64,000 bases of DNA from Syntrophorhabdaceae bacterium (GTDB lineage Bacteria; Desulfobacterota; Syntrophorhabdia; Syntrophorhabdales; Syntrophorhabdaceae). How positions within the stretch are numbered: the first letter of the stretch is position 1; each line of letters starts with the position of its first letter. The stretch covers positions 160,001 through 224,000 of the forward strand of contig CAXXUO010000001.1 of NCBI GenBank assembly GCA_963666485.2, written 5' to 3'. Below, piece by piece: positions 1-64,000 of this stretch. The translations under genes were made by a program, and so were the position numbers. The notes under the pieces were generated by a model. The model was not told the DNA's origin and did no database searches. It saw only the letters and a list, made by a program, of their open reading frames with translations.

Positions 1-972
1 GCCGATCCTGAATGGTGCAACAAGGCGAAAGCCGGCAAGACGGAGACCATCCGCAAGTGCATCGGCTGCCTCGTGTGCTTCGACGAGATCGAACACGTCC
101 GGCACGTCAAGTGCTCCGTCAACCCGCTCTGCGGCCGCGAACGCGAGTTTGCCCACCCTGCCCGAAACGGGGCCGGACGCACGGTGGCCGTGGTAGGCGG
201 CGGCCCCGCGGGAATCACGGCCGCCCTGGTCCTCAAGGAGCGCGGCTTTGAGCCCGTGATCTTCGACCCCTCGCCCCGGCTCGGCGGCACGCTGAATGTG
301 GCCGACAAGGGCATCGACAAGATGAAGATCACGCGGTTTGTCGATTCCATGATAGCTGATGTTGAGGAAAGCGGCGTTGCTCTGCGCCTCGGCGAAGAGG
401 CGACGGTGGAAAAGGTTGAAGCCTTGTCCCCGTGCGGGGTCTTCATAGCCTGCGGCGCTGAGCCGTTCATACCACCGGTCCCCGGCGTTGACGGGAAGAA
501 TGTCGTTATCGCGGAGGATGTACTGCTTGGAAGGGCCGGGGTCACGGGCGACTGCGTGATCATCGGTTCGGGCATGACCGGCCTCGAAACGGCCGAGGTG
601 GTGATGCAGGCCGGGCACAAGACGGCAGTCGTCGACATGCTGCCGGTTATCGGCGCGGGCGCGAACATTGTCGTCATCCTCGACGTGAAGGAGCGCATGG
701 CGCCCTGCGACCCGGCCTACCTGCCGGGGCATAAACTGCTCAAGGTTACCTCGGAAGGTGTGGAACTCGAATGCGTGGATACCTGCCAACCTGTGTTCGT
801 CGCGGCGGAAACGGTCATACTCGCTATGGGCATCAGGCCCCGAAAGCATGTCGTCGACCGCTTCAAGGCCGCCTTCCCTGATGTGCGTGTCATAGGCGAC
901 GCGTCCCGCGGCGGGAGGATCCTCGACGCGACCCAGGATGCCTACGGGCAGGCGTCTGTATTCGAACCCTGA
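1..972 (+). CDS. NADH:flavin oxidoreductase (OYE / 2,4-dienoyl-CoA reductase-like), 5' end outside the window
   Basis: Frame open from base 1: ADPEW...IRKCIGCLVC...CSVNP Fe-S motif, then VAVVGGGPAG and IIGSGMTG dinucleotide-binding motifs. Confidence 0.9.
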   Translation, partial: ADPEWCNKAKAGKTETIRKCIGCLVCFDEIEHVRHVKCSVNPLCGREREFAHPARNGAGRTVAVVGGGPAGITAALVLKERGFEPVIFDPSPRLGGTLNVADKGIDKMKITRFVDSMIADVEESGVALRLGEEATVEKVEALSPCGVFIACGAEPFIPPVPGVDGKNVVIAEDVLLGRAGVTGDCVIIGSGMTGLETAEVVMQAGHKTAVVDMLPVIGAGANIVVILDVKERMAPCDPAYLPGHKLLKVTSEGVELECVDTCQPVFVAAETVILAMGIRPRKHVVDRFKAAFPDVRVIGDASRGGRILDATQDAYGQASVFEP

Positions 973-1028
973 CAGGGATAAACACAAGAACAGACGGTGC
1001 GGCACAAAAAAGAGGAGGATACCAACCC

Positions 1029-1898
1029 ATGAAGAACGGCAGTTATTTTATCCCGCGTGAGCAGATCAAGGCGTTCATGAACCCCGGTGCGATGAATAAC
1101 GAGGAGGGCCTCTATATTCTGTGGGAAACCGATCCCGAGGCTGCGCGGCGCGTATTGCCGCCCATGCTCGATCTCATCGATCCCGACCATGCCATCGCCA
1201 TGGTGTACGTTGTCAACATCCGCGAACCCACCTTCGCGCCGTGGTATATGGAGGGGGGCATCTGCCTGTTATGCCGGTATGGCGAGAAGGGGGGCGCCTA
1301 TTTCCTGAACCTTCAGCTCTCCGGCCCGGGTGCGCCGTCGGGCCTCACCAGCGGGCGGGAATTATCCGGCCTTCCCAAGAAGCTATGCGAGCGCATCGTC
1401 GTCGAGCGCAATGATAAGTGGGCCCACGCACTCATCGAGAGCAAGGGCCGGCGGATCTTCTCCGTCGAGGTTGAGATCGGGGCATATAACGACCCGGTCA
1501 TGGAATACATGTACCAGAACGCGGGGCCGGGCCGGCAGGACAGGGGCACGTGCATGCTGTTCCAGTATGACTCCGCGCAAGCTCCCGACGGCCAGATCGC
1601 CTTCCCCCGGGTCCGGCTCGTCAATTATGACAGCGTCACCGACTATCAATCGTGGGAGCCGGCTACCATTACATCCCTCGAGATGGAACCGTCCCTCGAC
1701 AACCCCTGGGCGGAGATGGCGGTGGTAAAGCCCCTGGGTGCGGCATACAGCGTCAATTCCAACTGGGTGGCAGGGGTCACGCCCCTGGCCGAATTCGAGG
1801 GCGATGAGGCAGACAACTTGATCTCATACCTCTTCTCGGGCCGGTGGGACCGTTCCACCCTCACCACGAGCCACACCCAGCGGTATGGACAATTTTAA
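1029..1898 (+). CDS. Acetoacetate decarboxylase (ADC) family protein
   Basis: GRELSGLPKK Schiff-base Lys motif, LPP motif, GAGGAGG RBS. Confidence 0.8.
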   Translation: MKNGSYFIPREQIKAFMNPGAMNNEEGLYILWETDPEAARRVLPPMLDLIDPDHAIAMVYVVNIREPTFAPWYMEGGICLLCRYGEKGGAYFLNLQLSGPGAPSGLTSGRELSGLPKKLCERIVVERNDKWAHALIESKGRRIFSVEVEIGAYNDPVMEYMYQNAGPGRQDRGTCMLFQYDSAQAPDGQIAFPRVRLVNYDSVTDYQSWEPATITSLEMEPSLDNPWAEMAVVKPLGAAYSVNSNWVAGVTPLAEFEGDEADNLISYLFSGRWDRSTLTTSHTQRYGQF

Positions 1899-1917
1899 CG
1901 TTCAAGGAGGATGAACA

Positions 1918-2829
1918 ATGAAAGTTGACGAAATACGCAAGGTCCTCGTCGTGGGCACCGGCACCATGGGGCAGAAGATCGCCCTGCAGTGCGCCCGCTT
2001 CGGCTACCAGGTGGTCGCTTACGACCCCGTCGCGGCATCACTTGAAAACGCAAAGGTAAAGATCCCCGCATTTGCCGCGGACCTTGTTGCCCGGCAAAAG
2101 ATGACGCCTGAGGCGTCCGAGGCCGCCCTGGCCCGGATCCGGTACACCGCCAGCCCCTTCGACGGCGCGGATGCGGACCTCGTGAGCGAGTCCGTCTTCG
2201 AGGATCCCGACGTCAAGGCGAAGGTCTTCTCCCAACTCAATGAGATCTGTGATCCCAGAACGGTCTTTACCACCAACACGTCCACGCTGCTGCCGTCCAT
2301 GTACGCCGAGGCCACGGGCCGGCCGGACCGGTTCGCCGCATTCCATTTTTACGGGGTGTTTGACCATCAACTGGTCGACGTCATGCCCCACCCCGGCACT
2401 TCCCCGGAAACAGTGGAACTCCTTACCGCCTTCGCAAAACGGATCAGGCAGGTGCCGCTCGTTTTCAAGAGAGAATTCCCGGGCTACGTGGCCAACGCCA
2501 TTTTCGGCGCGATGAACGACATGGCATTCAAGTTAGCTCTCAGGGAAAAAGTCGCGTCCATCGAGGATGTGGACCGGGCGGTCATGCTTCACCTCGGCAT
2601 GCCCGTCGGGCCGTTCGGGATCGATGACTATGTGGGGCTTGACACCATCTGGCACATAATGGAGAGCCAGGCCAAAATAACGGGTGACCCCGGCATCCGG
2701 CAATTCGCCGATGAATTCAAACGGGACTATATAGACAAGGGGTGGCTCGGTGTCAAATCGGGCCGCGGCTTTTACACATACCCCGACCCGGCATACAGCC
2801 GTCCGGACTTCCTGGGCGATCCCGATTGA
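1918..2829 (+). CDS. 3-hydroxyacyl-CoA dehydrogenase
   Basis: VVGTGTMG, TNTSTL, HF, PGYVAN, GPF and GVKSGRGFY motifs. Confidence 0.92.
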   Translation: MKVDEIRKVLVVGTGTMGQKIALQCARFGYQVVAYDPVAASLENAKVKIPAFAADLVARQKMTPEASEAALARIRYTASPFDGADADLVSESVFEDPDVKAKVFSQLNEICDPRTVFTTNTSTLLPSMYAEATGRPDRFAAFHFYGVFDHQLVDVMPHPGTSPETVELLTAFAKRIRQVPLVFKREFPGYVANAIFGAMNDMAFKLALREKVASIEDVDRAVMLHLGMPVGPFGIDDYVGLDTIWHIMESQAKITGDPGIRQFADEFKRDYIDKGWLGVKSGRGFYTYPDPAYSRPDFLGDPD

Positions 2830-2897
2830 CGAAACTCACAAAGCTGCCCACGGGGGGTCGTGAAGTGTATAATACCTGGCCGTAAAAGGGGGTCTCC

Positions 2898-3701
2898 ATG
2901 AAAGAATACTATGAGAACAGGGTTGCCGCTGTCACCGGCGGGGCGTCGGGGATCGGCCTGGCGTTATGTGAGATGCTGCTGGCACTCGGTGCGAAGGCCG
3001 TCATCATGGCCGACCTGAACGCCGAAAAACTAAAGGTCGAAAGCGCGCGGCTCGATACGGCCTATCCCGGGAAAGTGCTGGGGATAGAAACGGATGTAGC
3101 GAACGAGGAGAGCGTTTCGGCGATGGTACGGAAAGCGGCCGATTTCGGGGACGGGCGTATGGACTTCCTCTTTAACAATGCAGGCTTGGCCTTGAACAAG
3201 GCCTTTGACGAAGCTACCAATGCCGATTGGAAATTTGCGCTCGATGTGAACTTCTTCGGGGCAGTGTACGGCATCCGGGCAGCGCTGCCGATCATGCGGG
3301 CCCAGGGGGGCGGGCACATAGCGAACACGGCATCCGGTATTGCCTACGCGCCCATGGCTTACCAGAGCATGTACAGCGCAACCAAGGCTGCATTGACAGC
3401 GCTGACCGGGTCCCTGCGCTACGAGTTCTGGGATGAGAATATACGCTTTTCAACCGTGATCCCCGGCACCGTGGCTACCCCCATATGGGGAAAAAGTGCC
3501 CCCGCCTCAGCGATCTCGCCCGAAGAATCCGCCCGCCTCATTCTCGAGGGGATCGCCAAGAACGAAAGGATCGTGATAACAACAGACGACGACCGCAAGG
3601 GGGCCATCTATGCGTTTCATCCCGAAGCGGCCGAAAGTATGGATAAATATCTTCTGGATGTTGCGCGAAGGAGACGAAAAGGAGAGGAGCACGCGATTTG
3701 A
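2898..3701 (+). CDS. Short-chain dehydrogenase/reductase
   Basis: TGGASGIG, NNAG and YSATK (YxxxK) motifs. Confidence 0.92.
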   Translation: MKEYYENRVAAVTGGASGIGLALCEMLLALGAKAVIMADLNAEKLKVESARLDTAYPGKVLGIETDVANEESVSAMVRKAADFGDGRMDFLFNNAGLALNKAFDEATNADWKFALDVNFFGAVYGIRAALPIMRAQGGGHIANTASGIAYAPMAYQSMYSATKAALTALTGSLRYEFWDENIRFSTVIPGTVATPIWGKSAPASAISPEESARLILEGIAKNERIVITTDDDRKGAIYAFHPEAAESMDKYLLDVARRRRKGEEHAI

Positions 3702-4660
3702 AGCAGAAAACGTACAGGCACACTCTCCTGATCTTAACGTTCGTCTTGGCCGCTATGGCTTTCTGCTTCCTTTTTCCCGTCGTTCCTCCCGCCATTGCCC
3801 TCGAAGGGGGGAGCAGCCATTATTTCGGGAATGCCGAGGATTTCAGTGCCGGGAGCTGGCCGCCGCACGGCCTGTCCGTCAACTTCTCCGTTCTCAATTT
3901 CAATTACGACCGCCTCAAAGATTCGGACGGCAAGACAATGTCGATCCCAGGCGGGTTCCAGGTTGACGGCATCTCAACCTCAGTACGTGTCATGTACACA
4001 ACAAACATCAAGGTTTTTGGCACTACCCTGGGATGGTTCGTTACGCCGGCCCTCGTGTATCAGCATGTCCTGTCGGGCGGCAGGACACAGTCGAAAACGG
4101 AGATGGGCGATTTGAACTTTGGCGTGGTCCTCAAGCAGGACTTCACAAACTTTTCCCATGTTTTCGGGTCGGACATCTTCGCTCCGACAGGTTCCTACAG
4201 CAAGGATGACGTGAACAACATCGGGCTCAATTACTGGACGCTGGGCCCCACGTACGCCTTCACATACGTGGGGGGCAAGGATTCGCCCCTTCCCGGCCTC
4301 GAGATATCTGCGCGCCTGGCCTATTATTTTCACACGGAGAACCACGCGACCAACTACACGTCCGGGCAGGAGTTCTGGACCGATTACCTCGTGGGGATGC
4401 GCTTCGGGGAGAGGCAGCAGTACAGGGTGGGGGTCACCGGCACTTTTCTGTGGCAGACCACCGACGATTCGGTGCGGAACCCGGACCCGGGGTTTGACGG
4501 CCACAGGAGCCGACAGCTCACGGTCGGCCCCGCTCTCCAGTACTGCTTTTCCAATTGGGCCCAGATAACACTGAAGGCGACATGGGGCGTCTATGCCGTG
4601 AACCATGGTGAAGGGAACAACATACATATCAAATTCTGGTACCCGCTCATGCTGTTCTGA
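3698..4660 (+). CDS. SphA / phenol-MetA-pathway family outer-membrane channel
   Basis: Signal peptide, EGG..Y start, GD..FG and APTGSY...NIGLNYW motifs, aromatic C-terminus; TTG start overlaps the SDR stop. Confidence 0.75.
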   Translation: MKQKTYRHTLLILTFVLAAMAFCFLFPVVPPAIALEGGSSHYFGNAEDFSAGSWPPHGLSVNFSVLNFNYDRLKDSDGKTMSIPGGFQVDGISTSVRVMYTTNIKVFGTTLGWFVTPALVYQHVLSGGRTQSKTEMGDLNFGVVLKQDFTNFSHVFGSDIFAPTGSYSKDDVNNIGLNYWTLGPTYAFTYVGGKDSPLPGLEISARLAYYFHTENHATNYTSGQEFWTDYLVGMRFGERQQYRVGVTGTFLWQTTDDSVRNPDPGFDGHRSRQLTVGPALQYCFSNWAQITLKATWGVYAVNHGEGNNIHIKFWYPLMLF

Positions 4661-4666
4661 GCGGTC

Positions 4667-5830
4667 TTATTTTATTTCCCGGAAACGGAACACCAGTGAA
4701 CTTGCCGCCATGGTCAGCGCACCGAGGATGACTATACCCAGCCTGAAGCTGTAAAGGTCACCCGATATGCCAAGGAGCCAGGGCACGACTCCTCCCCCCG
4801 TGAAAAAGCTCGCCGCCAGGATCATCCCCGTGGCAAGGCCCCTCATTTCCCTGGAGAACGTCCGCGCTATCCCCACGAGGCCCATCGGGAAGAAACCCGT
4901 TACGAAGAAGGCCTGGAAGAAAAGCAGGGCGCCCGTGTACCTGACCGGTGAAAGCCCCATCAGCACGGTAAAGATCCCCGTCACGAACAGCATAAAGAAC
5001 ATCATGCGTTTCAGGCTGAACCTGTCGACGAGGAAACCGCAGGCCACCGCCACGCCGATCGACACCAGTCTCGATATGCTCAGGATGGTGTTCGCATAAT
5101 CGATGCTCAGGCCCAGTTCTTTTGTCAGGTACAGCGGGGTGATCGCGTAAATGCCGAGGTTTGCGCCGGCGCCGAATATCCAGACAACGATCATGAACCA
5201 GAGGGACCGCATCCGGACAATGTCCCTGAAGGCGACCCGTGCCGGGTGAACGATCCTGACCTCCGTCGCCGTAAGAATGAAAACCACGAGGCATACGGCG
5301 AACAGCGACCCGTACACGACGAATATCCCCCGCCAGGGAAAGAATTGAAGGAGCCCCAACGCAACGAGCGGCGTGGCAAATATCGCCGTCGAGGCGCCTG
5401 TGTCGTGGATGGCAATGGCCTTGCCCCAGTTCTTTTCCGCGTAATATTCGGTTATCAGCGGCATAACGGATGGCACATACAGTCCGTGAGAAAAACCAAG
5501 TACCAGCGCAAAAACGTAGAGCAGGGAAAAGTTCCGGATGAAGGGCATAAGAAAATTCAAGACGCACAACGAGCCGAGGCCGATGACGATCGCCTTCTTA
5601 TATCCGATCCTTCCTGAAAAAAGCCCCGCGAGCAGAACGGACGCCCCGTACCCGGCAGACATAAAAGTAAATATCCCGCTCGCCCGGGCATGGTTCACCA
5701 TAAATTCGTCTTCCACGAGCGGGAGAATGGGCGAAAAAAGCACGCGTACCGAAAAATTGATAAACCAGATAAAAAGGAGGAAGAAGAGGAACAACAGTGC
5801 CCTCCCCTTAAATTCCTCAAATCGCGCCAT
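4667..5830 (-). CDS. MFS transporter
   Basis: 387 aa, about 12 hydrophobic segments, GLFSGRIGYKK and GFLVDRFSLKR loop motifs. Confidence 0.9.
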   Translation of the reverse strand: MARFEEFKGRALLFLFFLLFIWFINFSVRVLFSPILPLVEDEFMVNHARASGIFTFMSAGYGASVLLAGLFSGRIGYKKAIVIGLGSLCVLNFLMPFIRNFSLLYVFALVLGFSHGLYVPSVMPLITEYYAEKNWGKAIAIHDTGASTAIFATPLVALGLLQFFPWRGIFVVYGSLFAVCLVVFILTATEVRIVHPARVAFRDIVRMRSLWFMIVVWIFGAGANLGIYAITPLYLTKELGLSIDYANTILSISRLVSIGVAVACGFLVDRFSLKRMMFFMLFVTGIFTVLMGLSPVRYTGALLFFQAFFVTGFFPMGLVGIARTFSREMRGLATGMILAASFFTGGGVVPWLLGISGDLYSFRLGIVILGALTMAASSLVFRFREIK

Positions 5831-5891
5831 GTCTTACTCTAACTTAAAGCCCCGGTATTCACCAGATTTTTCCACGATTAACTTTTCCCTT

Positions 5892-5920
5892 CGTGGAACA
5901 TGGAACGTGGAACGTGGAAC
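5892..5920. repeat. Heptanucleotide tandem array (TGGAACG)n, about 4 copies
   Basis: cgtggaacatggaacgtggaacgtggaac. Confidence 0.8.
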
Positions 5921-5927
5921 CGTTTTT

Positions 5928-6551
5928 TTACGAGATCCACCACCGGATCGTCAGGAAAGGAGACCCTTTTTCAGCGAACGAAAACAGTATATCCCCTTTG
6001 CCGGCAAGGGGGCCGGCTACGAATGCCTTGTAGCGCACGTAAACAAACTCGACAGGCCTGTTGGTCCCGTTATCGATGACCACAGCCTGTCCGGACTTCA
6101 AAAGTTCACCAACGAGATACAGTGCATCATCATCGAAGGGCATCTCGACGAGCGAGCAGTTGTGATCGTCCTTTATATTCATCAGGTTGTTGAGAAGTAT
6201 TTCCGCGCGGCGGGCATGAAGCATCGCCATATGTTCTTCGTCTGTCTTTGCTATCGCGGGCTTTGATATCTTCAAATATTCGAGTATATCCCGATGGATG
6301 AGGACCGTCGCCTGCTCCTGCATGACAGATACGCATTGAGCGCCTTCAGGAATGGCCTCGGTGGCGACCTTGAAAGATACATCGAGCGTCCTGCCGGGTT
6401 TGGGCTGTTCGAATGCGGGGGAGCGGAGCAAGGATCTTTCCCGTTGTTTTTCCTCCTGCTTTACCTCCGGTATGAGCTCCTGGCCTGAAGCGAATCCGGC
6501 CAACCCCCATACGGCCGCAGCGAGAACTATACCTGTAATAGCAATCTTCAT
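5928..6551 (-). CDS. Hypothetical exported protein
   Basis: N-terminal signal peptide MKIAITGIVLAAAVWGLAGFASG; fills the gap between neighbours. Confidence 0.7.
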   Translation of the reverse strand: MKIAITGIVLAAAVWGLAGFASGQELIPEVKQEEKQRERSLLRSPAFEQPKPGRTLDVSFKVATEAIPEGAQCVSVMQEQATVLIHRDILEYLKISKPAIAKTDEEHMAMLHARRAEILLNNLMNIKDDHNCSLVEMPFDDDALYLVGELLKSGQAVVIDNGTNRPVEFVYVRYKAFVAGPLAGKGDILFSFAEKGSPFLTIRWWIS

Positions 6552-6673
6552 GACCGGTACCGTTCCTTTATATTTTCTTTATTACCTGACTATTGTCTTT
6601 TACTGCGGCGATATTTTCAACCCAAATTTCGGGACTATCCACGCAAACTACGTTCGAACAAACCAGTCCGTTG

Positions 6674-8029
6674 TTACACCTTGTCCAGCGCTTCCGTTAC
6701 CAGGTCGCAGAGCGACGGGAAGATATGCATGGGATCCAGGATCGATTGGTAGCTTTCCCTGCGGCTGAACACGTTCACAACCTCCTGTATGAGGATGGCT
6801 GCGTCCGGCCCGATTATATGGAAACCGAGTACACGGCCCGTATTTTTTTCGATCACCGCTTTCGCAAATCCCTCGGCCTTCCTTATATCCCCCTGGACCG
6901 TGTCAGTATACGACGCCTTGCCGACAACGATATCGCGGTCCTTCGCCGCCTGCGACTCGATAAGCCCGACCGATGCGATCTGGGGTTCCGTGAACACGGC
7001 GTGCGGTACGGCCCCGAAATCCATCGCGATCTTTTCGGTGTTGAATGCGTTGTGCCAGGCGACGTCGACCTCTTTGTCTGCGGCGTGCGTGAACATCCCT
7101 TTTCCCGTCGCATCTCCCAGGGCAAATATGCCTGCCTTGCCGGTCTGAAGGTAATCGTCGATCTCGATGAAGCCTTTCGAAGTCAGCTTCACACCCGTAC
7201 GCTCGGGTTTCAGCCGGTCGGCATTCGATATTCTGCCCGTCGCGATGAGGACCTTTTCCCCGCGAAGCGGCCTTTCCTCCCCCGACGCACGGTCCCTGGC
7301 AGTAAGGATAATATCATCGCCGTTTCTCTTTATCGAGGTCGCCTCGTGGCCCGTGTATATTGCCATTCTTTTTGCGAGGGACGCCCTGAGCAGCTCTGAA
7401 ATCTCCGGCTCCTCGAAGGAAACGAGGCTGTCGTTGAATTCGACCACGGTAACCCTGGTGCCCATAGCTGCAAAAAAATGGGCGTATTCAACCCCGATAT
7501 AACTTCCCCCGATGATAAGGAGGCTTTTCGGCAGCTGCGTGAGGTTGAGCACCGACTCATTAGTCAGGTAATCGATGTCGCTCAAGCCCCGGATAGGAGG
7601 GATCGCGGGCCGCGCCCCTGTTGCGATGAAGATCTTCCCGGCCCGGATCGTTTCGCTGCCGGCCATTATCGTGTGATCGTCCGTGAATTGGCCTTCTTCT
7701 TCATAATAATCCAGGCCCTCAGTCCCCTTGAGATCGTTCCGGATAGAATCCGCAGCGGCTCGTACCGCGTTCCGTGTATTTTCCATTATCCCGGGAAAAT
7801 CTATCGATTCGATCTTTGCACGTATGCCAAAGTTCTCCGCCTGTTCGATGGTCCTTACGACATCCGCGGCCCAGATCATGGTCTTCGAGGGAACGCAGCC
7901 AACGTTGATGCATGTCCCGCCGGGATAGTCTTTTGCAACCAGGGCGACCTTTACATTACCGGAAAGTGCGCGGTATGTGAGACTCAAGCCCGAACCGGAA
8001 CCAATGACGATGACATCATATTCTTTCAT
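6674..8029 (-). CDS. Class I pyridine nucleotide-disulfide oxidoreductase (dihydrolipoyl dehydrogenase / mycothione reductase-like)
   Basis: GSGSG, GGTCINVGCVPSK redox disulfide, IIGGSYIG, C-terminal HIFPS. Confidence 0.9.
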   Translation of the reverse strand: MKEYDVIVIGSGSGLSLTYRALSGNVKVALVAKDYPGGTCINVGCVPSKTMIWAADVVRTIEQAENFGIRAKIESIDFPGIMENTRNAVRAAADSIRNDLKGTEGLDYYEEEGQFTDDHTIMAGSETIRAGKIFIATGARPAIPPIRGLSDIDYLTNESVLNLTQLPKSLLIIGGSYIGVEYAHFFAAMGTRVTVVEFNDSLVSFEEPEISELLRASLAKRMAIYTGHEATSIKRNGDDIILTARDRASGEERPLRGEKVLIATGRISNADRLKPERTGVKLTSKGFIEIDDYLQTGKAGIFALGDATGKGMFTHAADKEVDVAWHNAFNTEKIAMDFGAVPHAVFTEPQIASVGLIESQAAKDRDIVVGKASYTDTVQGDIRKAEGFAKAVIEKNTGRVLGFHIIGPDAAILIQEVVNVFSRRESYQSILDPMHIFPSLCDLVTEALDKV

Positions 8030-8230
8030 GGCGAAAAACCTCCCTGTTTTTTTGCGAGGCCCAAGCGAAGCCTTTATTCCATCCTAAGCATCGGATGTCA
8101 AGTTTCAAGGATTGCCGCGCAAGACAGCCCGCCCGAAGGCAGGTGATCACATTTCGCGTATTGTCTTTCACGGGCCTGCTGGCATACAATGATGGTGATC
8201 CAACATTATGCTTGAGAAACGGAGGGTCCC

Positions 8231-9163
8231 ATGAAACGAATTGCCTCATTCCGGGAAGTCATGCTCATTTCGGCACTGTTAATAATTTTTTTGTGTACGC
8301 ATGCGGCAGCCGCAGAAAAATTAACGAAGATCGCGGATAATGTATATTCGTACGTCGACGTCAAGAACGGCTCGAAAGAGAATAGTTTCGGCGCAAACGC
8401 CGGGATAATTATCGGCGGTGACGGGGTCATCGTTGTCGACACGCTCATGTCCGCCAAAGAAGCGAAGCGGTTCATCAAGGATATTCGGGCCGTTACGGAC
8501 AAGCCGGTCCGGTACGTGGTGAACACGCATTACCACCTGGACCATGTCTTCGGCAACAGCGAGTTCGTCAAACTTGGCGCTGTCGTCATTGCGCAGGAGA
8601 ACGATAAAAAAATGATGGAAAAGGCGGCGGCCGTGGTCCTGAAAAATATCGCGCAGTACGGTCTCACTGCCGAGGATATGGCGGGGACCGTCCCGTCTTA
8701 CCCGACGATCTCGTACGGTGACCGCATGACGATCGACATTGGCGGACAGCAGGTTGAGCTCATCCATGCCCGCTATTCCCACACGTCCGGCGACACCCTC
8801 GTCTATCTCAGGGACAAGAAGGTCATCTTCGCCGGGGATATCCTTTTCACGAACTACCATCCTTTCCTCGGCGAAGGCGATATTGATCAATGGGCAAAGG
8901 AGCTCGATGACATGCGGGCAATGGACGCCGATAAGATAATCCCCGGGCACGGCCCGCTTTCCGGCAAGAAAGACCTGGAAGATATGAAGGCATACATCCT
9001 TCTCTTTGATCGCAAGGCCCGGGAACTGGCATCGAGATCAAGCGATGTTCAGGCCATTTCCGCCGAGTTGAAAAAGGTCCTTCCCCCTCGCCCTGAAGGG
9101 TCATTTCTTATTCCCAAGAATGTTGAGATGAAGTATATGAAAAAGACAGGCGATGGGCGATAG
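8231..9163 (+). CDS. Exported MBL-fold metallo-hydrolase
   Basis: Signal peptide; THYHLDH, HTSGD, FAGD and IPGHG motifs. Confidence 0.9.
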   Translation: MKRIASFREVMLISALLIIFLCTHAAAAEKLTKIADNVYSYVDVKNGSKENSFGANAGIIIGGDGVIVVDTLMSAKEAKRFIKDIRAVTDKPVRYVVNTHYHLDHVFGNSEFVKLGAVVIAQENDKKMMEKAAAVVLKNIAQYGLTAEDMAGTVPSYPTISYGDRMTIDIGGQQVELIHARYSHTSGDTLVYLRDKKVIFAGDILFTNYHPFLGEGDIDQWAKELDDMRAMDADKIIPGHGPLSGKKDLEDMKAYILLFDRKARELASRSSDVQAISAELKKVLPPRPEGSFLIPKNVEMKYMKKTGDGR

Positions 9164-9190
9164 GGGGATAGGCGACGGGAGAGCTGCAGG

Positions 9191-12100
9191 CTATCTGTCC
9201 AGCAGCTCGCGGACGGTACGGGATATGAGGGGTATGTCGAAAGGCTTCTGAATGAACCCGTCGCATCCCTTGTTCATGATCTGCTGGGCCTGCCCGTCAA
9301 GACTATAGCCGCTGCTCAAAATGATCTTTGCCCGGGGATCGATCTCTTTGATCCGGTCGAAGGTTTCATTTCCCGAAAATCCCGGCATGATCATGTCGAC
9401 GATCACGAGCGATATCGAGCCTTTCATCTCCCGGTAGAGGGCGACCGCTTCGGCCCCGCCTTTTGCACCGTGCACGGTGTAGCCAAGTGCCTCGAGGACC
9501 TCCCTGCTTACCCTGAGGACGTCCGGCTCGTCATCGACAACGAGGATGGTCTCCTTTCCTCTCATGATGCCTCCGATCTCCGGGGCCTCTTCTGCGGGGT
9601 CCTTCGTTGATGCAGGGAAATAAAGGACGAATGTCGTGCCCCTTTCCGGCTCGCTGGCGACGTCGATATAGCCGTTATGGTTCTTCACGATGCCGTACAC
9701 CATTGCCAGGCCAAGGCCCGTACCCCGGCGGAGCTCCTTCGTAGTAAAAAAGGGCTCGAATATCCTCGCGCGGACCTTTTCGTCCATACCGACCCCGGTA
9801 TCACTGACGGACACCCGTACATACCGGCCGGGCACCATCGGATAGGCGGCTGCATTAGGTTCGCTGACGGTGATATTTCGTGTCTCGAGAGACAGGTCGC
9901 CGCCTTCAGGCATGGCCTGCCAGGCGTTGAGGTAAAGATTGAGAAGGACCTGTTCTATCTGTCCCCGGTCGGCCTCGACAGTCCAGACGTCCTTCTCATA
10001 TTTGCACTGGATCGCGACCTCTTTCTTCGTTCGACCGAACATTGCCGCGGTCTTTTCTATAAGCTCGTTGAGATTGACCGGTCTGGTCACATATTTCCCT
10101 CCCCGGGCAAAACCCAGCAACTGCCCGGTCAGTTCTGCGGCACTTTTTACCTGTTCCTCTATCCTTTTGAGTCGTTCTCGCTGCGGATCATCGGGGTCCA
10201 TGTCAAGCATTACAAGCGAGGCGTATCCCTGGATACCCATGAGAATGTTATTGAAATCGTGGGCTATGCCGCCCGACAGGGTGCCGATCGCCTCCATCTT
10301 CTGCGCGTTGACAAGCTGGGTTTCCAGTCTTTTCCGCTCGGTGATATCCTCGCACACCATGATCTTGTCCGCACCTTTGAGGAACACGGTAGTGAAACTG
10401 ATCGTCTTTACCGAACCATCCTTGCATGCAACATTAAAGATCCTGTGCGTCTGCTCCCCGTGAGACTTATCAGCAGTATCGGTCTTCCACGTCCTGACGA
10501 CCTCGCGCCTCGCTGCGTCGTCAGGATATGCCTTCCTGAACCATGTTCTCCCGTCGGGAACATCATCAAGGCCGTAGCCAAAGATCTCCTTGAACTTGGG
10601 GTTGATATAGAGGAACTGTCCGACCGGGTCTATAAGCGCCATCGCGAACGGGGCGTTCTCGGAAAGGAACCGCAGCTTTTCCTTCTCGTTGAAAAGTGCA
10701 TCCTCGACACGTTTGCGCTCACTTATATCACGGGCCTCCGGAATGAGCATTGTTACCCTGCCGTCGGAGCCAAAGACCGGTTTCAGCGAAAAGTCGAACA
10801 TGACCAAAGCGTTTCCCGCTCCCTGTAATTCGACCTCGTAACGTACGAACTCCCCTCCTGCTGCACGGGCGATAGCCTCCTTCAGACGCTGCACCCGGGC
10901 CTCGTTTCCCCGCCACCACCGGGTTTCCCAGAAGGGTTTGCCGATCATCTCCTCTTTTGCGGCACCAATAAAATCGAGGGCTGTCTGGTTCGCCTCCATC
11001 AACACACCGTCCGGGGTCATCATTCCGGTGAACTGGAAAGATGAATTGAAGATGGCCCGAAAACGATTTTCGCTTTCCCGGAGGGCCTCTTCCGCCCGCC
11101 GGCGGTCCGTCATGTCACGGATAGATTCAATTGCCCCGACGATATTTCCCTGGGCATCGTACAGCGGGGATGCCTTGCCCGCGAGTACTCTGTTCTGCCC
11201 CCGGACATAAGGGACCGCCGTTTCCGTGAACAGCGTATCGCCTTCTTTGTTAATGAAGGAATATTGCTTTTCGATATCTTCATTCCATGCCGTGACGAAG
11301 TCAACCAATATGGGCCGCCGCGTTCCGTAAAAGGGGATCGCGTATTCATAATTGCCTTTACCGATCATTTTTTCAGCGGGACAGTCCGTCATTTCCTCGA
11401 TAGCCTTGTTCCACGCTATTACTTTTCCCTCGCGATCAACGGCCAGAATGGGGTCGGGAAGGAAATTGATGATATCCGAGAACCGCTGCTGCGATTCAAG
11501 CAGGACCTCCTCCTCCGCTTTGCGCTTCGTTTCTTCCTGAACGATCTTCCAGGCCTTCATTCCATAATACACTACGATTGTACCGCTCAGGCAAAGCACC
11601 GCGATAAGGACAAGGAGCCTGTTCCTGAAGTCCCTTAAGGATGCAAGGATCTCATCTTCCGAAGACGCGACAACTATAGACCAGAAGGTATTGCCTATTT
11701 TAATGGGCATATACACGGCGTGTTTTTGTACTTTTTTCACCGACTGGCCCATGATCATGTCAAAGTAGTATGTGGCGATCCCTTGCCTGCCCTTGACCAT
11801 CTCCTTCGCCATTTCGATTATGGTGGGGAAATCCTTGCAGTTCTCAAAGACAGATTTCCCGACATGCCCCGGAACGGGGCAGTAGAGTTCGATTCCCGCC
11901 TGGCTTGTTATCCAGGCATAACCGGTCTGTCCGATCCTGATATGCTCGAGGTATTTTTTCGACAAAGCCTTGAAATCGACAAGGATCCCCAGAGAACCAT
12001 CATATGCGTCCCCGCGAAAAACCGGTACATGCAGAGCTATGGCTTCGAAACCCTGGATGGTTAAAAAAACATCGCTGATAACGGGTTTATGGGTGCTCAT

Positions 12101-12490
12101 GACCTCCCTGACATGTCCCTGGCGGGAGATATCGGAACCGATAGATCCTTTCGCGTAAGGGAATGTATGCATAATCCTTCCCCGTGCATCGACGCGTGTG
12201 ATCGCCCTGACATCGTCTTTATGGGTAGCCAGCAAAAGTTCCATGTGCCTCTTGCCCTCGTCGCTGAGGGTTATGATCTCTCTATCTTTGGCGAAGTATG
12301 CCAGCCTGGATGTCCATTGATCGAAAAAAACCTCGATCTCCTTGGCTGCGTACCGGGCGTGAAGTCTCTGGCGCGCATTGAGATCTTCGATGGCGGAATT
12401 CTTCGCACCCTCGTAAAAGGCGACAAAAAGATACCCGCAGAAACATAGGAGTATAAAGAGGAGAAGCAGAAGGTACTTATAACGCATCAT
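9191..12490 (-). CDS. Hybrid sensor histidine kinase/response regulator (Cache, 3 PAS, HisKA, HATPase, REC)
   Basis: Two TM segments around a periplasmic domain; GGIAHDFNN H-box, NAWQAM, DTGVGM, FFTTK, GTGLGL; receiver domain VVDDE...DMIMP...KP. Confidence 0.95.
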   Translation of the reverse strand: MMRYKYLLLLLFILLCFCGYLFVAFYEGAKNSAIEDLNARQRLHARYAAKEIEVFFDQWTSRLAYFAKDREIITLSDEGKRHMELLLATHKDDVRAITRVDARGRIMHTFPYAKGSIGSDISRQGHVREVMSTHKPVISDVFLTIQGFEAIALHVPVFRGDAYDGSLGILVDFKALSKKYLEHIRIGQTGYAWITSQAGIELYCPVPGHVGKSVFENCKDFPTIIEMAKEMVKGRQGIATYYFDMIMGQSVKKVQKHAVYMPIKIGNTFWSIVVASSEDEILASLRDFRNRLLVLIAVLCLSGTIVVYYGMKAWKIVQEETKRKAEEEVLLESQQRFSDIINFLPDPILAVDREGKVIAWNKAIEEMTDCPAEKMIGKGNYEYAIPFYGTRRPILVDFVTAWNEDIEKQYSFINKEGDTLFTETAVPYVRGQNRVLAGKASPLYDAQGNIVGAIESIRDMTDRRRAEEALRESENRFRAIFNSSFQFTGMMTPDGVLMEANQTALDFIGAAKEEMIGKPFWETRWWRGNEARVQRLKEAIARAAGGEFVRYEVELQGAGNALVMFDFSLKPVFGSDGRVTMLIPEARDISERKRVEDALFNEKEKLRFLSENAPFAMALIDPVGQFLYINPKFKEIFGYGLDDVPDGRTWFRKAYPDDAARREVVRTWKTDTADKSHGEQTHRIFNVACKDGSVKTISFTTVFLKGADKIMVCEDITERKRLETQLVNAQKMEAIGTLSGGIAHDFNNILMGIQGYASLVMLDMDPDDPQRERLKRIEEQVKSAAELTGQLLGFARGGKYVTRPVNLNELIEKTAAMFGRTKKEVAIQCKYEKDVWTVEADRGQIEQVLLNLYLNAWQAMPEGGDLSLETRNITVSEPNAAAYPMVPGRYVRVSVSDTGVGMDEKVRARIFEPFFTTKELRRGTGLGLAMVYGIVKNHNGYIDVASEPERGTTFVLYFPASTKDPAEEAPEIGGIMRGKETILVVDDEPDVLRVSREVLEALGYTVHGAKGGAEAVALYREMKGSISLVIVDMIMPGFSGNETFDRIKEIDPRAKIILSSGYSLDGQAQQIMNKGCDGFIQKPFDIPLISRTVRELLDR

Positions 12491-12764
12491 TGTTCCCGTG
12501 TTGCGGCATGCCTGACGAAAAAACCTATGAAATCCGTCAGGATAACAATCCTATCGTAGAGGCACGGGTTATGTCAAACGACAAATGTACCCCGGCCGGA
12601 CCGGACCATCTTGTTCCCTGATCGTTTATCGGCATTTATTGCCCGACCTGAAGTCTTGCTCATGGTGAGGCATCAATGTTCCCGAATCCGCACTTCGAGG
12701 GAAGCAGCGGTACGGACCGGAAATATCGTGCTGTCTTTTGCTCTCTCCCGCTGTATAATAAGCC

Positions 12765-13592
12765 ATGCATACCCGGTCAGTCATGTCCGTTTACTTTTCG
12801 CCGACCGGAACAACGCGGAGGATCGTGGAGGGGATAATAGCGGGGATGCAAAGCGAAAATTCGGTCATGATCGACGCGATAAGAAAACCCCGCCGTCTCG
12901 ACCGTACACAATTTCCAAAAGAGGAGCCGGTAATAATTGCCGCGCCCGTCTATTACGGCAGGATACCGGTGGCTGCCGCAGAATATTTCAACGCACTGAC
13001 GGGTCACGGGACACCGGCCGTTATCGTTGTCGTTTACGGCAACCGGGCGTACGACGACGCCCTCATCGAACTATACGACATTGCAGCCGGGCGCGGTTTT
13101 ATACCCGTTGCGGCCGGGGCCTTTATCGGGGAACATTCTTATTCAACGGAGATCCTGCCCGCCGCTGCCGGCCGCCCCGATGCGCAAGATATTGACGCGG
13201 CCCGGGCCTTCGGAGCCAGGATACGAGAGAAGCTGGTCCGTTGCGATTCACCCGGTGAGGCTCTCCTGGCCGGGGTCCCGGGTAAAAGGCCCTATATCGA
13301 ACCGGAAGGATTGTATCGCCTCAGGGAGCTGCGGAAGACCATTCAATTCACACCGGAGACCGACGAGTCGCTCTGCACCCGGTGCAACCGCTGTGTAGAA
13401 GCCTGTCCGCAGGATGCCATCGATCCCGTCAATGCCCTGAAGACCGACAAGCAGGAATGCATCATGTGTTTCGCCTGCGTCAAGATCTGCCCGGTCAGCG
13501 CGCGCAGGATGGCTGAACCCGCCTTTTTCCTGCGTGTGAAAGAAATTTTTGAAAAATGCCGGGAAAGAAAAGAACCGGAGTGGTACCTTTAG
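12765..13592 (+). CDS. Flavodoxin-like / 2x[4Fe-4S] ferredoxin fusion (EFR1-type ferrodoxin)
   Basis: YFSPTGTT and VYGNRAYDDAL; two CxxCxxCxxxCP motifs. Confidence 0.88.
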   Translation: MHTRSVMSVYFSPTGTTRRIVEGIIAGMQSENSVMIDAIRKPRRLDRTQFPKEEPVIIAAPVYYGRIPVAAAEYFNALTGHGTPAVIVVVYGNRAYDDALIELYDIAAGRGFIPVAAGAFIGEHSYSTEILPAAAGRPDAQDIDAARAFGARIREKLVRCDSPGEALLAGVPGKRPYIEPEGLYRLRELRKTIQFTPETDESLCTRCNRCVEACPQDAIDPVNALKTDKQECIMCFACVKICPVSARRMAEPAFFLRVKEIFEKCRERKEPEWYL

Positions 13593-13596
13593 GGCC

Positions 13597-13941
13597 TTAT
13601 CGGGTTCTCCGGTGAAATTGCGGGCACAGTGCCGATGACCCGGGAACGTACCTGCGGCATACCCTCGTGCGTGTTTCGTATATCTCGCAGAAACTCGATG
13701 CGCCGTTCCATTTCAGATAGATACAGCTCATCCTGCAGGTCCTGACATCTGACCCGAACCTGTTGACGACCCTGTCACCCAGCCGCGTCACGCCAAGGCT
13801 GCATACGTGCTCGATAATGTCCCGGCGTCCTTCCTTTTCCCACCGCTCGACATCTTCAAACCGGACATACGCCGCCACGTCGACATGGCAGCAATTACCG
13901 CACTGGCGACACGCAATGTCGTTGTTAAGTTCACTATTCAT
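13597..13941 (-). CDS. YkgJ family cysteine-cluster protein
   Basis: CRQCGNCC ... CIYL ... CEIYETRTRVCRRY. Confidence 0.8.
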   Translation of the reverse strand: MNSELNNDIACRQCGNCCHVDVAAYVRFEDVERWEKEGRRDIIEHVCSLGVTRLGDRVVNRFGSDVRTCRMSCIYLKWNGASSFCEIYETRTRVCRRYVPGSSALCPQFHRRTR

Positions 13942-14767
13942 CGGTCGGGCTGCGCGTCAGGCGCTTCAATTCGTGGTCCAATCCCAATAATTGGGCGGCG
14001 TTGGAGAAACAGATCTTTTCTTTGTCACTTTCCGTAAGAAACGGTAACTGCAAAAGGAAGTGAAGTTCCTCCCGCTGGTCCGTCCACGGACTGTCCGATG
14101 CGAAAAGCAGGCGTTCGGGCGGATGCCCCTTGAGGAAGCGTTCCCGGTATATCCCGGGCATTGCACGCAGAACAAATGACGTATCCAGGTACATGTCCTG
14201 TCCCAGCAGGTGGGCCGCGCTTTCCTCGTAGGCGTCTTCCCCGCCCAGGTGGGCAGCGATCATGCAGAGTTCCGGAACAGCTTTATGGGCCGCGGCGAGG
14301 CGCTTCGGCGTTGCATGGATCGGGTGAGGCAGCCCCCGGTCAACCCCTGCATGAAAAAGGATGAACATACCGGCTTCCGCGATCCTTTCATACAAAGGAT
14401 ACATAACGGGATCGTCGACAAAAAAATCCTGGTAATCAGGGTGGAACTTAAAGCCGCAAAAACCGTCCCGCCTGAGCGCTTTCATCTCATCAACGCTTAA
14501 TTGACCGGCAGGATGCATGGCCGCCAGCGTTTCGATGCCGGGTTGCCTGATCCCGGTCAGCCACCGCTGGATCGATGCGACCTGCTCGGGTTTTGTCGCC
14601 ACGGCCGCCACGACGGAAAGATCGATACCCGCCGACGCCATGGACCTTTTCAGCCCCTGCAAAGTACCGTCGGTGTAGGCTTCGATCCCGGCCCGTTCTC
14701 GAACCGCGGAAACCGTACCGGGGGCCACGCGGTCAGGATAAATATGGGTATGAAAATCGATCTTCAT
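13934..14767 (-). CDS. Amidohydrolase family protein (Amidohydro_2)
   Basis: IDFHTH, GFKFHP, FHAG, AAHLGG and FASDSP motifs. Confidence 0.9.
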   Translation of the reverse strand: MKIDFHTHIYPDRVAPGTVSAVRERAGIEAYTDGTLQGLKRSMASAGIDLSVVAAVATKPEQVASIQRWLTGIRQPGIETLAAMHPAGQLSVDEMKALRRDGFCGFKFHPDYQDFFVDDPVMYPLYERIAEAGMFILFHAGVDRGLPHPIHATPKRLAAAHKAVPELCMIAAHLGGEDAYEESAAHLLGQDMYLDTSFVLRAMPGIYRERFLKGHPPERLLFASDSPWTDQREELHFLLQLPFLTESDKEKICFSNAAQLLGLDHELKRLTRSPTDE

Positions 14768-15050
14768 AGTCTGATTGCTATACGCTATTTCATCATTCTT
14801 TTCAAGATGTCGAAGACTCCCCCAGACTCCGGGTCCTGCCGCGCGGCACAGGCGGCATCGAGGTCCCGGTCTTCGTATTTCATCAGGCGAATCTCATTAT
14901 ATGTCAGCCGGGGAGACATCTACAAGGTACAAAAGGGACCTGGTTTCCGTGGCCGGTATTATCCTGAGGCCCGGTTGACTTGTCAACCCCCTGAACGATG
15001 CATAGAATTGTATCCAGGTACTACAGAACAAGGTATAAGGAATTCACATC

Positions 15051-15377
15051 ATGGCCGAATTTTTTAGCGCAATAATGATGGAATCGGACCAGGTTGCCTG
15101 GCGGCTGAAAGGGAACGCACCCCTTTCGGATGCCGGCCCGGAAGACGGCAGGCTGAACATTGAGTTTGAGGGTGACCTCGACAGGATGCCCTGGCTCGTC
15201 AAATGTTCCGATGAGGGAAAAATTGTGATCGATGTCGATACACTTATCGCATCGCAGCCCCGGTTATTCAACAGGGGGTGGCTGCGCGGCCGGGGGAAGC
15301 AGAACGCTGACCTTGCGGTCATGGGCAACCATTACATCATCGACCTCAGGCTGCCCGCGAGCGGGGCACGTACGTAA
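15051..15377 (+). CDS. Hypothetical protein
   Basis: AAGGA RBS, 108 aa ORF, upstream TTGACT..TAGAAT promoter-like pair. Confidence 0.55.
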   Translation: MAEFFSAIMMESDQVAWRLKGNAPLSDAGPEDGRLNIEFEGDLDRMPWLVKCSDEGKIVIDVDTLIASQPRLFNRGWLRGRGKQNADLAVMGNHYIIDLRLPASGART

Positions 15378-15416
15378 GATCGATCTGCCTTCTCTCTTTA
15401 AGGCGGGATATGTGCG

Positions 15417-16245
15417 TCATACGCCCGGTTTGTCCCGGTACCTGTGGATCACCGTGCCGCCCATTATGGTCATGCCGACCTGAAAGAAATAACCTTTCAC
15501 TGGCTTAATAGCGCCCAGGTCCGTCAATTCTTCAAAGTCTGAAGGAAAGAAACGGATATCCGCATCGCCCTCCCAGGCGTCACCGATCTTTGCATTCGTA
15601 ACATTGCTGATGAGAAGGTCGTGCACAAGGGGCTTTTCCTGGTCTTCATAATCCGGGAAATGGCGCATGAGGTAGAACTTGAACGGGGGGACTTTGTTCG
15701 GGGGAACCTGTTTTTTCAAGGTCAGGGAACCCTCGACGATCCTCTCTTCGTGGGACACGCATATGCCCTTTATTTTTGCACCGGTCTTTTTGCCGCCCGT
15801 GACGGGCATCAATTCATGGAGCTTTGTGATATGGGACCCTGCCGAGTTTTTTGGGAAACCCCTGGATAAAGCCCCTTAAGAGAGTGAAATCATTATCCAC
15901 CCAGATGTACGGCACATAGTAGCCGGGAACGCCTTTGAACTGGCAGCCGACCATGATAATGCATTCATGATACAACGACCTCTCGGGATTGACAGAGGCA
16001 AGATCGGGATTCGCATCGCTCGCGGAGACCCATTCAACGAACCAGACCACCCCTTCGCCGGGGTTGGGGCCCGGTTCAAGGGGAGGTGGCAATAACGCCC
16101 TCAATTTTTTCTCGTTTGCCTTGAAGACGAGGTGCATGACATCCCCGCCGTAGTGCCACGGGGGCGCGTCAATGACAGGCGCTTTTCCTTTGGGGGACAG
16201 GGGCAGAATATAGCCTTTGAGCGGAAAAGATCTTTTCGTTGCCAT
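15417..16245 (-). pseudogene. ADC-family (MppR-like) gene split by a one-base frameshift near 15833-15835
   Basis: GGAGGA RBS then MATKRSF...PPWHY...IWVDND...GFPKKLGRV; removing one C from GTCCCAT restores HITKLHELMPVTG and joins the 15417-15812 ORF. Confidence 0.8.
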
Positions 16246-16496
16246 AGCTTTCCTCCTGGAGATCCAGCTTAAAATGATTGTCCCACTGATCATCCGCATT
16301 GTCAATGAGCCGGGACTCGAAACCGATTCCCGGGAAAACGGGCATCATGCCGGAATAAGGATGTGGTAACGGTCGCGATGAAGATATGAGAGATCAGCCT
16401 TTCAGGAACTTTGTTTTTCCCTAAGTGACCGATCGTTGTAACGTTGAAAACAGCCTGATATACTTGCTGTATACATTAAAAGCGGAGGCGGTGCCT

Positions 16497-17018
16497 ATGA
16501 AAACATTCAATCCTTATGTTGAAGCCGCATTGAAAAAGAACATAAGCCATGCCGTTGTCATAGAGACCTCGAAGGTCTTCACGGCACCGTGGGTGAGACT
16601 GAAATGCCAGTTTGGCTGCTCCGGATATGGTGGGACCCTCTGCTGCCCTCCCCACACCCCGACGCCCGAGGAGATGCGGAAGGTCCTTGATTCTTATCGA
16701 TACGGCATCCTTCTTCACCTTCATTGGAAAAAAAACTTCAAGACCATCAATCAATTCAACGAAACGCTCGTCGATCTCGAACGTCGTATCTTCCTCGATG
16801 GTTATTATAAGGCCTGGTCCCTCGGGTGCGGCCCCTGTGATCGCTGCGCCGAGTGCAACATCGGCGGGACATGTCTTCATTCAGACAGGGCAAGGCCCTC
16901 CATGGAAAGCTGCGGGATCGATGTTTTCGCAACGGCGAGGGGACAGGGTCTTCCCATCAACGTGCTCAAGGACCACCGGGAAGAAAGAGATTCTTACGGG
17001 CTTATACTGATCGAATAA
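16497..17018 (+). CDS. DUF2284 predicted metal-binding protein
   Basis: KCQFGC..YG..LCCPP, GPCDRCAEC and ARPSMESCGIDV motifs; GGAGG RBS. Confidence 0.85.
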   Translation: MKTFNPYVEAALKKNISHAVVIETSKVFTAPWVRLKCQFGCSGYGGTLCCPPHTPTPEEMRKVLDSYRYGILLHLHWKKNFKTINQFNETLVDLERRIFLDGYYKAWSLGCGPCDRCAECNIGGTCLHSDRARPSMESCGIDVFATARGQGLPINVLKDHREERDSYGLILIE

Positions 17019-17068
17019 AGCGGGGTATCTCGGAGAATGGTCACGCCATTCTTTCAGGCTTTCTGACC

Positions 17069-17236
17069 TCAGCCGGGCTTCGTGTTGTTTTTGTCTATTA
17101 TCCACTGCGGAAGGGTCTTTTTCGGTTTCTGGACAATATTCTCCCCGTCACAGCTCGGGCAGATGAGCAGATTTCTTTCCTCATATACCAGGAAAGCGCG
17201 GCCGCAGTCCTTGCATTCATATTCAGTTCCGGGCAT
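17069..17236 (-). CDS. Small zinc-ribbon protein (FmdB-like), 55 aa; extends to 17054 if the UGA is read as Sec
   Basis: Not in the ORF track; GGAGGT-AAAA-ATG; MPGTEYECKDCG...ICPSCDG with two CxxC pairs. Confidence 0.8.
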   Translation of the reverse strand: MPGTEYECKDCGRAFLVYEERNLLICPSCDGENIVQKPKKTLPQWIIDKNNTKPG

Positions 17237-17336
17237 TTTTACCTCCGAAGACGTAATTCCACATAAGTTATATCACAAAAGACCTGCGTCCCGCACCTAT
17301 ATCGCCGGAGGTATCGTCCCGGCCTAAACCACATGT

Positions 17337-17696
17337 TTATTCAGTCACTATAATTGTGCCCGTCATTCCAGTATGACCCAAACCGCAGAAAACATCACAG
17401 TGAAAGGGATACTTACCCGCCTGCTCAGGCACAAATCGCACTGTGCTCACTTTGTCCGGATATATATCCGTTCGAATTTTCAGCCCCGGGCAACTGAATC
17501 CATGCATTCTGTCCAGCGAAGTAAACTCGAGTACCACCGGCACACCCTTCTTGACGGTGATCATGTTAGGCGAGTATTCAAACTTCTTTGCCGTGACCTT
17601 AATGACCTGCTCGTTTTCGGCTGCGGCTAGGGAACCGCTGATAAGAAACAGGATGAAGGCGGCAAGCATCATGGACCGTAGTAATTTACTCTTCAT
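17337..17696 (-). CDS. Exported cupredoxin with CuA-type site (CoxII-like soluble domain)
   Basis: Signal peptide; DRMHGF and CDVFCGLGHTGM CuA ligands. Confidence 0.88.
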   Translation of the reverse strand: MKSKLLRSMMLAAFILFLISGSLAAAENEQVIKVTAKKFEYSPNMITVKKGVPVVLEFTSLDRMHGFSCPGLKIRTDIYPDKVSTVRFVPEQAGKYPFHCDVFCGLGHTGMTGTIIVTE

Positions 17697-18598
17697 AACC
17701 TTTCTCCTTTCACATCGAATTCAGAGATCACATACTGTGCCTTGTCGGTCCTGTCTATACTGCGGAAACCCAGACCCTTGTATGGCTGGCTGCTATCCCA
17801 TGGAATCGGGTTCTTCACGGGTACGGACCCCGGGGCCGGTAATGCATACATCAACCCTTTCGCTGAATGATGGGCGATGTGCCCCGTCATGTGATCGTTT
17901 ACCTGATGAATGTGCCCGTAAAAGACAATGACGTTTCTGTACGGCATGAGCAATTCTACTGCTTTTGATCCGTCCCGCGTATGCCAGTCCCAATCAGGGT
18001 ATAGATCGAAGAGCGGCCGGTGCGCAAAAACGACAATAGGTGAATTCTTGTCGCGCAGTTTCAGATCGGCGCTTAACCACGCGAGCTGGGACTCTCCAAG
18101 CATGGACCTCGGGTCCGAAACATTGTCCAGAACTATGAAATGAATGCCTTTGTGATCGAAGACATAGTGGGTTTCTCCGAAAAACTCCTTAAAGGCCTTC
18201 CCCTCATCGAGTCCGGCATCATGTTCTCCCGGCATAAACCTGACATTTTTCACCTTCAGGCCTGCGGCGATATCGCGAAACTCCGCCATGCGTTTTCTCC
18301 GTTCTTTATCATCATCCGTGGTATGGGTCAGGTCGCCCGTAAAGATAATGAAGTCCGGCTGTTTTTTAAGACTGTTGGCAGCGGCGATCGCTTTCTTGAG
18401 GGTTCCTGTAGAATCCGGATTGACCTTCGGGCCGCTGAATCCCCAATGGGTGTCAGATAGTTGCAAGAAGAGAAAACTCTTTTCCCCGGACCCTGCCGCA
18501 CGTGCCAAACTGCCCGGATCGCCAAGACCTGAAACCAGGACTACACTACCAACACCCGCAAGTTTCAGAAAATCCCTTCTATCGATCTTCATGAGCAT
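17693..18598 (-). CDS. Tat-exported metallophosphoesterase (CpdA-like)
   Basis: DRRDFLK Tat motif; SDTH, TGD, PGEHD and GHIH motifs. Confidence 0.88.
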   Translation of the reverse strand: MLMKIDRRDFLKLAGVGSVVLVSGLGDPGSLARAAGSGEKSFLFLQLSDTHWGFSGPKVNPDSTGTLKKAIAAANSLKKQPDFIIFTGDLTHTTDDDKERRKRMAEFRDIAAGLKVKNVRFMPGEHDAGLDEGKAFKEFFGETHYVFDHKGIHFIVLDNVSDPRSMLGESQLAWLSADLKLRDKNSPIVVFAHRPLFDLYPDWDWHTRDGSKAVELLMPYRNVIVFYGHIHQVNDHMTGHIAHHSAKGLMYALPAPGSVPVKNPIPWDSSQPYKGLGFRSIDRTDKAQYVISEFDVKGERL

Positions 18599-18908
18599 TC
18601 ACCTCTCATTCAATAATTAACATCGTAAGTCTGCTCACTCTAGTATGCAACCTCGCGTACAGCCGCTTCGCTGCGGAAGCCCGCGGTGCCGATTCCATTA
18701 TGGGTCATAAGGGTATCGATTTAATTAAATTATTGATAGCGAGTCATGGATGGCCCGGGGCCCTGCTTCGGGTACGTGGTCAAGAGACCCGGCGGACAGG
18801 TCGACCGGCAGGGACGTGGCGCCCATGTCTTTTCTTGGTATTACCGTCACGAGAACACAGTTAATCTCGTGGGTCTGAAGACAAGCCCGGTGAAGGCAGA
18901 TCAACCTT

Positions 18909-19358
18909 TCATTTTGTCAGGAGCACCGGACATTTGGAGCCCTTAAGGACATTTCTGGCCACGCTGCCCATAAAATATTTCGCAATACCCGATGCCCCGA
19001 GCGATGCGATCACGATCAGGTCGATCTTTTGTTCAACTCCCTCTTTCAATATTTCATCGTAGGGTATCCCCCATCGGACACGCGTAACCACCTCAACTTC
19101 TGTGGACTGAGAAAATTTGCCAAGCTGTTCTTTTAAGCTTTGCTCGGCCCAATCGGTAGCACGGTCCCTGATCTCGTGCCGTGCCGCCTCTTCGAGAAAG
19201 GCAAATTCCAGGCCGGCACGATAAATATCCTCGTGGATAACGTGAAGGAGAAAAAGCTTCGCCTTGTACTGTGCCGCTATATCCAAAGCCTGCGCCAATG
19301 CCCTGTCCGAATCCTCTGAAAAATCAGTGGGCACCAGGACCTTCGTTGGTTTCAGCAT
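18909..19358 (-). CDS. Universal stress protein
   Basis: VLVPTDFSE, LLHV, DLIVI and MGSVARNV...CPVL motifs. Confidence 0.92.
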   Translation of the reverse strand: MLKPTKVLVPTDFSEDSDRALAQALDIAAQYKAKLFLLHVIHEDIYRAGLEFAFLEEAARHEIRDRATDWAEQSLKEQLGKFSQSTEVEVVTRVRWGIPYDEILKEGVEQKIDLIVIASLGASGIAKYFMGSVARNVLKGSKCPVLLTK

Positions 19359-19585
19359 GCCCCGCCTCCTTGCATATATTCCGTTCTATTACAATTATAG
19401 CAGCGCCCGGTCCATCCGGGTGAAAAGATGAGTGCGTCCGGATGAATGCATTATATGAGGTTTATACCTATAGTTTAACCGTATCTTCCCTGTATTGTCA
19501 CAACTCGTATGAGATGCTACAACGATGTGTAACATGTCATTACCCACGTAAAGATTTCAGTAATTTCAAAAGGAGGTTCAGTACA

Positions 19586-19858
19586 ATGCCAACGGTATCA
19601 CTGCTAGAAGAAATAACACAGATAATCGTCAACCAGTTAGGTGTCGACAAAACCGCGATAGTGCCCGAGGCAAAATTCATCGACGACCTCGGGGCAGACT
19701 CCCTCGATATCGTCGAGCTTTTGATGGCGCTCGAAGACGAGTACGGAATTGAGGTCCCGGATGAAGATGCAGAGGGTATGCAGACAGTCGGGGACATTGT
19801 CCGCTATATCGAAGAGCGCGTGAACGGATACCGTCAACAAGGAGAAGCGGGATGCTGA
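19586..19858 (+). CDS. Acyl carrier protein
   Basis: [17 protein letters not shown] phosphopantetheine Ser motif. Confidence 0.93.
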
Positions 19859-20661
19859 ACAACGTCAACGCTTATTTAATGGAGAACCCGGACGAGGAAG
19901 TGCGCCTCGAATGGAAAACAGACCCGGAGACCATGCAAAGGCAGGCAACCTGGTGCGGAATAAAACCCGGCATGAGGGTCCTCGATGCTGGCTGCGGGAC
20001 CGGCAAGACCTCGAAGCTCCTTTATGATATGGTCCAGCCCGGCGGGGAGGTCGTAGGAATAGACCTCTCGGAAAAGAGAATTGCCTGCGCCAGGGAAAAT
20101 TACCAGGGAGAACGGCTCTCATTTCAGGTGTGCGACCTCACAAAACCCCTGGCCCGCATAGGTAAATTCGACGCGATCTGGGTCCGCTTTGTCCTCGAAT
20201 ATTTCCTTAAAGAAAGCCGCTTGATCGTGCAAAACCTCAGTGAGTGCCTGTCTGCGGGCGGGTACCTCTGTCTTCTCGATCTCGATCATAACTGCCTGAG
20301 TCATTACGGTCTTTCGACTGAGATGGAAGCAACCCTTGCAAAGCTCATGAGGGCCACGGAAAAATTGAATTTTGACCCCTATTGCGGCCGCAAGCTTTAC
20401 TCGTACCTTTACGATATCGGCCTTCATGACATAACCTCGGACCTCATGGCGCACCATCTCATTTACGGAAAATTAAGGGATGTGGATGCCTTCAACTGGG
20501 CGATAAAACTGTACGTCACCGGCAAAAAAACGGAGAAGGTTTTTGAAGGATACCCGGGCGGCTTCACATCTTTTTTCTCGGATTTTCAGACCTTCTTTGC
20601 CGATCCCCGGCGGTTCACGTATACACCGCTCATCATGTGCAAGGGCAGGGCTGCAGCGTAA
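19852..20661 (+). CDS. Class I SAM-dependent methyltransferase
   Basis: VLDAGCGTG motif I, VGID and FDAIW; start overlaps the ACP stop. Confidence 0.9.
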
Positions 20662-20687
20662 GGAACTACGAACAGGGAGGAAAGATA

Positions 20688-22784
20688 ATGGTTAGGGACA
20701 GCAGTGCGAATGTACGGCTTATAGAACCCGGGGAGGCCTTTGAAAAGGACCATTTTCCGCCCCCGCGTTTCATACAGGGCATTACCCCGGATCTTTTCGA
20801 AACCGCACAAAAAGTTGAGATCGAAAAGATCATCAATGACCTGAACTACATTCATTTCCGCGGCGGCAACATAGCGATAAGCCTCACACACCCCGGGCAC
20901 AGGGGCAGCATTCTTTTGAGCGCACGGCCACAGCCCTCCCTGGACGCCAATCTCGTCTGTCTGTGGCAGACCGATGTCCGAAATATGAAACTTGGATCGT
21001 ACACATTCGAATGGCTCTTCGTGAATGACGGCGATTCTTTCATGCTCGTTCCCTGCGAAATGACCGCGATGAACGAGAAATTCATATCAATGCGTATCAC
21101 CGGTAAAGGTTTGCTGCTGGAACGCAGAAAGACGAGACGCTGCCCCGGAAACCGGGTAGACGTGGAATTGGCTCAGAATGGTTTCGTGGCACGGGGTGTT
21201 CTCCTGGATTTCAGTACGAAAGGTTTCCGGATACGCGTTGAACTTGATCGCTCTTATCCGTTCAACTGGCTTAACCCTGACGACTACTGCCGGGTAAACC
21301 TGATGAACGGCACGGGGATGATACTCACGTGCACCTGCACGGTCATACGACAGAGCGAAGCTGTTAGGTCGAGGGAAATTGTGGTCTGGCCTGACATGCG
21401 GTCCATCAACAGATTCCCCAAAAAAGAGGTCAGGCCTGAGCGGCACCATTTAAACCCTTCACCGAAAATAAGCTTTGAGCATCCGCTGTCAGGAACGACG
21501 GTCCAGAGAGCGGTCGCCGATATTTCCTATTCCGGATTGGCAGTTCATGAGCCTTCGGAAAATGCCGTCCTTCTTCCGGGCATGATGATTCCCGCGCTTA
21601 TGATCAATTTCCCCGGCGGGCTTAAACTAAAATGCGTGGCGCAGGTCGTCTCCTGCCGGGACATAGATGGGAATATCGTCAGGTGCGGGCTTGCCTTCCT
21701 CGATATGGACGTATCGGCGTACGGCCGCCTCACACAATTGATAAGCAGCATTGAAGACCCCTGCAATAATATTTCAGGTGACCTGGACCTCGACGCACTC
21801 TGGGAATTCTTCTTTCACACGAACTTCATGTATCCGAAAAAATATAAACTGGTGAAATCCTACATCGATACATTTAAAACGATCTATACGAAGCTTTACC
21901 GGGACACCCCGGAGATCGCGGTCCATTACGCGTACGAAAAAGACGGAAGGGTCCTGGCGCATTTATCTATGTTAAGGAGCTATGACAGTGCGTGGATGCT
22001 GCACCATCATGCGGCCAGGGTAACGAGCCGCAGGACGGGCATCGGCATTCTCAAACTCATGGTCAATTACGTAAATGGCTTATACAGGCTGCCGACACCC
22101 CGCATGCGCTATGTTATGTGCTACTTCCGCCCGGACAATCACTTCCCCGACATGGTCTACGGAAAGTTCGCACGGGAACATAACGATCCCCGCGGATGTT
22201 CGCTCGACCTGTTCGCTTACGCAACGTTCAAGATCGCGGCACCCCAAGGCCTTCCCGGCGGGTGGGACGTCAGAAGGTCGACCCCTGAGGATATCCGGGA
22301 CCTCGAAACGTTCTACCGGGCGGCTTCAGGATTCTCTTCCCCGGAAGGAGGCGGCCTGTTGGTAGACGCTCTTGGCCTGCGTGAACCCGGCGCCAACGAT
22401 GCCGTGATGGCGTTGTACCACTCATTGGGGTTCGAACGGAACATTTGCCTTTATTCACTCTATCGTGAAGACGAGCTGAAAGCGGTGTTCATCGTCAACC
22501 AGGCGGACCTTGGAATGAACCTTTCAGAACTGCTCAATTCGGTCAAGGTGGTGGTTTTAGATCGGGAGGGCGTCTCCTGGGAGACGATCTCGGCGGCCAT
22601 AAACCGGTTCGCCGGCTCTTATCACCTGGACACCATACCCGTGATGGTATACCCGTTCGAATACGCTGAAAAGAACGGGGTCCCGTATGAAAAGCAGTAC
22701 TATCTCTGGATACTTGACCTGTACAGGAGTGCAGACCCCTATCTCCATTACCTGGAAAACAGGTTGAAGGTAAAGTTCGGATAA
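20688..22784 (+). CDS. Protein with two PilZ domains and a C-terminal GNAT-like domain (PixB-like architecture)
   Basis: ERRKTRR...DFSTKG (canonical PilZ), RPERH...DISYSG (second PilZ), RRTGIG GNAT motif-A-like sequence; GGAGG RBS. Confidence 0.7.
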   Translation: MVRDSSANVRLIEPGEAFEKDHFPPPRFIQGITPDLFETAQKVEIEKIINDLNYIHFRGGNIAISLTHPGHRGSILLSARPQPSLDANLVCLWQTDVRNMKLGSYTFEWLFVNDGDSFMLVPCEMTAMNEKFISMRITGKGLLLERRKTRRCPGNRVDVELAQNGFVARGVLLDFSTKGFRIRVELDRSYPFNWLNPDDYCRVNLMNGTGMILTCTCTVIRQSEAVRSREIVVWPDMRSINRFPKKEVRPERHHLNPSPKISFEHPLSGTTVQRAVADISYSGLAVHEPSENAVLLPGMMIPALMINFPGGLKLKCVAQVVSCRDIDGNIVRCGLAFLDMDVSAYGRLTQLISSIEDPCNNISGDLDLDALWEFFFHTNFMYPKKYKLVKSYIDTFKTIYTKLYRDTPEIAVHYAYEKDGRVLAHLSMLRSYDSAWMLHHHAARVTSRRTGIGILKLMVNYVNGLYRLPTPRMRYVMCYFRPDNHFPDMVYGKFAREHNDPRGCSLDLFAYATFKIAAPQGLPGGWDVRRSTPEDIRDLETFYRAASGFSSPEGGGLLVDALGLREPGANDAVMALYHSLGFERNICLYSLYREDELKAVFIVNQADLGMNLSELLNSVKVVVLDREGVSWETISAAINRFAGSYHLDTIPVMVYPFEYAEKNGVPYEKQYYLWILDLYRSADPYLHYLENRLKVKFG

Positions 22785-22803
22785 AAGGAAAAGGTGGAGC
22801 GTC

Positions 22804-23748
22804 ATGTATATCAACCTGGCTTCACACTATGTGCCCGCGACAACCATTCGCAACGACCGCTACGAATGCCTGTCGGGGCTCACGGACGACTGGATCCGCA
22901 AAAGATCGGGAATACGGTCACGCGCGAGGGCCTGCTGTCACGAAAATACAAATACTATGGGGGTGGAAGCGTGCAGGCGCGCCTATGAGCACATCCCCTA
23001 CCCGATCGTGGATGTCGATCTCATCGTCGGAGCCACATATACCCCGTACGATACCATTGCCACTCTTGCCCACGCTGTCCAGCATTTCCTTGAAGTGCCG
23101 AAAGCCCGGGTGATCTCGATCTCGTCGGCATGTTCCTCCTTCATAAATGCCCTCGAGGTCGTTGAGGGATATTTCGCGTCAGGCAAGGCACATAAAGCCC
23201 TTGTCGTCGCCTCGGAACACAACAGTGCCTACAGCGAGGACACCGATACACAGTGCGGCCATCTGTGGGGAGACGGGGCGGGAGCTGCCTTTATCTCGAA
23301 GGAAAGAGTTTCCGATGAAGACATACAAATACTGGATATAAACACAACGGGACTTGGCCACCTCGGCAAGGCTATGGACGCCATTCACCTCAGGCCGGGC
23401 AACGGCGGCCTCACGATGCCGGCCGGCAGGGACATATTTGTGAACGCGGTCAGATACATGGTTGCAGAAGTTAAGGAAATTTTGGAGAAAAACCAGTATA
23501 ATACACAAGACATAGCACACCTCATCCCCCACCAGGCGAATCTCAGGATCATTGCCCAGGTCGGTGAAATGCTGGGAATGCACAACGGCAGGGTGATCAC
23601 GAATGTGGAGGACACGGGGAATACAGGCTGTGCGAGCACGATAATCGCGCTGTCGCAAAATTGGGAACGCTTCGCGAAAGACGAGCTTATAGCGGTAACC
23701 GTTTTTGGCGGCGGATATTCAAGCGGTGCAATGCTTTTAAAGAAATAA
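22804..23748 (+). CDS. Ketoacyl-ACP synthase III (FabH family)
   Basis: SACSSF Cys, WGDGAGA, PHQAN His, GNTG Asn, FGGG. Confidence 0.92.
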   Translation: MYINLASHYVPATTIRNDRYECLSGLTDDWIRKRSGIRSRARACCHENTNTMGVEACRRAYEHIPYPIVDVDLIVGATYTPYDTIATLAHAVQHFLEVPKARVISISSACSSFINALEVVEGYFASGKAHKALVVASEHNSAYSEDTDTQCGHLWGDGAGAAFISKERVSDEDIQILDINTTGLGHLGKAMDAIHLRPGNGGLTMPAGRDIFVNAVRYMVAEVKEILEKNQYNTQDIAHLIPHQANLRIIAQVGEMLGMHNGRVITNVEDTGNTGCASTIIALSQNWERFAKDELIAVTVFGGGYSSGAMLLKK

Positions 23749-23760
23749 TGAGGATACCTA

Positions 23761-24888
23761 ATGAACAGTACATTACATGAGGCAGGTACCCGGACAGAGT
23801 TGCCGCCCTTGATCATCAAGGGAAAAAAGATACCTGTACCTATCATCCAGGGCGGTATGGGGGTTGGCGTGTCCCTCTCGCCCCTTGCCGGCGCCGTAGC
23901 GCAGGAAGGGGCCGTGGGCATTGTATCGAGCGCCGCCCTTGATCGCGTCATATCAAAAAGAAATGGAAAAAAATGCTCGGCGTACGAAGCAGCATACGAA
24001 GAAATTTCGCTGTCTAAGGAAAAAGGCGGGTTTGCGGGGATCAATATCATGGTCGCCCTGCTGCAGACCTACGATGCAACGGTGGAGGGCGCGATAGATG
24101 CCGGGGCGGATTTTATTATATCAGGCGCCGGCCTTCCTATGAAGCTGCCGCTCATTAAAAAACCGGGAGAAACCGCGCTCATCCCCATAGTATCTTCAGC
24201 ACGGGCGCTCGAGCTGATATGCAAGAAATGGGAGCGTGCAGGGTACAGGCCGGACGCGGTCGTTCTTGAAGGACCGCTGGCGGGAGGGCATCTAGGGTTT
24301 AAATTCGAGGAACTGTACCTCGAATCGAACAGACTTGAAAATCTTTTCCCGCCGGTCAAGGACATGGCCGAAAAATACGGAGGATTCCCCGTCATAGTCG
24401 CCGGCGGCATCTACGATCATTCCGATATCGTGAAGTTTCTCAAAATGGGCGCCGACGGGGTACAGATGGGAACACGTTTCCTGGTCGCCCGGGAATCGAG
24501 TGCCACCGACGCATATAAACAGGCGGTGATCGATGCAGGCAAGGAAGATATCGTTGTCGCACATAATCCCGGCTCTCCCAGTGGTTTGCCTTTCATGGTG
24601 ATCAAAGAATCGGGCATGTACCAGGATGCCCTCGCCAGAAAAAGAAAGCCCCTGTGCAACAAGGGGTACATGCTGCGGCCGGACCGTGACGGTGTTTTCA
24701 ATCAGTGCGACAGCCGGTTGGAGACCGGCAACAGTTTTTGCATCTGCAACGGCCTTCTCAGTTCGGCAGGTTACAATCCTGACCGGGAGAAACCGCTTTA
24801 TACGGTCGGCGCGAACGGCTACCGGATCGACAGGCTCACATCGGTAAAAGAACTCATGGCGGAACTGACAGGGAACAAAGTAGGATAA
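23761..24888 (+). CDS. Nitronate-monooxygenase-family flavoprotein, FabX/FabK-like
   Basis: IQGGMGVG, EGPLAGGHLG, AGGI, VQMGTRF, C-terminal Cys cluster and GANGYRID as in H. pylori FabX. Confidence 0.82.
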   Translation: MNSTLHEAGTRTELPPLIIKGKKIPVPIIQGGMGVGVSLSPLAGAVAQEGAVGIVSSAALDRVISKRNGKKCSAYEAAYEEISLSKEKGGFAGINIMVALLQTYDATVEGAIDAGADFIISGAGLPMKLPLIKKPGETALIPIVSSARALELICKKWERAGYRPDAVVLEGPLAGGHLGFKFEELYLESNRLENLFPPVKDMAEKYGGFPVIVAGGIYDHSDIVKFLKMGADGVQMGTRFLVARESSATDAYKQAVIDAGKEDIVVAHNPGSPSGLPFMVIKESGMYQDALARKRKPLCNKGYMLRPDRDGVFNQCDSRLETGNSFCICNGLLSSAGYNPDREKPLYTVGANGYRIDRLTSVKELMAELTGNKVG

Positions 24889-24921
24889 TGAGCCGATAGA
24901 AGCCGATACGTGACGGGAATT

Positions 24922-25353
24922 TTATATTTCTTTGTATTTCCCGTCGATGATCTCCGTCAACACCCCATGGCATTGCCTCGGATGCAGAAAGGCAAAGTAC
25001 CTGTTCAATTCCTTCGCAAACCGTGGTTGCCGGTCGACCAGGTCGGCGCCATTTCTCATGAGGAGTTCCAGCGATCCCGCGGCATCATCCACCTTCAGGG
25101 AAAAGACCATGATACCCTCGCCGTGCCCTTCTATAAATCTCGCGACCTCTCCCGTCCCATCCATGTCCTCCATAATTTCCAGGGCAGTTTCGCCGATCAT
25201 AAAATAGGCCACATTGATCTTCTCGTCATGGTCCGAGTAACGCCCGTCAATTTCCCAGCCAAAAGCCCGCTTGAAATCCTCCTCAGCCTTTTTCAGGTCT
25301 TTGACCGCGATGCTGATATGATCGATGCAGTTTACCTTCAGCTTCTCTGTCAT
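24922..25353 (-). CDS. VOC family protein (methylmalonyl-CoA epimerase-like)
   Basis: IDHISIAVKDL, LE, GEGI and FLHP...GVLTE motifs; GGAGG RBS. Confidence 0.85.
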   Translation of the reverse strand: MTEKLKVNCIDHISIAVKDLKKAEEDFKRAFGWEIDGRYSDHDEKINVAYFMIGETALEIMEDMDGTGEVARFIEGHGEGIMVFSLKVDDAAGSLELLMRNGADLVDRQPRFAKELNRYFAFLHPRQCHGVLTEIIDGKYKEI

Positions 25354-25490
25354 ACCTGCCTCCATTCCGCAAAGTCCAAAGCACTCTCTATACGGGTATA
25401 GTGCCGAGTATAGCATCAGGCACAATGTGAAGCGACAGAAAATCACGCTTTCAGGAACGGAGGATCTAAAGTTCCCCGGTAAAGATTAAG

Positions 25491-25765
25491 GGTTGATGGC
25501 ACAACGAATGACTACCCCTCCCCGTCATCCCGGTGCTTGACACCGGGATCCAGTGTCTTTGCCTTTGTTTCTTCGTTTCGGGTTTACGTAGCCCAGGGGC
25601 TCAACAACAATGAAAGACAGGCGGTACGAAAAAGAGGGAAAACCTTGGATCCCGGTGTCAAGCACCGGGATGACGATATCTGGTTGGGGATGACGATATC
25701 TGGTTGGGGATGACGATATCTGGTTGGGGTCCACGATATGATAGCTGTTTAATATGCCATCAACC
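25491..25765. mobile_element. MITE-like element with 11-bp terminal inverted repeats, containing an inverted REP pair and a 20-bp tandem repeat
   Basis: GGTTGATGGCA (25491-25501) and TGCCATCAACC (25755-25765); REPs at 25523-25552 and 25646-25675. Confidence 0.5.
25667..25739. repeat. 20-bp tandem repeat, 3 perfect copies plus 1 degenerate
   Basis: (GGGATGACGATATCTGGTTG)3, starting inside the 3' end of a REP. Confidence 0.9.
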
Positions 25766-25812
25766 ATTGAAAACTAAAAATAAATCCCGGGAAACGGTTA
25801 ATGGACGCCGGG

Positions 25813-26601
25813 TTATCGCGCCGGCAGGCGAAGGATCATTCCTTTATCAAGGATCATGTCATCAATATGGCCCGTGGCTTTTGTAGTCCGTGATACAAGA
25901 TGCATATGAACCGCATTCTTTTCGCCGGAGCCGGGTTTTATCGCGGGTGAATATTGACTGATAAATATCCCGTTATGCTTTTCCGAATAGAACCCGATCA
26001 CATCTATGGGTTCATCCTTCATGGTAAATAATTCCTTGGACCTGGCAAAAAGCTCGCGGGTGATCGGTTTTTTATCGGTTCTATCGCAGTTGATGTGCCA
26101 GATTATTTCTACGGGTTTTCCGTAAAATTGGAAAGGGATCGGCTTCGAAACATCGAGCCCGGACGCAAGAGCCTGCTCTTTCAAGAATTTCTGGAACTGG
26201 ACGTATGTCTTGACCGTTTCCGGGATCGGTATGTCTGTCCAACGAGGAACCTCGGCCCAAATCAGGAAAAGGGCGCTGTGGTCCAGCGTATTATCCACCT
26301 CGAAACTTTTGCCGCGTAATTTTGCAACGTAAGGGCGGGAGTTCATTATCGTGATCTCCCCGTCCAGCAATGCGGCAGGTCCAACCGCATAAATATCTTT
26401 CTTATCCTGGAAAAAACGAAGCGCCAGCGTCCCTTCTGCCTTACCTGTCTCGAACAATCTCTTCTGGGCGCCAATGTACGATACCATCCCGTCTACTGTC
26501 GGAGCCTCCGCTGCCGCATTGGCAGCAAGACATATAATGACGAATAAACAGCTGAGGATGCCTGCGACTGTTTTTCCTGCCCTGAAATATCTCCGGCCCA
26601 T
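25813..26601 (-). CDS. Exported acetolactate-decarboxylase-fold protein
   Basis: Signal peptide; LDGEI, GFYS and VHMHL...GHID Zn-ligand pattern. Confidence 0.65.
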   Translation of the reverse strand: MGRRYFRAGKTVAGILSCLFVIICLAANAAAEAPTVDGMVSYIGAQKRLFETGKAEGTLALRFFQDKKDIYAVGPAALLDGEITIMNSRPYVAKLRGKSFEVDNTLDHSALFLIWAEVPRWTDIPIPETVKTYVQFQKFLKEQALASGLDVSKPIPFQFYGKPVEIIWHINCDRTDKKPITRELFARSKELFTMKDEPIDVIGFYSEKHNGIFISQYSPAIKPGSGEKNAVHMHLVSRTTKATGHIDDMILDKGMILRLPAR

Positions 26602-26892
26602 ATATTGGTCCCCTAAAATGCCAGTTATGTCAATTGTGAATTTTTTGTGAGTTACGGTGTTAATTGGTTATTTATTGTTTATCATAGTGACAATATTTCT
26701 GTCAAATAATCGGGCGCAACGGCAGCAAGGTTTCTAAGACCTCCACCTGTCGTCTGGATAGAATCTACATGATCTCATTCTTATAGTATTGTATGGGCAT
26801 ATGTTTGGGCCTGATAAAAATGGGAAGAGGTACGAATGCCGGGGTAGGAAAGGAGGGACTGAAAGGTTGTGCAAACTTTCAGGCAACAGGAC

Positions 26893-27570
26893 ATGACAAA
26901 ACTGAATGAAAAAGCGTGGCTCAGCCTGGCGGCACTCGCAGTGTTCATGGGTCTGCTGCTCTTTATTCCCGCATGGAGCATCCGCTACTGGCATGCATGG
27001 ATCTATATAGTCGTGTTCATGGGAACATCAAGCGTGATCACGGTGTACCTGATGCGGCACGAACCGGAGCTTCTCGAACGACGCATGAAGGGCGGACCGA
27101 CCGCAGAACAAAGGCCGGTTCAAAAGTTTATCATGCTCTGGACATCGATCGGGTTCATTTCTCTGCTCGTAGTACCCGCGCTCGATCATCGCTTCAAGTG
27201 GTCTTCCGTGCCGGTTATGTTCGTAGTGCCGGGCGATCTCCTGGTGGTAATCGGATTCTATTTCATTTTTCGCGTCTACAGAGAGAATCCGTATTCATCC
27301 GCAACGATAGAGATAGTCGAAGGGCAAAAGCTCGTTTCGACAGGGCCGTATGCTGTCGTTCGCCATCCCATGTATGCAAGTGCTCTATTGTACCTCATTG
27401 GCACACCGCTTGCCCTTGGTTCGTACTGGGGATTCATCGGGCTTGTATTCATGCTGCCGTTCCTGCTCTGGCGTCTTCTTGACGAAGAACGTTTTCTTTC
27501 GCTAAACCTGCCAGGATATGAGGAATACCGGAAGCGGGTGCGGTATCGTCTCGTACCTTTTCTATGGTAG
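26893..27570 (+). CDS. Isoprenylcysteine carboxyl methyltransferase (ICMT/STE14) family membrane protein
   Basis: TGPYAVVRHPMY, EE and GYEEY..RV.YRLVP motifs. Confidence 0.9.
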   Translation: MTKLNEKAWLSLAALAVFMGLLLFIPAWSIRYWHAWIYIVVFMGTSSVITVYLMRHEPELLERRMKGGPTAEQRPVQKFIMLWTSIGFISLLVVPALDHRFKWSSVPVMFVVPGDLLVVIGFYFIFRVYRENPYSSATIEIVEGQKLVSTGPYAVVRHPMYASALLYLIGTPLALGSYWGFIGLVFMLPFLLWRLLDEERFLSLNLPGYEEYRKRVRYRLVPFLW

Positions 27571-27619
27571 GTTGCGGAGCATCCATTTTTTTGCCTCAGA
27601 TTAAAAGCGATGGAGAATC

Positions 27620-28135
27620 TTACTTGTTTTTGCCCCCCTTCATGGTGAAGCGCCATTTACAAAAGAGATTCTCGGGGTGCGGGTCGGGAGGGGCGAACAC
27701 GCATTCAACCTTTATGTCCCTGTCGATCTCCTCGATCATATTCGCAAATTCCCCGAGATGCATCTCCTTGCAGCTGTATTCTCCCACTCCTTTCTTCAGC
27801 CGGGCCTCCTGGGATGCGCAATGGGAGATCGAGACTATGACCTCCTCGTCTTTCTCCTCGATGTCGAACTCCGATATCATTGTCCACGGGGAATAGCGCA
27901 GGACCCTGGCAAGGCCTTTCAGGCCTTTTTCCTCGATGGAGAACTTCTTTATGATCTCGCGGGTCATGATCTTGCCCATCCTGTGCCACACCTGTTCATT
28001 GATCTTGATAGCGGCATCGTAGCCGTAGGTATGTTCGACCCCGAGAAACCAGAACCCGTCGGTCTTTCTGAACAGGTCCACCATGAACTCAATATAAGGC
28101 CGAAGCTCTTCGCTATCGAACTCGCGTATCTTCAT
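27620..28135 (-). CDS. DUF6125-like protein
   Basis: DGFWFLGVE...G.DAA...W, C..QEAR..KG...C and C.FAPPD...CKW motifs; GGAGG RBS. Confidence 0.65.
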   Translation of the reverse strand: MKIREFDSEELRPYIEFMVDLFRKTDGFWFLGVEHTYGYDAAIKINEQVWHRMGKIMTREIIKKFSIEEKGLKGLARVLRYSPWTMISEFDIEEKDEEVIVSISHCASQEARLKKGVGEYSCKEMHLGEFANMIEEIDRDIKVECVFAPPDPHPENLFCKWRFTMKGGKNK

Positions 28136-28293
28136 AAAAGGCCCTCCTCCATCGCCTTATAAGGCTACCATAGTTCCCCGAATGCCGGTCAAGATTCTTC
28201 CTCTTTTCTCTCGCGAAATCCTGATTTTCGATATAATAACTATATTGGTAATACGAGCATACGAAGGATCAGTGAAAAATAAAGGGAGGTATC

Positions 28294-28488
28294 ATGAAGA
28301 AACTCGAAGTGACATTACCGGAACTGGCGCTTATCGCCGGCACCAGGGCGATACTCGGGGCAGGGATCGGCCTGCTTATAGCGGATAAGATACCGGAGGA
28401 CCAACGTAAGGCCGTCGGCTGGACCCTCACGATCATAGGGGCTGCAACGACGATCCCGCTCGCTGTAAATGCCCTGGCAAAAAAGTAG
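28294..28488 (+). CDS. Small membrane protein
   Basis: GGAGGT RBS, 64 aa, two hydrophobic helices. Confidence 0.7.
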   Translation: MKKLEVTLPELALIAGTRAILGAGIGLLIADKIPEDQRKAVGWTLTIIGAATTIPLAVNALAKK

Positions 28489-28494
28489 CGGCGT

Positions 28495-29061
28495 CTATCT
28501 CGATCTCTTTTTTCTGGCTGCGTCGTCGAGTGCCTTCCGGGGATCACAGCGGTTGTCACGGAGACACGATAGGAAAAAATAGGGCTCGATCTCCCCGCGG
28601 CGTACCAGGTATGTATAGGGACGGGACGCCAGCGATATCCCGAAATGGAGATGGCTCGGGGTACGCGCCGCATTGCCGGATGACCCGATATACCCCAGGA
28701 CCTCGCCGGTCTTGACCTTCTTGCCTAAGGTCATGCCGGCGGCGATCCCTTCCAGGTGGCTTCCGTAATAACGGTATCCGTCATCCCCGGCAATACTTAT
28801 CCATATTCCGCCCTTCAGGGCGGGGTCCCGGGTCTTTTCCCAGAGGTCCGTCGACTGGATATCTTCGATAGTACCAGAGACAGGCGAGACAAAGGCGGTG
28901 CCTTTTCCGGCGAATATATCTATACCCGGATAACCATGCCCACCCTTTTTGAATGAAGCGCTTTTTACCGGTTGAACAGGAAAAACATAGGACACCTCGG
29001 CGGCCCCGGCGATGAAGCTCAGAACGATGACAAGGAGTACGGCCGCACACGATATTCTCAT
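28495..29061 (-). CDS. M23 family peptidase
   Basis: H.Y.GIDIFA, YYGSHL and G.SGNA..T..HLHF motifs; signal peptide. Confidence 0.88.
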   Translation of the reverse strand: MRISCAAVLLVIVLSFIAGAAEVSYVFPVQPVKSASFKKGGHGYPGIDIFAGKGTAFVSPVSGTIEDIQSTDLWEKTRDPALKGGIWISIAGDDGYRYYGSHLEGIAAGMTLGKKVKTGEVLGYIGSSGNAARTPSHLHFGISLASRPYTYLVRRGEIEPYFFLSCLRDNRCDPRKALDDAARKKRSR

Positions 29062-29727
29062 TTACCTTATCCTGTAATGTCCCGTTATGGGAAACTCAAA
29101 AAGCCTGTCTTCCTCTTTTGTCCCTGCCCCGATATTATGAATGATAAGTGGCTGGCCCGATCCGTTTTTCCTGTCACTGACGATCATGATGTGGGGAAGG
29201 CCGGGAGGCACTGTACAGGAAACGAGATCGCCCGCCCTGTAGTCGGCGCCTTTTTTTGAGATCGGCACGGAATACCCACGGCGGTCGAAGTACGTCGTGA
29301 GGTTGGCGACACGTCGATGATCTATGTTTGTATCGGGTCCCTTGAGGCCCCACTTGACCGGATACTTTTTGAAATTCCCCCGCATGTCCTCGTGGACCAA
29401 TTCCTGGAGGTCCATGCCGGGCCCCGACCTGAAAGCCCGGATGAGAACGTCCGTGCAAACGCCCCTGTCCAGGGGAACATCTCCGTTCGGATACGGGATG
29501 GATCTATATGCCGGATCGTAGACAATCGTGACGCCGATCTGCTCGCGGGCGGCACGCACTATAGAGATTCCCGGATCGTTTCCGGACTCTGCTGCTGACG
29601 CTCCGAAACCCATCAGGAGGAACGCCGACAGCAGCAGGATCGAAAAGATGGATCGGGAGAACCCTGAGACTATTGCAGGGCAAAGGGCAGGAATGGAACT
29701 AACCCCGGTCAATGAAAAAGAAAGCAA
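29062..29727 (-). CDS. DUF1287 (YijF-like) protein; start uncertain
   Basis: YDPAY..I.YPNGDV...GVCTDV, DTNIDHRRV.NL and HNIGAG motifs. Confidence 0.85.
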   Translation of the reverse strand: MLSFSLTGVSSIPALCPAIVSGFSRSIFSILLLSAFLLMGFGASAAESGNDPGISIVRAAREQIGVTIVYDPAYRSIPYPNGDVPLDRGVCTDVLIRAFRSGPGMDLQELVHEDMRGNFKKYPVKWGLKGPDTNIDHRRVANLTTYFDRRGYSVPISKKGADYRAGDLVSCTVPPGLPHIMIVSDRKNGSGQPLIIHNIGAGTKEEDRLFEFPITGHYRIR

Positions 29728-29742
29728 ATTCCCCGCCCCGTC

Positions 29743-30384
29743 TCAGGGCTGGATAGTTGCCCGCCACGGGAAAGGTCCCGCCGACCAGGAACATCCGTAC
29801 GAACCGTTGACTGTCCTCATGTCGGATGCGAGGATACCCCGATAGGTACACGTCCCGTTCCTTTGCTGCCTGGAGACGCTTACTTCAGCACCCCTGATAT
29901 TGATGGTAAGTGCCGCCCTCTCCTGCGGTTGGCCCGGCCTCGTCCAGACGGCATCGAAGGCGTTGGTCCTACCCCTTCTCGTCCATACTCCATTCCAGCC
30001 CGACTCCTCTTCATTCCAGACCCGCCCCAAAGCGTTGGTCTCATAGGTCCTCAAAAAATTCTGAAATGCGGCGCACGTACTGTTCGGTGATGGCGCGATA
30101 TTGCAGCCGCAGCCGAATCCGCCCCAGTCCCGCTCCATACACGTCTGGCCGTTAATGGTCATCCGGACCCCCTGGGTCTGACAGGTCCTCTGCGCTTCCT
30201 GGGGACTCGATATGGGTATAAATGTGCTCCCGGTAAAATAGAATATGGTAGGTGACACAGAATTGTGACGGACAAATGTCGGCTGCCAGTTGTTGCTCCT
30301 GCATTCGTCTGCGAAAAGCGCGGAAGAGTTGGCGCACAGCAGAAAGGCACAGATGCAAACTGTCAGAATGATACAACGTTTCAT
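29743..30384 (-). CDS. Hypothetical secreted Cys-rich protein
   Basis: AAGGAGG RBS, signal peptide, Cys-rich N-half and Trp/Gly-rich beta-type C-half. Confidence 0.7.
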   Translation of the reverse strand: MKRCIILTVCICAFLLCANSSALFADECRSNNWQPTFVRHNSVSPTIFYFTGSTFIPISSPQEAQRTCQTQGVRMTINGQTCMERDWGGFGCGCNIAPSPNSTCAAFQNFLRTYETNALGRVWNEEESGWNGVWTRRGRTNAFDAVWTRPGQPQERAALTINIRGAEVSVSRQQRNGTCTYRGILASDMRTVNGSYGCSWSAGPFPWRATIQP

Positions 30385-30579
30385 GGTGTCCTCCTTGAAT
30401 CTCGGAATAAAAACATTATTCGAGTGCGGCCTGCAGGTTCCCTGGCGACCATATGCTGGGATATTATCAAACAGTAGTTTTTCCGTCAATCAAGAAACTT
30501 TGCCGAGGGACGTCCATGTAACCCCCCCATCCCTTTTTACATTGCAACACCTGACCCCATGCCCTCTTCCGTTCGCATC

Positions 30580-31146
30580 TCACTTTTCCACTTCTTTTCG
30601 TATCCTGTCAACGTCTACCCGGTTCACGTAGCTGATAATGTTGGCCCATGCGCGGTTGTACCTGTATCCTCCTTCGACCATTTCGCGAATGGCTTCCTCT
30701 TTCGTCCACCCCTGGTCTACGATCCTGAACATTGCAACCATAACGCCAACTCGATCCGAACCTTTCCAGCAGTGGATCAAAAATGGACCATTCTCTCTTT
30801 TCCTGATTATCCGCAAAACCCTTACTACATCTTCATCCTCAATATGCCACGGTTTCACGTTCAGTTTTTCGACGTGTAATCCCGTCCCCTCGATCGCGTC
30901 CGCATCAGGATCAAACACATTCAACTCTATCACGGTCTTTATTCCTATTCTCTCAAGGTTCTTCATCCCTTCCGCAGTCGGCTCCTCGCTTCTATAAAGA
31001 TAGTCAGTGATCTTGTAAATATTGGTGAAACCTTCTACCTGTACCGGTGTCGCCCAGGATGCCGGCCGACCTGGCCCTACTGTGCTTTGAACGCAGCCCG
31101 GAAGAGGGGACGCCAACAAGACCAATAGCCAGAGAACAATCCGCAT
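30580..31146 (-). CDS. Cys-based (tyrosine/dual-specificity) phosphatase, probable lipoprotein
   Basis: IHCWKGSDRVG P-loop (HCxxGxxR); LPGC lipobox-like signal; GAGGAGG RBS. Confidence 0.88.
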   Translation of the reverse strand: MRIVLWLLVLLASPLPGCVQSTVGPGRPASWATPVQVEGFTNIYKITDYLYRSEEPTAEGMKNLERIGIKTVIELNVFDPDADAIEGTGLHVEKLNVKPWHIEDEDVVRVLRIIRKRENGPFLIHCWKGSDRVGVMVAMFRIVDQGWTKEEAIREMVEGGYRYNRAWANIISYVNRVDVDRIRKEVEK

Positions 31147-31370
31147 TACAAGTACCTCCTCTTCGCGCAATCCCTGCCTGTTCACATTATAAGCAGTGCT
31201 TACGGTAAAGAAACCGTTGAGGTCATGCTTGGATGCATAACCGGGGGACGTTCGTTAAAAACTAAAAAACTCCAATTTATTGTCACTGACACGTTATTGC
31301 AGAGCATTGAGAATTATTGGACACGAGGACTAGGGGTGTCCTCCTGTCCAATACCGTGATATACTATCGG

Positions 31371-32063
31371 ATGAAATTTTCTATCAGTAAAAGCCTGCAT
31401 TTCGATGATCTCTCACAATGGCTCTCGGGCCTTGAAAAGATCCCCCTGGAACTCGCGCTACCTTACGATATGCAGGAATTTTTGTCTATCGTCGGGCGCC
31501 TTGACGAACTGAAAGAGTATGTGCGGGATAAAAACATAGTCGTCAATTCAGTCCATGCACCCCATGCGCGCCTTTCCGCCAACGCGTTCCCGTCATGGGC
31601 ACTGCCGGTTATGAGGTTTTCGTTCAGGGTCAGCGCCCGCTTTTGTGTCTTTCATCCTGAGAATCATGTAGCAAAGGCAAGAAAACCTGACTTTCAAGCA
31701 ATTGCCCTCTCGTACATAAAGTCTGTACAGACGAAAATCTCTGTCCCGATGGCGATCGAGACCTTAAGAAGCAACAGCAGGTTGTTCACACCCGCGGAAA
31801 TAGTGCAGCATGATCTGCCCATGGCCCTGAACACGTCACACATAACAGAACAGCTGGCAATCAAGCTGATAGAACAATACTCAGGTAATATTGTGGATGT
31901 CCGTCTGTCGGAAAATGGGACCTCATCGGAAGGATTCGGTATTTCCATACTTGAAGCATTAAAAGTCAGGAAATGGGATGGGTCCGTGACCCTGGAATAC
32001 TTACCGGAAAATCAAGACAGGCTCATGCCGGACAGGGAACGGCTGGAAAGTATGTTCGGATGA
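31371..32063 (+). CDS. Sugar-phosphate isomerase/epimerase-like TIM-barrel protein, degenerate metal ligands
   Basis: SVHAP, VFHP, AIET, LNTSH and TLEY motifs. Confidence 0.65.
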   Translation: MKFSISKSLHFDDLSQWLSGLEKIPLELALPYDMQEFLSIVGRLDELKEYVRDKNIVVNSVHAPHARLSANAFPSWALPVMRFSFRVSARFCVFHPENHVAKARKPDFQAIALSYIKSVQTKISVPMAIETLRSNSRLFTPAEIVQHDLPMALNTSHITEQLAIKLIEQYSGNIVDVRLSENGTSSEGFGISILEALKVRKWDGSVTLEYLPENQDRLMPDRERLESMFG

Positions 32064-32146
32064 ACACAATATTCCCCAGAATCGGGATGCGCGAATGAAG
32101 GTGTTTATTCTTTGAAGAACGTCCCCCTCCTTCCCGCTTCTTTTTT

Positions 32147-33013
32147 TCAATTGTCAGATTTCCACCGGCCGCCTTCCTCGGCGAATGTGCTCCACTGGTT
32201 ACCGGAGAAGATGATGACCGCTGTTCCGCCACGCACGACAACGCGCTTGATATTCTTGAGGGAATCTTCCATATCCTTTGCGGCCTCCTGCGCGAATGCC
32301 TTCGCCTCATCCGCGCTCATCCGGGCGAGAAGAAGGTCCGTCCTGGCGTTTGACCGTTCGGTCGACAGGCGCTTGACCGCGTCAAAATCGCCTTTCTTCA
32401 GAGCGTTGATCTTTTCCTTCAGGACCTTTGCCTGCGGGCTGTCCTGTGCGGCCTTGCCCTTAAGGTCGGCAGTGACCGGCAATTCATTGAAAAGCGGGGC
32501 GCTGAATTTTACAGAGAAGGATATCGTCGGTATCTCATCGTTTCCGGCACCCTTCTCGGTATACTCGGTTTCCCCCGAAACCCGTGTCTTTGAGACGGCA
32601 AGGTTCTTGAAAAGCTTCTTTCCGGAATCGCTGCGGCTCAGGGTCGTGAGCGACATGCCCTGTCGGGAAGGCTTCCGGAGAATTGTCACAACCATCTTAC
32701 TCTGGTCCGCCGGATCGAACTGGAGGAGGAGTCCGCGGACCTTGCCTTCTTTGGCCAGGGTCGTGACCGGCAGGAAGGCTATTCCCCGCAGGGACTCCTG
32801 AGGAACCTTCCTGTCCGCCAGCACTATGCGGATCTCTTTCGGGCGGTCGAGCAATCCTTCGGCGTTGTCGTGGAATTGGGCATAAGCCTCTTTCAACTCG
32901 ATCGTTTCATTATTGATCACGAGAGTGCCTTGCACCCTGCCGGGATCGATAGCGTGCGCCGCTTGAAAACACAACAGCAGAAGAATAAGAAAACTCAGAA
33001 CGGTTCTTGTCAT
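32147..33013 (-). CDS. Hypothetical exported protein
   Basis: Signal peptide ending AHA; 288 aa. Confidence 0.75.
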   Translation of the reverse strand: MTRTVLSFLILLLLCFQAAHAIDPGRVQGTLVINNETIELKEAYAQFHDNAEGLLDRPKEIRIVLADRKVPQESLRGIAFLPVTTLAKEGKVRGLLLQFDPADQSKMVVTILRKPSRQGMSLTTLSRSDSGKKLFKNLAVSKTRVSGETEYTEKGAGNDEIPTISFSVKFSAPLFNELPVTADLKGKAAQDSPQAKVLKEKINALKKGDFDAVKRLSTERSNARTDLLLARMSADEAKAFAQEAAKDMEDSLKNIKRVVVRGGTAVIIFSGNQWSTFAEEGGRWKSDN

Positions 33014-33042
33014 AGTTCCCCCAACGTAACCACTATTTTTCT

Positions 33043-33309
33043 CTACGTATGATCAAATATCAGCTGCTTTGCTTCGACGCCGTCAATAGCATTTAATTTC
33101 TGCGTGAATTCGTGAAAACGCGAATCGGCCCCCACAAATTCGACCAGCAGTATACCGCCGGTCGAGGCCTCTTTGTCGTCGAGCTCATGTAATCCTAACC
33201 GTGTCTTTATGTTGCCTCCAAAATCGGTTAGGACCTGCTGTACCGGCAGCGCACGCACCAGCCGCTCCGTGACGTGAATCCCGAGAATGAGGTGTTTAGC
33301 TTTCTTCAT
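33043..33309 (-). CDS. Small ACT-like protein (TM1266 / iron-only hydrogenase regulator-like)
   Basis: GGAGG RBS; VQQVLT.FG.NIKTRLGLH and L..IDGVE motifs. Confidence 0.65.
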   Translation of the reverse strand: MKKAKHLILGIHVTERLVRALPVQQVLTDFGGNIKTRLGLHELDDKEASTGGILLVEFVGADSRFHEFTQKLNAIDGVEAKQLIFDHT

Positions 33310-33852
33310 AACGTAACCTCCTGAGATAATGGTATTGTGGTGTATGATAGAATTATATCACGTTTAGGCCGTTTCCCGGCTTCAACGTAATTCAATTTCG
33401 ACATGCCTGCCGTGCCTTCTTGGCCTGCCCTTATCAATTGCGTGCATTGGGGGTCATCACACATTGTGCGTGAGACAGGCTGCAAACAAGGAATGGCGAC
33501 AGCTTAAAGAAGATCTCGTCATGCAAGCGTTCCATTACACGACCTGACCCCATAATTCTTGCAAGCTGGCAGAAGGTGACGAGATATTGACATATTCAGG
33601 AACGTACCCGGTTTACCGACTCACCTTCATACATATTGTGCGTGATAGGCCACGGTGCAAGATTACCCCACTGTGCTGAAATAACAACATATTTAGTCTT
33701 TCATGACTCTACCCCGTCTTGCAAAAGAGGAAGGTCTCGGAGGATAATTTTTAACAAGGGCAAGCCGGGTCCAGGCGTGACGTCACGACAGCTATTGATC
33801 CGTTGGTTGCCAACGAGACCGCGGGAAATTGCGGGAACCACAGGAGGGTGCA

Positions 33853-34671
33853 ATGATCGATACATTGACCAACTTTGACCGTTTTTTAACCGTTTATCTT
33901 ATTCCCGTCGGGTGGAAAGTTCTCGGTGCCATCGTCCTGTGGATAGCAGGAGGCTGGGCGATCAGGATTATCGGGAATCTTTCGGGAAAGGGAATGCGGG
34001 CGCAAAAATTGGATCCCACGCTCATTAAGTACTTCGATGCCACTATCCGGGTTATCCTCAAAATAGTCCTTGTCATAGCGATCCTTTCCATCTTCGGCAT
34101 CCAGACCACGTCCTTCGTGGCCCTGATCGCTGCTGCCGGCATCGCTATCGGGGCAGCTTGGGGAGGTCTCCTGGCAAATTTCGCGGCCGGCGCCTTTCTC
34201 ATTATTCTGAGGCCTTTTCATGTCGGGGACATGATCACGGCAGCCGGGATGACGGGCGATGTCAGGGAAATCGGACTATTCGCCACAACCATCGATACAG
34301 TAGACAATCTCCGTGTTGTTGTGGGCAACAACAAGATCCTGTCGGACAACATCGTCAACTATACGACCAACCCGTTCCGACGCGTCGACCTGAAAGCACA
34401 GCTTGCCCAGAGTGTGGACCCCAATGAAGCAGCGACGCGCCTCACGGAACGGGTAAAGAAGATACCAAACGTCGTGGAGTCTCCCGCCCCGTCCGTGGAG
34501 ATACTGGAATTCAACCTCGCCGGACCGGTGCTCGCTGTGCGCCCTTTCTGCCACAACAAAGATTACTGGCAAGTGTTCTTTGACACGAACAGGGCAATAC
34601 AGGAGGTTTGCGCAACGGCCGGCTATGCAGCGCCGTGGACGAACCGGGTGGTTTATCATAAACCCCTGTAA
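33853..34671 (+). CDS. Small-conductance mechanosensitive channel, MscS family
   Basis: 3 TM segments, AGIAIG.A..G.LANFAAG, RPF.VGD and G.V.EIGLF motifs. Confidence 0.93.
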   Translation: MIDTLTNFDRFLTVYLIPVGWKVLGAIVLWIAGGWAIRIIGNLSGKGMRAQKLDPTLIKYFDATIRVILKIVLVIAILSIFGIQTTSFVALIAAAGIAIGAAWGGLLANFAAGAFLIILRPFHVGDMITAAGMTGDVREIGLFATTIDTVDNLRVVVGNNKILSDNIVNYTTNPFRRVDLKAQLAQSVDPNEAATRLTERVKKIPNVVESPAPSVEILEFNLAGPVLAVRPFCHNKDYWQVFFDTNRAIQEVCATAGYAAPWTNRVVYHKPL

Positions 34672-34734
34672 TGCCTGATGTCAGGTCAAGGAGAGACAGC
34701 GGGAAGGCAGGGGACGTCCCTGACTTCCTGCATG

Positions 34735-35220
34735 CTACTTTGCCAAACGTACGGGAAGAACTCTTTGAAAAAGGTTGGTTGACTGCTTGAGCCACATCCG
34801 TTTGCCGCCGAAGAATTCTAAACCGGCGACCTCAGAACCTCGCGTTTCGGACGCCAGCACCAGGTCGCATGAAAATCGGATCAATTTTGTCAGATGTTCC
34901 TCTCCACATTCAGACTGGTAGGTCTTGCTCCTGTCATACAGGCCGGCAAGTTCGTCCAGGGTCGGCATCCGCCAGTCTGTGTAGCCGCCGCCGCGAAAAT
35001 TCTGGCAATATGATCTGGCATTGGAATAGCTGATGTCGCTTCCGTTGTCCTTTGCCGCCCACATAAGATTGGTCCTCGTATCGAGAACCGTTCCGTTGTC
35101 GTAGGCGATAAAAGGGCCATCCCGACCCGTCTCTCCCGCCGTGACATATTGGGCAGCGATGATTCCTGCAAAAGCGGCCATTATCAGTACCGCCGCCATT
35201 GTTGCCGATGGTCTTCTCAT
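34735..35220 (-). CDS. DUF1566 (Lcl C-terminal) domain exported protein
   Basis: NGTVLD..TNLMW, A..YC, GGYTDWRMPT..EL and C-terminal VLPVR motifs. Confidence 0.85.
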   Translation of the reverse strand: MRRPSATMAAVLIMAAFAGIIAAQYVTAGETGRDGPFIAYDNGTVLDTRTNLMWAAKDNGSDISYSNARSYCQNFRGGGYTDWRMPTLDELAGLYDRSKTYQSECGEEHLTKLIRFSCDLVLASETRGSEVAGLEFFGGKRMWLKQSTNLFQRVLPVRLAK

Positions 35221-35401
35221 ACCCGGACCCCCTTTCGCTTTATGTTTTCCACTTCAACTGCCTGACTTTTCTCAGGCATCAAAAATCATCCGATCTCCGG
35301 CCCTCCCTCTTAGCTGGCTCGTTAGGCTTGGACTTGACCCGGACAGACAGGACCGTCCTTTAAGGACGCCCTATCTTCCCTGTCTTCGAGGGGTCTTCCT
35401 G

Positions 35402-35689
35402 TTAATATTTGTCGGGATTGAAGTTGCCTTCATGACCGAAATGCTTTTTATTCGCATTTTTCTGAGCCGCTATGTCGCTCGCGCTGGCTCCGTTGTCATG
35501 CATCCTGGTAATGATCTTATCCGCGGCGTTCTTGCGCTTTTGATCCATATCTTTTTCTTTTTGCGTGGATTGACCTGACGTAGTGCCTGTTTTCGAAGTG
35601 TCCGCCGCCATTACATTCAATGCCTGACCGGCGAAAAAGCTGCATGATACGACTAATGCGCTCAACAAAACCAGGGTTCTTCCTTTCAT
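35402..35689 (-). CDS. Hypothetical secreted protein
   Basis: GGAG RBS, signal peptide, hydrophilic mature part. Confidence 0.65.
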   Translation of the reverse strand: MKGRTLVLLSALVVSCSFFAGQALNVMAADTSKTGTTSGQSTQKEKDMDQKRKNAADKIITRMHDNGASASDIAAQKNANKKHFGHEGNFNPDKY

Positions 35690-36145
35690 GATCTCTCTCC
35701 TTCCGGGCATTTTTTGTGATTGAGTATATCAGAGCATGTACGGGTTTTCAATGCCAGGGTTGGCAAGGGCAAAAGCCTTCCTCAGGTTTGCTCAAATCCA
35801 GAGATCCCGGCGTCGTACCGACTCGTAGTCTTTTGCTGACCCCGTTCCCTTTCCCTTTCGCGGCCAATCGGCGACAAAAGGAGAGATATTGAGATATTTG
35901 AGGACGTCCCCGAGCCCCATTACGAACCCCCCTGAGAGATTCCCTGACCCGCAACGAGGGCCGAGATATTGGCATATCTAAGGACGTCCCCGAGTTCCTC
36001 GTCCCTGAGTTCCTGCATCACCACTAGAGTTCTAAAATGGTGATATTGCAAGTTCTGATCTCATGTTTCTGTTGACATAATATCAGGAAATTCGTACACT
36101 CAAATCTCGAAACGAGTAAATTTTTGACCACAAAAGGGGAAACAG

Positions 36146-36490
36146 ATGAAAAAGCTGAACATAATGATGGGCGCTTCCATATTTCTTTTGGCAATATTCA
36201 TTGTTAACGCAACGGCGTACGAAAGAGTATACAGCTACGAGCCCGAAACAGAATATGTCGGGCAAGGGGTCGTTGATTTTAAGAATATAACACCAGAACA
36301 GTGCCTGGCGGCTTGCAAACGGGAAGGCCGGTGTGGGTATTATACCTGGTATCCTGCCGGCGCGCCATCAGCAAGCACCCGGTATTCCCCGGCTGAGAAC
36401 AAATATACGCGGTGTTTACTTATGATGGGCCCGTTCAAAAAGTACACGAAGAGGGCGGCCATCTCCGGCATGATACAGGAGAGCAGATAA
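36146..36490 (+). CDS. Secreted PAN/Apple-like domain protein
   Basis: Signal peptide; PEQCLAAC...RCGYYTW...CLL...AISG pattern. Confidence 0.65.
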   Translation: MKKLNIMMGASIFLLAIFIVNATAYERVYSYEPETEYVGQGVVDFKNITPEQCLAACKREGRCGYYTWYPAGAPSASTRYSPAENKYTRCLLMMGPFKKYTKRAAISGMIQESR

Positions 36491-36535
36491 CCAAGAGTTC
36501 TTCACGTGTCGAGAATCATGTCCGGTCCGCAGTAC

Positions 36536-36622
36536 CGAAAATAAGGCGCCAAGTAAGGCGCCATATTTTTTTATAAAAAACTCAGTAACGACCTACTTTC
36601 CTACAGAGTCGCCCCTGCAGTA
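36536..36622 (-). pseudogene. Degenerate copy of the 5S rRNA 3' end plus its downstream terminator
   Basis: 36581-36622 matches 38528-38569 at 37 of 42 positions; the flanking GGCGCC..GGCGCC terminator sequence is also echoed. Confidence 0.85.
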
Positions 36623-36849
36623 AGGGCGTCCCTGACTCTCTGACTATCCTAAGGACAGAAGGCCTAGATATTTCTCTAAAATCACCGAGGTTGTTCAATC
36701 GTAGGCTCTACCCCCTGTTTTGAGCAAATATTGACATATCCAAGGACGTCCCTCAGTTACTTTTTAACGAACGCTCCTGGTCGCCCTATAATCTTTGGTA
36801 ACTCTGCCTGACTTTGTGTAAGATAAGGATCAGATGAGGAGATGCAATC

Positions 36850-37311
36850 ATGGATGAACTGACCGATTCCCATTCCTGGGCTGTAAAAGGGGATAAGCTT
36901 AGGGCGGACAAAAATTGGCCGGAGCTTATCAAACACTGTGAAAACTGGCTAAAAAAATACCCTGGAGAGCTCAGCGCTCAAATCCTTCTTGGGGAAGCAT
37001 ATAACAATGCAGGCCGATACCAGGAATCGATGGACCTCTATTTCAAAGTCGTTACAAAAAGACCCAATGATTATGCGACCTGGTATTTGCTCGGTTCTCT
37101 CGCTGTCAGAGTCGGGAAAACTGAGGAAGCTATCAACTACTTCTCAATGGCAGTCTACACGAACCGTGATATGGGGGCGACAATCAAATCGACGTACCCG
37201 GACCTTTACGAAAAAGTAAGAAAACAATCCGGTTCGAATAGAATATTGCGGCTTTGCGTCGGAATAATCATTCTTATCCTGTTTGCAATCGCGGTCTGGA
37301 TATTTTTCTAA
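36850..37311 (+). CDS. TPR-containing protein with C-terminal TM helix
   Basis: GAGGAG RBS; LGEAY...GRY.ES and WYLLG...GK.EEA..YF..A repeats. Confidence 0.8.
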   Translation: MDELTDSHSWAVKGDKLRADKNWPELIKHCENWLKKYPGELSAQILLGEAYNNAGRYQESMDLYFKVVTKRPNDYATWYLLGSLAVRVGKTEEAINYFSMAVYTNRDMGATIKSTYPDLYEKVRKQSGSNRILRLCVGIIILILFAIAVWIFF

Positions 37312-37519
37312 ATTAATCACGTACATTCAACGCGTTCTTCCCCGCTGAGATTCAAGGGGCGTTGAAGCCCCCCAAACACTCCGGACAACTGAGTCAACAA
37401 CGCTCCCTTTTTTATATTGAGTGACTCGATATTCCAAAGTTAAGGATCTGCCCGATATATTACTTTTTAACGAACGTTCCTAATCACCCGAATTATTGAA
37501 GATCGTTCGAATCCTCTTC

Positions 37520-37969
37520 CTAGGGCAATGGGGGCATCTTGCCGGTGCTCTTCCCATCCTTCGCATATTTGAGGGCGATTCCGACTGTCATATCCTCCGG
37601 GCTGCCTTTTACAAGGATGCTGCTAAACCTTCCATTCCTTGTTTGTTCCGATTCCGGGTATTCAAGAACTATCTCGCCCTTCTCACTATACCAATGGGAT
37701 TCCAGTATCCTTGTCCCGCGCGGCTCGTTTGTACGGGCTTCGACCTTATCGAGGATCCTCTTGGTCTTCATGGCGGGCTCCGGTTTATCATTCACTGTCA
37801 GCCGCCAGTATGTGATCGTGTCCTTGTTCCTGGTGACACTGTCGGAGTCTATGTAGTATTTTGCCGTTATGCCAAGCATCGTATTGGTAGTAACATGCAC
37901 CCAGTTCGTCGCAAACGCACTACCGGAGAAGAAAAGAAATGCCAGGAAGCAGAAGATAACTTTTTTCAT
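37520..37969 (-). CDS. Exported hypothetical protein (surface-adhesin-E-like)
   Basis: GGAGG RBS, signal peptide, W......YYIDSDSV.R.....YW pattern. Confidence 0.6.
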   Translation of the reverse strand: MKKVIFCFLAFLFFSGSAFATNWVHVTTNTMLGITAKYYIDSDSVTRNKDTITYWRLTVNDKPEPAMKTKRILDKVEARTNEPRGTRILESHWYSEKGEIVLEYPESEQTRNGRFSSILVKGSPEDMTVGIALKYAKDGKSTGKMPPLP

Positions 37970-38150
37970 ACCGCGAACCTCCCTTATAAATGATTCCGGC
38001 GATCTCGGAGAACACATTCAGGCAACATGTCCGCTATATAATAAAAATCGATCGTCGCTCTTGCAATCAAATTAATGAGGCATGATGATCAATATTCGAC
38101 TCATTCTTTAAAAAAGCACTAAAAGCCCAAAATTTGAAGACGGAAAACCT

Positions 38151-38308
38151 TGGATCCCGGTGTCAAGCACCGGGATCACGGCACGTAATAAAGGATAACG
38201 GGCTAAAATAAACAAATGATGGGCTAATAATAAAATATATAATTTCAAAGGCAAAGACACTGGATGGCAATGACAACCAACTGGATTCCCGCATTCGCGG
38301 GAATGACG
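38151..38308. repeat. CGTC-type REP palindromes: 2 copies plus a truncated copy
   Basis: TGGATCCCGGTGTCAAGCACCGGGATCACG (38151-38180) and TGGATTCCCGCATTCGCGGGAATGACG (38282-38308). Confidence 0.85.
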
Positions 38309-38481
38309 GATTGTTAGGTTTCGTGGAAAGTTATTTTGTTGGATTTCTTGCGGATTATTCCGGCAAAGCCGGAATCAATAATAGTTTCAGCCGCAAGGCC
38401 TGAAATCCTTTTTGGTCCGGCCGAACGTCAGTAAAACTAGGATGTGCGCACCAGTCCGGCAGGCCGAGGTGCTTTTTTACG

Positions 38482-38510
38482 AAAAAAAAGGCGCCTTTTT
38501 GGGCGCCTGT
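38482..38510 (-). terminator. Rho-independent terminator of the rRNA operon
   Basis: AGGCGCC stem followed by a T-run on the minus strand, just past the 5S gene. Confidence 0.7.
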
Positions 38511-38526
38511 TTTTTCGTAAAAAAAG

Positions 38527-38643
38527 ACCCGGCAACGACCTACTTTCCCACAGAGTCACCCCTGCAGTATCATCGGCGCGGTAGAGCTTAACTGCCGTGT
38601 TCGGGATGGGAACGGGTGTGGCCTCTACGCTATGGTCACCGGG
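38527..38643 (-). rRNA. rrf: 5S rRNA
   Basis: Conserved CCCGTTCCCATCCCGAACAC and GAAAGTAGGTCGTTGCCGGG; ends approximate. Confidence 0.97.
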
Positions 38644-38704
38644 AAACTTTTTGAATCTATAAATTTTTAGGACAACTATATACGTTATTGAAAATTTTTG
38701 ATTA

Positions 38705-41709
<3,005 letters not shown>

Positions 41710-41766
41710 AAAAATCAAAAATTTTCAAAACATATATAGTTGTCAAAGAACATTCAAACCATTTAC

Positions 41767-41842
41767 TGGTGGAGGTGAACGGGATTGAACCGATGGCCTC
41801 CTGCGTGCAAGGCAGGCGCTCTCCCAGCTGAGCTACACCCCC
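41767..41842 (-). tRNA. tRNA-Ala(TGC)
   Basis: GGGGGTGTAGCTCAG...TTGCAC...CTCCACCA, 76 nt with encoded CCA. Confidence 0.97.
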
Positions 41843-41926
41843 AGAAGTGCTGCAGTATATTTTTCAGAGTTCGGAGTTCGGATTAACATCTGATCTCCTA
41901 TCGAATAAACTCATCACTGCCTATAA

Positions 41927-42000
<74 letters not shown>

Positions 42001-42059
42001 CAAGGTACAAATGATTCTTATTATAATAACTAAATAGCAGGCCCACGTCGTCATCGTCT

Positions 42060-43625
<1,566 letters not shown>

Positions 43626-43681
43626 ACCTGAACTTTACATCAAATTTCTGAATTAGACGTGGACCTGCTATTTAATTACTA

Positions 43682-43694
43682 TTTTCAAAGAACA
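43682..43694 (-). promoter_or_regulatory. rRNA leader boxA antiterminator
   Basis: TGTTCTTTGAAAA; a second copy TGTTCTTTGACA lies in the spacer at about 41741-41752. Confidence 0.75.
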
Positions 43695-43718
43695 ACGTTC
43701 AACCTTGAAGCAAGGATA

Positions 43719-43746
43719 ATTATACTTATTTTCTGGAGGATGTCAA
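43719..43746 (-). promoter_or_regulatory. Sigma70 rRNA promoter
   Basis: Perfect TTGACA-N16-TATAAT upstream of the 16S gene. Confidence 0.85.
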
Positions 43747-43869
43747 GCGATGTTCTAAAAAAAATGCGTGAAAAATGGCGAATTGGCATCATAGATGCAT
43801 AGTCAGCTGATATCATAGGCGAAAGATGATCGAAATTTTCGTCCAATAACCCGGAAAATGGCTCCGTTA

Positions 43870-43896
43870 TTAATAATTCTTACAAGTGACCGATAA
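43870..43896 (+). promoter_or_regulatory. Possible sigma28 (FliA) promoter for the MCP
   Basis: TTAAT...ACCGATAA resembles TAAA-N15-GCCGATAA. Confidence 0.35.
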
Positions 43897-43983
43897 AAAT
43901 ATGTGGTCTGAAGGCATCACGAACCCTTATTGTCACGGGTCGTGGGCATAAAGGACGGCAGATACAATACCAAGGAGATGTCC

Positions 43984-45624
43984 ATGAGAAACCTCAAGAT
44001 CAGTACCAAACTCGGAATCGGCGCGATAATTCTGATGGTCCTCATCACCATCCTGGGTTTTACCGGGTACTACTACCTCGAAAGGTCTTCCCGTTCGGTC
44101 GACCATATCGTAAAGAACAATTACGGGAGAATAGTAGCATTCAGACAGGTCCAGGACGCCGTGGATACCATTGATAAAGCGATGCTCAGTATAGCAGTGA
44201 CCAGAGACAAGTCGCTGAAGGAAGCCGAGAAAGCCCGTATCGACAAGGCCAGGGTATCCTACGGCGAGGCCATGAAAAAGATCGAGGGCGTTATGGCGAA
44301 TGTAAAGGACCCGAAAGTAAAGGCTCAATTCGGGGACCTGCTTGATAAGGTAAAAGAACAGCTGGGCAAGGGAAAGGAATATAACGTCAGGCTGGTAAAG
44401 CTTGCGATGGAAGGCAAGAATGATGAAGCGGCCGCGATATGGTCGGAACATACAAGCACTATTTCAGTCACTATAGACGGTCTCTTCAAGGAGCTTGTCA
44501 AAGTCAGTGAAGAGCGGATCGAGTCCCGTTTTCAGGAACTCACAAAACAAACGACGAGTGCAGAGATCGTCTTTGCCATTATCTCTCTCATCATAATGGC
44601 CCTGATAGCCGGAGGAACTTTCTTTGTCATAAGGACCCTTACCCATTCACTGCGGGAAGGCGTCAACGTCGCAAACAGGCTTGCCGAAGGGGACCTGACG
44701 GTTGACGTCAATGTCACCAACAGGGACGAGATCGGCGACCTTCTCGAATCAATGGGGAACATGGTCCGGAAATGGCGCGGCGTTGTGCACGAGATCAATG
44801 CATCAGCCGACAATATCGCGTCGGCCAGCCATCAGTTGAGCGCAAGCGCCGTACAGATGTCCAGAGGTTCCGGGGAACAGGCCCAGAGGTCCCTGCAGGT
44901 TGCCGCAGCATCCGAAGAGATGAGCCAGACGGTCATCGATGTTGCCCGTAATACAGGAAACATAGCGATGTCCAGCCAGGAAACGGTCGAGGTCGCGAAG
45001 AACGGTAAAGAGGTCGTCGACATGGCGGTACGCGAGGTACAGGAAATAGCCAGTACGGTCGATGCGTCTGCAACAATGGTCCGGTCCTTAGGTGAGCTCT
45101 CAAAACAGATCGGGGCTATCGTAAATGTCATCAATGAGATTGCCGACCAGACGAACCTCCTGGCGCTCAACGCCGCTATCGAGGCGGCGCGCGCCGGCGA
45201 ACATGGCCGTGGATTCGCCGTTGTCGCAGACGAGGTAAAGAAGCTGGCCGAGCGGACCGGCAGTTCGACGGCGGAGATCGCCGACATGATCGCCAATATA
45301 CAGAAAGAGGTCATCCGGGCCGTCGAGGCCATGGAGGAGGTAAAGCAGAAGGTGTCGTCCGGCACCACGCTTTCCGGGCAGGCGGGCAGTGCACTCAATG
45401 ATATCGTCAGGCAGGTGGACGACCTTCAGCTCATGGTCCAGCAGATCGCATCCGCAACGGAGGAAATGACGGCGACATCGGAAGGGATAAGCAAGGATAT
45501 CGATTCGATAGCGACGATATCCAAGGAGACATCGTCGGCATCGGAACAGGTATCGGAGGCTTCCGACGAGCTCTCCCGCCTGTCGGTCAGCCTTCAGGGA
45601 GTCGTCCGGGAATTCAGGGTTTAA
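43984..45624 (+). CDS. Methyl-accepting chemotaxis protein (4HB sensor, HAMP, signalling domain)
   Basis: IADQTNLLALNAAIEAARAGEHGRGFAVVADEV; two TM segments; AAGGAG RBS. Confidence 0.97.
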   Translation: MRNLKISTKLGIGAIILMVLITILGFTGYYYLERSSRSVDHIVKNNYGRIVAFRQVQDAVDTIDKAMLSIAVTRDKSLKEAEKARIDKARVSYGEAMKKIEGVMANVKDPKVKAQFGDLLDKVKEQLGKGKEYNVRLVKLAMEGKNDEAAAIWSEHTSTISVTIDGLFKELVKVSEERIESRFQELTKQTTSAEIVFAIISLIIMALIAGGTFFVIRTLTHSLREGVNVANRLAEGDLTVDVNVTNRDEIGDLLESMGNMVRKWRGVVHEINASADNIASASHQLSASAVQMSRGSGEQAQRSLQVAAASEEMSQTVIDVARNTGNIAMSSQETVEVAKNGKEVVDMAVREVQEIASTVDASATMVRSLGELSKQIGAIVNVINEIADQTNLLALNAAIEAARAGEHGRGFAVVADEVKKLAERTGSSTAEIADMIANIQKEVIRAVEAMEEVKQKVSSGTTLSGQAGSALNDIVRQVDDLQLMVQQIASATEEMTATSEGISKDIDSIATISKETSSASEQVSEASDELSRLSVSLQGVVREFRV

Positions 45625-45664
45625 GCCTGGTTTAAAATATGCCGCATGACGGCGGCCGGCGTTT

Positions 45665-47017
45665 CTACGCGCCGGTCGCTTTTTTTATGGCGTCGTACGT
45701 TACATGTACGAGTTCTTTCAGTGTCCGTGCATCGATGGCAGGCGGGGGCATAAGGACGATGACGTCGCCGAGCGGACGGATAATGACACCCCGTTTCCGG
45801 GCCTCTGCCACGACCTTTTGTCCGATCTTGTCCCCGGCCGTAAAAAGCCTTTTCGTCTTTTTGCTCTTCACGAGCTCGATACCGACCATGAACCCCCTCT
45901 GGCGGACCTCGCCCACATGAGGCAACTCTTTGAAACGGACGAGTTCATTTTTTAAAAGGGTGATCTTGTCCGCCATGTTCTCGATGACGCGGTCCTTCTC
46001 GAAAAGCTTGAGATTCTCGACGGCGGCCGCACAGGCCACGGGGTTTCCCGTATACGTGTGGCCATGAAAAAAGGTCTTGTATTCATCGAACCTGCCCAGG
46101 AACCCGCTGAAGACCTCGTCGGTCGTCGCTGTCACGGCAAGAGGCAGGTACCCGCCGGTAATGCCCTTGGCCATGCAGATAAAATCCGGCTCCACCCCTT
46201 CCTGTTCGCAGGCGAACATGGTGCCCGTCCTGCCAAACCCGGTAGCCACCTCATCGGTAATGAAATGCAGCCCGTTGTCTTTCGTTATCTTCCATACCCT
46301 GTTTAAAAAGCCGTCAGGCTGCATGATCATGCCCGCCGCTCCCTGCACAAGCGGCTCGATAATGACCGCGCAGACCTCCTCCCTGTGCTTTCTCACAATC
46401 TCTTCGAAACGCGTGACGCAGGCCATGCCGCAGGATCCGCGCTCAAGCTTGAGGGGGCACCGGTAGCAGTAGGGCGAAGGGGATTTTATCGATCTGAAAA
46501 GCAGCGGCCGGTACACCTTATGAAAAAGGTCGATACCCCCGATGCTGACGGAGCCGATCGTGTCACCGTGATAGCCGTTCGTAAAGGAGATGAACCTCTT
46601 CCGGTTCTTTGCCCCTTTTTGCTGCCAGTACTGATACGACATCTTGACCGCGATCTCGACAGATGTCGAGCCATTGTCGGAATAGAAGACTTTCGTGAGC
46701 CCGCGCGGCAGGATATCGACCAGCTTTTTCGCCAGGACCGTTGACGGGACATTCGCGAGGCCGAGCAGGGTCGAATGGCAAAGTTCCCGTGATTGTCTCT
46801 CTATGGCATCTATAAGCTCTTTGCGGCCATGACCATGGACAAGCACCCACAATGACGAAACGCCGTCTATATAGCGTTTTCCGTCGGTGTCGACGAGGTA
46901 GAATCCCTCGCCGCGCTCTATGATGAGCGGGTCGCCATCCACCCAGTCCGCCATTTGAGTAAAAGGGTGCCAGATATAATTTTTGTCCCAGGTTTTCAGG
47001 TCATCACTGCTGTACAT
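45665..47017 (-). CDS. bioA: Adenosylmethionine-8-amino-7-oxononanoate aminotransferase
   Basis: IWHPFTQM, YHGDT, DEVATGFGRTG, AKGITGGY and HGHTYTGNP motifs. Confidence 0.95.
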   Translation of the reverse strand: MYSSDDLKTWDKNYIWHPFTQMADWVDGDPLIIERGEGFYLVDTDGKRYIDGVSSLWVLVHGHGRKELIDAIERQSRELCHSTLLGLANVPSTVLAKKLVDILPRGLTKVFYSDNGSTSVEIAVKMSYQYWQQKGAKNRKRFISFTNGYHGDTIGSVSIGGIDLFHKVYRPLLFRSIKSPSPYCYRCPLKLERGSCGMACVTRFEEIVRKHREEVCAVIIEPLVQGAAGMIMQPDGFLNRVWKITKDNGLHFITDEVATGFGRTGTMFACEQEGVEPDFICMAKGITGGYLPLAVTATTDEVFSGFLGRFDEYKTFFHGHTYTGNPVACAAAVENLKLFEKDRVIENMADKITLLKNELVRFKELPHVGEVRQRGFMVGIELVKSKKTKRLFTAGDKIGQKVVAEARKRGVIIRPLGDVIVLMPPPAIDARTLKELVHVTYDAIKKATGA

Positions 47018-47042
47018 AATTACCTCTTGGTCGTTGTTTCAG

Positions 47043-47385
47043 GTTCCACGTTCCACGTTCCACGTTAAAGGCAAAGACGCTGGATCGCGGCTTTCGCCGG
47101 GATGACGGGGAGGAGAGGTTTTCAGGTTATCTGTCGAGTACATATATACCTCTCGGTCGTTGTTTCAAGTTTCAGGTCAAAATCAAATATACTCGCTCGC
47201 GGCCTTCGAGACTGTCGTCGTAATATTGTAGATGCCGTCATATTGGACATTCCGGAACCAACCCCTGCCGTCATCCCGGCCCCCGAGCCGGGACCCAAGG
47301 TTTTTCTTTTCCGTCGTTCCGGGATTATGAAATTAAAACCGTAAAAAAACCAAACCTTGGGTCCCGGGTCAAGCCCGGGATGACG
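47043..47385. repeat. Repeat cluster: (GTTCCAC)3, three CGTC-type REPs and a duplicated bioA 5' end
   Basis: REPs at 47081-47107, 47269-47297 and 47358-47385; 47116-47173 resembles 46990-47047. Confidence 0.85.
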
Positions 47386-47434
47386 ACGAGGGATACGTCA
47401 CGTCTTTGTATTTACGCCTTACTCCTCACTGTAG

Positions 47435-48607
47435 TTAAATCAGCCTCATCCTCTTCCCCGCGGCGATGATCGCGTCAATTGCGCTGTCCATCTGCTCGCG
47501 GGTAAAATCCCTGACAATTGTCAATCTCAGGCGCGACGTACCGGACGGGACTGTGGGCGGACGTATCGCCTGGAGGAAGAACCCGTCTTTCATTATCATC
47601 GACTGCATCTTTACGGCATCCGAGTCCTTGCCGACAACGATCGGGACGATGGGCCCGACGCTGTCCTTCAGATCGAAGCCTGCGCCTGCGAGACGCGAGC
47701 GCATGTAATCTATGTTGTGCCAGAGCTGCTCCTTGTACGACAGGTCGTTCGCAACAAGGTCCAGGGCGGCCCGGGCGGCGCCGAGAGCTGCGGGCGGCAG
47801 GGCGGTCGTGTACATGAACGTCCGGGCACGGTTCACGAGGTATTCAATGACGACGGGATCGGAAAGGACGAACGCCCCGATCGAGCCTAAGGCCTTGCCG
47901 AAGGTCGCCATGTGAATGTCCGCCTTCCCTTTGAGCCCGCAGAATTCTTCGACGCCACTGCCGCCTTTTCCAAAGATGGCGGTCCCGTGCGCATCGTCGA
48001 CAATCGTGTAGAACCCGTATTTTTTCTTGAGCTCCGCTATTTCCTTTAACGGGGCGACGTCTCCGTCCATGCTGAAAATAGATTCAGTTATCACGAACAC
48101 TTTACCGCCGGAGGAAGAATATTTTTTCAACTTCCGTTCCAGGTCCCCCGGGTCGCGATGCTTGAAGATCACCTTTTTTGCGTACGATAACCGCATCGCA
48201 TCGATGAGGCTGGAATGGTTCAATTCGTCGCTCAGGATCACATCGCCTTTGGCCGGGATGGTCGAGATGATCCCGATATTCGCCATGTAGCCTGTCGGAA
48301 ATATCAGGCCGCGCTTATACCCCTTGTAGCGGGCGATGTCCTGTTCCAGGTCTTTGTAAAGGTCGATGCTTCCCGATACGCTGCGGGACGAACAGCTGCC
48401 CGTACCGTACTCGTTCACTGCCTTGATGGCCGCGTCCTTGACGACGGGATGAAGATGGAGAGAAAGGTAGCTGTTCGAGCAAAGGTTCAGGTATTCCCTG
48501 CCCTCGTGAATAATGGTCGCGCCGGATACGGGCCGGATATACCTGATATTCCTGTAGTTGCCTTTTTCCTTTATATCCTTGAGCAGGGAGGACAGAGTAT
48601 TCTTCAT
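47435..48607 (-). CDS. bioF: 8-amino-7-oxononanoate synthase
   Basis: SN.YL.L, SDELNHSSLID, FSMDGD, DDAH, TFGKALG and IRPPTVP motifs; next to bioA. Confidence 0.93.
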   Translation of the reverse strand: MKNTLSSLLKDIKEKGNYRNIRYIRPVSGATIIHEGREYLNLCSNSYLSLHLHPVVKDAAIKAVNEYGTGSCSSRSVSGSIDLYKDLEQDIARYKGYKRGLIFPTGYMANIGIISTIPAKGDVILSDELNHSSLIDAMRLSYAKKVIFKHRDPGDLERKLKKYSSSGGKVFVITESIFSMDGDVAPLKEIAELKKKYGFYTIVDDAHGTAIFGKGGSGVEEFCGLKGKADIHMATFGKALGSIGAFVLSDPVVIEYLVNRARTFMYTTALPPAALGAARAALDLVANDLSYKEQLWHNIDYMRSRLAGAGFDLKDSVGPIVPIVVGKDSDAVKMQSMIMKDGFFLQAIRPPTVPSGTSRLRLTIVRDFTREQMDSAIDAIIAAGKRMRLI

Positions 48608-48632
48608 AGGATGCTGCTATTTACCTGTAATC

Positions 48633-48661
48633 TGTCAACGGTTACTGAAAAATGGTTAACC
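48633..48661. promoter_or_regulatory. Probable BirA operator overlapping the bioF -35 box
   Basis: TGTCAAC-N15-GTTAACC matches the TGTAAAC-N14-16-GTTGACA BirA box. Confidence 0.6.
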
Positions 48662-48676
48662 ACAATCGTTAAAAAA

Positions 48677-48705
48677 ATCAGGGTGGGTACGAGACCCACC
48701 CTGAT
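48677..48705 (-). terminator. Rho-independent terminator after gcdA
   Basis: ATCAGGGTGGGT / ACCCACCCTGAT stem with a T-run on the minus strand. Confidence 0.85.
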
Positions 48706-48718
48706 ATATTGTGTCTAA

Positions 48719-50437
48719 TTAGCCTTTGATGATCCTTGGCATGATCATCTGGTGCCACGGGCAGATCGATTTCGGGTTCGCGTATGCGCAGTTTGCGAAT
48801 GCGACGAAGTATTTCCTCAGGTCTGCCATCTTCACGACCTCGTCTACAAGGCCTTTCTTGGCGCAGTAGGACGGACGTGACATGTCATAGTAGTGTTTCA
48901 CGGTTGCGTTCATCTTGTCGATGACCGGTCCGAGAGGCTTGCCGGAATCTTTCTCTTTCACGAGGCGGCGGGCGAAACTTGCGACTGCGGCTGTTTCACC
49001 GTGCATGACGTAGATCTCGGTGGTTGCCGTGCCGAGCGTGAAGCAGTTGTTGTTGTTGGCCTGCGGGCCTGCCATGATGTAGTGGGCGGCTGCGCTGCCT
49101 TTCCTCAGGACGATGGTCATCATCGGGAGGTCGCTCTGCTCGATCGAGTAGATCAGTGACTGGCCAAGGCCGAGGAGCTCTGCTTTCTCGGCGATGTCGC
49201 CAACGTCGATGCCCGACGTATCCTGGAGCCATATCATCGGGACCCTGTCCCTGCCGCAGAGGGTCACGAATTCGTTAACTTTGATGAGGCCTTCGCGGTA
49301 GAACTTGCCGCCGATGCCGGGGTACGGAGCGTAGCTCGGATATCCCTTCGGGAGCATGCCCTGCCTGTTGCCGACGATGCCGATCAGGAAGCCGTCAACC
49401 TTGACAAGGCCGGTATAAAGCTCAGGGCCGATCTCCGGACGGAATTCCATGTGCTCGCTGTTGTCGACGAGGCGTGCCATGACGCCTTCCATGTCGTAAA
49501 CCATCTTCTGGTTGAAGGAAACGACGCTGTAAAGGTCTTCTGTCGGGTATTTCGGCTCTGCCGGTGCGGCAACCCGGAAAAAGCTGGGATCATAGTACGG
49601 AAGCTTCACGACCCAGGATTTCAGTGAGTCGAGGAGGCTCTCTTCTGACGGATGGACTTCGCGGAAGAAGCCGGTCACATCGTGATGGATCTCAACGCGT
49701 CCCGGGGGAACTGACTTAAATTTCTTGGTGGCCTCGATGATCGCATCGGCCATCTGTTCGTCGAAAAAGCCCTTCGGTGCCATACCGCTGACGATGCCGG
49801 CGCCGCCGACTGCGATGTTCGCGTCTTTATGGGCAAGAAGGAGTGTCGGGGAGATGCCCTGGTAGCCGCCGCCTGCGGGGTTCGTTCCGTAGATGGCTGC
49901 GAGTACGGGGATGCCCAGTTTGTTGAGTTCGGCATGGCGGAAGAATGTCGTGCCGCTGCCGTGCCTGTTTGCGTACATAGTTTCCTGCTCGGGAAGCTTG
50001 ACGCCGGAGCAGTTGACGATCCATACGAGCGGGCAATGAAGCCTTCTCGCGATGTCGGTCACGCGGAGGATATTGAGCGGCTGTCCTGCGATCCATGCAC
50101 CTGCCATGACCTTGTTGTCAAAGCCGATGATCACGCACCACCTGCCGTTTATCCTTCCGAGACCGTCGACAACGCCTGTGGTCCCTGATTCTTCATCCAT
50201 CGGGTCGAACAGCGTGTGCAGAGGTGCCCAGGTACCGGCGTCAACGATGTACTCCAGTCTCTGGTGAATCGTCCATTCACCGCGCTTGTTCAGCGTTTCC
50301 GCAGCCAGGCCGGCGTTTTTCGCCTTCTGGACGCGTTCTTCGATGTCTTTCTCTACGGCTTTGATCTCTTCGGTATTCTTCGCATTTACCTTAACCGGCT
50401 TATTCCATTCCTGCATCTTTTCAAAATACGGTCTCAT
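48719..50437 (-). CDS. gcdA: Glutaconyl-CoA decarboxylase alpha subunit (carboxyltransferase)
   Basis: MRPYFEKM...LNKRGE, DNKVMAGAW, NCSGVK, GTNPAGGGY, GIDVG and VMHGETAA match the GcdA pattern. Confidence 0.88.
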   Translation of the reverse strand: MRPYFEKMQEWNKPVKVNAKNTEEIKAVEKDIEERVQKAKNAGLAAETLNKRGEWTIHQRLEYIVDAGTWAPLHTLFDPMDEESGTTGVVDGLGRINGRWCVIIGFDNKVMAGAWIAGQPLNILRVTDIARRLHCPLVWIVNCSGVKLPEQETMYANRHGSGTTFFRHAELNKLGIPVLAAIYGTNPAGGGYQGISPTLLLAHKDANIAVGGAGIVSGMAPKGFFDEQMADAIIEATKKFKSVPPGRVEIHHDVTGFFREVHPSEESLLDSLKSWVVKLPYYDPSFFRVAAPAEPKYPTEDLYSVVSFNQKMVYDMEGVMARLVDNSEHMEFRPEIGPELYTGLVKVDGFLIGIVGNRQGMLPKGYPSYAPYPGIGGKFYREGLIKVNEFVTLCGRDRVPMIWLQDTSGIDVGDIAEKAELLGLGQSLIYSIEQSDLPMMTIVLRKGSAAAHYIMAGPQANNNNCFTLGTATTEIYVMHGETAAVASFARRLVKEKDSGKPLGPVIDKMNATVKHYYDMSRPSYCAKKGLVDEVVKMADLRKYFVAFANCAYANPKSICPWHQMIMPRIIKG

Positions 50438-50464
50438 TTACTACCTCCGGGGGCTTGTAGGAAT

Positions 50465-50482
50465 TTGTAACTGTTTTCACAA
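50465..50482. promoter_or_regulatory. Rex-like operator in the gcdA promoter
   Basis: TTGTAAC-TGTT-TTCACAA next to TTGACA-N18-TAAAAT on the minus strand (50482-50511). Confidence 0.5.
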
Positions 50483-50705
50483 TTTTAATTTTTTTTCCGG
50501 TAATTTGTCAACATAAAAGGCTTTTACATGGTATCACCGGAAAAAAAATTTCCTGGCAGGAAATACCTAGAAATACTTCTTAAACGCTACTCTGACTATG
50601 ATGTAGATAACGATAACCAGACCCATTATGGCAAGATATTTCATCATGACGAGAGTATCCTTATTATTGCGCTCGTGCTAAAAAGTATAAGCAGGTTACA
50701 CCTGA

Positions 50706-52004
50706 TCAGTGCTTGAAAAGGCGCTGCCCCGCGAATACCATGCTCACATTCTGCTCGTTGCAGGCCTCGATCACCTCGAAATCCCTTTCAGACCCGCCCG
50801 GCTGGATCACGCCGCGCGCCCCTTCATGGATCGCCGCGTCAACGCCGTCCCTGAACGGGAAGAACCCGTCCGAGACGATAACCGAACCCTCGAGACCGGC
50901 ATGGACGTTCCGTGTAAGGATATCTATTGCTATAAGGTCCTTCATGTCCCTTTGACCACGTGAGGCCTCGAGTTTGAAGATAGCATAGGGAACCCCGTAT
51001 TTCCTGAACACCTCGGTATCGGCGAACTTCTTGTACGCCTTGAATATCGCGATCTCGACCACACCAACCCGGTCCTGCTCCCCCGTTCCGATAGCGACCG
51101 TTGCCTCATCCTTCACAAAGAGCGCCGAATTCGAGCTCACGCCGGACTCGACATACCAGCCGAAGAGCATGTCCCTGTACTCCTCTTCCGTCGGCAGGCG
51201 CTTGATCTTGTAGTTCTCGCCTTTATAGACCGCTTCGGCCGGCTTCAGGTCTTCCTTGCCTTTTATCCGGAAGGGCTGTGACTCCTGGAGGACCAACCCC
51301 CCGTCCATGAGCGACTTTATGTCGATAATGCGCCGCGCCTTGAACTTGTTCAGGTTTTCTATCGAGCGCATCTGCATGATGCGGAGGTTTTTCCACTTCT
51401 TGAGGATATCGAGCGCGCCACCCTCGAAATCGGGCGCGCACACGACCTCGAAATAATACGGGACCATAGCCTTCGCGGTCTCGACATCCAGGGTCTTTGT
51501 AAAGACAACGGCCCCGCCAAAGGCCGCGATCCGGTCGCACCAGAAGGCCTTTTCGAAAGCCTCGGCCGATGTCGACCCGTAAGCCGCACCGCTTGGATTG
51601 TTATGTTTCATTATGGCGCAGGCAGGCTTCTGGTCAAGGAACCGCAGGATATTCAGGGCATTGTCGACATCCGTCAGGTTGATCTTCCCCGGGTGCTTGC
51701 CGACCTGCAGCATATCGGCCTCCGTCACCTTGCTGACAAGACCGGTATCTGTATCAAAGAAACGCGCATCGCCCAGGACAATGTTGCCGTTTATAAGCTC
51801 GTACATCGCGGAAGGCTGGTCGGGGTTCTCGCCGTACCGAAGGCCCCGCTCGACATCGCAGTTCTCATCCGCGTCGAAAATGTTCCAGACCTTCTTCTTA
51901 TAGATGAGGACCTGTCCGCCCATATCGATCTTGATCGTGTCGGGAAAATTGTCCTTCACTATTTTCTTGTACATGCCTTTGATATCTTCCAAAACTACCT
52001 CCAT
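50706..52004 (-). CDS. purH: PurH-family AICAR transformylase lacking the N-terminal MGS-like cyclohydrolase domain
   Basis: LRYGENP at about residue 55, KHNNPSG, SDGFFPFRD, QPGGS.RD and C-terminal RLFKH. Confidence 0.8.
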   Translation of the reverse strand: MEVVLEDIKGMYKKIVKDNFPDTIKIDMGGQVLIYKKKVWNIFDADENCDVERGLRYGENPDQPSAMYELINGNIVLGDARFFDTDTGLVSKVTEADMLQVGKHPGKINLTDVDNALNILRFLDQKPACAIMKHNNPSGAAYGSTSAEAFEKAFWCDRIAAFGGAVVFTKTLDVETAKAMVPYYFEVVCAPDFEGGALDILKKWKNLRIMQMRSIENLNKFKARRIIDIKSLMDGGLVLQESQPFRIKGKEDLKPAEAVYKGENYKIKRLPTEEEYRDMLFGWYVESGVSSNSALFVKDEATVAIGTGEQDRVGVVEIAIFKAYKKFADTEVFRKYGVPYAIFKLEASRGQRDMKDLIAIDILTRNVHAGLEGSVIVSDGFFPFRDGVDAAIHEGARGVIQPGGSERDFEVIEACNEQNVSMVFAGQRLFKH

Positions 52005-52015
52005 GAAAAGAATGG

Positions 52016-52244
52016 TTTCACGTTCCAGGTTCCACGTTCCACGAAAAAAACAAAGACACGGGATTCCGGCTTTCGCGGGAATGACGGCAATGAAAACGGT
52101 TCAAGGTTCAAGGTTCAAGGTTCAACGCTAAACCAAAATGTAGAACGTAGAACTGCAAAAACCTTGGGTCCCGGGTCAAGCCCGGGATGACGGCAGAAGA
52201 TGATTTGCCGTTAGCCGTTAGCCGTTAGCCGTACGCCGTTAGCC
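52016..52244. repeat. Repeat cluster: heptamer arrays and two CGTC-type REPs
   Basis: (GGTTCAA)4 at 52098-52125, about 5 x GCCGTTA at 52207-52244, REPs at 52060-52086 and 52165-52192. Confidence 0.85.
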
Positions 52245-54113
52245 GATCTTTTCTACCACCGTTTCCACATCCAGCCCCTGGCTTGCCAGGACCTCGTCTG
52301 TTTCGCCGGACGCGCCGTAACTTGTCGCACCGAAAGACATGAGCTTGCCCTTAAATCCGGCCTTGAGAAGACCTGCGGTGACGACCGGGGCTATGCCGGT
52401 CCTGACGTTGTGGTCCTCGTAGGTTACGATCACGGGCAGGGCCGCCAGCTTCGCAATCGCCGCATCGTCCGCCTCGTCTACGCACGGCATATTTATGACG
52501 GCAAATGCCTTTCCCTTTTCCGCCAGCTTTTCCCTGACCGCAAGCGCCTTTGAAACGAGGCCGCCGTACGTGATTATGGCCCCGTCCGTGCCCTCCGCCA
52601 TGGTATCCATTGCGCCGTACCGGAAGACATAATCGCCGCCGAAACAGGGTTGCCCATCCTTGCCGTACATGACGGGCCAGCGGTTGCGGCCGGTCGCGAC
52701 AAAGAAATTGCCCTTTGCCCCGGCTATGTACCGTATGACCCTGTCCGTCTGGTTCGGGTCGCACGGCACGATGATCTTTGCCCGGTACAGGCCGCGGACA
52801 AGACCGATATAATCGACGCATTGGTGGGTCTTGCCGTCAGGCCCGACATCGAGGCCAACGTGCGTGATGACCGTTTTGAGATTCGTGTAGTTTATGTCAT
52901 TTATCCGCTGCTGGTTGTACACCTCGTCAATCCCGAATACACCGAAGTCGGCAAAGAATGTCAGTATGCCGCGGGTCGACATCGCTCCCGCGACCGTTGC
53001 CGTATTGTGTTCCTGAATACCCCCCTGGAAAAAATTCTCCGGGTACGCCTTTGCAAAATCGGCCGTTTTCACGGAGCTTGCGAGGTCGCAATCGAAGGCC
53101 GCCACGTGACGCCCGTTGGGGATGTTCCGGTCGCCTATATCTTTCAGTGCCTTTCCGAACGCAGTACGGTTGTCGACCTTATCCGACTCATTATAGGTAA
53201 AAGGTGTACCTGTATCGATTGCTTCTTCGAAGTCCGCCGGGACAAGGTTGAAAGTCCATTTCCCCTTTCTGAGGTCTTTGTAATACTCCAGTCTGTCCTC
53301 GAGGCCGAGTATTGCCATCGCCTCTTTGTATTCCGCCGCGTTGAGCGGACTGCCGTGATATTTTTCCTTATGCTCCATAAAGGGAACACCGTTGCCCATG
53401 ACCGTATTGGCAATAATGCACACAGGGTTATCGACATCGCGGGCGCGCCTCAAGGCGGCATAAATATCCTGGTGATCGTGCCCGTTTATCTCGATGACGT
53501 CCCAGCCGTCGGAAATGTAGTCCTCGAGTATGTTCTGGGGCATGATAAGGTCGATGCTGCCGCTGATCTGGAGCTTGTTGTAGTCGACGAGGGCCGTCAT
53601 ATTGGACAGTCCGTACTTGACCGCGATGCGGCGCGCTTCGGCCAGCTGGCCCTTCTGCTGTTCGCCGTCGCCCATGAAAACGTAAATGTGGGACGAGCTG
53701 CCGCGCAGCTTCGACGCCATGGCAAACCCCGCTGCAGCGGAGAGGCCCTGCCCTAAGTTTCCCGTTGACCACTGTATAAAAGGGATCCCTTTGACAACGT
53801 GACCTTCGAACGGACTGCCCGTCTTCCTGAAGAATGCGATAACCTCGTCGACGGGCATGTGGCCGAGACGGGCTAAGCTCGCATAGACCCCCGGCGACGT
53901 ATGGCCGTGGCTCACCACGATCTGGTCCGTATTTTTACCGGAAAGGTTCGCTGAAGACAGAACGGTCAGGTAAAGGTCAAGGGATGACATCGACCCGCCT
54001 GGATGGCCCGTACCCGAAAGATGGGTCATCGTGATAATATCGCCTTTCGCGAGGTGGGATAATTCTTTGAGTTTTTCGACCTCTTTATCGGTGAGCTTTT
54101 CAGCATCAAACAT
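52239..54113 (-). CDS. tkt: Transketolase
   Basis: GHPGGSMS, SHGH, TGNLGQG, GDGE...N TPP motif, GIQEH and GPDGKTHQ; GGAGG RBS. Confidence 0.9.
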   Translation of the reverse strand: MFDAEKLTDKEVEKLKELSHLAKGDIITMTHLSGTGHPGGSMSSLDLYLTVLSSANLSGKNTDQIVVSHGHTSPGVYASLARLGHMPVDEVIAFFRKTGSPFEGHVVKGIPFIQWSTGNLGQGLSAAAGFAMASKLRGSSSHIYVFMGDGEQQKGQLAEARRIAVKYGLSNMTALVDYNKLQISGSIDLIMPQNILEDYISDGWDVIEINGHDHQDIYAALRRARDVDNPVCIIANTVMGNGVPFMEHKEKYHGSPLNAAEYKEAMAILGLEDRLEYYKDLRKGKWTFNLVPADFEEAIDTGTPFTYNESDKVDNRTAFGKALKDIGDRNIPNGRHVAAFDCDLASSVKTADFAKAYPENFFQGGIQEHNTATVAGAMSTRGILTFFADFGVFGIDEVYNQQRINDINYTNLKTVITHVGLDVGPDGKTHQCVDYIGLVRGLYRAKIIVPCDPNQTDRVIRYIAGAKGNFFVATGRNRWPVMYGKDGQPCFGGDYVFRYGAMDTMAEGTDGAIITYGGLVSKALAVREKLAEKGKAFAVINMPCVDEADDAAIAKLAALPVIVTYEDHNVRTGIAPVVTAGLLKAGFKGKLMSFGATSYGASGETDEVLASQGLDVETVVEKIG

Positions 54114-54114
54114 T

Positions 54115-54747
54115 TTACTTGCCTCCCATGGAGTAATAATCACAATCCTCGCGCAAGAGACAGCGCGGGCAATCGGGTTTTTTCGCCGTACAGATATACC
54201 GCCCGTGAACTATCATAAGAAGCGAAAAGGGCATCCACGATGGCACGGGGACGAGCGATCTCAAATCCATTTCGATCTTCCCCGGGTCCTTGTTCGCGGT
54301 CAGGCCGATCCGCTGCGACACCCGGGCGACATGTGTATCGACGATGACACCCGGCTTGTTGTAGGCAAGGCCGACGATCATGTTGGCCGACTTGCGCCCT
54401 ATTCCCTTAACCTTCGCGAACGTGTCGATATCGTCCGGGACCTTCCCGTCAAACTTTTTCACAAGGTCAGTTGCAATGTTCTTTATCGCTTTTGCTTTGT
54501 TATGATAAAAGCCTGTCGGGCGTATATCCTCTTCGAGTTCAGCGTCGGGGACGTCAATGTAATCCTGCGCTGTTTTATATTTCCTGAACAACTCTTTTGT
54601 CACCGCATTGACCCGCGCATCGGTGCACTGGGCGGACAAGACCGTGGCAACAACAAGCTCAAGGGGATTCGTATAGGAAAGCTCCACCCGGGGCTCGCCG
54701 TGCATTTCCTGAAGCCTTTTCAAGATCGACGCGATATCTTTTTTCAT
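54115..54747 (-). CDS. nth: Endonuclease III
   Basis: LSAQCTDARVN, HhH GIGRKSAN, VDTHV and C..KKP.C..C.....C Fe-S motif. Confidence 0.95.
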   Translation of the reverse strand: MKKDIASILKRLQEMHGEPRVELSYTNPLELVVATVLSAQCTDARVNAVTKELFRKYKTAQDYIDVPDAELEEDIRPTGFYHNKAKAIKNIATDLVKKFDGKVPDDIDTFAKVKGIGRKSANMIVGLAYNKPGVIVDTHVARVSQRIGLTANKDPGKIEMDLRSLVPVPSWMPFSLLMIVHGRYICTAKKPDCPRCLLREDCDYYSMGGK

Positions 54748-54811
54748 AGCAGGTGCAGAGAATGTAATTTTATACCATTTTGATTGAGAATGTGTCCAAA
54801 AGAAAAAAACC

Positions 54812-54923
54812 GTTCAAAGTTCAAGGTTCAAAGATCAAGGGAAAGACCCTGAATGCGTCCTGCATGATGTGAACCTTTCCAGGGGTTCTTTCAGCCTTGA
54901 ACCTTGAACCTTGAACCTTGAAC
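54812..54923. repeat. Foldback element with inverted heptamer arms
   Basis: Degenerate GGTTCAA-like array at 54812-54840 and (CCTTGAA)4 at 54895-54922, with inner GAAAGACCCT / AGGGGTTCTTTC pairing. Confidence 0.75.
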
Positions 54924-54926
54924 CTC

Positions 54927-56648
54927 TTAGTGCATACCCTTATCCTTCAAAATCCTAATGATTTCTTCAAGGCTGCGGGTGTTGAGGACGTCTTTTTTTT
55001 CCTGCCACCCCTTTCGCGCTATGCAGACGCCGTAGAAGACCTCTGTCAGGCCGGCCATGTTGTGGGCGTCAGGGTTTATCGATATGAGTACATTTTTGTT
55101 TTTGGCATACTGCAGGTAGCGCCAGTCAATGTCGAGCCTGTACGGGCTGGCGTTGAGTTCGATGACCTTGTTGTGGCGCGCTGCTTCGTCTATTATGGCC
55201 CGCATATCGATATCATAACCTTCACGAGAGAGCAGGAGCCTGCCGGTCGGGTGGCCGAGGATGGTCATGTACGGGTTGGCGATCGCCGATATGACACGGG
55301 CCATCTGGTCTTCCCTCTTGAGCTTAAAATTGGAATGGATAGAACCTATGATAAAATCGAAGCCCTTCAGAATATCCTCGTCATAATCGAGGCTTCCATC
55401 CGGCAGGATGTCGCTTTCGATGCCTTTGAAGATGTGGAAATCGGGCCATTTGTCATTAAGCACGTCAATGAGGTCCCACTGCCTCCTGACATCGTCCGTC
55501 TTGAGGCCCCCCGCATAATACGCGCTTTTGCTGTGGTCGGAGATGCCTATATACGTGAACCCCAACTTCCTTGCCGTCTCGGCCATATCCTCCACCGAGT
55601 CCCTGCCGTCCGAGAAATCTGTGTGTATGTGGAAGACGCCCCGTATGTCTTTTTCGGAGACAAGGACCGGAATCCTGCCGGCTTCGGCCGCTTCGACCTC
55701 CCCCATATCCTCGCGGAGTTCCGGGGGGATATAATCCAGCCCTAACCTGTGGTAGACATGTTCCTCGGAATCGGCGGTGACGGGGCTATCGCCATGAAAA
55801 AGACCGTATTCGTTGAGCTTCAGGTTCAGTTTTTTTGCAATTCCCCGCAGGCGGACATTATGCTCCTTGCTGCCCGTGAAATACATCAGCGCGAACGGGA
55901 ACTCGTGGGGTTCGACGATCCGCAGGTCCGCATCGATACCCGAGATAAGCCGGACGGACGTCTTGGTATCACCGGTCAGGTATATCTCCTCTATCCCGGC
56001 AAGCGTCGTGAAAGCAAGGGACAAAGCCTCCCTGTCACCGCCGGCCACGAGAATGTCAAGGTCGCGGATGACCTCTTTCCGCCTGCGTATGCTCCCGCAG
56101 ATCTCGATAAGGCTGCCGGGGAGCTTCTCCTCGAGCCTGTCCCGGATGGCAAGCGCCTGGGGGTAGACATCACCGAACAGGTGCTCCCCTTGATGCTGCT
56201 TCATGAACTCTATGCCCTTGAGGATCTTTTCCTGGGTTTTTTCGCCAAACCCCGTGAGGTTTACGAGCCGATTCTCCCGGCAGGCATATTCGAGTTCGCC
56301 GACGGTCGCGATCGCAAAGGTTTCATACAATTGTTTTATCTTCTTCGGGCCCAGGTTCGGGATCCCGGTCAATTCAAGGAGGGATTCGGGAAATTCGCAT
56401 TTCAGCTCTTCGTAGTACGCTATTTTTCCGGTAGCGTAATACTCGGCGATCTTCCCCGCGATGGCTTCACCAATACCGCGAAGCTCGCGAACGCGCCCTT
56501 CCGCAATTATCTGCTCAAGATTCGTAAGATTGTCCGACAGGACATGTGCCGCGTTCGCATATGCGCGGCATTTAAAGGCGTTCTCTCCCTTGATCTCGAG
56601 AAGTCGCCCGATGTCTTCGAGAATGCTAACGATATTCGCGGCCGGCAT
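54927..56648 (-). CDS. polX: DNA polymerase X with PHP 3'-5' exonuclease domain
   Basis: GSIRR, DLD, DLR and FTGSKEHN; PHP motifs HIHT, SDH, GHPTG and PDAH. Confidence 0.95.
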   Translation of the reverse strand: MPAANIVSILEDIGRLLEIKGENAFKCRAYANAAHVLSDNLTNLEQIIAEGRVRELRGIGEAIAGKIAEYYATGKIAYYEELKCEFPESLLELTGIPNLGPKKIKQLYETFAIATVGELEYACRENRLVNLTGFGEKTQEKILKGIEFMKQHQGEHLFGDVYPQALAIRDRLEEKLPGSLIEICGSIRRRKEVIRDLDILVAGGDREALSLAFTTLAGIEEIYLTGDTKTSVRLISGIDADLRIVEPHEFPFALMYFTGSKEHNVRLRGIAKKLNLKLNEYGLFHGDSPVTADSEEHVYHRLGLDYIPPELREDMGEVEAAEAGRIPVLVSEKDIRGVFHIHTDFSDGRDSVEDMAETARKLGFTYIGISDHSKSAYYAGGLKTDDVRRQWDLIDVLNDKWPDFHIFKGIESDILPDGSLDYDEDILKGFDFIIGSIHSNFKLKREDQMARVISAIANPYMTILGHPTGRLLLSREGYDIDMRAIIDEAARHNKVIELNASPYRLDIDWRYLQYAKNKNVLISINPDAHNMAGLTEVFYGVCIARKGWQEKKDVLNTRSLEEIIRILKDKGMH

Positions 56649-56700
56649 GCAAATAATCGTAATGTTGTCGGGGAATCATGTCAAATAAATTTGCGGCGTA

Positions 56701-56906
56701 CGGCTAACGGCTAACGGCTAACGGCTAACGGCTAACGGCTAACGGCTAACGGAAAAAATAGCACGATAAAGGACCGCCAGCAATTGTACGCAAAGTGATT
56801 GGGGTTCCCGTCGTTCCGGGGCTTGACCCCGGGCATTCAGGGTTCTGTTCTTATGCCTCTTTATATTTTGGATCCGTTTGCCGTTTGCCGTTAGCCGTTA
56901 GCCGTT
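56701..56906. repeat. Foldback element: (CGGCTAA)7, internal REP, inverse GCCGTTW array
   Basis: Arms at 56701-56749 and about 56872-56906; degenerate REP at 56809-56839. Confidence 0.8.
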
Positions 56907-56963
56907 CTAATTTTCTTGCAATCGGGCAGGGCTTTCGGTATGATGCGGGTAAAGGAACAACCC

Positions 56964-57182
56964 ATGCCGGCAAAGAAAAAGACCCTCTATTATACCGAAC
57001 CGCTTTTCCAAGACATGAAAAAGGATTACTGTTACGTCTGCGGAAAGCGGATAAAGCAGAATGAAGGTATCAATGTCGGCAATAACGTGTGGCGCCACAA
57101 GGTTTGCAGACCCGGCAGTGCCCACTGGCTGCGTTCCACCCTCGCAAAAGACGAACTAACTCTGGAAATATTCAAAGCCTAA
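56964..57182 (+). CDS. Small hypothetical protein with CxxC...HxxC zinc-finger-like motif
   Basis: AAGGA RBS; YCYVCG...RHKVC. Confidence 0.6.
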   Translation: MPAKKKTLYYTEPLFQDMKKDYCYVCGKRIKQNEGINVGNNVWRHKVCRPGSAHWLRSTLAKDELTLEIFKA

Positions 57183-57194
57183 AAAGACAAACCT

Positions 57195-57320
57195 TGGATC
57201 CCGGTGTCAAGCACCGGGATGACGTGTTGTGATAATATTTCAGGCCGATTTCCACGCCTTCAGTAAAAATCGCTTGACCAGGCCCAAGAACGCCTTACGC
57301 CTTACGCCTTACGCCTTACG
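57195..57320. repeat. CGTC-type REP and (ACGCCTT)4 heptamer array
   Basis: REP at 57195-57224 is identical to 25646-25675; array at 57290-57317. Confidence 0.85.
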
Positions 57321-57321
57321 T

Positions 57322-57357
57322 AAAAAAAGGCGCCTGACAAATCAGGCGCCTTTTTTA
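57322..57357. terminator. Bidirectional rho-independent terminator
   Basis: AAAAAAAGGCGCCTGA-CAAA-TCAGGCGCCTTTTTT between convergent genes. Confidence 0.9.
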
Positions 57358-57372
57358 TGAGCGTAGCGAATA

Positions 57373-59811
57373 TTAATCGAGTTTCGTTTCGCCGATCCTC
57401 ATGCTGTAGAAGGAGCGGTAGACGAAGATGATTGCGACGACGAAGAAGATGCCGCCGATCACGTATTTCACTGTCTGGCTCTGGATGGTGACTGCGATCT
57501 CTGTCGCGAGAAGGCCGAACAGCGTGGTGAACTTAATGACCGGGTTCATGGAGACTGATGACGTATCCTTGAACGGGTCGCCAACGGTATCGCCGACGAC
57601 AGCCGCTTCGTGAAGGGCTGTGCCCTTTTCTTTCAGGTCGACTTCGACGATCTTCTTTGCATTGTCCCATGCGCCGCCGGCGTTTGCCATAAAGATGGCC
57701 TGGTACAGACCGAAGAATGCGATCGCTACCAGGTAGCCGATGAAGAAGTAGGGGTTAAAGAATGACAGTGCGAGGGCCATGAAGAAGACGACGATGAATA
57801 TGTTCCACATACCCTTCTGGGCATACTGGGTACAGATCTTGACGACTTCCTTGCTGTCCTCGATGGATGCCTCTTCTTTATCGAGGTTGATGTTCTGTTT
57901 GATAAAAACGACTGCGCGGTACGCGCCTGTCGTAACGGCCTGGGTGGCTGCGCCGGTGAACCAGTAGATAACAGCGCCGCCCATGAGGAGGCCCAGGATG
58001 ATCGTAGGCTGAACAAGGCTCAAATGAGAGATGACGTTGCCGAACATGTTCTCGAGCAGGATGATGATGCCGAAAACCATTGTCGTCGCGCCGACAACGG
58101 CCGTACCGATAAGAACCGGTTTAGCGGTTGCCTTAAACGTATTGCCTGCGCCGTCGGCCTCTTCCAGGTAGTCTTTCGCGCCGTCGAAGTTGGGCTCGAA
58201 ACCAAATGTACTCTTGATGTCGGCTGCGATATTGGGGACTGCTTCAATGCGTGAGAGTTCGTACACGGACTGGGCGTTATCGGAAACAGGACCGTAGCTG
58301 TCGACCGCGATCGTAACAGGGCCCATGCCGAGGAAACCGAAGGCCACGAGGCCAAATGCGAAGACCGGCGCCGCAAATGCGAACTTGGCGGGCATAAGGG
58401 CAACGATCGAGGGGTGCTGGGAAACAAGGTACGCAATAAACATGAGGACGAGGATAACAAGGCCTTCCCAGAAAGCGGAGAAGTTACCTGCAACAAAACC
58501 GGAGAGGATGTCGAGCGACGCTCCGCCGTGGCGGGCAGCACCGACAACTTCCTGGACGTGCCGTGATTTCGTGCTGGTAAAAACCTTGGTAAACTCCGGG
58601 ATCAAGGCTCCGGCGATGGTGCCGCAGGAGATGATGATCGCGAGCGCCCACCAGAGGCCCGGATACTTCGAGACGCTGATGTCGCCGAGCAGCATGTAGC
58701 TGGCCCAGAACGTAACGATGATCGCAACGATAGAGGTTATCCATACAAGGTTCGTCAGGGGCTGTTCGAAGTCAAATTTTTTCTTTGATCCGTAGACGGA
58801 AGACGTGATGCCCCTGTTGATGAAATAGGAAACAAGCGAGGTAAGGATCATAAGGATACGCATTGCAAAGATCCAGATGATCAGAACGCCTGACATCATG
58901 GGGTTCGCGGCGAGCGCCAGGGCCAGGAAGGCAACAAGGGCAACACCGGTGACACCGTATGTCTCGAAGCCGTCTGCTGTCGGGCCGACGCTGTCGCCAG
59001 CGTTGTCACCGGTACAGTCGGCGATAACACCCGGGTTCTTCGGGTCGTCTTCAGGAAGATGGAAGACTATTTTCATAAGGTCTGAACCGATGTCGGCGAT
59101 CTTTGTGAAGATACCGCCGGCGATCCTCAGCGCGCTTGCGCCGAGTGACTCACCGATCGCGAAACCGATAAAGCTCGGTCCAACAAGGTCTTTCGGGAGG
59201 AAAACAAGGATACAGATCATGAAAAAGAGCTCGACGCTGACGAGAAGAAGGCCGACGCTCATACCGGAGGTCAGCGGGATATTGACGACTTCAACCGGCC
59301 GGCCGCGCAGTGAGGCAAAAGCTGTCCGGGCATTTGCCCAGGTATTGATCCTCATGCCGAACCATGCAACACCGTAGGAACCGAGGATGCCGAGGATCGA
59401 GCAGATAAGGATGATGACCATGTTGCCGAACGGTGCATGGGAAAGGCCCATGAAGTAATACACCATACAGCATGCGATCAGGATCCAGAGGATGATGAGG
59501 AACTTACCCTGCTGGGCGAGGTAAGACTTACATGTCTCCCAGATAATGGCCGACACGTCAAGCATTGACTTGTGTGCGGGCATATTCTTGGTCTGGTTTG
59601 CCTGCATGACGCTGAAAATGAGGCCGATAATACAGATAACGATACCGAAATACATGATGCCGACGCCGCTCACCGTACTTCCGAAAAGAGAAAATGATAC
59701 CGTCGAAAGGTCCGGGAGAATGATGTCCGCCTCACCGGCAAACGCCGGCAGAGCGAGCAGCATAAACATGAATAACAATGATGCGGTGCTCAAAGCTTTC
59801 TTGATGCTCAT
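57373..59811 (-). CDS. hppA: Membrane-bound ion-pumping pyrophosphatase, K+-independent signature
   Basis: GGIFTKIADIGSDL, DCTGDNAGD, GNTFKA, GGAWDNAKK and GDTVGDPFKD motifs. Confidence 0.95.
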   Translation of the reverse strand: MSIKKALSTASLLFMFMLLALPAFAGEADIILPDLSTVSFSLFGSTVSGVGIMYFGIVICIIGLIFSVMQANQTKNMPAHKSMLDVSAIIWETCKSYLAQQGKFLIILWILIACCMVYYFMGLSHAPFGNMVIILICSILGILGSYGVAWFGMRINTWANARTAFASLRGRPVEVVNIPLTSGMSVGLLLVSVELFFMICILVFLPKDLVGPSFIGFAIGESLGASALRIAGGIFTKIADIGSDLMKIVFHLPEDDPKNPGVIADCTGDNAGDSVGPTADGFETYGVTGVALVAFLALALAANPMMSGVLIIWIFAMRILMILTSLVSYFINRGITSSVYGSKKKFDFEQPLTNLVWITSIVAIIVTFWASYMLLGDISVSKYPGLWWALAIIISCGTIAGALIPEFTKVFTSTKSRHVQEVVGAARHGGASLDILSGFVAGNFSAFWEGLVILVLMFIAYLVSQHPSIVALMPAKFAFAAPVFAFGLVAFGFLGMGPVTIAVDSYGPVSDNAQSVYELSRIEAVPNIAADIKSTFGFEPNFDGAKDYLEEADGAGNTFKATAKPVLIGTAVVGATTMVFGIIILLENMFGNVISHLSLVQPTIILGLLMGGAVIYWFTGAATQAVTTGAYRAVVFIKQNINLDKEEASIEDSKEVVKICTQYAQKGMWNIFIVVFFMALALSFFNPYFFIGYLVAIAFFGLYQAIFMANAGGAWDNAKKIVEVDLKEKGTALHEAAVVGDTVGDPFKDTSSVSMNPVIKFTTLFGLLATEIAVTIQSQTVKYVIGGIFFVVAIIFVYRSFYSMRIGETKLD

Positions 59812-59913
59812 CTATTACCTCCTTGAGAGATGATAATGAATAACCATAATAACCCTGAAGTTGCGGATTGGCTCCCTATTTTAAACATTTTCTTTTTCGA
59901 ATGTCAACGAAAC

Positions 59914-59931
59914 TTAGGAAAAAATTCACAA
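59914..59931. promoter_or_regulatory. Rex-like operator upstream of hppA
   Basis: TTAGGAA-AAAA-TTCACAA just upstream of TTGACA-N18-TAAAAT on the minus strand (59878-59907). Confidence 0.45.
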
Positions 59932-60040
59932 TATGTAATTGCGAGGGGTCAATTATCCTTATTCTATTAAAAACAGAAGGTTGGGAGAAAAGAAGGCTTT
60001 TTTGATCTTCGGTTAATTATTTATTTTATCAAAAAATCAA

Positions 60041-61054
60041 TTACAGGCCCACCCCGTCAAGCGCGGTGCCGCAGAACGAGCAGCCGCCGCCTTTCAGGTT
60101 GTACTCGGTAATACTGTACCCGTACCTGCCGATAACGGTCTTGTGACAGGTCGGGCAATACGTGTTCTCCCCGTCGAGCCCGGGAATGTTGCCGACGTAC
60201 ACATAGTGCAGGCCGGCTTCGATACCGATCTGCCGGGCCCGGGCAAGGGCCTTCGAACTTGTCGGGGACGCATCGAGAAGTTTATACGTCGGATAAAAGG
60301 CGCTCACGTGCCAGGGGACGTCCCTGCCCAGCTCGTCGGCGATAAAATGTGCGATGGCCTTCAACTCATCATCGCCGTCATTGTGTCCCGGGATCACGAG
60401 CGTCGTCAATTCTATCCAGATACCGAGTTTCCTGTGAAGCCGGATCGTGTCGAGGACGCCGGACAATTTTGCCCCGCAGACCTTTCCATAGAAGGATTCG
60501 CTGAAACCCTTGAGGTCTATGTTCGCCGCGTCGAGATAGGGGGCGACCGCCTTGAGCGGCTCCTCTTCAATATACCCGTTTGTTACAAAATTGTTCGCTA
60601 TCCCTTCTTTGCGTGCTATCTTCATGATGTCAAAGGCATATTCGAGGAATATCGTTGGCTCGGTGTACGTGTATGAGATGCTCGTGCACTGAGATGCTTT
60701 CGCTTCCTGAACGATAACCTCGGGCGCTACGTTCTGGCCGAATATCCTTTTGGCCTCGCGCGGCCCCTGGGAAATATCGTGGTTCTGGCAATGCAGGCAC
60801 CGGAAGTTGCACCCGGCCGTTGCAATCGAATAGGCCTTCGTCCCCGGATAAAAGTGGAAAAGCGGTTTCTTTTCTATGGGGTCGACATGGTTCGCACAGG
60901 GGAAGCCGTAGACAAGACTGTAGAGGGTACCGTCGCGGTTCTCCCGGACACCGCATATCCCTCTTTTTCCTTCAGCTATAATGCAATTGTGGCGGCACAG
61001 AAAACAATGCAGGGTCTTTTCGTCCCTTTTTTCCCAGAACGACGCTTCCTTCAT
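60041..61054 (-). CDS. amrS: AmmeMemoRadiSam system radical SAM enzyme
   Basis: C..C..C...G.CGVR, DPIEKKPLFHF, GCNFRCLHCQN, TYTEP and YVYVGN motifs. Confidence 0.9.
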   Translation of the reverse strand: MKEASFWEKRDEKTLHCFLCRHNCIIAEGKRGICGVRENRDGTLYSLVYGFPCANHVDPIEKKPLFHFYPGTKAYSIATAGCNFRCLHCQNHDISQGPREAKRIFGQNVAPEVIVQEAKASQCTSISYTYTEPTIFLEYAFDIMKIARKEGIANNFVTNGYIEEEPLKAVAPYLDAANIDLKGFSESFYGKVCGAKLSGVLDTIRLHRKLGIWIELTTLVIPGHNDGDDELKAIAHFIADELGRDVPWHVSAFYPTYKLLDASPTSSKALARARQIGIEAGLHYVYVGNIPGLDGENTYCPTCHKTVIGRYGYSITEYNLKGGGCSFCGTALDGVGL

Positions 61055-61057
61055 GGC

Positions 61058-63397
61058 TTACACCTTTTTCCCGAATATCGCCTCCACTACATCGTCCATG
61101 GTCTTCGCGGAAAGAAAGGTTATCTTCTTTTTTACGTAAGGGGGAATTTCAACAAGCTCGTGCCAGTTCTCGTGGGGGATGAGCACCTTTTCCATGCGGT
61201 TCCTTAAAGCTGCAAGGGTCTTTTCTTTAAGGCCCCCGATGGGAAGGACCCTTCCCGTGAGGGTGATCTCACCCGTCATCGCTATTTTCCTGTTTATCGG
61301 CTGTTTGGTGATCGCGCTGATCATCGCGACGGCCATTGTGATTCCGGCGGAGGGCCCATCCTTGGGAATGGCCCCCTGCGGTACGTGGATGTGCATCTCC
61401 AGCTCGTCAAAAATGGATTGATCGATCCCGAGGACGTCCGCTTTCGATTTTATGTACGTCAGCGCCGCCTGCGCAGATTCTTTCATGACGTCGCCCATGT
61501 TGCCCGTCAGGGTCAGCTCTTTCTTGCCGCGCCTGCAGGACGCCTCGATATAGAGAACATCCCCGCCGAACTCCGTCCAGGCAAGTCCGCTCGCCACCCC
61601 GATATAATCCTGCTCCATCTGGCTGTCGGGGAGATATTTGACCGGGCCTAAGAATTCGGTCAAATTCTTGGGAGTTACGAGCACCTTCTTTGTATTTCCC
61701 TCGGCGACCCTCCGGGCGACCTTCCGGGCGATCGTTGCGATCTCCCTCTCTATGTTCCTTAGGCCCGCCTCGCGCGTGTATTCGCCGATCGCTTTTTGGA
61801 TCGCTTTGTCCGATATCTCGAGCCGCGCGCTCGTCAGGCCGTTCTCCGATAGCTGTTTCGGAATGAGGTACCGCTTGGCTATCTCCAGCTTCTCCTGTTC
61901 GGTATAGCCGGGTATATCGATGACCTCCATCCTGTCGCGCAGCGCAGACGGTATCGTATCCATCTGGTTTGCCGTCGTTATGAACATGACCTTCGACAGG
62001 TCGAACGGGACGTTGAGGTAGTGGTCGCTGAACGCATTGTTCTGTTCCGGGTCGAGCACTTCGAGGAGCGCGCTCGCCGGGTCACCCCGGAAGTCGTTGC
62101 CGATCTTGTCTATCTCGTCCATCATGAACACCGGGTTGTTCGTCCCGGCAAGCTTGAGGTACTGTATGATCCGGCCGGGCATCGAACCTACGTACGTCCG
62201 CCGGTGCCCGCGTATCTCGGCCTCATCCTTCATGCCGCCGAGTGATATGCGCGAGAACTTCCGCCCGATGGCCCGCGCGATCGATTTTCCGAGCGACGTC
62301 TTGCCGACGCCGGGAGGCCCGACGAAACAGAGTATGGGGCCCTTCATGTCGGCCTTGAGCTTCATGACGCTCAAGAACTCGAGGATACGGTCCTTTACCT
62401 TATCGAGGTCGTAGTGGTCCTTGTCGAGGATCTTGCGCGCTTTCTTTATATCAATGTTGTCTTTGGTCGATTTGCTCCAGGGAAGCTCCACGAGCCATTC
62501 GAGGTACGTCCTCACCATCGTCGACTCGACGGCGTCCGGATGCATCATATCGAGGCGCTCCAACTGCTTTTTGGCCTCTTTCTCGACCTCTTTCGGCATC
62601 TTTGCTTTCTTGATCCGCTTGCGGAAGTCTTCGACCTCCTCGGTACGCTCATCGCCTTCGCCGAGCTCGGTCCGGATTGCGCGCATCTGCTCGCGCAGGA
62701 AGTATTCCCTCTGTGATTTGGACATCTCCTCTTTCGCCTGGGAAAGGATCTTTGCCTGCATGTTGAGGAGCTCGATCTCCTTGCCGAGGATCTCGGAGAG
62801 CTTCCTCAAGCGCTCGACGGGGTCGATTATCTCGAGGACCTCCTGGGCCTTGTCGACATTGAGCCCGAGGTTTGCGGCGGCGATGTCCGCGAGCCTTCCC
62901 GGTTCGTCAATGGTGTCGAGGACCATGAGGATATCCGGCGGGACCATCCGCCCCATCGATACAACCTTTTCCATCTCTTCCTTGACGTAGCGCATGAGTG
63001 CTTCTATCTCGAGGGTTATCTCGGTGATGATAGGCTCTTCGATCGGTTTCAGGCGGACAAGGAAGGTCGGCGTTTCCTGTATATACTGCTCGATCTTCGC
63101 TTTTTTAAGGCCCTGGATGAGGACCTTGACCCTTCCGTCAGGGAGCCTGAGCATACGCATGATCTGCGAAACGACCCCTACGCTATAGATCCTGTCCGGC
63201 AGGGGGTCCTCGTCGGTCAGGTCCTTTTGTGCGGCAACCACGATAAGACGGTCCTGGGACAGGGATTTTTCAACGGCGTTGATGGACATGTCCCTTCCGA
63301 CGAACAGGGGAAGCAGAACACTCGGGTACATTACCATGTCACGTACCGGCAGAAGCGGCAGGATATCAGGTATATTTACATTCTCTAAATCCGTCAT
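61058..63397 (-). CDS. lon: Lon protease
   Basis: GPPGVGKTS Walker A, DEIDK, PKDGPSAG catalytic Ser and GGLKEK. Confidence 0.97.
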   Translation of the reverse strand: MTDLENVNIPDILPLLPVRDMVMYPSVLLPLFVGRDMSINAVEKSLSQDRLIVVAAQKDLTDEDPLPDRIYSVGVVSQIMRMLRLPDGRVKVLIQGLKKAKIEQYIQETPTFLVRLKPIEEPIITEITLEIEALMRYVKEEMEKVVSMGRMVPPDILMVLDTIDEPGRLADIAAANLGLNVDKAQEVLEIIDPVERLRKLSEILGKEIELLNMQAKILSQAKEEMSKSQREYFLREQMRAIRTELGEGDERTEEVEDFRKRIKKAKMPKEVEKEAKKQLERLDMMHPDAVESTMVRTYLEWLVELPWSKSTKDNIDIKKARKILDKDHYDLDKVKDRILEFLSVMKLKADMKGPILCFVGPPGVGKTSLGKSIARAIGRKFSRISLGGMKDEAEIRGHRRTYVGSMPGRIIQYLKLAGTNNPVFMMDEIDKIGNDFRGDPASALLEVLDPEQNNAFSDHYLNVPFDLSKVMFITTANQMDTIPSALRDRMEVIDIPGYTEQEKLEIAKRYLIPKQLSENGLTSARLEISDKAIQKAIGEYTREAGLRNIEREIATIARKVARRVAEGNTKKVLVTPKNLTEFLGPVKYLPDSQMEQDYIGVASGLAWTEFGGDVLYIEASCRRGKKELTLTGNMGDVMKESAQAALTYIKSKADVLGIDQSIFDELEMHIHVPQGAIPKDGPSAGITMAVAMISAITKQPINRKIAMTGEITLTGRVLPIGGLKEKTLAALRNRMEKVLIPHENWHELVEIPPYVKKKITFLSAKTMDDVVEAIFGKKV

Positions 63398-63415
63398 GCG
63401 ATGCGGAGCCTCCAA

Positions 63416-64000
63416 TTATTGTGCTGCAAAGAACGCGCTAAATGCCCGGTATGATTCGTATATGTCAAGTTTGTTCGACAGTTCATAGGGTGAATGCATG
63501 GCAAGCAGCGCGGGCCCGCAGTCGATTATGTCCATCCCGTACAGTGCGAGGTGTTTTGCCACCGTTCCCCCGCCGCCTTCGTCGACCCTGCCGAGCTCTC
63601 CGGTCTGCCACATCACGTCGGCGTCATTGAATAGCCGGATGACCTCGGCCACGTACTCGGCGTTCGCGTCGCTCGCGCCGGACTTTCCCAGGTGGCCGGT
63701 AAACTTGCTCAGGCACGGGCCGCGTCCCAGGTATGCCGCGTTCTGTTTCTCGTGGACCTCCTGATAGGTCGGGTTCACCGCGCCGTTCACATCAGCCGAC
63801 AGGGCCTTCGAATCGTACAGAATTTTCCTGACAACCGACTCATCGGCCTTGAGGCCCATCCCGTTTATTATGTCATCGAGAAATACCTTGAGGAAGTAGG
63901 ACTGGATCCCGGTCGACCCCTCGGAACCTATCTCTTCCTTATCGGCAAATATGGCAAGGCAGCTGCGCTTCGGGTCCCTGACATGGCATATGGCCTCGAG
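63416..64000 (-). CDS. M18 family aminopeptidase, 5' end outside the window
   Basis: Frame open to the window end: DKEEIGS, SADV, GGGGT and MHSPYE motifs. Confidence 0.9.
   Translation of the reverse strand, partial: LEAICHVRDPKRSCLAIFADKEEIGSEGSTGIQSYFLKVFLDDIINGMGLKADESVVRKILYDSKALSADVNGAVNPTYQEVHEKQNAAYLGRGPCLSKFTGHLGKSGASDANAEYVAEVIRLFNDADVMWQTGELGRVDEGGGGTVAKHLALYGMDIIDCGPALLAMHSPYELSNKLDIYESYRAFSAFFAAQ

Follow-up and report, generated by a model that had tools for sequence, protein, structure and literature searches.

Introduction

TIRtrons, or TIRYT elements, and the dispersed families of TIR repeats that accompany them were described and named in 2013, and the tip consensus published for them is GGGGWSAS (Di Nocera, De Gregorio and Rocco 2013, PMC3733652). 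They have been equated with subclass 2.1 of the TnpA_REP-like proteins, for which Bac_DnaA_C or HTH tails are described (Quentin et al. 2018, PMC6006769). Elements of this type are units of about 1.2 kb with a RAYT-like Y1/HUH tyrosine transposase that ends in a DnaA-C-like HTH tail. Among the sources returned by a literature search, the term was confined to the naming paper and a phylogenomic survey, and that search found no biochemical study of TIRtrons. The REPIN/RAYT systems (Bertels and Rainey 2011, PMC3116915, PMC3337134) are a further point of reference.

The locus considered here lies in a 64,000-nucleotide stretch of the genome of a Syntrophorhabdaceae bacterium, referred to below as the window; positions are those of the window unless a contig is named. 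An initial annotation had read the short motifs between 30500 and 37520 as junction scars of an integron-like platform of gene capture. According to the present analysis, the main motif is very likely the outer tip of the TIRs of TIRtron-type (TIRYT) elements, orphaned in a variable accessory stretch beside an rRNA operon. The window has no transposase of its own, and its orphan TIRs occur as solo copies, as two in tandem and, around an ordinary gene, as a single inverted pair.

Transposase genes and end families in the genome

Two genes encoding proteins with Y1_Tnp and Bac_DnaA_C domains are present, both far from the window: RAYT-A (C1:678806-679798) and RAYT-B (C2:655343-656335). In protein scans, Pfam Y1_Tnp is matched with 27.1 and 33.2 bits, both above the cut-off of 23, and Bac_DnaA_C with 33.8 bits by RAYT-B (cut-off 31.5) and with 30 bits, slightly under the cut-off, by RAYT-A. 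The top NCBIfam match of both proteins is REP_Tyr_transpos, at 52.6 and 61.7 bits, below its cut-off of 80. The HUH histidines (H-x-H) and the tyrosine of Y-I-H-L-N-P are invariant where the sequences of 11 relatives were aligned. These gene calls rest on protein-level Pfam scans and tblastn; a PF01797 profile search of the genome itself gave no match, though both proteins pass Pfam. A phmmer comparison of RAYT-B with PDB sequences returned nothing at E <= 0.01.

Inverted ends of 26-27 nt, with the palindrome of the window motifs at their tips, stand on either side of both genes, each gene having its own TIR family (A or B). The Y1 genes of this genome do, then, end in the motifs seen in the window, and the resemblance to RAYT-type ends that the initial annotation suggested is borne out; what recurs in the window as a 29-bp repeat is the end of the RAYT-B element. 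For families C and D, tblastn found no transposase in this assembly, so that their ends are either relics or would need cross-mobilisation.

A fuzzy scan of the genome located 45 A, 13 B, 5 C and 2 D ends (63 unique), against 1, 0, 0 and 1, respectively, in reversed-genome controls. A ‘family D’ belonging to this genome was rejected, since two matches stand against one in the control. The 63 ends fall into 26 clusters, as single copies, dimers and larger clusters, in the manner of a dispersed repeat family. Family A forms inverted dimers of about 120 bp, with the two ends 101 nt apart, and a 484-bp doublet of family C lies at C1:1391807-1392290; tblastn detected no relic of a transposase ORF in this doublet or in the interval 31244-32127 of the window. 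Nowhere in the genome are ends denser per 7 kb than from window position 31244 onwards, where 8 of the 63 lie between 31.2 and 37.5 kb (0.12 expected); this count is partly circular, since the window was the source from which families C and D were defined. Family B was defined outside the window, and 4 of its 13 copies lie within 33.5-36.8 kb. The second-densest 7 kb, with seven ends, is the RAYT-B locus. Tandem duplications start exactly inside the core at 6 of 169 core sites, compared with 33 of 20000 random positions. Copies of a hairpin repeat are found within 250 bp of 5 of the 26 TIR clusters; random placement gives 0.37, and the fair expectation is several-fold higher because both kinds of repeat are intergenic.

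The motifs in the window

Words were counted on both strands of the 3.77-Mb genome and compared with what its base composition predicts. There are 159 sites of the 8-letter palindrome GGACGTCC (79.9 expected), 70 and 67 of its 10-letter extensions (10.0 and 12.1 expected) and four of the 13-letter core of a previously listed 17-mer (0.1 expected). Of the palindrome sites, five fall within 30500-37520, against about 0.3 predicted by genome density. By the same count, ACCTGACCCC (12 vs 10.4 expected) and CTCTACCCC (25 vs 38.9) are not enriched, and as motifs they are therefore at chance level. All motifs of the initial annotation are present where it placed them, and its recurrent set holds for those members that are significant (sites of the GGACGTCC type, the 17-nt repeat and the 29-nt repeat) but not for ACCTGACCCC and CTCTACCCC. 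Its 29-bp repeat in three copies corresponds to the direct-repeat family D1 at 35886, 35966 and 36728, with a fourth, degenerate copy at 33584, and its second shared flank to repeat D4, whose copies at 34715 and 36000 are 95% alike. The five minus-strand genes said to stop near a motif do so at distances of 22, 21, 15, 21 and 39 nt, the first being measured to a motif that is not enriched. At 35374 stands a weak variant that occurs only once.

Chance recurrence of short GC-rich words in intergenic DNA could account for ACCTGACCCC and CTCTACCCC, which are no commoner than expected, and for the sites at 30508 and 35374, which have no family context. As an explanation of the whole set it has next to no probability, and for the main motifs it is already refuted: the 22-27-nt ends belong to families with 5 to 45 genomic copies, the reversed genome giving 0 or 1, and the ends in the window match those of transposase genes in this genome and in sister genomes.

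The variable stretch is bordered on the left by a conserved anchor, the DUF6125 gene (27620..28135, minus strand), and on the right by the true 5S rRNA (38527..38643, minus strand), the end of the only assembled rRNA operon. Its G+C content is 46-55% per kb (genome 55%), patchy and not decisive. A palindrome copy at 30505..30518 (C1 190508; no strand assigned) is isolated, without family match or recognisable TIR context, and its status is uncertain. The inverted pair, I1, begins with a left-type family C TIR at 31244..31275 (minus strand, one mismatch to the family), the interior of which points towards higher coordinates. It lies 127 nt upstream of the ATG at 31371 and has about 32 nt in common with the TIRs of clade-C transposase genes in congeners G009 and G015. 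Its partner, a right-type, A/C-like TIR at 32096..32127 (plus strand, four mismatches), is complementary to it at 78% of 32 nt; it starts 42 nt past the stop codon at 32063, lies 21 nt away from the convergent gene's stop codon (32147) and has a twin copy at C1:1392269. The sole gene within the pair is a 230-aa ORF (31371..32063, plus strand) that probably encodes a xylose-isomerase-like TIM barrel (AP_endonuc_2), with an Atlas score of 0.96 and the same family in 29 of 30 matches; Pfam gave no match for it.

The remaining ends are on the plus strand. Solo family B TIRs, each with three mismatches, are found at 33583..33609 (degenerate; mismatches counted against the RAYT-B element end), 35885..35911 (a D1 copy and the first of the tandem pair) and 36727..36753. 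The second of the tandem pair (35965-35991) is followed by a tandem duplication, the whole feature spanning 35965..36014; the family scan and the duplication test identified it, and the 15-nt duplicated unit starts within the palindrome. Family C is represented by a solo TIR at 36757..36778, found by the family scan and abutting the B TIR at 36727-36753, and by another at 37460..37481 (two mismatches) between the convergent TPR and Adhesin_E-like genes. A tip at 34696..34733 (core 34712-34719), part of D4, shares a 12-nt flank with 36000-36018 and sits in the 63-nt spacer of the convergent MscS and Lcl_C genes. A relic copy of the 3' end of the rRNA operon occupies 36538..36621 (minus strand; alignment A1) and consists of a terminator hairpin (36545-36562) and the last ~45 nt of 5S, with 36 nt that are 94% identical to the true 5S. 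In the alignment its homology breaks off at a tip-like motif (36622..36631, plus strand), which resembles the tip found 13 nt before clade-D transposase genes in four congeners. For the tips at 34712 and 36622, family likeness is limited to ~10-12 nt. A protein-family scan of 52 ORFs of the window, examined in two rounds of 13 and 40 with one ORF in both, revealed no integrase or transposase, in agreement with the initial annotation.

Variability in the genus and in wider relatives

The DUF6125-5S stretch varies within the genus. In G007 the DUF6125 gene is directly beside the 5S gene, the stretch measures 3 kb in G011 against 8.6 kb in G000, and G002 carries a family-B TIRtron 1.3 kb from 5S as well as a TPR-gene fragment beside a B end. 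Ends are absent from the 5S flank in three of the seven congeners in which that flank is assembled. Gene order is fluid throughout the genus. Breakpoints had been predicted to fall at the motifs; one does so exactly, that of the 5S-terminator relic. The MscS gene has changed locus in relatives, and its junctions there have no tip.

Of 20 genomes from the genus, 17 have RAYT-like genes, and the core or a one-letter variant of it was found in a flank at 20 of the 24 loci examined. The TIR interior varies with the protein clade, clade C matching the 17-mer of the window, and TIRs that match the window families C and D-like occur at transposase clades of sister species. Both flanks were available for 63 wider relatives; TIRs are present in 53 of these, and in 51 of the 53 they start with the same six-letter tip (counted by eye).

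A metagenome scan anchored on DUF6125 yielded 80 loci, all from other species, with amino-acid identity reaching 86% at most; the 21 closest were mapped, and only two carry ends, L065 (a G011 contig) and L067. Four contig sets from one sample of one study, probably the source, contain no indels or variants in 27.5-38.1 kb. The only contig joints are one from 33612 to 38284 with 25 nt on a side, taken to be an artefact of repeats, and those within the hairpin repeat at about 38.2 kb.

Origin and possible functions of the orphan ends

What the sequences show is that the motifs are TIRYT ends, that these are dense here and that the island varies; mobilisation in trans, the place of cutting and the succession of steps are what we infer. 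Under the preferred reading, that of orphan TIRtron ends, Y1 enzymes acting in trans would have deposited ends over time, and these would then have been eroded through deletion, surviving in short spacers downstream of genes, where insertion is presumably tolerated. Their build-up here could be due to the DUF6125-5S stretch being, in this lineage, an accessory island that is dispensable and changes fast. The ends may also act as sites of breaking and rejoining, which would account for the tandem duplications that restart in the palindrome and for the 5S relic bounded by a tip. No transposition event was seen in the contig sets from the one sample.

The proposal that each small gene was captured as a unit by a trans-acting Y1 enzyme, with the tips as junction scars beside the rRNA operon, draws on several observations. 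The gene at 31371-32063 lies between inverted TIRs at distances of 127 and 42 nt, against ~150 and 28-34 nt at clade-C transposase genes; in G011 a cysK-like gene and the TPR gene stand between two B ends, a weak one on the left and a good one on the right; tips lie close behind stop codons; and the 5S relic terminates at one. This proposal is nevertheless unlikely. The ten genes in 30.5-38.0 kb are oriented both ways (six minus, four plus), while integron cassettes share one orientation, and all ends but one are right-type solos, so that most genes lack a left and right pair and a single gene is bracketed. The bracketed gene has homologues in five relatives without nearby ends, and its flanks show no homology to clade-C elements past the 32-nt TIR. 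In G011 the MscS gene sits between two genes that are adjacent in G000, with no core in the surrounding 3.9 kb. Congeners do have the genes of the stretch at scattered loci, but gene order is fluid everywhere in the genus and such scattering is therefore not specific to the DUF6125-5S stretch. Given the mixed orientations, the mostly solo ends and the mobility of the same genes in relatives without ends, integron-like capture is unproven, and the platform with its junction scars is not upheld.

Retention of the repeats as outward promoters, terminators or binding sites of the HTH tail, hence their position by gene ends, is less probable still. A promoter-like match (36764-36792, 10/12) coincides in part with the C end at 36757-36778, located 58 nt before the ATG of the TPR gene, family B ends contain a perfect -35-like hexamer, and REP-type repeats are reported mostly downstream of genes or between convergent genes (PMC3733652). 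On the other hand, only one of 17 promoter-like matches (8.8 in shuffles, sd 2.8) overlaps an end, and the copies are degenerate (one to four mismatches), with the family differing from site to site. Single ends would also make poor terminators, as DNA folding of six of them was no better than that of shuffles (z -0.70 to +1.25).

Within 7 kb, ends of three or four families are packed together, and only one of them is on the opposite strand. This packing, the breakpoints at tips and the TPR fragment beside a B end hint at something beyond passive litter. That the TIRYT tips of several families are shared Y1 break-and-join sites, cut inside the palindrome, and that ordinary genes between two ends or beside one are excised and rejoined at other tips, building up over time a nest of single accessory genes as an rRNA-adjacent analogue of a cassette array, is nonetheless doubtful, about as improbable as capture gene by gene.

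Significance

The genus offers a compact test bed, with four co-evolving clades of transposase and TIR that share a tip. This genome contributes abundant non-autonomous copies and tandem partial-tip duplications that point to a cut site. In its hot spot next to the rRNA operon, ends from several clades have accumulated, and at least one rearrangement is marked by them. Should the ends mobilise adjacent genes as well, genes would be shuffled by a new route; otherwise the stretch is simply a good example of a TIRtron resting place.

Comparison with known systems

The family A dimers and the 484-bp C doublet resemble MITEs in being non-coding derivatives with TIRs. Classical MITEs are derivatives of DDE transposons and produce target duplications, whereas none were seen here. 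Integrons combine IntI, attI and attC cassettes in one orientation, each cassette with a folded attC at its end. The stretch is similar to them in its row of unrelated small genes, its short recurrent element near gene ends and its content, which varies between relatives; it differs in that the window has no IntI, sites folded like attC are absent, gene orientation is mixed and the enzyme belongs to another class.

The ends of IS200/IS605 elements are subterminal hairpins without TIRs, and insertion takes place 3' of a fixed tetra- or pentanucleotide; the ends described here, in contrast, are true inverted repeats without stable hairpins. Cleavage would probably be single-stranded, at a short conserved word by the end, as in that family. 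Y1/HUH chemistry is common to these elements and to IS200/IS605 (with IS608 and ISDra2 as members; see also PMC6006769). With the REPIN/RAYT systems, as published, the genome shares a few-copy Y1 transposase, short non-autonomous intergenic repeats and inverted dimers of ~120 bp (family A), but its units are not the 20-40-nt palindromic stem-loops of REP sequences and lack the GTAG tag, the alternative tag CGTC occurring in the tip without a stem-loop, and its proteins are under the NCBIfam RAYT cut-off.

The closest match is with TIRtrons as they have been described: a RAYT-like Y1 gene with HUH and catalytic Tyr and a DnaA-C-like HTH at the C-terminus, long TIRs in place of REP hairpins, copies that are single, dimeric or clustered, and a conserved G-rich tip. 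The C-terminal Bac_DnaA_C-like HTH given for subclass 2.1.2 (Quentin et al. 2018) is found in RAYT-B above the cut-off. Compared with the consensus GGGGWSAS, letters 1-6 of the tip fit, while the seventh is G, not A, in the genus and in 51 of 53 wider relatives (by eye), and the tip extends into an 8-letter palindrome, unlike the consensus as published. The window further departs from that description in having no TIRYT gene, in collecting orphan ends of several families by an rRNA operon, and in an inverted pair that encloses a non-transposase gene. TIRtron-type elements are a known, little-studied family, of which a further member is presented here.

Repeats and inverted ends in the genome

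On inspection of the sequence, each of the motifs that the initial annotation listed for the motif-rich part of the window (30500-37520) was found in its place. The motifs differ in their frequency across the 3.77-Mb genome. There are 159 copies of the eight-letter palindrome GGACGTCC, where 79.9 would be expected, and its 10-letter extensions reach 70 and 67 copies against 10.0 and 12.1, respectively; ACCTGACCCC (12 versus 10.4 expected) and CTCTACCCC (25 versus 38.9) are not enriched. The 7-kb part contains five of the 159 palindrome sites, and the whole 64-kb window eight. Repeat finding recovered the 29-bp repeat already noted, in four copies (35886, 35966, 36728 and a degenerate one at 33584), together with a 19-nt common flank (34715 and 36000), a 17-mer pair (36757 and 37460; inverse copy at 31245) and two 32-nt repeats in inverted orientation on either side of one ORF (31243-31274 and 32096-32127). 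As an observation, the initial annotation is confirmed in part.

A listing of flanks places many of the 159 sites in repeat families that have the tip in common, the tip being the palindrome-bearing outer end of a terminal inverted repeat (TIR), and whose AT-rich interiors differ from family to family. For family A, 45 copies were found at six mismatches or fewer, against one in the reversed genome; they are arranged in dimers of about 120 bp, the two ends standing 101 nt apart, and in tandem arrays. Family B, which is the 29-bp repeat, has 13 copies against none in the reversed-genome control. Folded as DNA, single ends gave z values of -0.70 to +1.25 relative to shuffles (n = 6); they are TIRs, not REP stem-loops. 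With the families pooled, the whole genome holds 63 unique ends in 26 clusters. Its densest 7 kb begins at window position 31244, with 8 ends against 0.12 expected, a density that is inflated because the definitions of families C and D came from the window itself; the second densest 7 kb, with 7 ends, is a transposase locus outside the window (RAYT-B). Family B alone has 4 of its 13 copies within 33.5-36.8 kb. All ends in the motif-rich part share one orientation, except that at 31244.

Another palindromic repeat, 33-40 nt long and with a GC-rich stem of 10 bp, is distinct from these ends and is present at 25522-25552, 25637-25671 and 38147-38180 of the window. It has 69 blast matches in the genome and occurs in congeners too; copies are frequently paired in inverse orientation, 85-160 nt from each other, which looks REPIN-like. 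No dedicated transposase for it was evident. Elsewhere in the window (15420-16305), an acetoacetate decarboxylase homologue is divided between two ORFs, 15817-16305 covering profile positions 3-116 and 15420-15812 positions 119-237, an arrangement that indicates a frameshift or an in-frame stop.

Two transposase genes and their relatives

Two genes elsewhere in the genome are bordered by these ends. A 331-aa ORF at C1:678806-679798 (RAYT-A; C1, C2 and C9 are contigs of the genome) lies between inverted A ends, and an ORF at C2:655343-656335 (RAYT-B) has inverted B ends on both sides, three to its left and one to its right. The two proteins are 46% identical. Both exceed the Pfam Y1_Tnp cut-off of 23 (27.1 and 33.2 bits), Bac_DnaA_C matches them at 30 and 33.8 bits (cut-off 31.5), and REP_Tyr_transpos is the top NCBIfam model for both, under its cut-off (52.6 and 61.7 against 80). 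They are the only such genes detected in the genome by tblastn; a family search had missed both. The initial annotation had linked the motifs to RAYT elements and proposed looking for them at the ends of Y1 genes; the genome's Y1 genes are indeed flanked by matching motif-bearing ends, and this part of the interpretation is confirmed. Its statement that no integrase or transposase is present also holds for the 52 window ORFs (13 plus 40 scanned, one ORF being in both sets).

Tandem arrays of tips in the same orientation, with repeated short flanks, adjoin both genes (C1:679949-680055 and C2:655061-655176) and look like repeated abortive cut-and-join events. A copy of the palindromic 33-40-nt repeat (C2:655016-655053) adjoins the left array of RAYT-B. 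The RAYT-B locus (C2:649000-661500) is a second nest, with seven B ends as well as two weak A ends; its ORFs, as judged by eye, include two PTP-like phosphatases, an ATPase, HNH-like, rhodanese and ferritin-like proteins and a toxin-antitoxin-like pair.

At E <= 1e-20, 17 of the 20 genomes of the genus carry RAYT-like genes, and the core of the tip, or a one-letter variant, is present in a flank at 20 of the 24 loci examined, the four without it encoding the most distant proteins (31-36% identity). The TIR interior follows the protein clade. Clade B proteins (67-100% identical to RAYT-B) have B-type ends and clade A proteins A-type ends; a third clade (G005, G009 and G015 among the congeners) has ends matching window family C, that of the 17-mer, over about 32 nt, and a fourth (G001, G008, G009 and G016) has a tip 13 nt before the gene, like the tips at 34712 and 36622. 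Since tblastn found no clade-C or clade-D gene in the genome itself, the C and D-like copies of the window are orphans. The sole C copy outside the window is a 484-bp non-coding doublet of C ends (C1:1391807-1392290), whose right end is a twin of window 32105-32126. Across 11 aligned proteins, neither the HUH histidines nor the tyrosine of Y-I-H-L-N-P varies. A scan of one genome per species yielded at least 594 relatives, the records mostly bearing the names Desulfobacterales, Syntrophales or Syntrophorhabdus. Both flanks were available at 63 loci of wider relatives; TIRs are present at 53, and 51 of these (counted by eye) begin with the identical six-letter tip, which in most cases lies 55-66 nt upstream of the start codon.

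The variable island beside the 5S rRNA gene

The island between the DUF6125 anchor gene and the 5S gene of the single assembled rRNA operon consists of unrelated, mostly small genes. They encode a PTP-type phosphatase lipoprotein, a probable AP_endonuc_2 TIM barrel, two exported proteins with no family assignment, an 88-aa small protein that passes no family cut-off, an MscS channel, and Lcl_C, PAN, TPR and Adhesin_E-like proteins. Its extent varies among congeners: the anchor stands about 60 nt from the 5S region in G007, and the anchor-to-TPR distance is 3 kb in G011 against 8.6 kb here. In G011, a cysK-like gene and the TPR gene are flanked by B ends, of which the left is weak and the right good. 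In G002, a family-B transposase element with an 82% identical protein lies 1.3 kb from the 5S gene. G002 also has other B ends, and about 55 nt from one of these lies a 100-nt piece of a second TPR copy. In G018, a C end follows the TPR gene by about 35 nt. Within 7-15 kb of the 5S gene, no such ends were found in G006, G013 or two other-genus genomes, save one 6-mismatch match in G006. By this survey, therefore, a nest is present in four of the seven congeners with an assembled 5S flank. On a metagenome contig of a relative (L067), the other side of the DUF6125 anchor carries two ends, B and A/C, with a transposase relic between them, and then a full RAYT-like gene.

One breakpoint coincides with a tip. 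Window 36538-36621 duplicates the rRNA terminator hairpin together with the last ~45 nt of the 5S gene, its 36-nt core being 94% identical to the true 5S, and this homology ends abruptly where the tip at 36622 starts. Tandem duplications of 14-25 nt that start exactly three letters into the palindrome occur at 6 of 169 core sites, window 35982 among them, against 33 of 20000 random positions; they may be the footprint of nicking inside the palindrome. A promoter-like match (10/12) at 36764-36792, 58 nt before the TPR start, begins with a hexamer that lies inside a family C end; the other hexamer, in the flank, fits the consensus perfectly. On sequence grounds the match could be a hybrid promoter.

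Origin of the island

The initial annotation read the motifs as scars of repeated gene capture on an integron-like platform. As the origin of the island this is a minority reading, against which several lines of evidence stand. Gene orientation in the motif-rich part is mixed, and a proper left and right pair of ends surrounds 31371-32063 only, a unit without homology to clade-C elements past the TIRs and whose homologues in five congeners (G002, G003, G007, G013 and G018) lack nearby ends and have different neighbours. The MscS gene likewise moves without ends: in G011 it is placed between two genes that are adjacent in the present genome (C9:439098-439205), with no core in the surrounding 3.9 kb examined, and it occupies yet other loci in G012, G013 and G014. 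C9:439098-439205 is the empty counterpart of L215:10100-11918, where G011 has MscS and a TPR-like exported gene, and neither interval holds a TIR tip. Gene order is, moreover, fluid throughout the genus. No population variation was seen in contigs from the single available sample, and a metagenome scan found no same-species contig. Three of the best tips lie in convergent spacers, at 32126 (83 nt), 34720 (63 nt) and 37481 (208 nt). The closeness of tips to stop codons, on which the capture reading drew, matches the placement of REP-type repeats, which are reported to occur chiefly downstream of genes and in convergent spacers (PMC3733652).

Relation to known systems

Three features are of note: several TIR clades piled up next to the rRNA operon, a 5S relic bounded by a tip, and duplications of part of the tip. 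RAYT-like genes between long TIRs have been described as 'TIRtrons', and their proteins as 'TIRYT' (Di Nocera et al. 2013; PMC3733652); that paper gives GGGGWSAS as the tip common to the TIRs and describes the families as moderately abundant and occurring singly, as dimers or in clusters. In Quentin et al. 2018 (PMC6006769), 20 of the 26 TIRYT examples fall in the TnpA_REP-like subclass 2.1, members of which carry Bac_DnaA_C or HTH tails. A literature search found no papers using either name beyond these two. Measured against these accounts, the present elements agree on all tested points except the seventh letter of the tip, and they are a new, well-populated example of the TIRtron kind.
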